Below are positions 1 through 64,000 of a stretch of DNA of 64,000 bases, in pieces. Position 1 is the first letter of the stretch, and the number at the start of each line of letters is the position of its first letter. The stretch lies in sequence record NC_054927.1, one strand, 5' to 3'. The notes beneath the pieces were generated by a model. The model ran no database searches and was not told where the DNA came from. It saw only the letters and a program-made list of their open reading frames with translations. This stretch comes from Escherichia phage vB_EcoM_Ozark. The position numbers and the translations under genes are program-made.

Positions 1-695
1 CTGGTATTCTGGCTACCGAAATCATGCTGGAAATCAACCGTGAAGTTGTTGATTGGATTAACTACTCGGCTCAGGTTGGTAAATCTGGTATGACCCTGAC
101 TCCAGGTTCTAAAGCTGGTGTATTTGACTTCCAGGATCCGATTGATATTCGTGGTGCTCGCTGGGCGGGTGAATCCTTTAAAGCTCTGTTGTTCCAGATT
201 GACAAAGAAGCAGTTGAAATTGCTCGTCAGACCGGTCGTGGTGAAGGTAACTTCATTATCGCTTCCCGTAACGTAGTTAACGTTCTGGCTTCAGTTGATA
301 CTGGCATTTCTTATGCTGCACAGGGTCTGGCTACCGGCTTTAACACTGATACTACCAAGTCAGTATTTGCTGGTGTTCTGGGTGGTAAATACCGTGTATA
401 TATCGACCAGTATGCTAAACAGGATTATTTCACTGTAGGTTATAAAGGTCCGAACGAAATGGATGCTGGTATTTACTATGCTCCATATGTAGCTCTGACT
501 CCGCTGCGTGGTTCCGATCCGAAGAACTTCCAACCAGTAATGGGATTCAAAACTCGTTACGGTATCGGTATCAACCCATTTGCAGAATCCGCTGCTCAGG
601 CTCCGGCTTCTCGCATTCAAAGCGGTATGCCTTCTATTCTGAATAGCCTTGGTAAAAACGCTTACTTCCGCCGTGTATATGTTAAAGGTATCTAA
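1..695 (+). CDS. 23: Major capsid protein gp23, C-terminal part (gene continues upstream of window)
   Basis: Frame is open from window start; translation matches remembered T4 gp23 C-terminus (..GIGINPFAESAAQAPASRIQSGMPSILNSLGKNAYFRRVYVKGI). Confidence 0.9.
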   Translation, partial: GILATEIMLEINREVVDWINYSAQVGKSGMTLTPGSKAGVFDFQDPIDIRGARWAGESFKALLFQIDKEAVEIARQTGRGEGNFIIASRNVVNVLASVDTGISYAAQGLATGFNTDTTKSVFAGVLGGKYRVYIDQYAKQDYFTVGYKGPNEMDAGIYYAPYVALTPLRGSDPKNFQPVMGFKTRYGIGINPFAESAAQAPASRIQSGMPSILNSLGKNAYFRRVYVKGI

Positions 696-710
696 TCTTT
701 GACGATTTAA

Positions 711-726
711 GGGACCTTCGGGTCCC
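711..726. terminator. GC-rich tetraloop hairpin gggaccttcgggtccc after gene 23
   Basis: Perfect inverted repeat with UUCG loop, followed by T-run. Confidence 0.5.
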
Positions 727-743
727 TTTAGTTGTTTTTATGG

Positions 744-751
744 TATAAATA
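744..751 (+). promoter_or_regulatory. T4-type late promoter TATAAATA upstream of gene 24
   Basis: Exact TATAAATA about 27 nt upstream of the ATG at 779. Confidence 0.6.
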
Positions 752-778
752 AATCATATAAACCAAAAGGAAAGCGCA

Positions 779-2062
779 ATGGCTAAAATCAACGAACTTC
801 TGCGCGAATCAACCACAACGAATAGCAACTCAATCGGTCGCCCAAATCTCGTTGCTTTGACTCGCGCTACCACTAAATTAATATATTCTGACATTGTAGC
901 AACGCAAAGAACTAATCAACCTGTTGCTGCTTTTTACGGTATCAAATACCTTAACCCAGATAACGAATTTACGTTTAAAACTGGTGCTACTTACGCTGGC
1001 GAAGCTGGGTACGTAGACCGAGAACAAATCACAGAATTAACAGAAGAGTCTAAATTAACTCTCAATAAAGGCGATTTATTCAAATATAATAATATCGTTT
1101 ATAAAGTATTAGAAGATACACCATTTGCTACCATTGAAGAAAGCGATTTAGAATTAGCTCTTCAGATTGCAATTGTTCTTTTAAAGGTTCGTCTATTTTC
1201 TGACGCAGCATCAACAAGCAAATTTGAAAGCTCTGATAGCGAAATTGCTGATGCTAGATTCCAGATTAATAAATGGCAAACCGCAGTTAAATCTCGTAAA
1301 CTTAAAACTGGCATCACAGTTGAATTAGCACAAGATTTAGAAGCAAATGGATTCGATGCTCCTAATTTCTTGGAAGATTTGCTTGCAACTGAAATGGCGG
1401 ATGAAATCAATAAAGATATTCTACAGTCTTTGATTACAGTATCAAAACGATATAAAGTTACAGGAATTACTGATACTGGATTCATTGATTTGAGTTATGC
1501 ATCTGCACCTGAAGCTGGCCGTTCATTATACCGAATGGTATGTGAAATGGTTTCGCATATCCAAAAAGAATCAACTTATACAGCAACGTTCTGCGTTGCT
1601 TCAGCTCGTGCCGCTGCGATTCTTGCTGCATCAGGTTGGTTAAAACATAAACCAGAAGATGACAAATATCTTTCACAAAATGCCTACGGGTTCTTAGCTA
1701 ATGGTTTACCACTTTATTGTGATACTAACAGCCCATTAGATTATGTAATCGTTGGTGTGGTAGAAAATATCGGTGAAAAAGAAATTGTCGGATCAATTTT
1801 CTATGCTCCGTATACAGAAGGTCTTGACTTAGATGACCCTGAACATGTAGGTGCATTTAAAGTTGTAGTTGATCCAGAAAGCTTACAACCATCTATCGGT
1901 TTATTGGTTAGATATGCTTTATCTGCAAATCCTTACACTGTAGCAAAAGATGAAAAAGAAGCAAGAATAATTGACGGTGGAGACATGGATAAAATGGCAG
2001 GTCGTTCAGATTTGTCTGTTTTATTAGGTGTTAAGCTACCAAAAATTATTGTTGATGAATAA
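779..2062 (+). CDS. 24: Head vertex protein gp24
   Basis: 427 aa, same length as T4 gp24; capsid-like sequence, directly downstream of gene 23. Confidence 0.9.
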   Translation: MAKINELLRESTTTNSNSIGRPNLVALTRATTKLIYSDIVATQRTNQPVAAFYGIKYLNPDNEFTFKTGATYAGEAGYVDREQITELTEESKLTLNKGDLFKYNNIVYKVLEDTPFATIEESDLELALQIAIVLLKVRLFSDAASTSKFESSDSEIADARFQINKWQTAVKSRKLKTGITVELAQDLEANGFDAPNFLEDLLATEMADEINKDILQSLITVSKRYKVTGITDTGFIDLSYASAPEAGRSLYRMVCEMVSHIQKESTYTATFCVASARAAAILAASGWLKHKPEDDKYLSQNAYGFLANGLPLYCDTNSPLDYVIVGVVENIGEKEIVGSIFYAPYTEGLDLDDPEHVGAFKVVVDPESLQPSIGLLVRYALSANPYTVAKDEKEARIIDGGDMDKMAGRSDLSVLLGVKLPKIIVDE

Positions 2063-2068
2063 AACAAA

Positions 2069-2084
2069 GGGACCGAAAGGTCCC
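2069..2084. terminator. Bidirectional hairpin gggaccgaaaggtccc between convergent genes 24 and rnlB
   Basis: Perfect palindrome with GAAA loop flanked by A-run and T-run. Confidence 0.55.
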
Positions 2085-2091
2085 TTTTTAT

Positions 2092-3096
2092 TTAACTTAC
2101 CAATTCAATCCAAGCCGGACGAAGTACATCTTGTACCATTTTAACTAATTCCTTTTTAATCAAAGAAGGATTATCCGCTTGAGTTAGAGTAATACCTTCA
2201 CGAGAAGTTTCTTCCAAAATATCTTGAACAGTTAGTCCCATCACCTTTCCAAAATCTTTTGGACCAATTTCGCCAATTTTAGAAATAACGTTATTTACTC
2301 GGTTCAGTGTAACGTAGCAAGCTAAAATTCCCAGCAATTTATTATCAGCTTCTGACAGCTCAACTTTAGCTTTAATAGGCTTATCAGACTTTTTCTTTTC
2401 ACTAAATTTGGAATTCTTGCATTTGATGGCTACACGATTGCCATTAGGCATCCAAGAAGGATAACAAGGTTTCAATACATATCCTTCAGCAGTAAATACT
2501 TCGCCTTTTGCTTCAGCATTCCAAACACATTTATTTGCATCAACTAATCCAGCATGGTCTACTGTAAAATTATAATCTTGAACAACAGAATCTAAATCAT
2601 TTGGCAATTTAATAAGCTCTTCAAATTTACCGCGACCTAAAAGTGGAGCCATTTTAAATTTAAATGTATTACAGAATGATTCCATCATATAATCATCGAC
2701 ATAAGTCACATCACCACTTTCTGTAGTGACAATAATGTCAAATACATAAAAATCTTTATCGCCATAATCAACATTCTTCTGAATGCCAGGTCCAGCGAAT
2801 TCGCCAAAAACTTGATAAGATACAACCGCTGAAGTTTCCATAATATCTTGTACTGCTTTAATGGAATCAGCGTAATTCTTTAGAATAATTTCATACCCAA
2901 AGAAATCTTCAGCAGGAAGAATTGGTCCAGTACGTTTAGCGCAAGTTACTTTATCACGCTCAATAATCAATGAGAAATTTGTGCCGTGAATCTTTTCACG
3001 AGCTACCCACTCCCCACCAGTCAATCCCAGGCTATAAAGTTTTTCAATAAATTTAGAGTTGTAATGATTTTCAAGACTGCTATACTTTTTAAACAT
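2092..3096 (-). CDS. rnlB: RNA ligase 2
   Basis: 334 aa; KIHGTN nucleotidyltransferase lysine motif; matches remembered T4 Rnl2. Confidence 0.9.
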
Positions 3097-3105
3097 AATT
3101 AATCC

Positions 3106-3384
3106 TCAAAATGTAATTTCTAACCAATCACCATCACGCTGATCACTATTGACTTTAAAGCTAAATCCTTCTTTTCTCAGCCAATCACCAATTTCTTCAG
3201 TAATCAATTTATCACGAGCAATACAATAATAATTAAAATGTGTTTTACCTTGTTCAGCTGCTTTATTAGCAAGTTCCGAAAAATCTTTAATAAAACATTC
3301 TAGCTTAAACTGTTTACTTTTGAATGCTTTTTCGCGTAATTGATTAGCAAAAGATGCATTTTCATAAAGATCATACTGTTCCAT
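3106..3384 (-). CDS. Hypothetical protein (position of T4 24.2)
   Basis: 92-aa ORF with ATG start, packed between rnlB and next gene. Confidence 0.55.
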   Translation of the reverse strand: MEQYDLYENASFANQLREKAFKSKQFKLECFIKDFSELANKAAEQGKTHFNYYCIARDKLITEEIGDWLRKEGFSFKVNSDQRDGDWLEITF

Positions 3385-3586
3385 TTTTCACCTTTTTATT
3401 GATATGTCTTTTTCTATAGACAACTTTTTCTCGAGTTTCAAATTTATTCTTAGCAGTCATAGCTCGAGCCCATAATACAGCCACTTCTTTTGCCTGTAAG
3501 TTTAATTCACGAGCAATTTCAATGAATGACTTTCCAGACTCATGAAGAGTAAACACCACAACCTCAGTTCTCATAATCAATCTCAT
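3371..3586 (-). CDS. Hypothetical small protein with helix-turn-helix-like segment (position of T4 24.3)
   Basis: 71-aa ORF; segment IEIARELNLQAKEVAVLWARA resembles an HTH. Confidence 0.5.
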   Translation of the reverse strand: MRLIMRTEVVVFTLHESGKSFIEIARELNLQAKEVAVLWARAMTAKNKFETREKVVYRKRHINKKVKNGTV

Positions 3587-3675
3587 GTTATCGAGTTGGT
3601 GCCATTATATACATCATTTTCTGATTGTGTTTTGTGTGCTTTCAAAATGAAGAAAGGGGCCGAAGCCCCTTATGA

Positions 3676-4806
3676 TTATGGATAGGTATAGATGATACCA
3701 GTTTCTAAAGCAGTTTTATGAATGATGTATCCATTACGCGATTCTTGAACATCAACTTCTGGATAGTCTTTCATCATCTTCTGAAGAGTGTAACGATGCA
3801 AGTAGTACTTACTATCTGGATCGTCAGTTTTCCAATCTTTACCTTCTTCGGTCATTTTTTGGATTTCATCCATAACCCACCAACCGCACCAGATGTAAGC
3901 TGAAGTACGATGTGGAAGAGGATGAACATAAGGTAATTCACCTTCTGGTTCTGGAGCAACTTTATCAGTTACCTGAACTTGACCTGTTGCTGTAATAGTT
4001 TTGCTATCATAATCAGCAGCAGTAACAGTTGCAGTAACTTCAATAGTTTGACTTCCAACAGATGAAGTATCAACGGTATATACATTAGTTGACCCTTCTA
4101 CAGGAGAAGAATCTTTCTTCCATGAATAAGTAATTTGCGCTTCTTCTGGAGCATCAGTAACATTAGCAGTAAATGTAGCCGAAGCATCTTGCTGAACGTT
4201 AATAGAAGGAGGAGTCAATGTAACCTGTGGATTCATTGTCTTCTTATTAACCGTTAATGATACTTCATTAGAAGTAACTTCCTTTGCATCATAATCAGCC
4301 GCGGTTACTTGGGCTACGCATTTAATTCTTTTTACTCCACTTGTAGTTGGAGTATAGCTAAATGTAGAGTTAGTTTCTCCACCAACTTGTGAATCATCTA
4401 CATACCACTGATACGTAGCAGACGCTCCAACGGGTTGAGAAGCTAAGGCAGCGGTAAATTCAACAGCTGTTCCAATCACTCCAGCAGCAGGACTATCAGG
4501 AGTTACTGCCAAGGTAGTCGTTTGTGTCTTATTTTGAACTGTGATAGTTGTTGTCGCTTCAGCCGTTTCCGGGCCTCCTTCAGAAAGTGTATTTGTTGCA
4601 ACTACTTTAATAGTCTTTTGACCGGCAGGTCCTTTTAGTACATAACTAAAAGTTGCTTCAGCTCCATCTTGTGGAGCATCATCTACAATCCAAGCATATG
4701 TAATAGTTCCGCCTCCAGTTTCACCACTGGGTGTAGCAGTAAACTGCTGAGTCTGATCTATAACTCCAGTAGGTGTTTTAGGAGTTATATCAACTGTAAA
4801 AGCCAT
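3676..4806 (-). CDS. hoc: Highly immunogenic outer capsid protein Hoc
   Basis: 376 aa, T/S-rich repeated Ig-like segments; synteny between 24.x and inh. Confidence 0.85.
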   Translation of the reverse strand: MAFTVDITPKTPTGVIDQTQQFTATPSGETGGGTITYAWIVDDAPQDGAEATFSYVLKGPAGQKTIKVVATNTLSEGGPETAEATTTITVQNKTQTTTLAVTPDSPAAGVIGTAVEFTAALASQPVGASATYQWYVDDSQVGGETNSTFSYTPTTSGVKRIKCVAQVTAADYDAKEVTSNEVSLTVNKKTMNPQVTLTPPSINVQQDASATFTANVTDAPEEAQITYSWKKDSSPVEGSTNVYTVDTSSVGSQTIEVTATVTAADYDSKTITATGQVQVTDKVAPEPEGELPYVHPLPHRTSAYIWCGWWVMDEIQKMTEEGKDWKTDDPDSKYYLHRYTLQKMMKDYPEVDVQESRNGYIIHKTALETGIIYTYP

Positions 4807-4815
4807 AAGTTATCC

Positions 4816-5496
4816 TTATTTTAATGTTACGAAAGAAGAATTGCGTGTTTCACGAATTAAAACTGATCCGTCACGGTTAATGTAATAAATTAAGCTAAAT
4901 AAAGTTTGGTGTGCTGACGCATGCTCAAAACTTGTTGGGTGAGATTTCCAATCCGGAGTTTCAGCAATCCATTGATAAATCCACCAAGGAACAGTGCAGA
5001 ATCCTGGATTTTTTCCAATCAGCTGAAGATTCGGACTAAAGTTTTCCGGAAGAGTAAATACAGACGGCTTTTCAGATTCAATAATCTCAGCTACAGCTTG
5101 TTCGAATTTTTCTTCAACAAAAGGAGTATCTTCAATCAAAACATCGGTATTTTCAGGAATTTTATCCTTTTCTACTACTTCAATTTTAATGTCAGATTTA
5201 ACCGGAGAATCAATCAAAAGTGCTGCTTCTGGATTGACTTCTTCATCGTCATATTTTAATCCCTCTGCGGCATCAGCAGCATCAATTAAGTCTTTAATAG
5301 ATAACCCATCAGTCTCTGGCATAGGTTCACTAGCGAGCTTCTGGAGGGCTTCTTCAATATCAACAACGATATTATCAAAAGATTTATTCTTTTTGACCTT
5401 TATACCAAACTGTTCAGCGTATTCAGCTAATTTAGCTTTAGCTTCTTTATTATCATCAAGAGCCTTCAGCTCTGCAATATAATCTTTATCTATCAT
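4816..5496 (-). CDS. inh: Inh, inhibitor of prohead protease
   Basis: 226 aa, acidic; position and length as T4 inh. Confidence 0.75.
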   Translation of the reverse strand: MIDKDYIAELKALDDNKEAKAKLAEYAEQFGIKVKKNKSFDNIVVDIEEALQKLASEPMPETDGLSIKDLIDAADAAEGLKYDDEEVNPEAALLIDSPVKSDIKIEVVEKDKIPENTDVLIEDTPFVEEKFEQAVAEIIESEKPSVFTLPENFSPNLQLIGKNPGFCTVPWWIYQWIAETPDWKSHPTSFEHASAHQTLFSLIYYINRDGSVLIRETRNSSFVTLK

Positions 5497-5546
5497 AATA
5501 TTTCCTCAGTATAAATATAGATATATTTATTACATGGTATTTAGAC

Positions 5547-7058
5547 ATGACTGACATTAAAGTACATTTTTATGATTTTAGTCACGTGAGAATTGATTGT
5601 GAAGAAAGTACATTTCATGAACTCCGTGATTTCTTTAGCTTTGAAGCTGATGGGTATCGTTTTAATCCGAAATACAAATATGGCCACTGGGATGGACGAA
5701 TCCGTCTTTTAGATTATAATCGTCTTCTTCCATTCGGCTTAGTCGGGCAAATTAAAAAGTTCTGTGATAACTTTGGCTATAAAGCCTGGATTGACCCACA
5801 AATTAACGAAAAAGAAGAATTATCAAGAAAAGATTTTGATGAATGGCTTTCTAAATTAGAAATCTATTCAGGAAATAAAAGAATTGAACCACACTGGTAT
5901 CAAAAAGATGCAGTGTTCGAAGGATTAGTTAATCGTCGTAGAATTCTTAATCTTCCAACATCCGCAGGTAAATCGTTAATTCAAGCTTTGCTTGCGCGAT
6001 ATTATTTGGAAAATTATGAAGGTAAAATTCTTATCATTGTTCCAACAACTGCCTTAACAACTCAGATGGCTGATGACTTTGTTGACTATCGTTTATTCAG
6101 TCATGCAATGATAAAGAAAATTGGTGGCGGAGCATCAAAAGATGATAAATATAAAAATGATGCACCAGTCGTTGTTGGTACATGGCAAACTGTAGTTAAA
6201 CAACCGAAAGAGTGGTTCTCCCAATTTGGAATGATGATGAATGATGAATGTCATCTTGCTACAGGAAAAAGTATTTCATCTATCATATCAGGTTTAAATA
6301 ACTGCATGTTCAAATTTGGTCTATCTGGTTCATTACGTGATGGCAAAGCCAATATCATGCAGTATGTTGGAATGTTTGGTGAAATATTTAAGCCAGTAAC
6401 GACTTCTAAATTAATGGAAGATGGACAAGTAACTGAGCTAAAAATTAATAGTATTTTTCTTCGCTATCCCGATGAGTTTACTACTAAATTAAAGGGAAAA
6501 ACTTACCAAGAAGAAATAAAAATTATTACTGGGCTTAGTAAAAGAAATAAATGGATCGCTAAATTAGCTATTAAGCTTGCACAAAAAGATGAAAACGCTT
6601 TTGTCATGTTTAAACATGTATCACATGGTAAAGCTATTTTCGATTTAATTAAAAATGAATACGATAAAGTTTATTACGTATCAGGGGAAGTTGATACCGA
6701 AACTCGAAACATAATGAAAACCTTAGCTGAAAACGGTAAAGGAATAATTATAGTAGCTAGTTATGGTGTATTTTCTACTGGTATTTCAGTTAAAAATCTG
6801 CATCATGTTGTTTTAGCGCACGGTGTTAAATCTAAAATTATTGTATTGCAAACAATAGGTCGTGTATTACGTAAGCATGGTTCTAAAACAATCGCAACGG
6901 TCTGGGACCTCATTGATGATTGCGGTGTTAAGCCAAAATCTGCTAATACAAAAAAGAAATATGTTCATTTGAACTATCTTTTAAAACACGGCATTGATCG
7001 TATTCAGCGCTACGCAGATGAAAAATTTAATTACGTAATGAAAACAGTTAATTTATAA
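5547..7058 (+). CDS. uvsW: UvsW helicase
   Basis: 503 aa; Walker A LPTSAGKS, DECH box MMNDECHLA, SF2 helicase motifs. Confidence 0.9.
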   Translation: MTDIKVHFYDFSHVRIDCEESTFHELRDFFSFEADGYRFNPKYKYGHWDGRIRLLDYNRLLPFGLVGQIKKFCDNFGYKAWIDPQINEKEELSRKDFDEWLSKLEIYSGNKRIEPHWYQKDAVFEGLVNRRRILNLPTSAGKSLIQALLARYYLENYEGKILIIVPTTALTTQMADDFVDYRLFSHAMIKKIGGGASKDDKYKNDAPVVVGTWQTVVKQPKEWFSQFGMMMNDECHLATGKSISSIISGLNNCMFKFGLSGSLRDGKANIMQYVGMFGEIFKPVTTSKLMEDGQVTELKINSIFLRYPDEFTTKLKGKTYQEEIKIITGLSKRNKWIAKLAIKLAQKDENAFVMFKHVSHGKAIFDLIKNEYDKVYYVSGEVDTETRNIMKTLAENGKGIIIVASYGVFSTGISVKNLHHVVLAHGVKSKIIVLQTIGRVLRKHGSKTIATVWDLIDDCGVKPKSANTKKKYVHLNYLLKHGIDRIQRYADEKFNYVMKTVNL

Positions 7059-7083
7059 GGGCTTCGGCCCTTTGGAGAAAAAG

Positions 7084-7314
7084 ATGTTACTAGAATTTAA
7101 ACAATTTCTTTATGAAGCTTCTATTGATGAATTTATGGGTAAAATTGCCTCTTGTCAAACATTAGAAGGTTTAGAAGAACTTGAAGCTTATTATAAGAAA
7201 AGAGTCAAAGAAACTGAATTAAAAGATACTGATGACATCTCAGTCAGAGATGCTTTGGCAGGAAAAAGAGCTGAATTAGAAGATTCAGACGATGAAGTAG
7301 AAGAAAGCTTTTAA
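7084..7314 (+). CDS. uvsW.1: UvsW.1 small acidic protein
   Basis: Track ORF begins at TTG 7072; ATG at 7084 preceded by GGAGAAAAAG gives 76 aa; hairpin separates it from uvsW. Confidence 0.65.
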   Translation: MLLEFKQFLYEASIDEFMGKIASCQTLEGLEELEAYYKKRVKETELKDTDDISVRDALAGKRAELEDSDDEVEESF

Positions 7315-7369
7315 ATTAAAAAAGGCCCAACCAAAAAGGAAGGGCCAAAACTATAGACTAAAGGTCACA

Positions 7370-7537
7370 CTATAGCAAAAGTTGTGTTTCATTTAATTGT
7401 TCTTCCGAACTTTCTGAAACTGGTAGTTCTTTAATGTAATTATAGCAAGGCCCAGGATGTACAGGACCTTTGTCTGTTTCAACAACCAATGCAGAATCGA
7501 TTGGAGTTTTACAGACAACACAAATCTTATCTGACAT
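7370..7537 (-). CDS. Small Cys-containing ORF (55 aa; position of T4 uvsY.-2), below ORF-track size cutoff
   Basis: Hand-translated MSDKICVVCKTPIDSALVVETDKGPVHPGPCYNY...; coordinates approximate. Confidence 0.35.
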   Translation of the reverse strand: MSDKICVVCKTPIDSALVVETDKGPVHPGPCYNYIKELPVSESSEEQLNETQLLL

Positions 7538-7565
7538 GATTGTCTCCTCTGAATTATATATCTAT

Positions 7566-7790
7566 TTATACAACTCTCATATGCATATCAATGCCCATAT
7601 CTTTAGAATAAAAATATTCATCAAGATATCCGGCAAATTTTCCTTTAATATAAAGGACATCTTCACCACACGGATGGTCGGCCAGGATACGAATATCCTG
7701 ACGCTTAAGATTATGCTTTTTCATTAAGAATTGAATTTCCGTTTCAAATTCTTCTTCATAATTAAAAGCATCATCAATGCTATATCTCAT
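7566..7790 (-). CDS. Hypothetical protein (position of T4 uvsY.-1)
   Basis: 74-aa ORF, ATG start overlapping uvsY stop. Confidence 0.6.
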   Translation of the reverse strand: MRYSIDDAFNYEEEFETEIQFLMKKHNLKRQDIRILADHPCGEDVLYIKGKFAGYLDEYFYSKDMGIDMHMRVV

Positions 7791-8203
7791 TATTTTCCAG
7801 CCTCAAATGCCCGCATGTCTTGAATATGCTTAATAGCAAATCCGCGTGATTTGATAGCATCAAGAGCTCCACTACAGAAATCTAATAAAATCCCCCAATA
7901 CTGTAGCGAGGTATCAACCTTTAAAACATCCTTATCAGCTGATAGAACTGTTTTCATTTCTGATTTCTCGTAACGATCCATACTAAATTCATCACCATCT
8001 CCTCGTCCCGAGTAGTAGTCTAATTTAGCTTTAAGAGCAACTTTTTTCTGTGCATCAATTCTAAGCATTTCCTTTTTAATACTTGAATGCTTATTAAGCC
8101 ATTTACTATATAACATCACATTATTAGCTGCTTCATACTGTAATTTAGTCGAATCTATAAACACATCTTTCTTCAATTCTTCTTGAAGATCTTCTAATCT
8201 CAT
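7790..8203 (-). CDS. uvsY: UvsY recombination mediator
   Basis: 137 aa, same length as T4 UvsY. Confidence 0.85.
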   Translation of the reverse strand: MRLEDLQEELKKDVFIDSTKLQYEAANNVMLYSKWLNKHSSIKKEMLRIDAQKKVALKAKLDYYSGRGDGDEFSMDRYEKSEMKTVLSADKDVLKVDTSLQYWGILLDFCSGALDAIKSRGFAIKHIQDMRAFEAGK

Positions 8204-8269
8204 ATTGTTCTCTATTCAATTGTTATTGGATGGACTTAGATTCATTATACCACGTTTATACGTGAAGCA

Positions 8270-8668
8270 TTATACTCTATTACTAGAAGCCAATTGCAGT
8301 TTTATCTGCTCAATATCATCAGGGTTATCGATGACCGAAAAGCGTATTTCTACTATCAGAGTATAATCATCATAAACGGGTATCACATTAACTGCTAATT
8401 TATCAATACGTGGCTCATAGTTTCTTACTGCGCTTTCGATATTGCGCTCAACCGTGTCAGCAGTAAGAGGAGTCATATTTTCAAAAAGCTGGTCTGATAA
8501 ATCACATCCAAATTCAGGGTCAAACGGTCTTGAACCTTTTCTTGTTGTAATAATTCCTAAAAGGCTATTTTTAATTGACCTTAATCCAAGAGATCTGGAA
8601 ACGTCTTTGTCCCAGTCCATTTTCATTTCTGGGTCAATGTCAGAATAAAGCTTATTAATATTTGCCAT
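8270..8668 (-). CDS. 25: Baseplate wedge protein gp25
   Basis: 132 aa; gp25/lysozyme-like fold family sequence; synteny. Confidence 0.85.
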   Translation of the reverse strand: MANINKLYSDIDPEMKMDWDKDVSRSLGLRSIKNSLLGIITTRKGSRPFDPEFGCDLSDQLFENMTPLTADTVERNIESAVRNYEPRIDKLAVNVIPVYDDYTLIVEIRFSVIDNPDDIEQIKLQLASSNRV

Positions 8669-9294
8669 TATAATAACTCAAAGAACTCTTTGAGGCCTCT
8701 TATTACATGAGCATGGGTTTTTCCACACTCTGGACATTTAATTGGAACAGCCAAATAAACGGTAGGCTTTAAAAGCATATCTTTTATAGCTACAATATCT
8801 GACTCTGTGATGATAGAATATAAATCTTCCAACTCTTTTTCATTTAAGTCTTCAATTGGAATGCTTTCCCCGTTAGCATGAATCGTTTCTATACATGATA
8901 CTATCATATGGGCTATATTTTTATCATCAAAAATTTTGGGGTAATGGAACTTAATTTTAATGTCACCTAGTGTATACCAGAGGTCTTCTGGTGCATCTAT
9001 TTGTGTATGTAATAGATTTATATGGGTTGGTATTTCAGTTCCACAGGTGCACTTCCAGGAGTTTTCGTGATTAACTTCACCAAGAGAATGTGCCCATAAA
9101 TGAATCAGCAATAGTTCTGATTCTTGACGGTTTAAATCTTTTGCATTTGTGCAGTCTTTGATTAGCTTTTTAACAATTACTTCTACAGAACCATTATTTT
9201 TTGCAGTAATAAGTTCTAGATATTCTTTAAGCGTGAATGCGCGACAATTGATTATTTTAGAACCAACTCTCACATCAAATTTGTATTCATACAT
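8668..9294 (-). CDS. 26: Baseplate hub protein gp26
   Basis: 208 aa; synteny 25-26-51-27. Confidence 0.8.
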
Positions 9295-9315
9295 ATTTAG
9301 CTCCTTTATTTATCA

Positions 9316-9327
9316 TATTTATAAATA
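9316..9327. promoter_or_regulatory. Palindromic bidirectional late promoter TATTTATAAATA (genes 26/25 on minus, 51 on plus)
   Basis: 12-nt perfect palindrome yields TATAAATA on both strands, 17-21 nt from each divergent start codon. Confidence 0.6.
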
Positions 9328-9344
9328 GAATAAAAGGAGCATCT

Positions 9345-10094
9345 ATGGCAAACATTATTCGTTGTAAATTACCAGATGGTGTTCATCGTTTTAAACCATT
9401 TACGGTAGAAGATTATCGAGATTTTTTGTTAGTTCGAAACGATATAGAACATCGGTCACCACAAGAACAAAAAGAAGTAATTGCTGATTTAATTGCTGAT
9501 TATTTTGGAGACTATCCGAAGACTTGGCAACCATTTATATTTTTGCAGGTATTTGTAGGGTCAATAGGTAAAACTAAAGTACCGGTCACATTTGTATGTC
9601 CAAAATGTAAAAAAGAAAAGACAGTTCCATTTGAAATATATCAAAAAGAATTAAAGGAACCTGTTTTTGATGTAGCTAATGTTAAAATTAAATTAAAGTT
9701 TCCTTCTGAGTTTTATGAAAATAAAGCAAAGATGATTACTGAAAATATTCATTCTGTTCAAGTAGATGAAATATGGTATGATTGGAAGGAAATTAGTGAA
9801 TCAAGTCAAATAGAACTTGTTGACGCCATCGAGATAGAAACATTAGAAAAAATTCTCGATGCAATGAATCCTATTAATTTAACGCTACACATGTCATGCT
9901 GTGATAAGTATGTAAAAAAATACACTGATATAGTAGATGTGTTTAAGCTATTAGTTAACCCAGATGAGATATTTACTTTTTATCAAATTAATCACACACT
10001 CGTAAAAAGTAATTATAGTTTAAATTCAATAATGAAAATGATTCCTGCCGAGCGCGGATTCGTATTAAAACTGATTGAGAAGGATAAACAATAA
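9345..10094 (+). CDS. 51: Baseplate hub assembly protein gp51
   Basis: 249 aa; paired Cys clusters CPKCKK and SCCDK; synteny. Confidence 0.8.
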
Positions 10095-11269
10095 TGAGTA
10101 TGTTGCAACGCCCAGGATATCCAAATCTCAGCGTTAAATTGTTTGATAGCTACGACGCTTGGAGTAATAATAGATTTGTTGAATTAGCTGCTACTATTAC
10201 CACATTAACTATGCGGGATTCTCTTTATGGTCGAAATGAAGGAATGCTGCAGTTTTATGATTCTAAAAACATCCATACAAAAATGGATGGAAATGAAATA
10301 ATTCAGATTTCTGTAGCTAATGCAAACGATATTAATAATGTTAAAACAAGAATTTATGGATGTAAGCATTTTTCCGTGTCAGTAGATTCAAAGGGTGATA
10401 ACATCATTGCTATTGAATTGGGAACTATTCATTCTATAGAAAATCTTAAATTTGGCAGACCGTTTTTCCCTGATGCAGGTGAATCTATAAAGGAAATGCT
10501 TGGTGTCATTTATCAAGACCGTACGCTATTGACTCCACCTATAAATGCTATAAATGCTTATGTTCCTGATATTCCGTGGACTAGTACATTTGAAAACTAT
10601 TTGTCATATGTCAGAGAAGTTGCTCTAGCTGTAGGAAGTGACAAATTTGTGTTTGTGTGGCAAGACATCATGGGAGTTAACATGATGGACTATGATATGA
10701 TGATAAATCAAGAACCGTATCCAATGATTGTCGGTGAGCCATCTTTAATAGGTCAATTCATCCAAGAATTAAAATATCCATTAGCATATGATTTCGTTTG
10801 GTTGACTAAATCGAATCCTCACAAACGCGACCCAATGAAAAACGCTACCATCTACGCGCATTCATTTTTAGATTCTTCATTGCCAATGATTACTACAGGA
10901 AAAGGCGAAAACTCTATTGTAGTGTCAAGGTCAGGTGCTTATTCTGAAATGACTTATAGGAATGGATATGAAGAAGCTATTCGTCTTCAAACTATGGCGC
11001 AATACGATGGCTATGCTAAATGTTCTACTGTCGGTAATTTTAACTTGACTCCTGGCGTTAAAATTATTTTTAATGATAGTAAAAACCAATTTAAAACAGA
11101 ATTTTACGTTGATGAAGTCATCCATGAATTATCAAATAATAATTCAGTAACTCATCTATATATGTTCACTAATGCAACGAAACTGGAAACAATAGACCCA
11201 GTTAAGGTTAAAAATGAATTTAAATCTGATACTACCACTGAAGAAAGTAGTTCTTCCAATAAGCAATAA
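10094..11269 (+). CDS. 27: Baseplate hub protein gp27
   Basis: 391 aa, same length as T4 gp27. Confidence 0.85.
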
Positions 11270-11747
11270 AGAAGTTTCTATTCCTAAAATGGGTCTTAAA
11301 CACTATAACATTTTAAAAGATGTTAAAGGTCCTGATGAAAATTTAAAACTTCTTATTGATTCTATTTGTCCGAATTTATCACCGGCAGAAGTTGATTTCG
11401 TTTCTATTCATTTATTGGAATTTAATGGAAAGATTAAATCTCGTAAAGAAATAGATGGTTATACTTATGACATTAATGATGTTTATGTGTGCCAAAGATT
11501 AGAATTTCAATACCAAGGAAATACATTTTATTTTAGACCTCCTGGAAAATTTGAACAATTTTTAACGGTGAGCGATATGTTATCCAAATGCTTGCTTAAG
11601 GTCAATGATGAAGTTAAAGAAATTAATTTTCTTGAGATGCCAGCATTCGTTTTAAAATGGGCAAATGACATTTTTACAACTTTAGCAATTCCTGGCCCTA
11701 ATGGTCCAATAACTGGAATTGGCAATATTATTGGATTATTTGAATGA
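11214..11747 (+). CDS. 28: Baseplate hub distal protein gp28
   Basis: 177 aa; starts inside the 3' end of gene 27 in another frame. Confidence 0.75.
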
Positions 11748-13516
11748 AAAAGCCACAAGAAATGCAAACAATGCGTAGAAAAGTTATTTCAGATAATAAA
11801 CCAACACAGGAAGCGGCTAAATCCGCTTCCAACACTTTATCTGGACTTAACGATATATCTACGAAATTGGATGATGCTCAAGCTGCTTCTGAGTTAATTG
11901 CTCAAACTGTCGAAGAAAAATCGAATGAAATAATTGGAGCAATTGACAACGTAGAAAACGCAGTGAGTGATACTACTGCTGGTTCTGAGTTAATTGCTGA
12001 AACTGTCGAAATTGGCAATAATATTAATAAAGAAATCGGTGAATCACTCGGGAGCAAATTAGATAAATTAACGAGTTTACTAGAGCAAAAAATTCAGACA
12101 GCCGGAATTCAACAAACAGGAACTAGTTTAGCCACGGTTGAAAGCGCTATTCCTGTTAAAGTTGTTGAGGATGATACAGCTGAATCTGTGGGTCCTTTAT
12201 TACCAGCTCCTGAAGCAGTTAATAATGATCCTGACGCTGATTTTTTCCCTGCCCCTCAGCCAGTTGAACCCAAACAAGAATCACCAGAAGAAAAACAGAA
12301 AAAAGAAGCATTTAACTTAAAATTATCTCAAGCTTTAGATAAATTAACAAAGACAGTTGATTTTGGATTTAAGAAATCCATTTCAATTACTGATAAAATA
12401 TCAAGCATGCTATTTAAGTACACCGTTAGTGCTGCTATTGAAGCTGCTAAAATGACTGCAATGATATTGGCTGTTGTTGTTGGAATAGACCTTTTGATGG
12501 TTCACTTTAAATACTGGTCAGGTAAATTTTCACAAGCCTGGGACTTGTTTAGTGCAAACTTTACTAAATTCTCTAGCGAAACCGGAACATGGGGTCCTTT
12601 ATTACAGAGCATCTTTGGTTCTATTGATAAAATTCAACAATTTTGGGAAAAGGGAGATTGGGGCGGATTGACGGCAGCTATCATAGAAGGACTCGGAAGT
12701 GTTCTTTTTAATTTAGGAGAGCTTATTCAATTAGGCATGGCTAAATTATCTGCTGCAATTCTTCGAGTCATTCCTGGCATGAAAGACACTGCTGATGAAG
12801 TAGAAGGAAGAGCACTGGAAAATTTCCAAAATACTACTGGAGCATCTCTCAATAAAGAAGACCAGGAAAAAGTTGCAAATTATCAGTACAAAAGAATGAA
12901 TGGAGACCTTGGTCCAATAGCAAAAGGATTAGACAAAATTGCGAACTGGAAAACTCGTGCATCTAACTGGATTCGTGGTGTAGATAATAAAGAAGCACTA
13001 ACATCTGATGAAGAGAGAGCAGAGGAAGAAGAAAAATTAAAGCAGCTTTCTCCAGAGGAAGCTAAAATTGCTTTAATGAAAGCTAATGAAGCTCGTGCTG
13101 CTATGAATCGTTTTGAAAAATATGCTGATTCAGCTGATATGAGTAAAGACTCAACGGTTAAATCTGTTGAATCTGCCTATGAAGACCTTAAAAAACGGAT
13201 GGATGACCCGGATTTAAACAATTCACCGGCAGTTAAAAAAGAACTTGCTGCTAGATTTTCTAAAATTGATGCTACTTATCAAGAGCTCAAGAAAAATCAG
13301 CCTAATGCCAAACCTGAAACTTCTGCTAAATCGCCAGAAGCGAAACAGGTCCAAGTTATTGAAAAGAACAAAGCACAGCAAGCTCCTGTTCAGCAAGCAT
13401 CTCCTTCAATCAATAATACTAATAATGTTATTAAGAAAAATACTGTCGTTCATAATATGACACCTGTCACAAGCACAACTGCTCCTGGTGTATTTGATGC
13501 GACTGGAGTTAATTAA
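11744..13516 (+). CDS. 29: Baseplate hub / tail length determinator gp29
   Basis: 590 aa; hydrophobic central segment. Confidence 0.85.
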   Translation: MKKPQEMQTMRRKVISDNKPTQEAAKSASNTLSGLNDISTKLDDAQAASELIAQTVEEKSNEIIGAIDNVENAVSDTTAGSELIAETVEIGNNINKEIGESLGSKLDKLTSLLEQKIQTAGIQQTGTSLATVESAIPVKVVEDDTAESVGPLLPAPEAVNNDPDADFFPAPQPVEPKQESPEEKQKKEAFNLKLSQALDKLTKTVDFGFKKSISITDKISSMLFKYTVSAAIEAAKMTAMILAVVVGIDLLMVHFKYWSGKFSQAWDLFSANFTKFSSETGTWGPLLQSIFGSIDKIQQFWEKGDWGGLTAAIIEGLGSVLFNLGELIQLGMAKLSAAILRVIPGMKDTADEVEGRALENFQNTTGASLNKEDQEKVANYQYKRMNGDLGPIAKGLDKIANWKTRASNWIRGVDNKEALTSDEERAEEEEKLKQLSPEEAKIALMKANEARAAMNRFEKYADSADMSKDSTVKSVESAYEDLKKRMDDPDLNNSPAVKKELAARFSKIDATYQELKKNQPNAKPETSAKSPEAKQVQVIEKNKAQQAPVQQASPSINNTNNVIKKNTVVHNMTPVTSTTAPGVFDATGVN

Positions 13517-13524
13517 GGAATAAT

Positions 13525-14619
13525 ATGGCAATTGTTAAAGAAATAACTACTGATTTAATTAAAAAGTCCGGTGAGAAAATTTCAGCCGGACAGAGCACTA
13601 AATCAGAAGTAGTAACTAAAACATACACTGCCCAGTTTCCAACTGGGCGTGCTAGTGGTAATGACACTACAGGGGACTTCCAGGTAACAGATCTATATAA
13701 GAATGGATTATTATTTACTGCATACAATATGTCATCTAGGGATTCTGGAAGTCTTAGATCGATGAGATCTAACTACTCTTCTTCATCTTCGAGTATTTTA
13801 AGTACAGCTAGAAACACTATTAGTAGTACAGTATCAAAACTATCAAATGGATTAATATCAAATAATAATTCAGGAACAATAAGTAAAGCTCCTGTCGCAA
13901 ACATTCTTTTACCGAGATCTAAATCTGATGTTGACACATCATCACATAGATTTAATGATGTTCAAGAAAGCCTTATTAGTAGAGGCGGAGGTACTGCTAC
14001 TGGTGTGCTAAGTAATATTGCTTCAACCGCAGTATTTGGGGCACTGGAAAGTATAACACAAGGTATAATGGCTGATAATAATGAGCAGATTTATACGACA
14101 GCCAGAAGTATGTACGGTGGCGCTGAAAATAGAACTAAAGTGTTTACATGGGATTTGACTCCACGTTCAACAGAAGATTTAATGGCTATTATTAATATCT
14201 ATCAGTATTTTAACTATTTTTCTTATGGTGAAACAGGTAAATCTCAATATGCTGCTGAAATAAAGGGGTATTTAGATGATTGGTATCGTTCTACGTTAAT
14301 TGAACCTTTATCTCCGGAAGACGCAGCTAAAAATAAAACACTATTTGAGAAAATGACAGCAAGTTTAACTAACGTTCTAGTGGTTTCAAACCCGACAATT
14401 TGGATGGTGAAAAACTTTGGTGCAACATCTAAGTTTGATGGAAAAACGGAAATATTTGGCCCATGCCAAATACAGAGCATTAGATTTGATAAAACACCTA
14501 ATGGTAACTTTAACGGATTAGCTATTGCTCCAAACCTCCCTAGTACATTTACTCTCGAGATTACTATGAGAGAAATTATCACGTTAAACCGTGCTTCTTT
14601 ATATGCGGGGACTTTTTAA
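13525..14619 (+). CDS. 48: Baseplate tail-tube junction protein gp48
   Basis: 364 aa; synteny. Confidence 0.85.
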   Translation: MAIVKEITTDLIKKSGEKISAGQSTKSEVVTKTYTAQFPTGRASGNDTTGDFQVTDLYKNGLLFTAYNMSSRDSGSLRSMRSNYSSSSSSILSTARNTISSTVSKLSNGLISNNNSGTISKAPVANILLPRSKSDVDTSSHRFNDVQESLISRGGGTATGVLSNIASTAVFGALESITQGIMADNNEQIYTTARSMYGGAENRTKVFTWDLTPRSTEDLMAIINIYQYFNYFSYGETGKSQYAAEIKGYLDDWYRSTLIEPLSPEDAAKNKTLFEKMTASLTNVLVVSNPTIWMVKNFGATSKFDGKTEIFGPCQIQSIRFDKTPNGNFNGLAIAPNLPSTFTLEITMREIITLNRASLYAGTF

Positions 14620-15584
14620 TGTATTCTTTAGAGGAATTTAATAATCAAGCAATAAACGCAGATTTCCAACGTAATAATATGTTTAGCTGCGTTTTTGCAA
14701 CAACTCCATCAACTAAAAGCTCTTCGTTGATAAGTTCAATTAGCAACTTTTCTTATAATAACTTGGGCCTAAATTCAGATTGGTTAGGATTAACTCAAGG
14801 CGATATTAATCAGGGAATTACTACGCTAATTACAGCTGGCACACAAAAACTGATAAGAAAATCAGGGGTTAGTAAATATCTTATTGGTGCCATGAGTCAA
14901 CGTACAGTTCAAAGTTTATTAGGCTCGTTTACAGTTGGTACATATTTAATTGACTTCTTTAACATGGCATATAACTCATCTGGATTGATGATATATTCTG
15001 TAAAAATGCCAGAGAATAGATTATCCTATGAAACTGACTGGAACTATAATTCTCCTAATATTCGTATAACTGGGAGAGAATTAGATCCTTTGGTTATTTC
15101 ATTTAGAATGGATTCAGAAGCTTGTAACTATCGTGCAATGCAAGACTGGGTTAACTCTGTTCAAGACCCAGTAACTGGATTACGTGCTTTGCCACAAGAT
15201 GTCGAGGCAGATATTCAGGTTAATCTTCATGCTCGTAATGGATTACCTCATACTGCGGTGATGTTCACCGGATGCATTCCAATATCAGTGAGCGCTCCTG
15301 AGTTATCATATGATGGAGATAACCAAATAACTACATTTGACGTTACTTTTGCGTATAGAGTGATGCAGGCTGGAGCAGTTGATAGACAAGCTGCGCTTGA
15401 ATGGCTTGAATCTGCTGCTATAAATGGTATTCAAAGCGTTCTCGGAAATAGTGGAGGTGTTACTGGACTATCTAATTCGCTTTCACGGCTTAGTAGATTA
15501 GGAGGGACTGCAGGAAGCATTTCAAACATTAATACTATGACAGGGATTGTCAATTCGCAGAGTAAAATATTAGGAGCAATATAA
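14619..15584 (+). CDS. 54: Baseplate tail-tube initiator gp54
   Basis: 321 aa; synteny. Confidence 0.85.
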   Translation: MYSLEEFNNQAINADFQRNNMFSCVFATTPSTKSSSLISSISNFSYNNLGLNSDWLGLTQGDINQGITTLITAGTQKLIRKSGVSKYLIGAMSQRTVQSLLGSFTVGTYLIDFFNMAYNSSGLMIYSVKMPENRLSYETDWNYNSPNIRITGRELDPLVISFRMDSEACNYRAMQDWVNSVQDPVTGLRALPQDVEADIQVNLHARNGLPHTAVMFTGCIPISVSAPELSYDGDNQITTFDVTFAYRVMQAGAVDRQAALEWLESAAINGIQSVLGNSGGVTGLSNSLSRLSRLGGTAGSISNINTMTGIVNSQSKILGAI

Positions 15585-15588
15585 CAAT

Positions 15589-15606
15589 GGGGACCGAAAG
15601 GTCCCC
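15589..15606. terminator. Hairpin ggggaccgaaaggtcccc after gene 54
   Basis: Perfect palindrome with GAAA loop then T-run. Confidence 0.55.
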
Positions 15607-15612
15607 ATATTT

Positions 15613-15903
15613 TTATTTACGGAATGAAATAAAAGCAGCAACTGAAGCAACTAAACTGTCTTCAATATAAACTTCAATTTTTACCGGAGCTTCTGACTCA
15701 AATTTACCTGTTACTACACCCTGAAAAATACTTTCAGTCTGTTCTGGCTTTGAAAAATTTTCAGAAGGAAAAATTCCGAACTTTTTATCTGTTCCAAAAA
15801 TTTTAATAAATTCATCGTAAACTGCTTCATTAAAAGCATTATCAGCAGGAATAACGCCTTCAACTACAAGTTCTTGACCTAAAAAGCGCAAAGAAGATTT
15901 CAT
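15613..15903 (-). CDS. Hypothetical protein (position of T4 alt.-3)
   Basis: 96-aa ORF, ATG with GAGGAA RBS, just downstream of the repeated early promoter cassette. Confidence 0.6.
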   Translation of the reverse strand: MKSSLRFLGQELVVEGVIPADNAFNEAVYDEFIKIFGTDKKFGIFPSENFSKPEQTESIFQGVVTGKFESEAPVKIEVYIEDSLVASVAAFISFRK

Positions 15904-15910
15904 TTTGTGT

Positions 15911-15964
15911 TCCTCATGTTATGTCAGTAAGACTACTATAACACAACACGAGAGACTTGTAAAC
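15911..15964 (-). promoter_or_regulatory. T4-type early promoter plus leader, 54-nt cassette copy A
   Basis: On minus strand: GTTTAC -35, 18-nt spacer, TGnTATAGT -10, leader ending in GAGGAA RBS; 52/54 identical to 31129-31182. Confidence 0.6.
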
Positions 15965-18021
15965 TACATTTTGAACTTTTTAGACATTCCGTTAATGTTA
16001 ACCAAAGAAGCTAAGATTTGAGAAACTTCGTTTTCCTCTTCTTTTGATTCTTCTACAAGGAATTGATTAAATCCAGTCATTGGACGAACTTCACCAGTTT
16101 CCATTAGATGGTCGCCATCATATACTGATTCCTCTAATTGTTCAGAAGGAGGAACGATTGTACCTTCTATTAGATACTTGTTATAAGCAGTTTCTTTCAT
16201 AAAGTACGTACTTACTTTATTAATCTTCAGTAAAATTCCGCGCGGTAGAATAACTTCAGCTTCTGATGGAAATCCTGATAAATGACCTGGAACGATAACT
16301 TTGATTCGCTCAGCTCCTTTAATTACCATACCCACGCTAGTTTCAGCATCTTCATTAGCATATGTAGAATGACTACCCATATGCATCAAATCTTCTGCAT
16401 CAACGGAACCTTCTCCTTCACCAGAAAATACTGCACCGGAATCATCTAGAGCCATATAGTTTTTACCATGCTCACCGAAGATATTTGGTTTAAGCGATGT
16501 GGATACGAAGTTCTTGAAATAGAACATTTTATTTTCAATGTTATGACGCAAAGTTTTAAAGGTAACTTCTTGTCCACGGTAAAGTGTAGTTCCTGGAGGA
16601 AGAACTGATCCTTTGGCAAAGGCAGAATCCAACGTCTCGATGTGCTTAATAGCTCGTTCCATGTATTCTTCACGGGTAGAATCTGGTTTACCCAAAAGGA
16701 ACGAGTTCATTTCAACATATGAATCTGCACAATAATCTTCAATTACATCAGATTCAGCTTGGGTTAGTCCTTTTGGAGTTACTTCGGTGCTTGCGTATTC
16801 ATATGCCTGAGCAGCAGATTCATTAATCAATTTATAAATGCCATTCATTACAAATTGAATAATAGCTGTCTTTTCATCTGGCGTAGCTTTAGAACCTTTA
16901 ACTAAATCATTAATAATTTTCTTAATAACATCAAAGCTATTAGAAATATTAATGTCAGCAAGATCGCTTAAAATTTTATCAGTTTTATAATCAAAGAATT
17001 CTTTATTCTTTAAATATTCTTGAGAACCTTGATATGTTATATCGCTCTGCAACTTGATGGATGGATCACGTAAACGTGCATGGGCTAATGCAATGTGATT
17101 TCGGAAGTTTTCTAGTTCATAATCGCTAGATTTAAAACGAGAAGCACTCCTCATGCCACCGATAGCTCCTTTGCTGAAGTTTGAACCAATCTGAATAACG
17201 CCAGAGTTCATTGGTCCTTCTGCTTTATATACCGGAACTTTAGATTCAAACTCTTGATATTTCTTAGCAGCGAAGCTATCACCCTGAAGTGAAGCATCAA
17301 CAGTAGAATATTGAGCTTGTGCTGCTAATCGACGACTAATTTTAGTTTTCTGAATAACAGCTTGGTCCGTGCGCTTATCATTTTCTAAAGCAATAGAAGC
17401 AGCAACAGCAACAGCTTTAGGAACAGCATTACCTGTTTTAATGTCTACATAAACATCACCAACCTTCGATTCAACTTTTGTGAATAACTCAGTTGAAATA
17501 GGAGGTACACCTGGAATGTCTTCTAAATTGGCATTTTTACGGTAAACCATAATATATGCATATTTCTTATCATAGTCCCAGATTTCCTTTAAAAGAACAT
17601 ATCGACCTGCTCCTTTAGTACGTACTAAACGGTCAGCAATAACTTGCATTTGACGAGCTGCGCCATTTGTTTTACTTTTTAGTACGCGGAATAGGCATGC
17701 GTCGATTTTATACTGTTTCATTGTTTGAAGAGCAGTATCAAAAACAGCATTAATGACGCCAATTGGATTTCCACCCAAGTTTCTAAGCTTAACCAGTGAT
17801 AATTTCTCGTTGACACCTATCATTACGATATGCATCATTTTATCGCCTGGCTTAACGTTTTTATTTGTATCACCGCCAGAGGTGTATGTACAAAATCTAA
17901 ATCCAGGAAGCACACTTTCTTCACCAGCTTGAATAGCAAAAATTTGTGGTATTTTATGCTTAGGATTTAAGTTAACAACCGGCGCCGAAGCGCCGTCAAA
18001 TAATTCTGTAATAAGTTCCAT
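15964..18021 (-). CDS. Alt-family ADP-ribosyltransferase, paralog 1
   Basis: 685 aa; C-terminal ART motifs YRG, STS, EAEVILPRG; N-terminal about 230 aa nearly collinear with the upstream paralog. Confidence 0.8.
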   Translation of the reverse strand: MELITELFDGASAPVVNLNPKHKIPQIFAIQAGEESVLPGFRFCTYTSGGDTNKNVKPGDKMMHIVMIGVNEKLSLVKLRNLGGNPIGVINAVFDTALQTMKQYKIDACLFRVLKSKTNGAARQMQVIADRLVRTKGAGRYVLLKEIWDYDKKYAYIMVYRKNANLEDIPGVPPISTELFTKVESKVGDVYVDIKTGNAVPKAVAVAASIALENDKRTDQAVIQKTKISRRLAAQAQYSTVDASLQGDSFAAKKYQEFESKVPVYKAEGPMNSGVIQIGSNFSKGAIGGMRSASRFKSSDYELENFRNHIALAHARLRDPSIKLQSDITYQGSQEYLKNKEFFDYKTDKILSDLADINISNSFDVIKKIINDLVKGSKATPDEKTAIIQFVMNGIYKLINESAAQAYEYASTEVTPKGLTQAESDVIEDYCADSYVEMNSFLLGKPDSTREEYMERAIKHIETLDSAFAKGSVLPPGTTLYRGQEVTFKTLRHNIENKMFYFKNFVSTSLKPNIFGEHGKNYMALDDSGAVFSGEGEGSVDAEDLMHMGSHSTYANEDAETSVGMVIKGAERIKVIVPGHLSGFPSEAEVILPRGILLKINKVSTYFMKETAYNKYLIEGTIVPPSEQLEESVYDGDHLMETGEVRPMTGFNQFLVEESKEEENEVSQILASLVNINGMSKKFKM

Positions 18022-18024
18022 GAT

Positions 18025-20118
18025 TTATCCTTGAACGAACTTGTAAGGCATGTTTGTAATATCTATGCAAGACGCAATAATTCCAAGAGATGATTCTACT
18101 TTCTGTTTAACATTTGATGAAACAAATGATGCAAAGTCAACTCTATCTTCTATTTCAATACCACCAGTCATTGCAACTACTTCGCCGGTTTCCATTAAAC
18201 GGTCTCCGTCATAGATTACCGATTCGGTGAGTTCTTCTGTGGTCATAACTTCAGCTTGAATGAGTTTTGTATTATTAGACGTGGTTCCGTCATTATTAGA
18301 AGCATCAGTTATTTTATTAACTTTAACCATCAATCCGCGCGGTAGAATAACTTCAGCTTCTGTTGCTATTCCGAGACTTCCTGGATATACAACATTAACT
18401 TTATGAGCTCCATCAATTGCCCATCCTATTTGAACTTTAACGTATTCAGGATTTTCTTTATACGCTCTTATTTCGTTTGGATTAATAGTTATTCCTTCTT
18501 CATTTTTATCAACCGTTAATTCGTTACGAGCTTCTGGTTCTAAAAGACCAATACCAGCATGTGTAATTCCAAAACGCCCAAAAATGATAGGAGTTAAAGA
18601 AGTAGATACAAAATTTCTGAAATAGAACACTTTATTTTTAACTAGCGCTTCGTATATAGGAGCAGTCATACTTTGAGCACGATAAACTGTAATGCCTTCC
18701 GGTATGCGGTCACCATTTTCAAAAGCTGAATCTAAATTATTTATAGCAGATTCAATTTCTTTTTCACTCATTACATCATATCGTTCTGGATTGTAACGAC
18801 CTAAAAGAAGATTATTGATGTCAGTATATCCTGAACCACAATACTCTCTAATGCCGCGCTTTTGTGATGGAGTATATTTAGAACCATCACGGGCAATAGT
18901 AATATCAATCATTGGACCTGCACCAATTCCAGAAAAACTATAAATCATTCTTTTGAGGAATTTAGTTTTTGCTGCGTTCCAGGAATTTTTAGTCATTTCT
19001 TCCCAGACTTCATCTTGCTGCCCTTTACGAGTTTTATTATGTTTATCAAGCCAATTATCTTTATATTCTTCAAAGAATTTATTAATAGCTGCTGCGTATT
19101 TCTCTAAACATTTTATTGAAGTAGTTGGTTCATTTTTTATCGCGTTAAAAATTACATCTTTAATTTTTTCGGAAACTTCATTAACCTCACTTTTTGAAAA
19201 GAATTTATAGTCATAGTGAAGTTCATTCGCAGTTCCTTCGGCAATAATTTTTGCTGCCTTAGTTTTAGAAGCTAATGAATTAATTCCAAGCTTCATTTCT
19301 TCTGCTTCGGGAATTAAAGGAGCGGTAGCGGGTTTATTGAAATTAGCTGCGGTAGATTCATACTTCTGAAATAATTCACTTTCAAATCTAGAAGATTCCA
19401 ATGACTGACTTTGTGCAATTGCTCTACGGGAAATTTTAACTTTAACGATTACAGCTTGATCAGAACGTTTATCATTTTCTTGCGCAATAGATGCTGCAAT
19501 TGCCTCATTTTTAGTTACTTGAGCTCCAGTATCTTTATTGATATAAACATCACCGACCTTCGATTCAACTTTAGTAAAGAGCTCGGTACTAATTTCCGGA
19601 ACCCCTGGAATGTCTTCTAGTGATACATTTTTGCGATGTATAAGAATATATGCATACTTTTTATCGTAATCCCAGAGTTCCTTAAGAAGGACGTATCTGC
19701 CACCTGAACGACTACGGATAAGTCTATCAGCAATAACCTGAATTTGTCGAGCTTGACCAGCGGTTTTAGACTTAAGAATACGAAGCATACAGGCATCAAT
19801 TTTATACTGACGCATTGTTTGCATTGCAACAGTAAAAACTGAATTGATATAATTAATTGGGCTTGAACCAAGACCTTTCAATTTAGCAATTGAACCTTTA
19901 GCAGTTAATGTAAAAGGAACAATATGCATCATTTTATCGCCCATCTTTAAATCGCGATTAGTATCACCTCCAGATGTATAGGTACATAAACGAAAGCCTG
20001 GTTGTTCAATTGCGTCATCAACATGAACTGAAAAAATTTGTGGTATTTTCTTCTTTGGATTTAAGTTTGTAATCGGAAGAGTAGTATCTTCGTCAAATAA
20101 TTCTGTAATGAGTTCCAT
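18025..20118 (-). CDS. alt: Alt-family ADP-ribosyltransferase, paralog 2 (the copy adjacent to gene 30)
   Basis: 697 aa from second ATG (MELITELF); motifs YRAQ, STS, EAEVILPRG; late promoter upstream. Confidence 0.8.
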   Translation of the reverse strand: MELITELFDEDTTLPITNLNPKKKIPQIFSVHVDDAIEQPGFRLCTYTSGGDTNRDLKMGDKMMHIVPFTLTAKGSIAKLKGLGSSPINYINSVFTVAMQTMRQYKIDACMLRILKSKTAGQARQIQVIADRLIRSRSGGRYVLLKELWDYDKKYAYILIHRKNVSLEDIPGVPEISTELFTKVESKVGDVYINKDTGAQVTKNEAIAASIAQENDKRSDQAVIVKVKISRRAIAQSQSLESSRFESELFQKYESTAANFNKPATAPLIPEAEEMKLGINSLASKTKAAKIIAEGTANELHYDYKFFSKSEVNEVSEKIKDVIFNAIKNEPTTSIKCLEKYAAAINKFFEEYKDNWLDKHNKTRKGQQDEVWEEMTKNSWNAAKTKFLKRMIYSFSGIGAGPMIDITIARDGSKYTPSQKRGIREYCGSGYTDINNLLLGRYNPERYDVMSEKEIESAINNLDSAFENGDRIPEGITVYRAQSMTAPIYEALVKNKVFYFRNFVSTSLTPIIFGRFGITHAGIGLLEPEARNELTVDKNEEGITINPNEIRAYKENPEYVKVQIGWAIDGAHKVNVVYPGSLGIATEAEVILPRGLMVKVNKITDASNNDGTTSNNTKLIQAEVMTTEELTESVIYDGDRLMETGEVVAMTGGIEIEDRVDFASFVSSNVKQKVESSLGIIASCIDITNMPYKFVQG

Positions 20119-20141
20119 CATATCCTCTCTAGTGTTTATTC

Positions 20142-20149
20142 TATTTATA
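20142..20149 (-). promoter_or_regulatory. Late promoter TATAAATA upstream of alt
   Basis: TATAAATA on minus strand about 20 nt before the alt start codons. Confidence 0.55.
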
Positions 20150-20170
20150 AAATTAAAGGCCCGAAGGCCT

Positions 20171-20359
20171 TTAATAATCTATTGGTAAGAGAGTACGATA
20201 TATTTCAAACTTTGGACCTTTTTCATAAGCATCAAAAGTTTCTGTGAATTTATTATAAGCATATGCATCTATAAATTCAATCATGATTTGTGATACAGAA
20301 GTAGAAACATCTCCACCTTCTTTTTGAGCCACGACAATTGTTTCTAAGTAAGCTTTCAT
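20171..20359 (-). CDS. Hypothetical 62-aa protein translationally coupled to DNA ligase
   Basis: ATG overlaps the ligase TGA (ATGA); followed by hairpin aaaggcccgaaggccttt. Confidence 0.5.
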   Translation of the reverse strand: MKAYLETIVVAQKEGGDVSTSVSQIMIEFIDAYAYNKFTETFDAYEKGPKFEIYRTLLPIDY

Positions 20360-21819
20360 AAACCAGTTACCTCATGAAAATCACCAAATACATCCTCGAA
20401 TGTATTAGCTTTAGTTTTATCTTCACGCAAACGAATCGCAATTGGAAGAAATAATTTAACGTAATCAGTGCGGCCATCGGATTTTAACCAACCGTTGCAT
20501 TCGCACTCTAGAATTTTTCCAATATAATAATTTTGGTTTTCCATAATGCGAGTACGGTCAAGTTCATGTGATTTTACGCCGGCTTTATCTTTTAAGCCTG
20601 AACCGGCATTTACCTTAATTTTTCCACACTCTGACTCAAGAATAAATCCACCTGCTTTAGTAGGGTCTTTACGGTGAGGATAAATTCCTACAATTTTTAA
20701 ATCAACATCAATTACTTCTTTAAATTTATAGAGATTTTTTGAACGAGCATTTTCCCATAATCCATCGATATTTTTGAGAATAATACCTTCAAGACCTTGG
20801 TCAATATACTTTTTATAAATTACCTTAGCTTCATCTAGGTTATTTACTACTTGGTTTTCAATTAAAATTACTTTATCATATCCTGATGTCATTTGTTCTA
20901 ATTTAGAAAAACGTACATCATATTTTAAACGAAATGCTGGAAGACCGTATATTTCTACCAACGGAACATAATCCCAGACCTGAAACTTCATGCATTGAGC
21001 TTCTTTTTCTGAAATAGTTCCCTTTAAAGATTTATTAGCGATTCCATTAGAAGTAGTACGTGATTCAGCTACTTCAGCAAACTCTTTAGCTTTACTAATT
21101 TCAGGATAAGCATCAAAAAGAAAATCTAGGCCTTCTGGCTCCTTTTTAACTTGCTCATGGTATACCAATTCGCCATCAATTAACACACCTTCTGGATGAA
21201 TCTGGCGGGCTTCAGCGGTCATTTTGATTAACTCTTCCTTAAGAAGATCTAATCCTAGATATTCATTACCAGCTCGTGATAAAAGACGGACATCATCTAA
21301 TTCATCGCCTCGGACTTCAGCAAAACACCTGGCTCCATCTGCTTTTAACTGTGCAAAGGCTGGAAATTTGATATTCTTACTAATGCCCTTTTCATCATAA
21401 GAACTTGCCAGCATTTGAGGTTGTTCAGGAATTAAACCTGGCCAAACTTTGTTTGCAATAGATACTGAAGCACCGCATTCAAGGTCTCGCATCATCACTC
21501 GACGCAAAACTTCAACATCATCCTTTTTACCATCGGTGATATATCCAGTCAATTCCTCAATTGCAGCATTTCCGGTCAATTTCCGAGTAGCTAACGTGAA
21601 TTCAATGAAGTCAAGCATATCGGTAATGGTCAGCATTCCAAAACTCTGGGTAGCAATACCAGGTTTAGGCCATTTCTTGATATAATACTGTAACCCACGA
21701 GAATAAGTTAGACGATATACTCGTTTAAGCAATTCATTATCTTTATTCTTTTCAAGAATTGCTTGCTTCTGCTTAGTTGATCCAATAGATGCTATTTCAT
21801 TCAGAATTTTAAGAATCAT
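20356..21819 (-). CDS. 30: ATP-dependent DNA ligase gp30
   Basis: 487 aa; adenylation motif KADGAR; matches remembered T4 ligase. Confidence 0.92.
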   Translation of the reverse strand: MILKILNEIASIGSTKQKQAILEKNKDNELLKRVYRLTYSRGLQYYIKKWPKPGIATQSFGMLTITDMLDFIEFTLATRKLTGNAAIEELTGYITDGKKDDVEVLRRVMMRDLECGASVSIANKVWPGLIPEQPQMLASSYDEKGISKNIKFPAFAQLKADGARCFAEVRGDELDDVRLLSRAGNEYLGLDLLKEELIKMTAEARQIHPEGVLIDGELVYHEQVKKEPEGLDFLFDAYPEISKAKEFAEVAESRTTSNGIANKSLKGTISEKEAQCMKFQVWDYVPLVEIYGLPAFRLKYDVRFSKLEQMTSGYDKVILIENQVVNNLDEAKVIYKKYIDQGLEGIILKNIDGLWENARSKNLYKFKEVIDVDLKIVGIYPHRKDPTKAGGFILESECGKIKVNAGSGLKDKAGVKSHELDRTRIMENQNYYIGKILECECNGWLKSDGRTDYVKLFLPIAIRLREDKTKANTFEDVFGDFHEVTGL

Positions 21820-22085
21820 TGTTCATCCTTCAGAGTTTGATTTACAGCTCTATTATAAATCAATTCATCATTAAGCTCAGTCAAAGACCTATGATATGTA
21901 GTTCTAACTTTATTTCCTTGCATCCAGTGCTTGACGTAAATGAAACCTTGCTCTACACATTTTTTAAAAATTCGTTCGTCTTTTTGAGCTCGGAATTCTG
22001 GATTGCATCTAAAAAATTGATTTACGTGACCGTAATCACGTGTAGTATTACCTTCATTTTCATAAATAGTGTGAACGACAAACAT
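21816..22085 (-). CDS. Hypothetical protein (position of T4 30.1)
   Basis: 89-aa ORF with protein-like composition; the antisense ORF is low-complexity. Confidence 0.6.
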   Translation of the reverse strand: MFVVHTIYENEGNTTRDYGHVNQFFRCNPEFRAQKDERIFKKCVEQGFIYVKHWMQGNKVRTTYHRSLTELNDELIYNRAVNQTLKDEQ

Positions 22086-22918
22086 TAGAATGCTCCTTGG
22101 AAAATATTATCACCACTAGTAAATCTATTAAAATACCCTGCATCACCAGGCTTAGTATAGTTCCATGTCTGAAACGGATGTGTCTGATATAGATGATATG
22201 GATTATAAGGATTAAATCCAGGAGTTCTCCAGGTAGTGTTCCAACGAAAAGAATCGTTTTTAACCATCTTCTCAATTACATCTTTTATAGCTTTTTCACT
22301 ATCAAAACTTTCTTTATTTTCCTTCGGTGAAAAAAGCTTATTTTCTACATCATTCCATGTATAAACTCGCTGAGCGGTTTTTGGAATATTGTCACGCTCT
22401 CCTCGCGCCATCCAATAAACAGGAACATTTAATATTTCACTCGCATGATCGCAGTGGTGAGCGAGATCGTCAATATAACAAATTACGTTATATTTCTCTT
22501 TTGCCTTTTTGAACAACTCTTCTTTTGAAGAATCATGACCACACATCATTACTTCTGAGAAGGCACCAGGAAAAAGAGCATTCAAATTAAATTGACGATT
22601 CAACAGAGCGTCAATAGAATCACCCAACGCTGTAACAGCTACAAAATTATAATCTTCTTTTAATTTGTTAATTACGCACAGGGCGTCTTTATATGGAGAC
22701 AAATAACGAATAAAATCTGAACGATTGTATTTTTCAATTAACTTGACGCCAAGTTCTTCATCACAATTAAAGAGTTTACCCGGAGAAATAAATTTCTCAT
22801 CTTGGATCATTTTTAAAATATGTTCTAACGGAAGATTATATTTCTGAGCAAAATAAGGAAGGCCTGATTGCCAGCTTAAACATACTCCATCAATATCAGT
22901 TAAAATAGTAGGCTTCAT
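22085..22918 (-). CDS. HAD-superfamily hydrolase-like protein (position of T4 30.2)
   Basis: 277 aa; N-terminal DxDGV (ILTDIDGV), a threonine motif (FVAVTAL) and a DD motif (CYIDDLAHH) as in HAD phosphatases; aromatic-rich C-terminal tail. Confidence 0.6.
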   Translation of the reverse strand: MKPTILTDIDGVCLSWQSGLPYFAQKYNLPLEHILKMIQDEKFISPGKLFNCDEELGVKLIEKYNRSDFIRYLSPYKDALCVINKLKEDYNFVAVTALGDSIDALLNRQFNLNALFPGAFSEVMMCGHDSSKEELFKKAKEKYNVICYIDDLAHHCDHASEILNVPVYWMARGERDNIPKTAQRVYTWNDVENKLFSPKENKESFDSEKAIKDVIEKMVKNDSFRWNTTWRTPGFNPYNPYHLYQTHPFQTWNYTKPGDAGYFNRFTSGDNIFQGAF

Positions 22919-23373
22919 AGAGAGTCTCTTAATAGATTTAACACATCAATAAATTCAGCTTCGGTTAGTATTGTATCATCTTTTGTTAGACCACTAGCCA
23001 TGCTGTGCTTCAAAACTTTTCCTTTCGAGGCTTGTAATGCATCACGAAAGCCCTTGTTTTGGATCGCTGCTTCAAAATATGCATTTGTGTATAATTCTTT
23101 CCACGCCGGGGAGTATCTTGAAAACGGAACTCCAATCCAGAAGAGGGTCCCACGGTCCTGAGCTCTAGCATAAGACCTTCCAGCTTGTTGGGCGGCAAGC
23201 CCGGATAACCCAAATATACGACGTTGTTGTTCAACATTTTTCACCTTACACCCTTGGAGGAATCCTTCAAGACCTCCAAATTGAATACCATCCATAACGA
23301 AAGGCCATTGGGCGAAATTACTTAATGCGCATGATGGCCATCTAAAATTACTTCTAATCTCTAACTCAGACAT
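22915..23373 (-). CDS. YbiA-like / NADAR (DUF1768)-like protein (position of T4 30.3)
   Basis: Track start is TTG at 23379; ATG at 23373. Motif LSNFAQWPFVMDG...EGF resembles the YbiA-family N-terminal signature as remembered. Confidence 0.5.
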   Translation of the reverse strand: MSELEIRSNFRWPSCALSNFAQWPFVMDGIQFGGLEGFLQGCKVKNVEQQRRIFGLSGLAAQQAGRSYARAQDRGTLFWIGVPFSRYSPAWKELYTNAYFEAAIQNKGFRDALQASKGKVLKHSMASGLTKDDTILTEAEFIDVLNLLRDSL

Positions 23374-23572
23374 TTTCAATGCTTATAATTTCAACATCAG
23401 CCCAATGACCATAGCAAGGAAGACGAAATTCAACTGGCCAGTTAGGGTCCTTTTCTAATATAATAGACTTAACTTGTGGTTCTTCGTGTTCATCAGTATA
23501 CGGATTTTTATCTGTTACTTTATATGTGACCTTAATGTACTGAATTCCAAAAATCTTATTAATTATATTCAT
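23366..23572 (-). CDS. Hypothetical protein
   Basis: 68-aa ORF, ATG start, tightly packed. Confidence 0.5.
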   Translation of the reverse strand: MNIINKIFGIQYIKVTYKVTDKNPYTDEHEEPQVKSIILEKDPNWPVEFRLPCYGHWADVEIISIENV

Positions 23573-23766
23573 ACTAATTCCTTTAATCCGTAGATAGGAG
23601 ATAATTCATCACCCATACGAAGGTCTTCATTTCCATCTACCCAGGAAACAATATAAGCCTCTTTTATTTGAATACCACTCCATTTAAATGGAGGTAGAAC
23701 CTTAGAAATTAATCCAGGTATACCAACTCCCTTTAATTCAACGGTTTGACCTAAAAAGAATTTCAT
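23569..23766 (-). CDS. Hypothetical protein
   Basis: 65-aa ORF, ATG overlapping upstream stop. Confidence 0.5.
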   Translation of the reverse strand: MKFFLGQTVELKGVGIPGLISKVLPPFKWSGIQIKEAYIVSWVDGNEDLRMGDELSPIYGLKELV

Positions 23767-24053
23767 TAAAACCTCATCTGAAAACCATGCGATTTAACGT
23801 TACCACCGCCAATATCAGAAATATTAATTTCACGCGCAATTGAAGGGTCAATGTCAATTTCACGATTGAGTTTAGTGATAGCTAAAGTATCGCGCCCATT
23901 TACAGTACGGAACTCTAAAGGACAAACCACATCAACGTAGTTTTTAATCGATTCACTAGTAGGCTGCAAATGAGCAGGAAGGTCTTTAGGCGCCTTTGAG
24001 AAAACCACTTCACAGAAATTTTTGCGGGTATCAAAATAAGTAGTCATAAACAT
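23766..24053 (-). CDS. Hypothetical protein
   Basis: 95-aa ORF. Confidence 0.55.
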   Translation of the reverse strand: MFMTTYFDTRKNFCEVVFSKAPKDLPAHLQPTSESIKNYVDVVCPLEFRTVNGRDTLAITKLNREIDIDPSIAREINISDIGGGNVKSHGFQMRF

Positions 24054-24095
24054 AATATTTTCCTCAGTAAGGGGCCGAAGCCCCTCATTTTATTT

Positions 24096-24473
24096 TTAAA
24101 TATCAAATTCGTTAAGAACTACATCAAAGATTGCTTCCAAGTGCTCAGGTTTAGCTTTGTTACTCAGAATATGACGAATCCAAGTTTTAACTAAGAGTTT
24201 ACGATTAGCACCATTCCAGCAAGGATGAGTCCCTAAATCGCGTTGGCGGAAATCATCATCCAGAGCGATTTTGAAGTTGGAACCTTTCATCGTGATTGAA
24301 ACCGTGATACCGTTTTCAAATCGCATATAAACGTAGTTAGGAGTCATATACTGTTCAATTTCGCATACTGATCCGTTTTGATGTTTCCAGAGGCAAATAG
24401 TATCAATAGAACCTGCAATACCATTAGAAACATATTTACGTTCAAAGTTGATGTAGTTCATTTTATTCTCCAA
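24096..24473 (-). CDS. Hypothetical protein
   Basis: 125-aa ORF preceded by an early-promoter-like region. Confidence 0.55.
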   Translation of the reverse strand: MENKMNYINFERKYVSNGIAGSIDTICLWKHQNGSVCEIEQYMTPNYVYMRFENGITVSITMKGSNFKIALDDDFRQRDLGTHPCWNGANRKLLVKTWIRHILSNKAKPEHLEAIFDVVLNEFDI

Positions 24474-24528
24474 GATGTTTAATTGCGGTACAGGTATATA
24501 ATATCATATCCTGTACCAAAGTAAACAA

Positions 24529-24861
24529 TTATTTTACTACTTTCCAATGCTGCATGTCAAGTTTACCAACTTTTTTCATCTTCTCAATTAAGCGTTCTGC
24601 ACGTTGGCGAGCTGTAACATAATGCCATTCGCCTAATTCATTTTGTTCAATTTTTCCAACGATTACTGTATTCAATTCATAAATCCAACCAGTAAAGAAA
24701 TTATGAACTTGAATTGTAAAGGTGAAATCTGTTCCCATACCTTCTGTTGTTTCTACTTCAATAATATCACCTTCAACTGCCATTAAGAACCACATAGTTT
24801 CATTATATTTACCATTGAAGCATTTAGTTTTAACTGCAGCGTTCAGATTAATCGTTTTCAT
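24529..24861 (-). CDS. Hypothetical protein
   Basis: 110-aa ORF; GTTTAC-type promoter upstream. Confidence 0.55.
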   Translation of the reverse strand: MKTINLNAAVKTKCFNGKYNETMWFLMAVEGDIIEVETTEGMGTDFTFTIQVHNFFTGWIYELNTVIVGKIEQNELGEWHYVTARQRAERLIEKMKKVGKLDMQHWKVVK

Positions 24862-24971
24862 TTTATTCTCCTTTGTTTGTGTAAGATAATACTATCACAA
24901 AGGAACTATACTGTAAACAACTTTATGCAATCTTTGGAAAATAAAAAAGGACTCCCGAAGGAGTCCTCAAC

Positions 24972-25148
24972 TTATGCTTTCTGCTTACCAAAACGAGAAG
25001 CATCATCTCGAAGAACCGCACGTGCTCGGCGCATGATCTTCTCAACAGTTTGATTGATACGAGAGTTCGACCCACGCTTGTAACCAGCGCGTTTAGAATC
25101 ACCAACTTTCTTTTCAACTGCTTTCTTTGCTTTAACTTGTTTTGCCAT
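24972..25148 (-). CDS. Small highly basic protein (position of T4 30.9)
   Basis: 58 aa from internal ATG (MAKQVKAKKAVEKK...), Lys/Arg-rich; alternative upstream start at 25190. Confidence 0.5.
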   Translation of the reverse strand: MAKQVKAKKAVEKKVGDSKRAGYKRGSNSRINQTVEKIMRRARAVLRDDASRFGKQKA

Positions 25149-25344
25149 TATAAATTCTCTTTTAAATGAAAATGCAGGACTTATTGACATTGCCTGCGCA
25201 AGCCCTCAAGGGGAACATAGGTTTTTGGATATTTAACGACCAGGATAACCATAAACCTCGTCAACATTCAAGAGGTACACCGTAAAACAAAGTTCGACGG
25301 CTCCTCGTTTTAACTTCACACTAAGGCAGTGACTCTCCAATAAA

Positions 25345-25593
25345 TTACTTCAGTGTTACCACAAAGTGACGAACTGCTTTTCGTGCGGCAGAAGCCAGAG
25401 GCTTAGCATATTTAAGTTCATCTTTTTCCTGAAGCTCAGCAGCTAATGCAGTTTGAGCAGGATTCAGATGTTTGAAATAACGCAGGATTTCAAGAGCTTC
25501 GGCTTCAACATCAATAGATGCGCCATAGTTTTCGTGACCATTATTCCATGCGTTTCGTTGCAGTTCAAGAGCGTGTTGTAATTGTTTAATCAT
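25345..25593 (-). CDS. rIII: rIII lysis inhibition accessory protein
   Basis: 82 aa, same length and position as T4 rIII. Confidence 0.8.
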   Translation of the reverse strand: MIKQLQHALELQRNAWNNGHENYGASIDVEAEALEILRYFKHLNPAQTALAAELQEKDELKYAKPLASAARKAVRHFVVTLK

Positions 25594-25719
25594 TTAAAAA
25601 TTCTCGTTAGAGATTAAAACTCGGTAGTCACGTTCTTCTGAATTTCATCTTCTTTCGACAGATCTCTCAGTTGTAGACTACCACATAGAATTGAAACTCA
25701 ATTCATATTATTATTTATA

Positions 25720-26055
25720 TCACTTATAAAGACACGGAATAGCTTTATAGTGACAGGTAACAAATTTTTGTTTAATTTCTTTTGGCTGCTTAAGACCTAG
25801 AGCTACAAAAGGATGCGGAACGTTTCGAATTTGACCAACTGGAAGAGAAGTCAAATCACCAACTTCGCAGAAACCTTCAGGAACATCAGGACCGACAGAG
25901 TGAACTACACACAGTTCAGGAACTTCACCTTGGACACGTTTACCAATAATAAGTCCTGATTCTGTAACTTCTTCATCACCGGCTTGCGCAGGTTCAGAAA
26001 CTAAAATAACATATTCACCGACAGCACGAATTGGTAGCTGTTGTACTTCAGACAT
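25720..26055 (-). CDS. 31: Co-chaperonin gp31 (GroES analogue)
   Basis: 111 aa; matches remembered T4 gp31. Confidence 0.9.
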
Positions 26056-26111
26056 CGTTTTTCCTTTTTGTTAACAGATGAATTAATAATAACAAATAAT
26101 TCTTAAAGCAT

Positions 26112-26420
26112 TTATTTACCAATAAATTGAAGCAAATGCTCAACTTTCATGCCATTAACGGAAATCAATTTGTCAATAGAAAAACCTCGCCATGCACCGA
26201 GTTCAACATCAAATATCGGAATCATATCAGTAGATTCTTTCCGAGTAGATTCAGTCAATTTACCGGTTTGCATAGTTGGCATAAAGTCAGCATCACGGGT
26301 GCCTTTCATAGTACGAATAGTACCATCAGACTTTTCAAAAACCACGTTTGAAATACCCATGGACAATTTAGTTTTCAAAATTTCACGAATTGCTACTTTC
26401 TGTTCAGTTGTCAGTTTCAT
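26112..26420 (-). CDS. Hypothetical protein (position of T4 31.1)
   Basis: 102-aa ORF. Confidence 0.55.
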   Translation of the reverse strand: MKLTTEQKVAIREILKTKLSMGISNVVFEKSDGTIRTMKGTRDADFMPTMQTGKLTESTRKESTDMIPIFDVELGAWRGFSIDKLISVNGMKVEHLLQFIGK

Positions 26421-26657
26421 TTATTTACCTATTACAGTTTTAATATGAGTTGTTCCACGTTCTTTAAGAGTGGAAAGCAACTTTTGGCATTTTTCTAAAT
26501 CAGATTTCCAACTATACGGTCTATCAATACAAACCCATTCTGACTTATAATACTGTTTCCATTTAGAGAAAAAATATTTCTTATACTCTACAGCAAATGA
26601 AATGTTCTCGTTAGAATAAGAACTAATTGCTGTGAGCTGTACCAAACGAAATTTCAT
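26421..26657 (-). CDS. Hypothetical protein (position of T4 31.2)
   Basis: 78-aa ORF. Confidence 0.5.
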   Translation of the reverse strand: MKFRLVQLTAISSYSNENISFAVEYKKYFFSKWKQYYKSEWVCIDRPYSWKSDLEKCQKLLSTLKERGTTHIKTVIGK

Positions 26658-27238
26658 TATTCACCACAGAATTCGTTGATATTTTCCCAATTTAACTTAT
26701 TCAAGTTTTTCTTAGGAACATTAAACACTTCAATACCTGCATTTCGCAGAATATCATCCCAGCCAGGTTTATTTTTATCGTATGTTTCGCAATAAACCAG
26801 TTTTTTAATTCCAGATTGAGCTATGGCTTTTGCACAATCCGGACAAGGAGAAAGTGTTACATACATAGTAGCACCTTCAATTGAAGAACCGTTTCGTGCA
26901 GCAAACAAAATCGCATTTAGTTCAGCATGAATTTCATTTTTAGACGACCATTCAGAGTGAGCATTACGATGTTCTTTCGCCAAGACAAAACGATCAGTTG
27001 AACCAAATGATACACATTCAGGCTTATGACCTTGAATGATAGTATGTTTAGGTTTATTCAACAACCAACCTTGCTCGGCAGCATAATCGCAGCAATTCAC
27101 ACCACCTGCCGGAGAACCGTTATATCCGGTAGAAATAATACGTCCATTCTTTTCAATTACTGCTCCTACCTTCCAGGAGCAACATTTTGATTCTTGTGAT
27201 ACTAAATATGCAATTTGAAGTACTGTACTCGCTTTCAT
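26657..27238 (-). CDS. cd: dCMP deaminase
   Basis: 193 aa; zinc-binding deaminase motifs HAELNA and PCPDCAKAI. Confidence 0.9.
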   Translation of the reverse strand: MKASTVLQIAYLVSQESKCCSWKVGAVIEKNGRIISTGYNGSPAGGVNCCDYAAEQGWLLNKPKHTIIQGHKPECVSFGSTDRFVLAKEHRNAHSEWSSKNEIHAELNAILFAARNGSSIEGATMYVTLSPCPDCAKAIAQSGIKKLVYCETYDKNKPGWDDILRNAGIEVFNVPKKNLNKLNWENINEFCGE

Positions 27239-27573
27239 TTCATAATCACCAGATAAGCAGATTTAGCAGTTTCAACACGATAAATTTCGTGACGAAGTTT
27301 AGTTATACTTTTAATAACAGAACTAATTATATTCTGCCCATCTTTAAAGCGGTTTTTCTTATCAATAAAAATTGCACCAGCCATCTTTTTGTGAAGCTCA
27401 ACTGGATATTTCGTCACAATAATAGCATCATACACAGAAGGATGAATACTATTCACTAGAGTATCATTCATTAAAGTTATTCTAATGAACTGTGCTGTTT
27501 CAGAATCAAGCGCTCTATGATCGCCAGTATCATTTTCAAGACAATTATCAATTATATCAGTTAAATTCATCAT
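27235..27573 (-). CDS. Hypothetical protein (cd.1 position)
   Basis: 112-aa ORF. Confidence 0.5.
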   Translation of the reverse strand: MMNLTDIIDNCLENDTGDHRALDSETAQFIRITLMNDTLVNSIHPSVYDAIIVTKYPVELHKKMAGAIFIDKKNRFKDGQNIISSVIKSITKLRHEIYRVETAKSAYLVIMK

Positions 27574-27806
27574 AGTACGCCATACGCCCTTTGTGCTTCA
27601 ACTAATCCATCAAAATCCAGTTTAAGATGTGTTATTTGGTCACCATCACCTGGATTCACAATTACTAATACTGAACGAGGAGTTTCGGTAATAACACGAA
27701 CCGATGTTTCAGGAAATCGTTCAGAAACCTTATTTACCAATTCCTGCGCAAATAGTTTAACTTTTTCTTGGAATTCTTTAACAGTAATTGGTTTTTCACT
27801 TAGCAT
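27570..27806 (-). CDS. Hypothetical protein (cd.2 position)
   Basis: 78-aa ORF; early promoter upstream. Confidence 0.5.
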   Translation of the reverse strand: MLSEKPITVKEFQEKVKLFAQELVNKVSERFPETSVRVITETPRSVLVIVNPGDGDQITHLKLDFDGLVEAQRAYGVL

Positions 27807-27868
27807 TTTGTTTTCCTCATTTGTTTTGGTAGAGCTATAATATCACAACTCTACCATAAAGTAAACTG

Positions 27869-28150
27869 TTAAATTGCCTTGAATTCTGATGTCTGTGATT
27901 CAAAACGAATATCGCCTTTGATGACTAGCTCAGCATCAAGACCAAATACGACAATGATATGCGCGGAACCCGGATACAGCGTAATTGCAATAGAATCCAC
28001 CTGGTCTGGAAGCAAAGTGTTCAATACATGAGTCACTTGAGCATGAATTCGAAGCTCGGCTGCGTTATCAAGCTTTTCAAACATATTATTAGCGATAATT
28101 TGACTAAACACTACTTCTACGATTTTAGAATAAGTCGGAAACATATTCAC
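27869..28150 (-). CDS. Hypothetical protein (cd.3 position)
   Basis: 93-aa ORF. Confidence 0.5.
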   Translation of the reverse strand: MNMFPTYSKIVEVVFSQIIANNMFEKLDNAAELRIHAQVTHVLNTLLPDQVDSIAITLYPGSAHIIVVFGLDAELVIKGDIRFESQTSEFKAI

Positions 28151-28339
28151 CTCACATAATTTTCTTCAAGCCAATTAATAACATCCAACGCATTATCAAA
28201 AGTTGAACCATCTACTATGTCTTCTGTTTCATAATCAAGAATATCTAAGTCTACTCTTCCATCAACAATAGGCCATAAACAAAATAGATATTTCTTTTCT
28301 TTTTCAATTTTATCACAAAGTCGATAAATCTTTTCTATG

Positions 28340-28347
<8 letters not shown>
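28147..28347 (-). CDS. Hypothetical protein (cd.4 position)
   Basis: 66-aa ORF. Confidence 0.5.
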
Positions 28348-29753
<1,406 letters not shown>

Positions 29754-29756
29754 TTA

Positions 29757-29987
29757 TTATTTCTCAACCAATGATTGAATATAATCATGCAAGTCTTTAG
29801 ATGCTTTACCCCACTTATTTTGGTATTCATTTTTAAGATTAGCCCGAGATTGAGCTAATAAAACATCATTAGTTGGAGGTAAAGATTCTAACCGTTGAAT
29901 CTGGCGTCCATAAATCATTGCAGCCATCTCGGATTCATAAATCAATCCTTTGAGATGTTCAAATTGATGCCATGAAATCATTTGCAT
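29757..29987 (-). CDS. Hypothetical protein
   Basis: 76-aa ORF. Confidence 0.5.
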   Translation of the reverse strand: MQMISWHQFEHLKGLIYESEMAAMIYGRQIQRLESLPPTNDVLLAQSRANLKNEYQNKWGKASKDLHDYIQSLVEK

Positions 29988-30277
29988 TTATCCTCTTTTA
30001 ACTCTTGACGATAATAACATATCATAGTTTTCTGATCATGTACATATCGTTTTACATCATTAAGCCAAATGCGAAATTCCTGGGAATCTTCAAATGGCAT
30101 ACCGACCCAAGCTTTACCATCAATAACTTTAACTTGCCAAGATAGTTTAGCTTCATCATATGACTTTATTTGTACAGGCCAATTAGGATGAACTGTTTCT
30201 TTCTTTACTTCTAGAGGCTTTGTCGAACAACCAACTAGAAGACCAATAGATAATATTACTGCTGATAGTTTAATCAT
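29978..30277 (-). CDS. Outer-membrane lipoprotein, o-spanin candidate (T4 pseT.2 equivalent)
   Basis: Signal peptide with lipobox LLVGC; 99 aa; overlaps the downstream i-spanin candidate. Confidence 0.6.
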   Translation of the reverse strand: MIKLSAVILSIGLLVGCSTKPLEVKKETVHPNWPVQIKSYDEAKLSWQVKVIDGKAWVGMPFEDSQEFRIWLNDVKRYVHDQKTMICYYRQELKEDKCK

Positions 30278-30627
30278 TTAGAAAGGTCCTGGATGTCTTC
30301 TGCGAACTTGTTGAAGGAGTTGTTGATTTGTTTTTCAACCAATCCTGGCTTATGAGCCACCACATCCGCCTTCTTTGCGTCTTTGCGCAGTTTTTCATTT
30401 TCACGCTCAATAGCAGCAATTGCCTCACGATTTTTATTATTCATCGCATCAATATAATTATACTGAATTCGCAAATTATTTAATGCTAAAGCGTTTTCAT
30501 TGGCCGTTTTTGTAATTTCTACAACAGACGTTTCTAATCTTTCAATTTTATTTTTTAAAATTAAAGAAGTTCCGCCCAATGCAATTACAATTAATAGCAA
30601 GCCTGCTGTCGTATTACTTAATTGCAT
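30274..30627 (-). CDS. i-spanin candidate (T4 pseT.3 equivalent)
   Basis: N-terminal transmembrane helix followed by predicted coiled coil; 117 aa. Confidence 0.6.
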   Translation of the reverse strand: MQLSNTTAGLLLIVIALGGTSLILKNKIERLETSVVEITKTANENALALNNLRIQYNYIDAMNNKNREAIAAIERENEKLRKDAKKADVVAHKPGLVEKQINNSFNKFAEDIQDLSK

Positions 30628-31121
30628 AAAGTTTTAATAACCTCTATAATATCGTCTTGAGAAAGACCGTTAATTAAAATATGATGTTCAGCCGGAGATT
30701 TAGAAATTTTAAAGCATGCCTCAACATCTTCTGCCATATCTGATGCGCTACGATTTGGATTACTAATTCCAAGACGATGTTTTCCCGTCAAAGGATTAAC
30801 GATGATATAGCATTTACAGTTGTTAATATGAACATTAGGTTGAGTCTGATTAATGAACACATCACAATCATATTTCGCAAGCTGATTTTCTAAAAAGACT
30901 TTCATCTCCTCAACTGCATCAGGAAGCATATCACGGGCTTGCTCAAGACGACGATTTCGATATTCTTTAATGGTCGTTTTCCGCTTGACTTGCTTAGCTA
31001 AATCTTTCTTAAGATCGGTGATATATCCAACTCGACGATTTCCTTTAAATACAGAAATCCCATCTGTAGTATCACCGTATGCTTCAACGACCATTTCAGT
31101 AGTAATAAGCTGTAAATCCAT
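30618..31121 (-). CDS. alc: Alc, inhibitor of host transcription on cytosine DNA
   Basis: 167 aa from second ATG; position between the spanin genes and rnlA. Confidence 0.7.
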   Translation of the reverse strand: MDLQLITTEMVVEAYGDTTDGISVFKGNRRVGYITDLKKDLAKQVKRKTTIKEYRNRRLEQARDMLPDAVEEMKVFLENQLAKYDCDVFINQTQPNVHINNCKCYIIVNPLTGKHRLGISNPNRSASDMAEDVEACFKISKSPAEHHILINGLSQDDIIEVIKTLCN

Positions 31122-31128
31122 CATAAAG

Positions 31129-31182
31129 TCCTCATGTTATGTCAGTAAGACTACTGTAACACAACACGAGGGACTTGTAAAC
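31129..31182 (-). promoter_or_regulatory. T4-type early promoter plus leader, 54-nt cassette copy B
   Basis: GTTTAC -35, spacer, TACAGT -10, GAGGA RBS; 52/54 identical to copy A at 15911-15964. Confidence 0.6.
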
Positions 31183-31185
31183 AGC

Positions 31186-32773
<1,588 letters not shown>

Positions 32774-32800
32774 AATAAAATGGGCCTTGCGGCCCACTCC

Positions 32801-33303
32801 TTAAAAATATTTTTTAAAACTCATCATAACTTTATCATCAACATCATTATCAATCTGTGCAACAAGGTAAGATGACAGTTCTACTTCTTGTGGCGCGGAT
32901 TGAACATTATCAGAATTAAGATATTCACGAATCCAAGGATATGGGTGTTTAACCGGAGCATCGGTAATTGGGCATGGAAGACCACACTGTTTCATACGAG
33001 ATACAGTTAAGTAATCAATAAAGCTCCACATGCTATTTGTATTTAATCCAGGAACATCGCCATCTTTAAATAAATGAACTGCCCAATCTTTTTCTTGGCG
33101 GTTAACTTCCATGAAAATATCAACTGCTTCTTGTTCACACTCTTGAGCAATTTTAACCCATTCATCGCCATCAGTGCCAAGTTGAAGTTGACGAATAATA
33201 TATTGGGTGCCCTTGAGGTGGAGCTGTTCATCACGAGCAATGAACTTCATAATCTTGGCATTACCTTCCATGATTTCCATGTTCTTATGGAAGTTAAAGG
33301 TAC
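32801..33303 (-). CDS. nrdB: Ribonucleotide reductase small subunit NrdB, exon 2
   Basis: Frame stays open upstream of MEIMEGNAK to ..CTFNFHKN, which aligns with the E. coli R2 FACSFAF region when joined to exon 1. Confidence 0.8.
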
Positions 33304-34394
33304 CGTTATGTTCGATTGAGCTCGCTAATTCTCAACCCGTTCTCTTATGAACTGCTACATATTACTATGCAGACCAGACTATATCACAATCCCAGAGGGA
33401 TTCTCCCCATTTCGAGTCGCTTGACCCTACGTCCGAAGACTAGTCGTTGAACCTTGCTTTGCAATTGTCGCCGTGCCATCGTTTATATGTTGATGGTGAT
33501 AAATCTTTCTTATCACAATATGGACAATTCAATTGAATTCTATTTGGATTTAATTTACATCTGTCATTATGTTTTAGATAAAATCCAGGACCTTTACCAA
33601 TGTGACCGCAGAAATCACATGTGATTTCTTTTTGTGCAGGATGGGTCCCGTTCTTAACCATTTCTAATGTTTTTGCTGATGTTCTTTTCTTATGGTCTTC
33701 TGACAAGAAATGATGTGAACCGTCATTTACCCGTTTTGATTGAGTTTCTGACTGCATTTTACCACCGCAAAATACATGAGTACCTTCTTTTATAGCTGCA
33801 ATATTGCGTTCTTTAACTTTTGCAATATGCTCAGCTTGTTGAAAATTATGTATACCTAATGCAACTCTATTTAAATTAGATTTACGTTGTATTTCACCAC
33901 CTAAAAGATGAAATGTACCATTTTCTATCTTAGATTTAATAGAGGCAATATTTTTAGCTCGTACTTCAGGGATATTAAAAACCTGGATTTCTCTAGATTT
34001 TGCGGCTTTAGAAGCTAATTCAGAAATTTCTTCAGGAGAATATTTCATTCTGAGCTTTATAGCATGACAAGCCTGGTAGTCTTTTTGAGCTAAATGTATA
34101 TCATAATGTTCCTGTATAGAAAGGCACATCAAATTATCTAAATCATTATTTTCACGGTTACCGTCTTTATGATGGATTTCGTATGTTCTTCCATCAGAAT
34201 CTTTAGGTATAGGTCCGTTAGCATCTATCCAAATTTTTCTATAGTTCAATTGTGCATCCTCTTAAAAGTATAATCATATTTATATTATACTAATTAAAGG
34301 TGCAAGCAAAACCTTGGCTGCTAGTTTTCCTATAAAGGACTTTCCAGCAATTAAAGGAGTTTTCGATAAACGTTACCGTTTAAAGGCGCATTTT
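33304..34394 (-). other. Group I intron in nrdB (about 1.09 kb) carrying an endonuclease ORF
   Basis: Exon 1 ends in U at GCGU; intron begins AAAAUGCGCC whose GCGC can pair with exon GCGU (P1 with U-G at splice site); proposed 3' end is a G. Confidence 0.75.
33440..34249 (-). CDS. I-TevIII: Intron-encoded HNH homing endonuclease, full-length I-TevIII-like
   Basis: 269 aa; HNH core EIHHKDGNRENNDLDNL; C-terminal Cys clusters CDFCGH and CPYCDKK; lies wholly inside the intron. Confidence 0.8.
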   Translation of the reverse strand: MNYRKIWIDANGPIPKDSDGRTYEIHHKDGNRENNDLDNLMCLSIQEHYDIHLAQKDYQACHAIKLRMKYSPEEISELASKAAKSREIQVFNIPEVRAKNIASIKSKIENGTFHLLGGEIQRKSNLNRVALGIHNFQQAEHIAKVKERNIAAIKEGTHVFCGGKMQSETQSKRVNDGSHHFLSEDHKKRTSAKTLEMVKNGTHPAQKEITCDFCGHIGKGPGFYLKHNDRCKLNPNRIQLNCPYCDKKDLSPSTYKRWHGDNCKARFND

Positions 34395-35070
34395 ACGCAA
34401 AAGATACATAAAAACGAATAGCTTCCAATGCGTTGATTACATGGAGGCAAAGGTAAAGAGATTTCATTAAAGCACGTTTAGCTTCGGCTTCTTGTTTAAT
34501 AGCTCGGTTTAAACGAAAGACGGCATCAGGAGATTCTTTAGCTAGTTCTACAAATTCTTTAGCATTTTCCCATTCACGAGTCTTAACTAGAACATCATCG
34601 TAATAGCGACCAATGGACTCGGCACGTTTCATAATAGCTTTATCTAATACAATCTCATCAAATACCTTTGACGGATCAGTATAAAGATTTCGCATAATAT
34701 GAGTGTATGAACGACTGTGAATAGTTTCACTAAAAGTCCATGTAGCAACCCATGTATCAAGACTTGGGTCTGAAATTAACGACATAAGTACAGCAGACGG
34801 TGCACGACCCTGAATGCTATCTAGAAGTGATTGATACTTCAGGTTATTAGTAAAAATATCTTGCTGATATTGAGGAAGCTTGTTAAATTGTGCAGCATCC
34901 ATCATCAAGTTTACTTCTTCAGGACGCCAGAAAAATGATAATTGCTTTTCGGTTAAATCTTCAAAAACTTTATGACGTTGAATATCATAACGCGCAATAC
35001 CAAGACCTGAACCAAAAAACATAGGTTCTTTTAAAACATCAACTGGATTTGTATTAAAAACTGTGCTCAT
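34395..35070 (-). CDS. nrdB: Ribonucleotide reductase small subunit NrdB, exon 1
   Basis: 225 codons ending ..LHVINALEAIRFYVSFA, the conserved R2 region; stop follows immediately in the intron. Confidence 0.85.
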
Positions 35071-35121
35071 AAATTTTCCGCTTAGTTAATAGTTGGTGAC
35101 TCGTCCATGAGTCAAATTATA

Positions 35122-37386
35122 TCATAATTTACAGGATGAACAATCTTCAGCTTTTGGAGTTTCTATTTCATAATCATCAGTACCGGAACCATCACGGGTA
35201 TTATGATAATAGAAATTTTTTCCGCCAAAATACCAGAAATACAAAAGGTCATCAATCATTATTGACATTGGAACTTTTCCTTTTGGAAAAATCTGTGGGT
35301 CATAATACGTATTCGCTGAAGCTGATTGACATACCCATTTCAGCATAATAGCTACCTGCGTAAGATAAGGTTTATTACCTTTCTTAGCTAATTTCCATGT
35401 ATAATCATATAGGTCTATGTTATGCTCAATATTGGGCACGACTTGATTAAAGGAACCCTCTTTTGATTCTTTAACAGAGACTGGTCCACGTGGAGGCTCG
35501 ATACCGTTTGTACTGTTAGAAACTTGGGAAGATGACTCACATGGCATAAGTGCTGATAATGTGCTATTACGGATGCCAAAGAGCTTAAGGTCTTCCCGCA
35601 GCGACGACCAGTCACAAACGTATTTTGGAGCTGCGATTTGGTCAATCTTTTTATTGTACCAGTCGATAGGTAATTCGCCTCGAGACCAACGAGTGTCTGA
35701 ATAATATTCGCAAGGTCCTTTTTCTTTGGCGAGCTTAATGGATGCTTTAATGAGTCCATACTGTAATCTCTCAAATAGTTCATGTGTTAAATCGTTAGCA
35801 TCTTCATAAGAAGCAAAGTTACTTGCCAGCCAAGCTGCATAGTTGGTAACACCTACACCGAGGTTACGACGCTTTTTAGCTTTTTCTGCTTCAGGAACTG
35901 GATATCCTTGATAATCCAAAAGATTATCAAGAGCACGAACTTGAACTTCTGCCAATTCATTAATTTTATCTTGGTCTTGCCAGTCAAAATTATCTAGTAC
36001 GAATGCAGAGAGAGTACACAATCCAATTTCAGCATCAGGACTGTTCACATCATTTGTTGGAATAGCAATTTCACAGCACAAGTTACTCTGACGAATAGGT
36101 GCCTTTTCACGAATAAACGGAGTATAGTTATTCGTATTATCAATGAACTGCACATAAATCCTTGCTGTTCCTGAACGTTCAGTCATGAGCAATTCAAATA
36201 GTTCACGGGCTTTAATACGCTTTTTACGAATATTAGGGTCTTTTTCTGCTGCTTCGTATAATTCACGGAAACGGTCTTGGTCTTTAAAATAAGAATAATA
36301 AAGCTCGCCACCCATTTCATGTGGACTGAACAAAGTAATGTAATCGTTCTTTCCGAATCGTTCCATCATCAAATCATTCAGTTGAACACCATAATCCATA
36401 TGACGAATGCGGTTTTCTTCTACGCCTTTGTTATTTTTCAAAACGAGAAGATTTTCAACTTCCAAATGCCAAATAGGATAATAAGCAGTAGCAGCGCCGC
36501 CACGAATTCCACCCTGTGAGCATGATTTAACAGCAGTTTGAAAATGTTTCCAAAAAGGAATAACACCGGTATGGCGTACTTCACCCATGCCAATCTTAGA
36601 ACCTTCGGCACGAATCATACCAACGTTAATACCAATTCCAGCGCGTTTAGAGATATATTCAACAATTGAAGCAGAAGCCTTATTGATAGACTTCAGCGAA
36701 TCACCTGCCTCAATAACAACACATGAACTAAACTGTCGAGTCGGAGTACGGCAACCAGCCATAATAGGAGTTGGCAATGAAATCTGTCGAGTAGATACTG
36801 CTTCATAAAAACGGATAACATGTTTTAGTCTATCAACAGGTTCATCTTGATGCAATGCCATTCCAATAGCCATAAATGCAAACTGCGGAGTTTCATAAAT
36901 TTGACCAGTGGTTTTATCTTTAACTAGATATTTTTCTTTTAATTGCATCGCCCCGGAATAAGTAAATTCCATATCCCGCTCGTGCTTAATTTTTGATTCT
37001 AAAAATGTAATTTCTTCCGCAGAATATTTTGACAATAATTCAGGGTCATATTTCCCTTCATTTACGCAATAAGAAATATGGTCAATAAATGAACGCGGTT
37101 CATACTGCCCGTAAACATGCTTACGAAGAGCAAACATTAAACAGCGTGCAGCTACATATTGATAATCAGGCTCTTCAACCGAAATAGAATTCGCAGCAGC
37201 CTTAATTACAATAGTTTGAATGTCATCAGTGGTCATTCCATCACGGAGATATGATTTAATATTTTCATATAATTCATAAGGATCTACAGATGTTCCTTCA
37301 GCTGCCCAAGATAAAACTTTAATAATTTTTTGTGGGTCAAAGCTCTGAGAAACACCACTACTTTTGATAACATTAATTAATTGCAT
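35122..37386 (-). CDS. nrdA: Ribonucleotide reductase large subunit NrdA
   Basis: 754 aa from ATG (MQLINVIKSSG); class Ia motifs and C-terminal CSSC; track ORF is over-extended upstream. Confidence 0.9.
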   Translation of the reverse strand: MQLINVIKSSGVSQSFDPQKIIKVLSWAAEGTSVDPYELYENIKSYLRDGMTTDDIQTIVIKAAANSISVEEPDYQYVAARCLMFALRKHVYGQYEPRSFIDHISYCVNEGKYDPELLSKYSAEEITFLESKIKHERDMEFTYSGAMQLKEKYLVKDKTTGQIYETPQFAFMAIGMALHQDEPVDRLKHVIRFYEAVSTRQISLPTPIMAGCRTPTRQFSSCVVIEAGDSLKSINKASASIVEYISKRAGIGINVGMIRAEGSKIGMGEVRHTGVIPFWKHFQTAVKSCSQGGIRGGAATAYYPIWHLEVENLLVLKNNKGVEENRIRHMDYGVQLNDLMMERFGKNDYITLFSPHEMGGELYYSYFKDQDRFRELYEAAEKDPNIRKKRIKARELFELLMTERSGTARIYVQFIDNTNNYTPFIREKAPIRQSNLCCEIAIPTNDVNSPDAEIGLCTLSAFVLDNFDWQDQDKINELAEVQVRALDNLLDYQGYPVPEAEKAKKRRNLGVGVTNYAAWLASNFASYEDANDLTHELFERLQYGLIKASIKLAKEKGPCEYYSDTRWSRGELPIDWYNKKIDQIAAPKYVCDWSSLREDLKLFGIRNSTLSALMPCESSSQVSNSTNGIEPPRGPVSVKESKEGSFNQVVPNIEHNIDLYDYTWKLAKKGNKPYLTQVAIMLKWVCQSASANTYYDPQIFPKGKVPMSIMIDDLLYFWYFGGKNFYYHNTRDGSGTDDYEIETPKAEDCSSCKL

Positions 37387-37411
37387 AAGTCCTCTGTAGT
37401 AAGTTACCCCA

Positions 37412-37419
37412 TATAAATA
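37412..37419 (+). promoter_or_regulatory. Late promoter TATAAATA driving the GIY-YIG endonuclease gene
   Basis: Exact TATAAATA 22 nt upstream of ATG 37442, followed by AGGAG RBS. Confidence 0.55.
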
Positions 37420-37441
37420 TAATTTTATATAGGAGAATATA

Positions 37442-38173
37442 ATGAAATCTGGAATATATGCTATTATAAACACTAAAACCAATAAGCACTATATAGGAAG
37501 TGCAATTAATTTTGAAGAACGATGGAAACGACACTTTAAAGATTTAGATAATGGAAATCATCATTCAATAAAGCTGCAGCGTTCTTATAATAAGCATGGG
37601 AAAGATGCTTTCGTATGTAAAATCATAGAAGAACTTCCATACGAAAAATCTATCATTATTGAACGTGAAAATTATTGGATACATGAATATGACTCAAAGG
37701 AAAATGGGTATAATATAGCAGACGCATCGTTTGGGGATACCTTATCTCATCACCCAAGAAAGCAAGAAATCCTTAATAAAATTTCAAATGCAATTAAAAA
37801 TAATAATTCAAAATTATCACCAGAAGAACTTAAGCAAAAACATGGTAGACCTAAAGACATCAAAGGTAAAACTATAGAAGAACACTATGGGTTAGATCGT
37901 GCTATAGAAATAAGCAAAAAGTTCCAAGAAAGAAACGCTGCACTTAATATGAAAGGCATCAATAATCCATATTATGGACAGACACATACCAATGAAGTTA
38001 GAAAACGAATTTCTGACTCACAAAGAGGTAAAAAGAAACCCCATCTAAGAGTAAGTATAGATGGGGTAGAATATCCAACAATAGCAGAAGCTGTGCGTCA
38101 AACCGGAATAAGCAGAAAACTTATATCTAAAAGATGTGCTCTAGATTGTTGGGAATCATATTTATACTGCTAA
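37442..38173 (+). CDS. Free-standing GIY-YIG homing endonuclease, I-TevI-like catalytic domain
   Basis: 243 aa; N-terminal about 100 aa closely resemble remembered I-TevI ([36 protein letters not shown]); C-terminal region has NUMOD-like and HTH-like segments; only plus-strand gene in a 30-kb minus-strand block. Confidence 0.8.
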
Positions 38174-38407
38174 AGTTCTACATTCGTCATATTGTTTTTC
38201 CGTTAAAACAGTAATATCGTAGTAACAGTCAGAAGAAGTTTTAACTGTGGAAATTTTATTATCAAAATACTCACGAGTCATTTTATGAGTATAGTATTTT
38301 TTACCATAAATGGTAATAGGCTGTTCTGGTCCTGGAACTTCTAACTCGCTTGGGTTAGGAAGTGTAAAAAGAACAACGCCAGAAGTATCTTTAAATCGTA
38401 AAATCAT
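38162..38407 (-). CDS. Hypothetical protein immediately downstream of td
   Basis: 81-aa ORF whose ATG overlaps td stop (ATGA); its 3' end overlaps the convergent GIY-YIG gene by 12 nt. Confidence 0.5.
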
Positions 38408-39264
38408 ATTGCCATTTTCCCTTTAATTGCTGGATGCGATTCATAATTTTCAAGGATAAAATCTTTCGGTTTCATGTATTCAGTTAACCAGTAAAGCTGT
38501 GTTTCGGTGTCACAATTTCCAAACTCTATAGGCCAATCAATTTTAAGTTCACATAGTTCTTTAGGCTCACGACGTAAAATTTCTTTACATTGCTCAGTAT
38601 GATTCATATAGATGTGAGTATTACCACCAGAAAATATCAAATCTCCTGGGATAAGATTACACATCTTAGCCACAATATGCGTCAAGGCAGCGTACGAGGC
38701 AATGTTGAATGGCAATCCCAAGAAAACATCTACACTTCTTTGGTACCATTGTAAATCAAGATAACCATTACGCACATTAAACTGATAGAACATATGACAG
38801 GGCGGTAATGCCATTTGATTGATTTCAGCTGGATTCCATGCTGAAACGATTTGACGTCGATCAGTTGGTAATTTTTTAATACGATCAATAGTTTCAACTA
38901 ATTGATCCACACCACCGAAATCACGCCATTGTTTACCGTATATAGGACCAAGTTCACCACTATGATATCCTAGGTCTTTAGCCTGGTTTTCATAGTTATC
39001 GTCCCAAATAGTTTTACCTTGAATAAGACTACCATGAGTGCGAAGACGTAAATCATTAACATTGGTAGAACCGGAAATAAACCATAGAAGCTCAGCAATG
39101 CATGCATTCCAGGCGAGCTTCTTAGTTGTTACTGCAGGAAAACCTTTAGTTAAATCCCAGCGTAATTTAGTACCGAACAAAGCAATTGTTCCTGTGCCTG
39201 TTCGGTCATCGGTTTCATAGCCATTTTCAAAAATGTCTTTAATTAAATCTTGGTATTGTTTCAT
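38404..39264 (-). CDS. td: Thymidylate synthase, intronless
   Basis: Single continuous 286-aa ORF with ThyA motifs (active-site PPCH, DLGPIYG). Confidence 0.92.
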
Positions 39265-39309
39265 TTAGTACCTTATATAAATTATAATACATTTTATGAA
39301 GCTGAATAA

Positions 39310-39669
39310 TCAATACGGTTTAGCATCAAATTTTCTCTCAATTTCAGGTGTGAAATATAATTCTTTACCGCGTTTGGAAAAGCGACCAATAATATGATAA
39401 TTATTCTCATCAAACGTGATATTACCAATATCCATAGCTTTCAACCAAATATCGATATTTCTATCCAGCTTTATGTCAAAATTCCAATACGGAGAACTAT
39501 TACCGAAAATACTACAAGCGGATTCAGTGAAACAGCTACTATAAATCTTGTCTTTAGGAACTACTAATTGATAAACACCTTTAATAAACTGAGGACCTTG
39601 CCATTTTGGCTGTTTCGCGTCTTTTTCTAATAGAATAGGGTAATAATTAAAATTCATATTTTCCGCCAT
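39310..39669 (-). CDS. Hypothetical 119-aa protein inserted between frd and td
   Basis: ATG-initiated ORF 8 nt after frd stop with no clear RBS; no recognisable motif. Confidence 0.5.
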   Translation of the reverse strand: MAENMNFNYYPILLEKDAKQPKWQGPQFIKGVYQLVVPKDKIYSSCFTESACSIFGNSSPYWNFDIKLDRNIDIWLKAMDIGNITFDENNYHIIGRFSKRGKELYFTPEIERKFDAKPY

Positions 39670-39677
39670 GCGTTATT

Positions 39678-40504
<827 letters not shown>

Positions 40505-40515
40505 ATCATCTCCAA

Positions 40516-40848
40516 TTAAAAAGGATCAGGAACGTATCCGCTAGCTTTAATCATTTTAATTAACGTTAACATTCCTTTGTTAACTGCTCGTGAGATTTCA
40601 TCAAAAGCTTCAGGATTAAAAAGTTCTAACACGCCCTTCTGAACTTTTAATTTACAGCCAACAATTTCTTCATCGCCTATAGTAAATTCATTACCACCAA
40701 TTCCTCCGAAAAACTTAATTACACCAGTTAACTGTCTTCCACGAGAATATGGGTCGTGTGATAAATTAATATGAGTCACCCCGGGTACAGTTTTAAATTG
40801 GCAGCGAATGTTTACTTGGGAAATTCCAGTTACATGAATATCAGACAT
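40516..40848 (-). CDS. Hypothetical protein
   Basis: 110-aa ORF. Confidence 0.5.
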   Translation of the reverse strand: MSDIHVTGISQVNIRCQFKTVPGVTHINLSHDPYSRGRQLTGVIKFFGGIGGNEFTIGDEEIVGCKLKVQKGVLELFNPEAFDEISRAVNKGMLTLIKMIKASGYVPDPF

Positions 40849-40858
40849 AATATTTTCC

Positions 40859-41158
40859 TCAAACAGACTTTTTCACAATTTTCCAATCAGCTTTAAACTG
40901 TTCAACGTCAGAATGGTAAATCCAGAATCCTGCGCTTTCTCCATCCTCATAAAGAGGGCATCCATCACATTCATCTTCCCATCCCATATCACGCAAAAGA
41001 CGTTCAGCTTTTTCAACAAGTTCAGAATCTTTACCAATAATATTAAAATACCATTTACCTCTAACTTCTGAATCTTTGATACTCTGACGTTGTAATCTCA
41101 TTTTATTCTCCTTAGTTGATAAGGCTATAGTATCACTACCATAGCCTGTTGTAAACAA
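40859..41158 (-). CDS. Hypothetical protein
   Basis: 99-aa ORF; true start may be an internal Met. Confidence 0.45.
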   Translation of the reverse strand: MFTTGYGSDTIALSTKENKMRLQRQSIKDSEVRGKWYFNIIGKDSELVEKAERLLRDMGWEDECDGCPLYEDGESAGFWIYHSDVEQFKADWKIVKKSV

Positions 41159-41452
41159 TTATTTTTGAATTTTATCGAGCCACTTACCAAGCTTAATCAT
41201 TTCTTTAGTAGCCTTTTCCATACTTCTGAACTTAACCAATAGAGGATAGGTATCGACACCCATAACTAAACTGGTTACAAGACTGTGTTCACCCACAAGC
41301 CATAACGAATACGTTTGAATATCGAGCCCGTAATTTCTGTCTTTGTGGACCCGTACACCCATCACTTCAAATTTCTCACTAGCTTTTTCTACCGCATTCA
41401 GGAAATCATCTTTAGTCATATTAGGCCTTAAAAGTTTTTCGCAAAAGTTCAA
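41159..41452 (-). CDS. Hypothetical protein
   Basis: 97-aa ORF. Confidence 0.5.
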   Translation of the reverse strand: MNFCEKLLRPNMTKDDFLNAVEKASEKFEVMGVRVHKDRNYGLDIQTYSLWLVGEHSLVTSLVMGVDTYPLLVKFRSMEKATKEMIKLGKWLDKIQK

Positions 41453-41801
41453 TGATTTCGTCTACATTGTTTTCATCTACAATGCAGTGAATTTTTGTTA
41501 CGCCAGAAACCTTGTCTTTGACTTCATCTTTTTCAGAAGTCGGTTCTTTATACTCACGAAAACAATGAAATTCGTCTTCGCAAATTTCTAAAAGTCTATC
41601 TTTGAGGTAAAAATGCTTTCCATTTGCGCATTCAATGTGTTTTACTGCTTTATATCCGTTAGCGACGGAAACTTCTTTAACTTCAAACCATCCGCCATTA
41701 TCTCGAATGGCTTTAACTATTGATGAATTAGAACGTGGGCTATAATTAATAAATGTATCAATAAGTCTTGGAACAAGTTCATACTTTTTACCAGTATACA
41801 T
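41421..41801 (-). CDS. Hypothetical protein
   Basis: 126-aa ORF with several Cys/His. Confidence 0.5.
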   Translation of the reverse strand: MYTGKKYELVPRLIDTFINYSPRSNSSIVKAIRDNGGWFEVKEVSVANGYKAVKHIECANGKHFYLKDRLLEICEDEFHCFREYKEPTSEKDEVKDKVSGVTKIHCIVDENNVDEIIELLRKTFKA

Positions 41802-41845
41802 TACGGTTTCCTCATTTTGATAGGGGCTTGATAGCCCCTTGATAA

Positions 41846-42076
41846 TTATTGTTCAATCAGTCCCATGTAAAATTCTGCGTCTTCAGAATCCATGCCATCA
41901 CAATATTCATTAGCCATAAAGCGGGTGAGGTCTTCAAGAGGACCTTCAATGACAATAGAAAAATTGCAATAATTGGGATCATCGTGAATACTTGTGATGC
42001 TAAGTTCAGGATAACGATTACGAATAATTTCTTCGATATATTCAAAATCAACGATGTCAATATCAACTTTAGCCAT
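41846..42076 (-). CDS. Hypothetical acidic protein (frd.3-like position)
   Basis: Track ORF starts at 42139, which lies inside promoter elements; ATG at 42076 with GAGGAA RBS gives about 76 aa. Confidence 0.5.
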
Positions 42077-42119
42077 ATTATTTTCCTCTTTAATCATCAG
42101 CAGTATTGCCGATAGTTGT

Positions 42120-42149
42120 ATAGTACCATGGAAGGACAAGGATGTAAAC
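42120..42149 (-). promoter_or_regulatory. T4-type early promoter (family shared with motA and ndd-region promoters)
   Basis: Minus strand GTTTAC, 18-nt spacer, TACTAT; conserved flanks gatagttgtatagtacca and gttttgtgaaa. Confidence 0.55.
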
Positions 42150-42223
42150 TGTTTTGTGAAAAAAATTTTTGAAATAAAAAAAGGGGACCTCTAGGGTCCC
42201 CAATTAATTAATAATATAATCTA

Positions 42224-43132
42224 TTAAAGGTCATTCAAAAGGTCATCCAGGTCCGTGTCATCAGCACTAGATGAACTGCCAGAGCTTGAGCTCATAAAAT
42301 CATCTTCAGTTTTTGTATTGAAGTCATCAACATTGAATGCATCCAAATCATCAGCAACTTTATCAGCTTTCTTAGCAGCAGTCGCTGCGGCACCGCCCAT
42401 CACAGCAGTTCCCATAACTTGACCGAATTTAGTATTCAGTTCTTCAAATGATTTGAATTTATCTTTAGAAGTCATTTCAGAAAGGTCAACCATTTGTTCG
42501 AACAGTTCTTTCTGGAAAGATTCATCATCAATGTTTGGAATCGCAGATTGATTCAGGAATTTAGATTCGTCGTAGTTACTAAATCCAGAAACTTGTTTAA
42601 CTTTCAGTACAAAGTTAGCACCTTCCCACGGACAAGTTACATCAACTGGAGTTTCACCCATTTCAACATCAACCGCAATCATTGCATTGATTTTATCCCA
42701 GATTTTCTTACCGAAACGGTATTTAAATACTTTACCTTCGTTTTCTGGAGCAGCTGGGTCTTTTACTACAAGAATGTTAGCCCAGTAAGAAGTTTTACGT
42801 TTAACAAGACTGTACTCTTTATTGTCAGTGTTGTACAGATCATTTTTACTAATATATTGACATACTGGGCAAGAATCGTAATCACCGTGGGTAGATGAAC
42901 AGTTTTCAATATACCATTTACCATTTTTCTTGAAACCGTGATTTACAAGAATTGCGAATGGTGCTTGTTCATCATTTTTAGACGGAAGAAAACGAATTAC
43001 TGCTTGACCGTTACCCGCATTGTCGAGTTTCAGTTTCCACTCGCCTTTATCTTCAGAAGAAAAACCACCTTTATTTCCAGCCAGTTTAGCCATTTGTGCA
43101 GCGAGTTCAGCAGTAGATTTACGTTTAAACAT
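42224..43132 (-). CDS. 32: Single-stranded DNA-binding protein gp32
   Basis: 302 aa; matches remembered T4 gp32 including zinc-site Cys/His and acidic C-terminus. Confidence 0.95.
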
Positions 43133-43231
43133 TTTTATTTCCTTTTTAATTTAATTAACAGTTGGTGCTATGACGATGTATGACCTCATAGCTAGTCAGT
43201 GAGATAATTATAATCTATTTATAATAAGCAA
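43133..43231 (-). promoter_or_regulatory. Gene 32 leader: late promoter plus candidate translational operator
   Basis: TATAAATA at 43216-43223 (minus); leader has self-complementary GCTATGAGGTCATACATCGTCATAGC followed by AT-rich TTAATTAAATTAAAAA before the RBS. Confidence 0.5.
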
Positions 43232-43885
43232 TTAATACTTACAAGATTTCACAGTTTCAATGAAAACACTTTTAGCTTTCTGTGAATCAATATTTAAAAT
43301 TTTTCTATAAGCCTTTAACTTTATAGAATAATTATTCCAGACTAAATTATCAGTCTGTTCATCATGTTTATCAATTATATTTAAAAATGAATCAAGCAAG
43401 ATAAACGTCTCAAACGAAATTATGTTCGATTGCAGAAGTTTAAAAATATAACTTGATTGAACTTTTGGATTATATTCAAAAATTTCTTTAAAAGCAGAAA
43501 CTTCAACTTTTTTACTAAAATAATAAATGTTGCGAATATCTTCTTCAAACTTAAATTTAATTTGCTTTAAGCGTCCGATATATTCACGATAAAACACAAG
43601 TGCATCAGCGTCAGAGATGTCGCCAATCCAAGCATCTTGGTTAGCAACCAAATTACTTATAAAGATTAAAGCAAGTTCCTTTAATTTATATTTTTCTGAT
43701 AACTTCTGGAAAAAATACTTATCCCTTCGCTTTTGATAAGCGGCATCAGACACCCGCATGCACCAATTATACTTAATAACATCATACTTTCCATTCATAT
43801 GTTGTTTTATCATTAAGTATAATTTATAAACTGATTTACCATCAATGTATCTTTCACCACCAGCAGGCATGCGGAGTTTAATCAT
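43232..43885 (-). CDS. 59: Helicase loader gp59
   Basis: 217 aa, same length and position as T4 gp59. Confidence 0.85.
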   Translation of the reverse strand: MIKLRMPAGGERYIDGKSVYKLYLMIKQHMNGKYDVIKYNWCMRVSDAAYQKRRDKYFFQKLSEKYKLKELALIFISNLVANQDAWIGDISDADALVFYREYIGRLKQIKFKFEEDIRNIYYFSKKVEVSAFKEIFEYNPKVQSSYIFKLLQSNIISFETFILLDSFLNIIDKHDEQTDNLVWNNYSIKLKAYRKILNIDSQKAKSVFIETVKSCKY

Positions 43886-44220
43886 AGCAGAAAATCTAAT
43901 GTATTAGTTTTTTCACAACGAACAACAGAAGGACGTAAAAGATTTTCGTCAATAGCTTCCGACTGAATTTTTTCAATTATACCCGAAGGAATAAATTTAG
44001 CAAATTGAGTTTCAGGAATAGAGTTTTCTTCCAAGAATGCTGTCGTAGCTTCAAGATAACTCATTCCAAACTCTTCTACCATTTTTTCAATAATAAATCC
44101 ATTTTCTTGACGATCAAGAAGCTTTGCTATTTCATCCTTTTCTTTCTTAATTGAAAGTTCTTTTTCTGAAAGACCGGTCTCATCGACCGGACGAATATCA
44201 TTTAGAGAAAACTGTGTCAT
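43882..44220 (-). CDS. 33: Late transcription accessory protein gp33
   Basis: 112 aa from MTQFSLNDIR; track start slightly upstream. Confidence 0.8.
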   Translation of the reverse strand: MTQFSLNDIRPVDETGLSEKELSIKKEKDEIAKLLDRQENGFIIEKMVEEFGMSYLEATTAFLEENSIPETQFAKFIPSGIIEKIQSEAIDENLLRPSVVRCEKTNTLDFLL

Positions 44221-44467
44221 AAAGTTCAACTACCTCTTCAGTTTCAGCTTCAAACACATCACGGTTATCTTTATGATACAAAGCTAATAGACGATTAAAC
44301 ATCTTACCATCAACGCCAAGTTCATCTTTGGCACGAATTCGAATATCTTTAATCAGTTCATTATAACCGGAAATTTTCAGTTTATGATCAGATGCTTCTT
44401 TAATAAATTTAGCCAAGTCTTCGCCATGGATAGCTTCATCAAATTCAACCATTTCTTTTTTAGCCAT
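44198..44467 (-). CDS. dsbA: dsDNA-binding protein DsbA
   Basis: 89 aa; position between rnh and 33. Confidence 0.75.
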   Translation of the reverse strand: MAKKEMVEFDEAIHGEDLAKFIKEASDHKLKISGYNELIKDIRIRAKDELGVDGKMFNRLLALYHKDNRDVFEAETEEVVELYDTVFSK

Positions 44468-44475
44468 TATTCACC

Positions 44476-45393
44476 TCAAAATTCATTAATGCTATTAGTT
44501 AATTTAGAAAGACCCGCTTTTACAAAATATGAATAAATTTTGCCACGCGGTGGTAATTTATATGAATTATAGTAATTCACAATGTTTGAAGCAATATTAT
44601 CAGGAATATAATCAAAATCAATTAGAACTAAATTTTCTTTATAACGATTATATTCAGATTCTGTGAGAAGCACCTTAGCTTGCTCACGGTCATTAGCAAT
44701 AGCTTCAACGATTGAAGTTTTCATTGAAGGAGTTCGTTCACCTTCAACTCTGGTAAACCAAAAGTCAGATCGTACTTTAACTGAAGCAACGTTATCCTTT
44801 TTGTCGCCTTTAAGGATTTTAGTCATGCAATCAATTTCAGCAGAACCGCTTTTAATTTTAACCCATTTCTTATGCATCGGTGACCATTGCTTAACATTTG
44901 GATATTTGTGAAGCTGTGTAAAGTCACCATCCGATGAAATGATTAAAATCTTGTGTCCTTCTAAAGAGAACTTTTTAACAAGAACAGCAATGTGGTCATC
45001 CGCTTCATACTTATCAATATCCATAACAATGTATGGCATATAAGCTTTCAATTCATCTATAACTTTATGGCTGGATTCAAAATAACCTTCCCAGTCCCAA
45101 GTAGATTCTTCTCGTGCTTTTCCACGGTTTTTCTTATAATAATAAGCGAAATCACGACGCCAGTATCCAGATTTCGCGTTATCAATACACAGTACAATTT
45201 TAGTGTATCCAAGCGTTTTTGCTTTTTTGACATTAAACTTAATTGAGTTCAATATCAAATGACGAACCATTGATAAATTAATTTTTTCTTTATCTGGGAA
45301 GTTTACTAAAGCAGTTGAAAGCGCAATTTGACTAAAGTCAATAAAGCAAATTCCTTCTTTGTAATCTTCATCCAACATCATTTCTAAATCCAT
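44476..45393 (-). CDS. rnh: RNase H (5'-3' exonuclease)
   Basis: 305 aa from MDLEMML; FEN-family acidic residues. Confidence 0.88.
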   Translation of the reverse strand: MDLEMMLDEDYKEGICFIDFSQIALSTALVNFPDKEKINLSMVRHLILNSIKFNVKKAKTLGYTKIVLCIDNAKSGYWRRDFAYYYKKNRGKAREESTWDWEGYFESSHKVIDELKAYMPYIVMDIDKYEADDHIAVLVKKFSLEGHKILIISSDGDFTQLHKYPNVKQWSPMHKKWVKIKSGSAEIDCMTKILKGDKKDNVASVKVRSDFWFTRVEGERTPSMKTSIVEAIANDREQAKVLLTESEYNRYKENLVLIDFDYIPDNIASNIVNYYNSYKLPPRGKIYSYFVKAGLSKLTNSINEF

Positions 45394-45455
45394 ATGAACC
45401 TCGTTCAATTAGTGAGATTTCTATTATATACCATCCAAATCTTAAAGTAAACAAG

Positions 45456-45463
45456 TATAAATA
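45456..45463 (+). promoter_or_regulatory. Late promoter TATAAATA upstream of gene 34
   Basis: Exact match 34 nt before ATG 45498. Confidence 0.55.
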
Positions 45464-45497
45464 CTTATTATTGAAAACACAATAGGAGCCCGGGAGA

Positions 45498-48400
45498 ATG
45501 GCCGAGATTAAAAGAAAGTTCAGAGCAGAAGATGGTCTGGACGCAGGTGGTGATAAAATAATCAACGTAGCTTTAGCTGATCGTACCGTAGGAACTGACG
45601 GTGTTAACGTTGATTACTTAATTCAAGAAAACACAGTTCAACAATATGATCCAACTCGTGGATATTTAAAAGATTTTGTAATCATTTATGATAACCGCTT
45701 TTGGGCTGCTATAAATGATATTCCAAAACCGGCAGGAGCTTTTAATAGCGGGCGCTGGAGAGCATTACGTACAGACGCAAACTGGATTACGGTTTCATCT
45801 GGTTCATATCAATTAAAATCCGGTGAAGCTATTTCGGTTAATACTGCAACTGGAAATGACATCACGTTTACTTTACCATCTTCTCCAATTGATGGAGATA
45901 CTATCGTTCTCCAAGATATTGGAGGAAAACCTGGAGTTAACCAAGTTTTAATTGTAGCTCCAGTACAAAGTATTGTAAACTTTAGAGGTGAACAAGTACG
46001 TTCAGTACTAATGACTCATCCAAAGTCACAGCTAGTTTTAATTTTTAGTAATCGTCTGTGGCAAATGTATGTAGCTGATTATAGTAGAGAAGCTGTAGTT
46101 GTAACACCAGCGAATACTTATCAAGCGCAATCTAATGATTTTATCGTGCGTAGATTTACTTCTGCTGCACCAATTAATGTCAAACTTCCAAGATTTGCTA
46201 ATCATGGCGATATTATTAATTTCGTTGATTTAGATAAACTGAATCCACTTTATCATACAATTGTTACTACATACGATGAAACGACTTCAGTACAAGAAGT
46301 TGGAACTCATTCCATTGAAGGCCGTACATCGATTGACGGTTTCTTGATGTTCGATGATAATGAGAAATTGTGGAGATTGTTTGACGGTGACAGTAAAGCA
46401 CGTTTACGCATTATAACGACTAATTCTAATATTCGTCCAAATGAAGAAGTCATGGTGTTTGGAGCGAATAACGGAACAACTCAAACAATTGAGCTTCAGC
46501 TTCCTACTGATATTTCTGTTGGTGATACTGTTAAAATTTCCATGAATTACATGAGAAAAGGACAAACAGTTAAAATCAAGGCTGCGGGCGAAGATAAAAT
46601 TGCTTCTTCAGTTCAATTACTGCAATTCCCAAAACGCTCAGAATATCCGCCTGAAGCTGAGTGGGTTACAGTCCAAGAATTAGTTTTTAATGGTGAAACT
46701 AATTATGTTCCGGTTTTACAACTTGCTTATATAGAAGATTCTGATGGAAAATACTGGGTTGTACAGCAAAACGTTCCAACTGTAGAAAGAGTTGATTCTT
46801 TAAATGATTCTACTAGAGCAAGATTAGGCGTAATTGCTTTAGCTACACAAGCTCAAGCTAACGTCGATTTAGAAAATTCTCCTCAAAAAGAATTAGCAAT
46901 TACTCCAGAAACGTTAGCTAATCGTACTGCTACAGAAACTCGTAGAGGTATTGCAAGAATAGCAACTACTGCTCAAGTGAATCAGAACACCACATTCTCT
47001 TTTGCTGATGATATTATCATCACTCCTAAAAAGCTGAATGAAAGAACTGCTACAGAAACTCGCAGAGGTGTCGCAGAAATTGCTACACAGCAGGAAACTA
47101 ATACAGGTACTGATGATACTACAATCATTACTCCTAAAAAGCTTCAAGCTCGCCAAGGTTCTGAGTCATTATCTGGTATTGTAACTTTTGTATCTACTGC
47201 AGGTGCTACTCCAGCTTCTAGCCGTGAATTAAATGGTACGAATGTTTATAATAAAAACACTAATAATTTAGTTGTTTCACCTAAAGCTTTGGATCAGTAT
47301 AAAGCTACTCCAACGCAGCAAGGTGCAGTAATTTTAGCAGTTGAAAGTGAAGTAATTGCTGGACAAAGTCAGGAAGGATGGGCAAATGCTGTTGTAACAC
47401 CAGAAACGTTACATAAAAAGACATCAACTGATGACAGAATTGGTTTAATTGAAATTGCTACGCAAAGTGAAGTTAATACAGGAACTGATTATACTCGTGC
47501 AGTCACTCCTAAAACTTTAAATGACCGTAGAGCAACTGAAAGTTTAAGTGGTATAGCTGAAATTGCTACACAAGTTGAATTCGACGCAGGCGTCGACGAT
47601 ACTCGTATCTCTACACCATTAAAAATTAAAACCAGATTTAATAGTACTGATCGTACTTCTGTTGTTGCTCTATCTGGATTAGTTGAATCAGGAACTCTCT
47701 GGGACCATTATACCCTTAATATTCTTGAAGCAAATGAGACACAGCGTGGTACACTTCGTGTAGCTACACAGGTTGAAGCTGCTGCAGGAACATTAGATAA
47801 TGTTTTAATAACTCCTAAAAAGCTTTTAGGTACTAAATCTACCGAATCGCAAGAAGGTGTTATTAAAGTTGCAACTCAGTCTGAAACTGTGACTGGAACG
47901 TCAGCAAATACTGCTGTATCTCCAAAAAATTTAAAATGGATTGTGCAGAGTGAACCTACTTGGGCAGCTACTACTGCGATAAGAGGTTTTGTTAAAACTT
48001 CATCTGGTTCAATTACATTCGTTGGTAATGATACAGTCGGTTCTACCCAAGATTTAGAACTGTATGAGAAAAATAGCTATGCGGTATCACCATATGAATT
48101 AAACCGTGTATTAGCAAATTATTTGCCATTAAAAGCAAAAGCTGTAGATAGTAATTTATTGGATGGTCTAGATTCATCTCAGTTCATTCGTAGGGACATT
48201 GCGCAGACAGTTAATGGTTCACTAACCTTAACCCAACAAACGAATCTGAGTGCCCCTCTTGTATCATCTAGTACTGCTGCGTTTGGTGGTTCAGTTTCGG
48301 CAAATAGTACATTAACTATTTCTAATACTGGAACGGCAACTCGTCTGATTTTTGAGAAAGGACCTCAAACTGGAACTAACCCAGCGCAGACGATGACTAT

Positions 48401-49367
48401 CAGAGTTTGGGGAAATCAGTTTGGTGGTGGATCAGATACAACACGTTCTACTGTATTTGAAGTTGGTGATGAAACATCTAATCACTTTTATTCTCAACGT
48501 AATAAAGCTGGTAATATTACGTTTAGCATTAATGGTACTGTGATGCCAATAAATGTTAACGCTTCCGGTTCATTGAATGCGAATGGCGTAGCAACATTTG
48601 GTAGTTCAGTTACAGCCAATGGTGAATTCATTAGCAAGTCTGCAAATGCTTTCAGAGCAATAAACGGTGATTATGGATTCTTTATCAGGAATGATGGCGG
48701 CAGTACATATTTTATGCTTACTGCATCTGGTGATCAGACCGGTGGATTTAATGGATTACGTCCATTATCAATTAATAATCAATCCGGTCAAGTCACAATT
48801 GGTGAAAGCTTAATCATTGCCAAAGGTGCTACTATAAATTCAGGCGGTTTAACTGTTAACTCGAGAATTCGTTCTCAGGGTACTAAAACATCTGATTTAT
48901 ATACCCGTGCGCCAACATCTGATACGGTAGGATTCTGGTCAATTGATATTAACGATTCAGCCACTTATAACCAGTTCCCGGGTTATTTTAAAATGGTTGA
49001 AAAAACTAATGAAGTGACTGGGCTTCCATACTTAGAACGTGGCGAAGAAGTTAAATCTCCTGGTACACTGACTCAGTTTGGTAACACACTTGATTCGCTT
49101 TACCAAGATTGGATTACTTATCCAACGACGCCAGACGCGCGTACCACTCGCTGGACACGTACATGGCAGAAAACCAAAAACTCTTGGTCAAGTTTTGTTC
49201 AGGTATTTGATGGAGGTAACCCTCCTCAACCATCTGATATCGGTGCTTTACCATCTGATAATGCCACAATGGGTAATCTTACTATTCGTGATTTCTTACG
49301 AATTGGTAATGTTCGCATTATTCCTGACCCAGTGAATAAAACTGTTAAATTTGAATGGGTTGAATAA
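45498..49367 (+). CDS. 34: Long tail fibre proximal subunit gp34
   Basis: 1289 aa, same length as T4 gp34; internal repeated ..TATETRRG.. segments. Confidence 0.92.
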   Translation: MAEIKRKFRAEDGLDAGGDKIINVALADRTVGTDGVNVDYLIQENTVQQYDPTRGYLKDFVIIYDNRFWAAINDIPKPAGAFNSGRWRALRTDANWITVSSGSYQLKSGEAISVNTATGNDITFTLPSSPIDGDTIVLQDIGGKPGVNQVLIVAPVQSIVNFRGEQVRSVLMTHPKSQLVLIFSNRLWQMYVADYSREAVVVTPANTYQAQSNDFIVRRFTSAAPINVKLPRFANHGDIINFVDLDKLNPLYHTIVTTYDETTSVQEVGTHSIEGRTSIDGFLMFDDNEKLWRLFDGDSKARLRIITTNSNIRPNEEVMVFGANNGTTQTIELQLPTDISVGDTVKISMNYMRKGQTVKIKAAGEDKIASSVQLLQFPKRSEYPPEAEWVTVQELVFNGETNYVPVLQLAYIEDSDGKYWVVQQNVPTVERVDSLNDSTRARLGVIALATQAQANVDLENSPQKELAITPETLANRTATETRRGIARIATTAQVNQNTTFSFADDIIITPKKLNERTATETRRGVAEIATQQETNTGTDDTTIITPKKLQARQGSESLSGIVTFVSTAGATPASSRELNGTNVYNKNTNNLVVSPKALDQYKATPTQQGAVILAVESEVIAGQSQEGWANAVVTPETLHKKTSTDDRIGLIEIATQSEVNTGTDYTRAVTPKTLNDRRATESLSGIAEIATQVEFDAGVDDTRISTPLKIKTRFNSTDRTSVVALSGLVESGTLWDHYTLNILEANETQRGTLRVATQVEAAAGTLDNVLITPKKLLGTKSTESQEGVIKVATQSETVTGTSANTAVSPKNLKWIVQSEPTWAATTAIRGFVKTSSGSITFVGNDTVGSTQDLELYEKNSYAVSPYELNRVLANYLPLKAKAVDSNLLDGLDSSQFIRRDIAQTVNGSLTLTQQTNLSAPLVSSSTAAFGGSVSANSTLTISNTGTATRLIFEKGPQTGTNPAQTMTIRVWGNQFGGGSDTTRSTVFEVGDETSNHFYSQRNKAGNITFSINGTVMPINVNASGSLNANGVATFGSSVTANGEFISKSANAFRAINGDYGFFIRNDGGSTYFMLTASGDQTGGFNGLRPLSINNQSGQVTIGESLIIAKGATINSGGLTVNSRIRSQGTKTSDLYTRAPTSDTVGFWSIDINDSATYNQFPGYFKMVEKTNEVTGLPYLERGEEVKSPGTLTQFGNTLDSLYQDWITYPTTPDARTTRWTRTWQKTKNSWSSFVQVFDGGNPPQPSDIGALPSDNATMGNLTIRDFLRIGNVRIIPDPVNKTVKFEWVE

Positions 49368-49375
49368 GAGGTATT

Positions 49376-50491
49376 ATGGAAAAATTTATGGCAGAGTTTG
49401 GACAAGGATATGTCCAAACGCCATTTTTATCGGAAAGCAATTCAGTAAGATATAAAATAAGCATAGCGGGTTCTTGCCCGCTTTCTACAGCAGGGCCATA
49501 CGTTAAATTTCAGGATAATCCTGTAGGAAGTCAAACATTTAGCGCAGGACTTCATTTAAGAGTTTTTGACCCTTCCACCGGAGCATTAGTTGATAGTAAG
49601 TCATATGCTTTTTCGACTTCAAATGACACTACATCAGCTGCCTTTGTTAGCTTCATGAATTCTTTGACGAATAATAGACTTGTTGCTATATTAACTAACG
49701 GAAAGGTTAATTTTCCTCCTGAGGTAGTATCTTGGTTAAGAACCGCCGGAACGTCTGCTTTTCCATCTGATTCTATATTGTCAAGATTTGACGTATCATA
49801 TGCTGCTTTTTACACTTCTTCTAAAAGAGCTATTGCATTAGAGCATGTTAAACTAAGTAATAGAAAAAGCACAGATGATTATCAAACTGTATTAGATGTA
49901 GTATTTGATAGTTTAGAAGATGTTGGAGCGACAGGATTTCCTAAAAGAACATACGAAAGCGTTGAGCAATTTATGTCAGCTGTTGGTGGAACTAATAACG
50001 AAATTGCGCGTTTACCGACTTCATCCGCGATAAGTAAACTCTCTGATTATAATTTAGTTCCTGGTGATGTTCTTTATCTTAAAGCTCAGTTATATGCTGA
50101 TGCGGATTTACTTGCGCTTGGAACTACAAATATATCTATCCGTTTTTATAATGCATCAAATGGATATATTTCCTCGACACAAGCTGAATTTACCGGACAA
50201 GCTGGGTCATGGGAATTAAAGGAAGATTATGTAGTTGTTCCAGAAAACGCTGTAGGATTTACGATATATGCACAAAGAACTGCTAAAGCTGGCCAAGGTG
50301 GCATGAGAAATTTAAGCTTTTCTGAAGTATCAAGAAACGGCGGTATTTCAAAACCTGCTGAATTTGGCGTCAACGGTATTCGTGTTAATTATATCTGTGA
50401 ATCCGCTTCACCTCCGGATATAATGGTACTTCCTACGCAAGCATCATCTAAAACTGGTAAAGTGTTTGGGCAAGAATTTAGAGAAGTATAA
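49376..50491 (+). CDS. 35: Long tail fibre hinge protein gp35
   Basis: 371 aa; synteny. Confidence 0.85.
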   Translation: MEKFMAEFGQGYVQTPFLSESNSVRYKISIAGSCPLSTAGPYVKFQDNPVGSQTFSAGLHLRVFDPSTGALVDSKSYAFSTSNDTTSAAFVSFMNSLTNNRLVAILTNGKVNFPPEVVSWLRTAGTSAFPSDSILSRFDVSYAAFYTSSKRAIALEHVKLSNRKSTDDYQTVLDVVFDSLEDVGATGFPKRTYESVEQFMSAVGGTNNEIARLPTSSAISKLSDYNLVPGDVLYLKAQLYADADLLALGTTNISIRFYNASNGYISSTQAEFTGQAGSWELKEDYVVVPENAVGFTIYAQRTAKAGQGGMRNLSFSEVSRNGGISKPAEFGVNGIRVNYICESASPPDIMVLPTQASSKTGKVFGQEFREV

Positions 50492-50496
50492 ATTGA

Positions 50497-50514
50497 GGGA
50501 GCCTTCGGGTTCCC
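50497..50514 (+). terminator. Hairpin gggagccttcgggttccc plus T-run after gene 35
   Basis: Stem-loop with UUCG loop followed by TTTTTC. Confidence 0.5.
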
Positions 50515-50522
50515 TTTTTCTT

Positions 50523-50530
50523 TATAAATA
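50523..50530 (+). promoter_or_regulatory. Late promoter TATAAATA upstream of gene 36
   Basis: Exact match 23 nt before ATG 50554. Confidence 0.55.
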
Positions 50531-50553
50531 CTATTAAAATAAAGGGGCATACA

Positions 50554-51219
50554 ATGGCTGATTTAAAAGTAGGTTCAACAACCGGAGGCTCTGTCATTTG
50601 GCATCAAGGAAATTTTCCATTGAATCCAGCCGGTGACGATGTACTCTATAAATCATTTAAAATATATTCAGAATATAATAAACCACAAGCTGCTGATAAC
50701 GATTTCGTTTCTAAAGCTAATGGTGGTACTTATGCATCAAAGGTAACATTTAACGGTGGAATTCAAGTTCCGTATGCTGTAAACAACACAAACCCATGCG
50801 GTGTTTATCCAGGTAACGGTGATAATGCTACTTTTGCTGTAGCAAATATCGATATTGTTTCGTGGAATGGTATTGGTTTTAAATCATCACAAGGTTCAGC
50901 AGCTCGAACTGTTGTAATTAATGCACGTAATGGTGATATTAGTACAAAAGGCGTTGTGTCGGCAGCAGGTCAAGTAAGAAGTGATGCGGCTGCTCCTATA
51001 GCAGCGAATGACCTTACTAGAAAGGACTATGTTGATGGAGCAATAAATACTGTTACGGCAAATGCAAACTCTAGGGTGCTACGGTCTGGTGACACCATGA
51101 TAGGTAATTTAACAGCGCCAAACTTTTTCTCGCAGAATCCTGCATCTCAACCTTCACACGTTCCACGATTTGACCAAATCGTAATTAAGGATTCTGTTCA
51201 AGATTTCGGCTATTATTAA
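50554..51219 (+). CDS. 36: Long tail fibre distal connector gp36
   Basis: 221 aa; synteny. Confidence 0.85.
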
Positions 51220-51227
51220 GAGGACTT

Positions 51228-54200
51228 ATGGCTACTTTAAAACAAATACAATTTAAAAGAAGCAAAACCGCAGGTGCACGTCCTGCTGCTTCAGTATTAG
51301 CCGAAGGTGAATTGGCTATAAACTTAAAAGATAGAACAATTTTTACTAAAGATGATTCAGGAAATATCATCGATTTAAGCATTTCTACTGGCGGTAATAT
51401 CAGTGGTAATATCACTCAAACTGGTGATTATACACAGACTGGAAAATTTAATTTAATTGGTCCGCAAATTGTAGCAAGCGGTGGATATATTGAGTTTAAT
51501 TATCGTACTACTGGAAGTGGGGCTTGGTCCGGTCAACATACTGCGAAAGCTCCAATTTTTGTAGATTTAAGCTCAGCTACTTCCACATCTGAATATAATC
51601 CTATAATTAAACAGCGCTTTAAAGATGGAACTTTTTCATTAGGTACTTTAGTTTCTGAAGGTTCGTTGAAGATTCATTATATCAATGAATCTGGCGATTC
51701 GAAATATTGGACGTTTCGACGTGACGGCGGATTTACTGTTGACGGTGGAGGTTTAGCAGTATCAGGAGGTAGTATAACTACATCTGGAAATATTGCAGCT
51801 ATTGGAAATATTACTTCGCCTCAGATTAATACTAAAAATATTATTTTAGATACAAAAGCATTTGGACAATACGATTCGCAATCATTAGTTCAATATGTTT
51901 ATCCTGGAACAGGCGAAGAAAATGGTATAAACTATCTTCGTAAAGTTCGAGCTAAATCAGGCGGTACAATTTATCATGAATTAGCTTCTGCGCAAACCGG
52001 AAAAAGTGATGAACTTTCTTGGTGGACTGGTAATACAGCCGTTAATAAACAAATGGGTCTTCGTAATGATGGGGCTTTAGTATTACGACGCTCACTCGCA
52101 ATTGGTACAATTACAACAGATGAAAACATTAATAACTACGGCTCCGCTGGAGCAATGGGCGAATGTTATATAGTTATCGGTGATGCATCAACAGGCTTAT
52201 CATACAAAAAAACTGGAGTATATGATTTAGTTGCTAGTGGTCTTTCTTTAGCATCTATTACTCCTGATAGTTTCCGTAGTACCCGTAAAGCGATTTTTGG
52301 TCGTTCCGAGGACCAAGGTACAACATGGATTATGCCTGGAACCAACGCCGCGTTTTTATCGGTTCAAACACAAGCTGATGAAAACACTGCTGGAGACGGC
52401 CAGACGCATATTGGCTATAACTCAGGCGGAAAAATGAACCACTATTTCCGTGGTAAAGGCAAAACTAATATTAATACTCAAGAAGGCATGGAAGTTAACC
52501 CGGGTATTTTGAAATTGGTAACTGGCTCTAATAATGTAATGTTTTATGCTGATGGCGGTATTACATCTGTTAAGCAGCTTTCAATATATAATGGCATATA
52601 TTTAGCAGCTAATAATTCTACTGCTGGGCTAACATTCGCTCCAACTACTACAATTGATGGCACTAAGCAAATTTTGTGGGAAGGCGGTACTCGTGCTGGT
52701 CAGAATAAAAGCTATGTAACTGTTAAAGCATGGGGTAATTCATTTAACGCATCTGGCGATCGTAATCGTGAAACGGTTTTTGAAGTAGCTGATGGACAAG
52801 GATATTATTTTTATTCACAGCGTGTGGCTCCAAGTGGCTCTGAAACTACTGGGCCTGTTGTAACCCAGTTCAATGGACAAGTTAATGCTAGAGGAAGTAT
52901 TATTACTGACGGAAGTTTTAAAGTTAATGGATTAAGCACTTTAGTCGGTAATGTTACCATGTCTAATGGTTTGTTTGTCCAAGGTGGTTCTTCTATTACT
53001 GGACAAGTAAAAATTGGTGGAACTGCTGATGCATTAAGAATTTGGAATGCCGAATACGGTGCTATTTTCCGTCGCTCAGAAACAGCATTACATATTATCC
53101 CGACTCCTAAAGATGCCGGTGAAAGTGGTGGAATAAGTAATCTCCGCCCACTTAGTATTAGTCTTAATAATGGTATGGTACAAATGCGCCATTCTGTTAC
53201 GTTAGGCGATGATGGCGCTGGCGGTAATATGATTACTGTGGACAACGATACCAAACTTGTTGTTGTTACTAGTAATAGTCGCATTTCTCCTAATTACCGT
53301 ATGCAGGTAGGACAAGCAGCTTATATTGATGCTGAATGTACTGACACAGTTCGCCCGGCTGGTGCAGGGTCTTTTGCTTCACAAAATAATGAAAACGTTC
53401 GTGCTCCATTCTATATGAATATTAATCGTACAGATACAAGTACTTACGTTCCTATTTTGAAACAACGATATGTCCAAGGAAACAGTTGTTATTCTCCAGG
53501 AACTCTAATTAACGGCGGTAACTTCAGAGTTCATTATCATGAAGGCGGCGATGGCGGTTCGACTGGCGCTATTATAAAGGATTTAGGTTGGGAATTTAAC
53601 AAAAATGGTGATTTTATATCTCCTAAGCGTGTTTCTGCTGGTGGTTCAGTTTATTTAGGTACAGACGGCAATATTACAGGTGGTTCTGGCAATTTTGCTA
53701 ATTTAAACAGTACAATTGAATCACTTAAAACCGATATTGTATCGAGTTACCCAATCGGTGCTCCTATTCCATGGCCAACGGATACTCCTCCTGACGGTTA
53801 CGCTATTATGGAAGGCCAGACTTTTGATAAGTCTGCATACCCAAAATTGGCTATGGCTTACCCATCTGGCGTAATTCCAGATATGCGCGGGCAAACTATT
53901 AAAGGTAAACCAAGTGGTCGAGCTGTATTAAGCGCAGAAGCCGATGGTGTTAAGGCTCATAGCCATAGTGCATCGGCTTCAAGTACTGACTTGGGTACTA
54001 AAACTACGTCGAGTTTTGATTATGGTACTAAGACGACAAGTAGCTTTGACTATGGCACTAAGACTAGCAATACCACAGGTAACCACTCTCATACTGTAAG
54101 CGGTACTACGAGTTCTGCTGGTGCACACCAACATGCGCGCTCAGGTCCTCAGATACAAGCCGGCATACCCAATAACATATTCTATGACGGATATAATAGT

Positions 54201-54503
54201 GTAGGTGCAAACGCCAACGCTAAATTCACTGGAACCGTGAACGGTGCTACTGCAGGGTCGAATATAGCCAAAACTTCTTCAGACGGTGCTCATACTCATA
54301 CTTGGTCTGGTACTACAAGCACTACAGGTAACCATGCTCACACAGTAGGTATTGGTGCTCATACCCATACTGTAGGTATCGGTGCTCATACCCACACGGT
54401 AGCAATTGGCTCGCATGGTCATACTATCACTGTAAATAGTACAGGTAATACAGAAAACACGGTTAAAAACATTGCTTTTAACTATATCGTTCGTTTAGCA
54501 TAA
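51228..54503 (+). CDS. 37: Long tail fibre distal subunit gp37 (receptor-binding tip)
   Basis: 1091 aa; C-terminal cluster of eight HxH motifs and short tandem repeats. Confidence 0.9.
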
Positions 54504-54530
54504 GGAGAGGGGCTTCGGCCCCTTCTAAAT

Positions 54531-55082
54531 ATGAAAATATATCATTATTATTTTGACACTAAAGAATTTTACAAAGAAGAAAATTACAAACCGGTTAAAG
54601 GCCTCGGTCTTCCTGCTCATTCAACAATTAAAAAACCTTTAGAACCTAAAGAAGGATATGCAGTTGTATTTGATGAACGTACTCAGGATTGGATTTATGA
54701 AGAAGACCATCGCGGAAAACGAGCATGGACTTTTAATAAAGAAGAAATTTTTATAAGTGAAATTGGAAGCCCGGTTGGTATAACTTTTGATGAGCCTGGC
54801 GAATTTGATATATGGACTGATGACGGTTGGAAAGAAGACGAAACATATAAGCGAGTTTTAATTCGTAATAGAAAAATTGAAGAATTATATAAAGAGTTCC
54901 AAGTTTTAAATAATATGATTGAAGCTTCTGTCGCCAATAAAAAGGAAAAATTTTATTATAAAAACCTTAAGCGGTTCTTTGCTCTTTTAGAAAAGCATGA
55001 GCATTTAGGTGGTGAATTCCCTTCATGGCCTGAAAAAGAACGGAAACCTTGGTATAAGCGTTTATTCAAGCATTACGTATAA
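54531..55082 (+). CDS. 38: Tail fibre assembly chaperone gp38 (T4 type)
   Basis: 183 aa, same length as T4 gp38; directly follows gene 37. Confidence 0.8.
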   Translation: MKIYHYYFDTKEFYKEENYKPVKGLGLPAHSTIKKPLEPKEGYAVVFDERTQDWIYEEDHRGKRAWTFNKEEIFISEIGSPVGITFDEPGEFDIWTDDGWKEDETYKRVLIRNRKIEELYKEFQVLNNMIEASVANKKEKFYYKNLKRFFALLEKHEHLGGEFPSWPEKERKPWYKRLFKHYV

Positions 55083-55102
55083 ATATCTTAAAAGGAGGGT
55101 CT

Positions 55103-55759
55103 ATGGCAGCACCTAGAATATCATTTTCGCCCTCTGATATTCTGTTTGGTGTTCTAGATCGCTTGTTCAAAGATAACGCTACTGGGAAGGTTCTTGCTTC
55201 CCGGGTAGCTGTCGTAATTCTTTTATTTATGATGGCGATTGTTTGGTATAGGGGAGATAGTTTCTTTGAGTACTATAAGCAATCAAAGTATGAAACATAC
55301 AGTGAAATTATTGAAAAGGAAAGAAATGCACGCTTTGAATCTGTCGCCCTGGAACAACTCCAGATAGTTCATATATCATCTGAGGCAGACTTTAGTGCGG
55401 TGTATTCTTTCCGCCCTAAAAACTTAAACTATTTTGTTGATATTATAGCATACGAAGGAAGATTACCTTCAACAATAACTGAAAAATCACTTGGAGGATA
55501 TCCTGTTGATAAAACTATGGATGAATATGCAGTTCATTTAAATGGACGTCATTATTATTCTGACTCAAAATTTGCTTTTTTACCAACTAAAAAGCCTACT
55601 CCCGAAATAAACTACATGTACAGTTGTCCATATTTTAATTTGGATAATATCTATGCTGGAACGATAACCATGTACTGGTATAGAAATGATCATATAAGTA
55701 ATGACCGCCTTGAATCAATATGTGCTCAGGCGGCCAGAATATTAGGAAGGGCTAAATAA
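55103..55759 (+). CDS. t: Holin T
   Basis: 218 aa; single N-terminal transmembrane segment then large periplasmic domain. Confidence 0.85.
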   Translation: MAAPRISFSPSDILFGVLDRLFKDNATGKVLASRVAVVILLFMMAIVWYRGDSFFEYYKQSKYETYSEIIEKERNARFESVALEQLQIVHISSEADFSAVYSFRPKNLNYFVDIIAYEGRLPSTITEKSLGGYPVDKTMDEYAVHLNGRHYYSDSKFAFLPTKKPTPEINYMYSCPYFNLDNIYAGTITMYWYRNDHISNDRLESICAQAARILGRAK

Positions 55760-56032
55760 TTATTTGTTCGTATACATCTCTAGATATCGATATACACCCT
55801 CAAAACCCTCGTTGAATTCGTCGATGAGGGTTTTCTTATCTTCCTGAGTTAATTCAGAAACAATTTTACGGAATGAATTCTGATTTAACTTTCTACCTTC
55901 ATGCGTTACTCCAATCTCATTCAGAAATGCAATAAAATTAGCACGATTTTCAACAATATCTTCTCTGGAAAATTTAATCAAAATAGACGCAACAGTAATA
56001 ATTTCACGAACTGTATCAATATTTTTATTCAT
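55760..56032 (-). CDS. asiA: Anti-sigma70 factor AsiA
   Basis: 90 aa; matches remembered AsiA. Confidence 0.9.
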   Translation of the reverse strand: MNKNIDTVREIITVASILIKFSREDIVENRANFIAFLNEIGVTHEGRKLNQNSFRKIVSELTQEDKKTLIDEFNEGFEGVYRYLEMYTNK

Positions 56033-56044
56033 TAACTATACCAC

Positions 56045-56197
56045 TCAATTAGTTGACTTTGTTATAATATCATCAGACGCTTGATTTGTAAACTGGTCTG
56101 TGTTATTTTCTTCAAAAATTTTTTCTACGAATTCCTTGAACGACTCACGTTCCTGAGCTACATTATGCTCGATTACCTTTTCAAGATTATGACTCAT
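56045..56197 (-). CDS. Small acidic ORF (50 aa) between arn and asiA, below ORF-track cutoff
   Basis: Hand translation MSHNLEKVIEHNVAQERESFKEF...; ATG overlaps arn stop (ATGA). Confidence 0.35.
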   Translation of the reverse strand: MSHNLEKVIEHNVAQERESFKEFVEKIFEENNTDQFTNQASDDIITKSTN

Positions 56198-56472
56198 TTG
56201 AAATAATCTTCAATTTCATAATCATGGACATAAAACATTATAGTTTTTAATACATCATCAATACTTTTTCCTGGAGCTGGAATTACGTAGAAATATCCTG
56301 CTTTTGAGAGGTCTTTATAAGTTCCAATCAAGAAATCATTATTCTCAAGATGTAGTTCTTCAACTAATTCATTAACAATTGAATGGTATAGGTTTGGTAG
56401 AAACTTATATAGCTTTTCTAGAATATCAATTTTGATTGTGTATTGAACCACAGACTGAGAATCAATAATCAT
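56194..56472 (-). CDS. arn: Arn anti-restriction protein (McrBC inhibitor)
   Basis: 92 aa, acidic; same length and position as T4 Arn. Confidence 0.8.
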   Translation of the reverse strand: MIIDSQSVVQYTIKIDILEKLYKFLPNLYHSIVNELVEELHLENNDFLIGTYKDLSKAGYFYVIPAPGKSIDDVLKTIMFYVHDYEIEDYFK

Positions 56473-56555
56473 AGACCTTCCCCTTATGTTTCTGTTTGCG
56501 ATTAGATTCTTTAAACGCTTTCTTCTTATCCTTATGAACAGAAGCTTTATTAAAA

Positions 56556-56774
56556 TTATGTTTTGCGACTAAATTGTTCATAGTGCTGAATTACCTCTCT
56601 CAAACATTTGCATGTGAATGAAAACTTTTTAGCTACACCACATTCAAATATATGTTCTCTTAAATCACGTGTATCGGTATATCCCATCTCAACGATAAAA
56701 TGCCGTATTAGATTTTTATCTTTATCATTGAGAGAATTAAAATAATCGGATTTTGAATTAATTTCCCTGGCCAA
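56556..56774 (-). CDS. Hypothetical protein
   Basis: 72-aa ORF. Confidence 0.5.
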   Translation of the reverse strand: MAREINSKSDYFNSLNDKDKNLIRHFIVEMGYTDTRDLREHIFECGVAKKFSFTCKCLREVIQHYEQFSRKT

Positions 56775-57054
56775 ATTGAATCACCTTCAGTTGACGTTTT
56801 AATTCTTTTATCATCTCTTCGTTCATCGCAATATAAAGATCGCGTAAAGCAGGTTTTAACATTCCATTTACTGGAGAACTAAATGGACATACATAATCTT
56901 TTCCTACGAGCTTTTTAGTGAATTCAATATTACAGAACTGAAATGCCGGCTCATTGGTATAAATTCCCCAATTAGTTGACATCATTTTATTGGCATATTC
57001 CAGTGCCTGGATTTGATTCATAATTCCATCAATTTGAAACTGTTTAATATTCAT
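56758..57054 (-). CDS. Hypothetical protein
   Basis: 98-aa ORF. Confidence 0.5.
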   Translation of the reverse strand: MNIKQFQIDGIMNQIQALEYANKMMSTNWGIYTNEPAFQFCNIEFTKKLVGKDYVCPFSSPVNGMLKPALRDLYIAMNEEMIKELKRQLKVIQFGQGN

Positions 57055-57515
57055 TAGTAAAGGTCCTCAGAATAAAGTTCTTTTTCACTACCACCACGTT
57101 CAATACGTACTTGTCCAGCGTAAGTTGCAATAATCATTGCTTCTTCACGTGTCCAATAATTACTATATTGGTCAATAAACCCTTGGTCATCATCACAAAC
57201 TTGTTGAGTAACTAATTGAGGTTTAACTACATCTAAAACTTCTGCCATATCTTTAGAATAATGACGAGCACCTGGAATAATAAGAGTTCGTCCATCTTTT
57301 AATTTAAAACGATTAGCTGCACAGACAATTCGTCGTTGATACTTTTGGTTTTCATCCCAGTACGCAGTCTGCCAACAGATTTCAGGAACTTCTTTCAGAA
57401 TATCTTCTTCTGTGCATTTATAACCATGCGCTTTAAATTTTTCAACAAGACTTTCTGGAGTTTCACGAGATAAAGGAACATTCAGCATTTTTAAACGATT
57501 GATAAATGGGTTCAT
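57054..57515 (-). CDS. Hypothetical protein
   Basis: 153-aa ORF. Confidence 0.55.
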
Positions 57516-57841
57516 TTAAACCATCCTTTAATACGTTGCCACAAAGTTTTCTGCTGAGCTCTGTTAACACCAATTGAACGAATAACCGGTTGAGATTCCT
57601 GGAATTCTTTATAATCAGCAAGGTAAATTTCGTAAGCTGCATCCGTAAATGAACTTATCGCTGCCATAAAATTATTACGAATACCTACTGGAGCATCTTT
57701 ACTTTCACGAATAATCATGTATTTACCAGTCTTAATCTTTACGATAGTTCCAAGATAAGCTCCATGATACCAGATGTCCCAACCCTCTTGTGTAGGTTCT
57801 GCACAACGACGAAGTTCATTAACAATTTCTAACTTGTTCAT
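57512..57841 (-). CDS. Hypothetical protein
   Basis: 109-aa ORF. Confidence 0.5.
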
Positions 57842-57851
57842 TATTTATTCC

Positions 57852-58487
57852 TCACAGTTCAGATGCTACAGTGATTACTGCTTCAATGTTTTCTGCTGAG
57901 CGTTTAATGTCAAGATACACATTACCGTTTTTAGCGATTTTACATGACATTCCGATATCAGTAAATTTCTGAATATGATGTTCCATCATTTTGTATCCAA
58001 AAATTCGCATATTTCCATTGTTGTTAATTTCAAAATTGCGAATTCCATGTGTACGTTTTTCTAAAATGGCAAGATAATTACTACGATAAGTTTCAACCTT
58101 TTTAAGAACAAATCCATTTTCATCTAGCAGTTTTAACATGAGGTCTTTATCTTCTTCCATATCAGAAGTAATCTCACGAGCTTTACGAGTTGCTCGTTTT
58201 TTCAGAAGTTCTGGAGCATTTTCCTGTGCATATAAAGTTGCTGCATTTGAAATAATATCTTGTGCTTCACCCGTGATGATTAATCCATCACCTGATTTCT
58301 CTACCAGGCCTTTTTTAATTAATACCCCAATATTACTATTAACTACTGCGTTACCTAAATCTGGATGCACCTCACGAACTTCTGCAGCTGTAATGAAATC
58401 TTTCTTAGCAATGGTAATTAAAATCGCAGCGGTTTTTTCATTCAGAACATCGTTAGAAGCTTTGATGATGTAAGTTACTTTAGACAT
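57852..58487 (-). CDS. motA: Middle-transcription activator MotA
   Basis: 211 aa; matches remembered T4 MotA. Confidence 0.9.
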   Translation of the reverse strand: MSKVTYIIKASNDVLNEKTAAILITIAKKDFITAAEVREVHPDLGNAVVNSNIGVLIKKGLVEKSGDGLIITGEAQDIISNAATLYAQENAPELLKKRATRKAREITSDMEEDKDLMLKLLDENGFVLKKVETYRSNYLAILEKRTHGIRNFEINNNGNMRIFGYKMMEHHIQKFTDIGMSCKIAKNGNVYLDIKRSAENIEAVITVASEL

Positions 58488-58528
58488 TTTCTAATCTCCG
58501 TAATTCTGTATCAGTAGTTGATAGTTGT

Positions 58529-58558
58529 ATAGTACCACAGTATGCTTTGGTTGTAAAC
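58529..58558 (-). promoter_or_regulatory. T4-type early promoter upstream of motA
   Basis: Minus strand GTTTAC, 18-nt spacer, TACTAT; AT-rich upstream element; same family as 42120-42149 and about 62165-62200. Confidence 0.55.
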
Positions 58559-58760
58559 CGTTTTGTGAAAAAATTTTTGAAATAAAAAAGGGAGAGCCTC
58601 GGCTCTCCCTAAAATTACTGCATGACTGTGATAACTGTCATGATAACACGTTGAATGCCGAACGCAAGAAGACCTCCTGCTACGGCTGGAACAACACCTA
58701 AACCCGCCAGTAAAATGCTACCGGATACTAATGCAGCGCTTGTAATACCTATGAATGGAC

Positions 58761-60089
58761 TCATTTGATTTCCTCTAAATCTTTGGTGTATTCTGTAACT
58801 ACATCAGTAGTTTTCCAATATTCGTTTTCTTCTTTTTTAGCTTTAGCTTCTTCAGCAAGTTTCTTTGCTTCATCAGAAGTCATATGAAAAATATTCATAC
58901 CAACTAGTTTATCAACATAAGAAGAATACATCTCAATTTTAGAAAGTTCTTCGGTCAGTTCTTTACGAGTTTTACCCTGTACAACAATTTCACCTGAAAT
59001 TACTTTCTTAATGAAATGCGCCTTGGCAAAGGCTAAACGAAAAGCTGATTCAGTTTCTTTGATTTTGTTATCAATTCGTTTTTGGACATAAGTTTTACGA
59101 ACTTCAACAAAGTCTTTAATTAAATCGACTACGTTATCGTAAACTTGTAGTTTTCCTTTCTCATTAATAACCGTAATATTCTGAGAACGACGCTCAATCA
59201 ACCCGAAGTCTTTCATAATTTTTGCATGGCGTTCTTCTTCATTATCGCTCAAAGAATATTCTTTACGGAATTTAACTTTAAAGCCAAAACCATGCTCACC
59301 ACAAGCATCATCCCATGTAATGAAGCCTTTATCTTCAAGTGGGTCTAAGATTTTACTCACATAAGTTTCACGATCATACTTATACGGAATCTCAGTGATA
59401 TGCATTTGAGTTCGTGAAGTAAACTTATATGTTCCACGAATTTCATATTGCCCATCAATTTCAACGACTTCACCACGAAATTCTGGGAATTCTACCTTCG
59501 GTTTAGTTACTTTCTTTCCTTGAAGAGCTTGCAGTACAGCTTTCTTGACAGAAGAAACACTATGAGGAAGAATGTAAGTTGCATAACCAGTTGCAATACC
59601 GGAAACGCCATTAAGAAGAACAGTAGGAATAATAGGTAAATAGAAAGCAGGCGGAATGTGTTCTTTATCTTGATGTACCGGAGCATATTCAGTATCTTTA
59701 TATACGTTATAGAAATTTTTACTTACACGAGCAAAAATATAACGACTTGCTGCTGATTTTTGGACGGTACGAGAACCAAAGTTTCCTTGACCATCTAACA
59801 GAGGAAAATTATTATTCCAAGTGTTAGCCATCAAAGCACCTGCATCTTGTGCAGAGTTTTCACCATGATGATATCCAAGGTCAGCTACACCACCTGCAAT
59901 AGAAGCAAGTTTGTGAAACTTATCTTTATTTCCTCGTGCCAAATCAAGAGCTCGAGCAATAACAAATCGTTGGACTGGCTTAAATCCGTCAATCATATTT
60001 GGGATAGCACGATTTTCAACCGTGTACATAGCATAAGCCAATGCTTCATTATCAATGATACTTTTTAAATCGCGATTATTCAGTTGCAT
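58761..60089 (-). CDS. 52: DNA topoisomerase II medium subunit gp52
   Basis: 442 aa; gyrase A-like catalytic Tyr region. Confidence 0.9.
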   Translation of the reverse strand: MQLNNRDLKSIIDNEALAYAMYTVENRAIPNMIDGFKPVQRFVIARALDLARGNKDKFHKLASIAGGVADLGYHHGENSAQDAGALMANTWNNNFPLLDGQGNFGSRTVQKSAASRYIFARVSKNFYNVYKDTEYAPVHQDKEHIPPAFYLPIIPTVLLNGVSGIATGYATYILPHSVSSVKKAVLQALQGKKVTKPKVEFPEFRGEVVEIDGQYEIRGTYKFTSRTQMHITEIPYKYDRETYVSKILDPLEDKGFITWDDACGEHGFGFKVKFRKEYSLSDNEEERHAKIMKDFGLIERRSQNITVINEKGKLQVYDNVVDLIKDFVEVRKTYVQKRIDNKIKETESAFRLAFAKAHFIKKVISGEIVVQGKTRKELTEELSKIEMYSSYVDKLVGMNIFHMTSDEAKKLAEEAKAKKEENEYWKTTDVVTEYTKDLEEIK

Positions 60090-60093
60090 AAAT

Positions 60094-60234
60094 TTACCAT
60101 ACTAGTGAATGTAGTGCCATAATAACATCAGAAATGAAAAGCACGACTTGAATTAATCCGAACATTATTCCGTAATATAACGCTACCAATAAAGTAGCAA
60201 GGGCTAGTGAATAGCCCAAGATTTTCTTAATCAT
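60094..60234 (-). CDS. Small membrane peptide (46 aa; 52.1 position), below track cutoff
   Basis: Hand translation MIKKILGYSLALATLLVALYYGIMF...; ATG overlaps ac stop. Confidence 0.4.
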   Translation of the reverse strand: MIKKILGYSLALATLLVALYYGIMFGLIQVVLFISDVIMALHSLVW

Positions 60235-60385
60235 TAGTAGATAACAACACAAATGTTAAATATGCACACATACCCTGGGCTAAAGCTTGTGAAAACACAC
60301 TGCTGGCATCAATACAGATAGTTAAAACACATGCTACTATCCAACAAATAAATGAAATAACTCCTAATAATTTTGCGATATTCAT
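60227..60385 (-). CDS. ac: Small membrane protein, Ac-like (52 aa)
   Basis: Hand translation MNIAKLLGVISFICWIVACVLTICIDASS...; position between stp and 52. Confidence 0.45.
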   Translation of the reverse strand: MNIAKLLGVISFICWIVACVLTICIDASSVFSQALAQGMCAYLTFVLLSTND

Positions 60386-60392
60386 ATTTTCC

Positions 60393-60473
60393 TCACTGGC
60401 GTCCGAAGACGCCTTTAGTTTTAAGATTGTTACGATAAAACTGCATCACATGTTCGTTGTGGAAATTACTCAT
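60393..60473 (-). CDS. stp: Stp peptide (26 aa), activator of host PrrC anticodon nuclease
   Basis: Hand translation [26 protein letters not shown] matches remembered T4 Stp; ATG overlaps ndd stop. Confidence 0.7.
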
Positions 60474-60916
60474 TAATATGCCTGCAAAACGAATTTAAAG
60501 TTATCAGCCAACATACGGTTCATTTCTTCAAGTGTTTGATACTCAGAATGATGATTACGAGTAAACGCCAAAGCTAACTGACCTTTACCAAATCCTGTCG
60601 TCAGAGGTTTCATCTTAGAAGCAGGCAGATAAAATACTGTGTATGGAACATTGTTATTTACAATAGTACGCGCAAGTTGAGACCGGCGTTGACGAATATG
60701 ACTTAGAACTGCGCTGAATCCTTGCTTAGAACGCTGATTACCCACATAAAATCGTGCGGATACGCATGAACCATCGAATTCATTTACTAAAAAGTAAAAT
60801 CCAGGTTTAGATAAAATATCTTTATGCGGAGTTCCCAAAAACCACTTACCACCCTTGATTGTACCAATAACAGTAGCGCCTGCGTTGTTCAGATCAGTAA
60901 CAGTCATGTATTTCAT
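60473..60916 (-). CDS. ndd: Nucleoid disruption protein Ndd
   Basis: 147 aa; position and sequence as T4 Ndd. Confidence 0.8.
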
Positions 60917-60975
60917 TTTAATTTCCTCTAATTATTTTCTACTCCAAGGCCGCATGAATACACGCGGCCATTAAA

Positions 60976-61191
60976 TTAATCGTCGCAGTCGACGCTCAAT
61001 TCCCAGAATTCTTCTACGGTGTAAGTTTCAGTATCATTTTCAATACAGAAACGTTCATTACTATTATTTGCTAAAGTAGCATTAACTGTCGGTTTCTCGC
61101 TAGTGCTCTTAAGAGGTGAAATACGAATTAACTGATCACCATTATCTAAACAGAAAATTTCACCAACTTTTACATCTTTAAAACTTTTCAT
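60976..61191 (-). CDS. Hypothetical protein (ndd.x)
   Basis: 71-aa acidic ORF. Confidence 0.5.
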   Translation of the reverse strand: MKSFKDVKVGEIFCLDNGDQLIRISPLKSTSEKPTVNATLANNSNERFCIENDTETYTVEEFWELSVDCDD

Positions 61192-61306
61192 AATTCACCT
61201 CAAGGAGTATAAAATCCAAATGCAGTTGTTGACCATCCCATCCAATATGGGAAATTTGCGCCAATGTAAAACATAAGAATATAAAACCAAATGTTTAGTA
61301 AATTCA

Positions 61307-61503
61307 TCATTTTACACCATTCCAAATTGTTTCAACTACGGATTTTAAACCATTTTGATGAATATCAATTCCGACTACTGTCATCAAATAGATTCCAACT
61401 ACAACTGAACCTAAGGCAAAAATCAGCATGAAAATGAATAAAGCCGGAAAAATATTATCGAAAAACCATTCAATAAATGTAAAAGCACTGCGTTTACGCT
61501 TCA
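61307..61503 (-). CDS. Small membrane protein (ndd.x)
   Basis: 65 aa from ATG with GAGGAA RBS (track start is TTG); hydrophobic core. Confidence 0.45.
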
Positions 61504-61868
61504 TATTTTCCTCACATAAATCCAAAGTAAGCGTTTAATACATCAATCATTAAAACGATTGGGAATATACTCAAAACTATTAATATTATAACTACATTCC
61601 ATATAGCTTTAATAATCTTTTTCATTTTCTGTTCCTCCGTAGTTGATAGAGTAATAATACCACGGAAGAACAGTCTTGTAAACAACTTTTTTAAAAATAT
61701 TCGTAATAAATGTGAATACCAACTACTACCGCTGAAACCTGTGCAACCCACCACGCGCAAGCAATAAGTACAGAATTCAAAATTTTCATAATAACCTCAT
61801 TACAAAAGTAAATGTTAAACAAATTACTGGAATACTAATTAACCAAATAAAACACCACCATAATGAAC

Positions 61869-62132
61869 TCATAGCTCAATCTCAGCGATTTTCATTTCAT
61901 TACTATTAATAGCCGCTTTAAGACTATCTGAAAGAATTACATTCCAGTGGTCATTCATATGACCATTAATTAAGCGTGTAATTTCTTCGGGAGTTGAAAA
62001 ATAAGGCTGATCAGACTCCCAATGCGATAATCCTAAGCGAGTATAAATCATGCCTTCATCATCGCTAGAATATTCAACTGACACAAACTCATCAGTTATT
62101 TTATGTTTAGCGTAATAAAATTTAAATTTCAT
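61869..62132 (-). CDS. Hypothetical protein (ndd.x)
   Basis: 87 aa from ATG (MKFKFYYAK..); track start is TTG. Confidence 0.5.
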   Translation of the reverse strand: MKFKFYYAKHKITDEFVSVEYSSDDEGMIYTRLGLSHWESDQPYFSTPEEITRLINGHMNDHWNVILSDSLKAAINSNEMKIAEIEL

Positions 62133-62217
62133 TTTATTCTCCAAATCCGTATCAGTAGTTGATAGTTGTATAGTACCACGGTCCTTGTGGTATGTAAACT
62201 GTTTTGTGAAATTTTTT

Positions 62218-62775
62218 TTAAATGGAAAGATACCATCCGTTGTAGTTGCTTTTTCTTACAACCCTACGAAGGTCTTCTCTGTCACCGATGAACTTCGGAG
62301 TGTACTGGATGACACCTGGATGAATTTCTTTAGTGTTGAATATAATTATACAGTCAGCGACTTGATGATTTAGAATGGGCCCTAAATTTATTCCAGAACC
62401 ATATGGATACTCTCCGCTGCATCCCGTTGTTACCGAAATCCAACGCGAGTCAGTTTGATGTGTTTTGACTTCTACACGAAGCCCGCAATATTTTGGATGC
62501 GCTAAAACATCCCATGCATACGTGTACGGATCATCGACATTTTCTTGGCCTTTATTGACATATCCGCTTAGCCAATCTGCCACAAAAAACTCTGCGTACA
62601 CAGCGATACGGCATCTTTCGATAACTTCTGCTTTATCCTGGTTCGGGTTTTGTTTTAAAGAGTATCTTGCTGTATCAGCAATTTTGACCTTCATTTCACT
62701 AGTCAAGTCACTGTTCGATAGGGTAAATGTCGGAATCTGAAATAGTCTCTGTAAACCCGGATTCGTTTTCTGCAT
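62218..62775 (-). CDS. denB: Endonuclease IV
   Basis: 185 aa, same length and position as T4 DenB. Confidence 0.8.
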   Translation of the reverse strand: MQKTNPGLQRLFQIPTFTLSNSDLTSEMKVKIADTARYSLKQNPNQDKAEVIERCRIAVYAEFFVADWLSGYVNKGQENVDDPYTYAWDVLAHPKYCGLRVEVKTHQTDSRWISVTTGCSGEYPYGSGINLGPILNHQVADCIIIFNTKEIHPGVIQYTPKFIGDREDLRRVVRKSNYNGWYLSI

Positions 62776-62838
62776 TTAAACTTTCCTTTATGTCGGAATC
62801 ATAATTTCTCTTAAAACAAAAGGGCCGAAGCCCTTATT

Positions 62839-63033
62839 TTATTTGAATTGTGCAATTCTTTTCTCTAGACATTCAGCATAAGATTTCATTGAGATGAACT
62901 GTGAAAGTAGTAGTTCTTGCTCAACTGCACTAACTGTTAGAAACTTTGCGCTTTCTAAAAATTTGTTCAGTGCATTAATTTTGAGCATTAATTGATCGTA
63001 TTCTTCTTTTACTCGTGCTTGATAACCTAACAT
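62839..63033 (-). CDS. Hypothetical protein (denB.1 position)
   Basis: 64-aa ORF flanked by hairpins gggccgaagccc. Confidence 0.5.
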   Translation of the reverse strand: MLGYQARVKEEYDQLMLKINALNKFLESAKFLTVSAVEQELLLSQFISMKSYAECLEKRIAQFK

Positions 63034-63061
63034 AATTTTCCTTAGTTAAGGGCCGAAGCCC

Positions 63062-64000
63062 TTATTTAAATTGTTCAGTAACGTCTTCAACTACTTCGTA
63101 TTGGCAGGTACGCATTTTAGCGTCGTTGTAATCAATCGGAATTGATACTACATCGCGAGGATGTACTTTAACTTTTACAACTCGGCTGGTTGAACTGCCA
63201 AAGTGACGAATATAAGATTTAGAACACACATGCAGACCACGAGAACAAGTTTGTGTATCATCGTCATTCACACGAGTACGCGGCATTTTAACTACTTTAC
63301 CAGGACTGTTATCAAAGGTGTTTGAGTGACAGTCAAAGTAGTTGTCACGAACTACTTTCCAAGCATAGAAGTAACCATCTTCTGTAATTTCAATATCGTT
63401 TGCTACCAAGAAATCAAAGAGTCGAGATACCGCTTTCTGGCTTGGGTTTTCCAGCAGATTTTCCAAGAACGGAAAATAAAATTCAAAGTTTTCACCTTTT
63501 TCCATCGAATCGAGAATACGATCAACTAAACCAGACCGTAATTCGATATTTTGATAGAACAAGCTTCCGCCTTCAATTCGAACATCGCCGGAAATATATT
63601 TTTCAACAGCGCGACGAACATTAATTTTTTGTGCCGCTTCTTCCAACTTATCTGCTACAAGCAGATTAAGAATTTCCTGGAAGTTTGAATGAGTATTAGG
63701 AGTTGCGTTATAAGTTACACCGTCAACAGTAATTGAAATGAATTTTTTAGATGCATTCCAAATAATGTCAGATTTAGCAACTGGAGCAATAACTGCATCG
63801 CTATTAACTTTAATTGTAATATCACCGCTAATAGTAACTTTAGAGCGTTTAGCTTCTTCAGCATTTTTCAAAACACGACGAATTGTGTCAACCGATACAC
63901 CTTGCCAATCAGCCAATTCCTGTTGGGTGTAATTACCACTTGAATACAGCTTAACAATTTCAGCTTGTTCGTTTTTGGTCAGGCATTTAATATTGTACAT
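63062..64000 (-). CDS. rIIB: rIIB (complete; start codon at window edge)
   Basis: 312 aa beginning MYNIKCLTKNEQAEIV; length equals T4 rIIB. Confidence 0.88.
   Translation of the reverse strand: MYNIKCLTKNEQAEIVKLYSSGNYTQQELADWQGVSVDTIRRVLKNAEEAKRSKVTISGDITIKVNSDAVIAPVAKSDIIWNASKKFISITVDGVTYNATPNTHSNFQEILNLLVADKLEEAAQKINVRRAVEKYISGDVRIEGGSLFYQNIELRSGLVDRILDSMEKGENFEFYFPFLENLLENPSQKAVSRLFDFLVANDIEITEDGYFYAWKVVRDNYFDCHSNTFDNSPGKVVKMPRTRVNDDDTQTCSRGLHVCSKSYIRHFGSSTSRVVKVKVHPRDVVSIPIDYNDAKMRTCQYEVVEDVTEQFK

Follow-up and report, generated by a model that had tools for sequence, protein, structure and literature searches.

The gp37 receptor-binding tip of Escherichia phage vB_EcoM_Ozark as a common T4-type needle class, probably with one matched short rung more than T4

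The gp37 tip of bacteriophage T4 contains a needle made of six antiparallel beta strands, in which each of three chains runs out and back (PMC9659904), and the HxH motifs of this needle coordinate seven iron atoms (PMC6957217). Residues of the T4 head contact OmpC and LPS (PMC5221442, PMC6957217), with OmpC being the primary receptor of the phage (PMC8594841). The Stf protein of phage lambda has been assigned to the same T4/lambda family of receptor-binding proteins (Magaziner and Salmond 2022; PMC9659904). For the phage FelixPlatter (Bas40), the requirement for OmpC was demonstrated by knockout and complementation in the BASEL study (PMC8594841). In addition, duplications of small units in the C-terminal part of T4 gene 37 have been linked to host range (Tetart et al. 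1996, J Mol Biol 258:726, as cited in PMC7002106 and PMC5221442), and Tetart et al. 1998, as cited in PMC3157838, proposed recombination in conserved flanks as a mechanism acting here.

The window analysed here is a stretch of 64,000 nucleotides from Escherichia phage vB_EcoM_Ozark (NC_054927.1). Gene 37, encoding the distal subunit of the long tail fibre with its receptor-binding tip, occupies positions 51228-54503 on the plus strand as an ORF of 1091 aa, identified by its matches to FelixPlatter gp37 and to the T4 structure 2XGF. The lengths given in the original prediction, 1091 aa for Ozark gp37 and 1026 aa for that of T4, were both correct. The gene belongs to a series of long tail fibre ORFs, all on the plus strand, of 1289, 371, 221, 1091, 183 and 218 aa, which corresponds to T4 genes 34, 35, 36, 37, 38 and t when compared with the T4 annotation. 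The Tequatrovirus gene order 34-35-36-37-38-t, with asiA on the opposite strand, is thus present in Ozark. Residues 814-1091 of Ozark gp37 match residues 2-242 of 2xgf_A (phmmer, E = 7.2e-96), and the collar domain is recognized at 53757-53900 on the plus strand (residues 844-891) by Pfam PF07484 (E = 2.3e-11; 43.9 bits, with a cutoff of 24).

Directly downstream of gene 37, gene 38 (54531-55082, plus strand) encodes a tail fibre assembly protein of the chaperone type, not an adhesin of the T2 type, and 181 of its 183 residues are identical to T4 gp38. This 99% identity is maintained despite a head identity of 23.5% and one extra needle rung. gp38 thus does not follow changes in the head or in needle length; the conserved flanks are presumably what it acts on. 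Between the stop codon of gene 37 and the start of gene 38 there is a tetraloop hairpin, GGGGC-UUCG-GCCCC (54509-54522), with a folding energy of -15.6 kcal/mol and z = -2.8 when folded in a 46-nt context; its T4 counterpart is the same, minus one C. It belongs to the C(UUCG)G type, a very stable kind of hairpin first noted in T4 intercistronic regions.

The reading preferred here, with a probability of roughly 0.8, is that the Ozark tip is a T4-type needle and head belonging to a common class, with one matched short rung more than T4 and with OmpC as the receptor. It draws on five observations, namely homology to the T4 tip, the repeat counts, the coupling of those counts across the family, the mosaic borders within the tip and near-identity to a phage whose receptor has been mapped.

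All of the segments of the tip are encoded on the plus strand. The first HxH motif, H911-S-H913 (53958-53966), is invariant in a 30-sequence alignment and marks the needle end nearest the collar, on the outgoing strand. The same strand then carries two exact copies of a 10-residue unit without histidine, called here the FDY unit (53994-54053), of which T4 has one. A degenerate third unit (54054-54083), equivalent to GTKGTNSTGG in T4, runs into the second HxH. The outgoing 14-residue unit extends from the second to the third HxH (H953/H955 to H967/H969; 54084-54134) and leads to the head, the receptor-binding segment (residues 970-1021; 54135-54290), which is 18 residues longer than the T4 head and 23.5% identical to it. 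On the way back, the returning 14-residue unit spans the fourth to the fifth HxH (H1022/1024 to H1036/1038; 54291-54341), and three returning 9-residue units (54345-54425), instead of the two found in T4, carry the sixth to the eighth HxH. The first two of these units are exact copies of VGIGAHTHT (54345-54398) and the third reads VAIGSHGHT (54399-54425). The conserved C-terminal 25 residues (54426-54500) return to the collar and are 100% identical to those of T4 at both the amino acid and the nucleotide level.

Both arrays were detected by Tandem Repeats Finder, the first as a 30-nt unit present 2.7 times at 53987-54066 (74% matches, score 83) and the second as a 27-nt unit present 2.4 times at 54339-54402 (86% matches, score 100). 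The original prediction described three copies of each unit; three units are indeed present, but only two are exact and the third has diverged, and the T4 baseline already includes one exact and one diverged copy of each. Its count of eight HxH motifs was confirmed for the needle (residues 911-1065), with three motifs on the outgoing strand and five on the returning one. The region that it delimited, 53990-54420, does contain the repeats, but the first HxH (53958) falls just upstream of its start. A ninth motif, H-Y-H (in VHYHE, residues 769-771; 53532-53540), belongs to the shaft and precedes the needle by about 140 residues. This shaft HYH is also found in T4 (VHYHG, residues 742-744), outside the solved 2XGF fragment.

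Since G, T, S and H are abundant in the region, its repeats and HxH motifs could in principle be a chance product of low complexity and structurally meaningless, a reading whose probability is negligible. When the last 207 residues of gp37, a segment in which all 16 histidines are held in HxH pairs, were shuffled 100,000 times, eight HxH motifs never arose. Moreover, the tip histidines are invariant in the 30-sequence alignment, and homology links the region to a solved structure whose equivalent histidines bind iron, in agreement with the original statement that the His boxes of T4 bind metal along the needle. The shuffles, the invariance of the histidines and the homology to 2XGF together refute the chance reading. 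The Pfam model Phage_fiber (PF03335), which describes a 14-residue repeat, stayed below its cutoff over residues 948-961 (16.9 versus 20 bits), a marginal shortfall that is little informative; many homologues carry precomputed PF03335 hits.

Full-length alignment with T4 gp37 shows that the Ozark needle has one FDY unit more and one 9-mer of the VGIGAHTHT type more, with eight HxH motifs against seven. The repeat counts themselves therefore differ between the two phages, rather than being equal with all of the additional length placed elsewhere. However, contrary to what had been suggested, the repeats are not the main source of the additional length, since less than a third of it, 19 residues out of 65, comes from them: 10 correspond to the FDY unit, 9 to the HxH 9-mer, 18 to the head and about 28 to the shaft and the N-terminal part. 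Likewise, the array can be called expanded relative to T4, but its layout is a common one, shared by 27 of 160 distinct tips and also by lambda Stf. Outside the tip, residues ~50-200 of Ozark gp37 (51380-51830) are almost unrelated to T4, with several indels, and there is an 11-residue insertion near residue 652 (~53180-53215). The mosaicism of gene 37 extends well beyond the tip.

The two extra units were placed in a family context by collecting homologous tips from two protein searches, together with named phages, and recording the spacings between successive HxH motifs. These spacings are (32, 14, 37, 14, 9, 9) in T4, (42, 14, 55, 14, 9, 9, 9) in Ozark and (42, 14, 48, 14, 9, 9, 9) in lambda Stf, and the JQD51 tip has the same HxH layout as Ozark. 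Over 160 distinct complete tips, which are related, so that the coupling rests on a limited number of independent changes (at least five for the 9-mer steps and at least two for the 14-mers), the gap from the first to the second HxH equals 12 plus 10 times the number of returning 9-residue HxH steps in 158 cases (r = 0.9998), and the number of outgoing 14-residue units equals that of returning ones in all 160. The other two tips are parsing artefacts that fit the gap rule on inspection. A further 24 sequences were skipped by the parser, as incomplete proteins or through failures of the anchor regular expression; most of those inspected fit, and the skipped examples counted as fitting include P0130 (gap of 62, five 9-residue steps) and P0220 (gap of 73, six steps).

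The parsed tips contain 4 to 10 HxH motifs and 1 to 6 of the 9-residue steps, and fall into at least eight layout classes, of which the T4 class comprises 52 of the 160 tips and the Ozark class 27. Four flank haplotypes hold more than one class, and the units are matched every time. Many of the tip-bearing E. coli database proteins (P0035, P0044, P0045, P0063, P0068 and P0072) are deposited under names that do not fit a tail fibre, such as terminase, tape measure protein, ClpP-like protease and fatty acid transporter.

In the architecture proposed for Ozark, each of the three chains would leave the collar, reach the head and return, giving a six-stranded antiparallel beta needle as in T4, and stacked metal sites would staple the needle, with one HxH per chain contributed at each site. 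A short rung would be composed of one outgoing 10-residue FDY unit and one returning 9-residue xVxIGxHxH unit, while in the second kind of rung both strands would contribute a 14-residue HxH unit. The simplest reading is that, because the chain runs out and back, an FDY unit needs a returning 9-mer, as the antiparallel register would otherwise be lost. The contacts reported in T4 between G921 and F970 and between G964 and H929 (PMC6957217) would correspond to an antiparallel register of i + j ~1892, placing the FDY unit across from where the 9-mer run begins.

Eight metal sites are accordingly predicted from the Ozark sequence, against seven in T4, and the tip is plausibly longer than that of T4; judging from beta-strand geometry, the added needle length would be at most ~3 nm. 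The extra units would act as structural spacers whose register is kept by selection, not as a fast-changing tract, and the choice of receptor would sit in the head. Residues 814-1091 were modelled as a monomer with AlphaFold2 and the 30-sequence alignment, but the pLDDT of 50.5 and pTM of 0.19 make the model unfit for use; its one hint, at low confidence, is a hairpin in which the outgoing 14-mer (945-964) may pair with its returning counterpart (1021-1040).

It can be tentatively proposed, with chances somewhat below even, that needles of the T4/lambda type are built by a strict and apparently unstated rule, in which two kinds of rung are gained or lost only as matched pairs. Such a rule would explain why two repeat arrays change in concert over a distance of 100 residues. 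The coupling was not found stated in the literature searched; it may have been published elsewhere, and the rule may be implicit in the structural literature. As a counterpoint to strict matching, the duplications obtained in T4 in the laboratory (Tetart 1996, as described in citing papers) suggest that unmatched changes can be viable.

The distribution of identity along the tip bears on the origin of the extra rung. At the protein level, Ozark is 92% identical to T4 in the collar, 100% from the first HxH to the first FDY unit and 91% in the 9-mers, the flanks as a whole ranging from 91 to 100%. By contrast, identity to T4 falls to 23-69% in the segments of the central cassette, which begins at the extra and third FDY units and ends at the fifth HxH, with 23.5% in the head. 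The extra units are located exactly at the borders of this divergent cassette, which fits cassette exchange. Most likely, then, the needle-distal and head cassette was exchanged as a whole by recombination in the conserved flanks, a process that would carry the matched units together.

A different origin would be a hypervariable tract, in which slippage or unequal crossing-over often alters the copy number and allows a quick change of host range. The tandem arrangement of the repeats is what such a tract would offer, and laboratory-selected duplications in T4 gene 37 widen the host range to Yersinia (Tetart 1996, as reported in PMC7002106). This explanation is nevertheless quite improbable. 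The two FDY copies encode the same protein sequence but differ at 8 of 30 nucleotides, all of the differences being synonymous and including a TCG/AGT serine switch; similarly, the first and second 9-mer copies differ at 3 of 27 nucleotides, again only synonymously. The copies are thus old, under selection and poor substrates for slippage. The duplications selected in T4 are reportedly bounded by 'His boxes'. Recent slippage as the source of the Ozark repeats was rejected on the synonymous divergence between copies.

Comparison among relatives points in the same direction. A comparison of copy number among related phages had been suggested as a check. The tip has matches in 547 phage records, and the 12 of them listed at 80-100% tip identity all cover the same 636 nt. 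Independent slippage would also not yield the strand-matched copy numbers observed over the 160 tips.

The Ozark allele is not confined to this phage. The whole of gene 37 is 99.9% identical at the nucleotide level to that of FelixPlatter and 99.4-99.8% identical to those of KMB22, FriedrichZschokke, teqhad, AdolfPortmann, R5505 and teqdroes, and at least six other phages on deposit match it at 100% over the DNA of the tip, several of them from the FelixPlatter/teqdroes group. The 27-nt array already carries a repeat_region annotation in the public teqdroes record; teqdroes gp37 has 1085 aa, although its tip is identical to that of Ozark. FelixPlatter gp37 differs from the Ozark protein at only two positions, P757L and D941N, the head being identical. 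D941N is the sole tip difference between them (54048, codon 941) and changes the second FDY unit to FNY. Codon 941 tolerates Asp or Asn, and homologues show FNY and FNH there.

A change in repeat number had been thought capable of shifting receptor usage; no shift was seen in this case, as FelixPlatter, with an identical head, needs OmpC just as T4 does. The extra rung and the larger head therefore leave the primary receptor on K-12 unchanged. By analogy with the literature on FelixPlatter, the Ozark-type tip would bind OmpC through its head.

It has also to be considered whether the extra rung is itself adaptive, a longer needle altering the reach or geometry of the tip, for instance through LPS or O-antigen, and so shifting the host range, with the head deciding the receptor. 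Discrete length classes, from one to six 9-residue steps, do persist in nature, and the transverse docking model of Bartual, as described in PMC5221442, allows both head and needle to touch OmpC. Against this, T4 with seven sites and FelixPlatter with eight both use OmpC on K-12. In addition, one length class is paired with many unrelated heads (head gaps of 33-58), and the same flanks are found with different classes. With class, head and flank mixed in this manner, needle length and specificity are not visibly linked, and an adaptive role for the extra rung is considered unlikely, if less so than slippage.

The preferred reading, a T4-type tip with one additional matched short rung, makes the Ozark feature a length class that is common and has been sequenced before, in a domain that is well studied, and in that sense an ordinary one. 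The Ozark gp37 allele itself is of little import, being found repeatedly in GenBank, with its 27-nt repeat annotated and the receptor of a near-twin mapped. The matched-rung rule is a modest addition and offers a testable design rule for swapping or resizing fibre tips to retarget phages. If it reflects a real structural constraint that has not been described before, it would provide a simple recipe for engineering tip length; a one-sided change in the repeats would then be predicted to misfold, with the Ozark allele as an ordinary example of the rule.

Among the described systems, the T4 gp37 tip (2XGF, with collar, needle, head and seven Fe sites) shares with Ozark the gene position, the collar and the HxH needle, as well as the identical last 25 residues and a gp38 chaperone that is 99% identical. 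It differs in having one FDY unit fewer, one 9-mer fewer and a head that is 18 residues shorter. The T4-type tip is a homotrimer with octahedral iron sites, each formed by three HxH motifs, whereas the counterparts of these sites in Ozark are predicted only. Stf of lambda (Ur-lambda; orf-314) has the HxH layout of Ozark, with conserved flanks, a variable centre and a gene of the gp38/Tfa type downstream, but it differs in shaft, phage type and head, with a tip identity of ~63%.

The T4 mutants of Tetart 1996 resemble Ozark in that small units from the corresponding gp37 region differ in copy number. However, as far as the citing papers describe them, those mutants are single-site and laboratory-selected, whereas the Ozark units are old, strand-matched and fixed in a natural lineage. 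FelixPlatter gp37, with OmpC as its receptor, is unlike Ozark gp37 only at P757L and at D941N, the latter within the second FDY unit.
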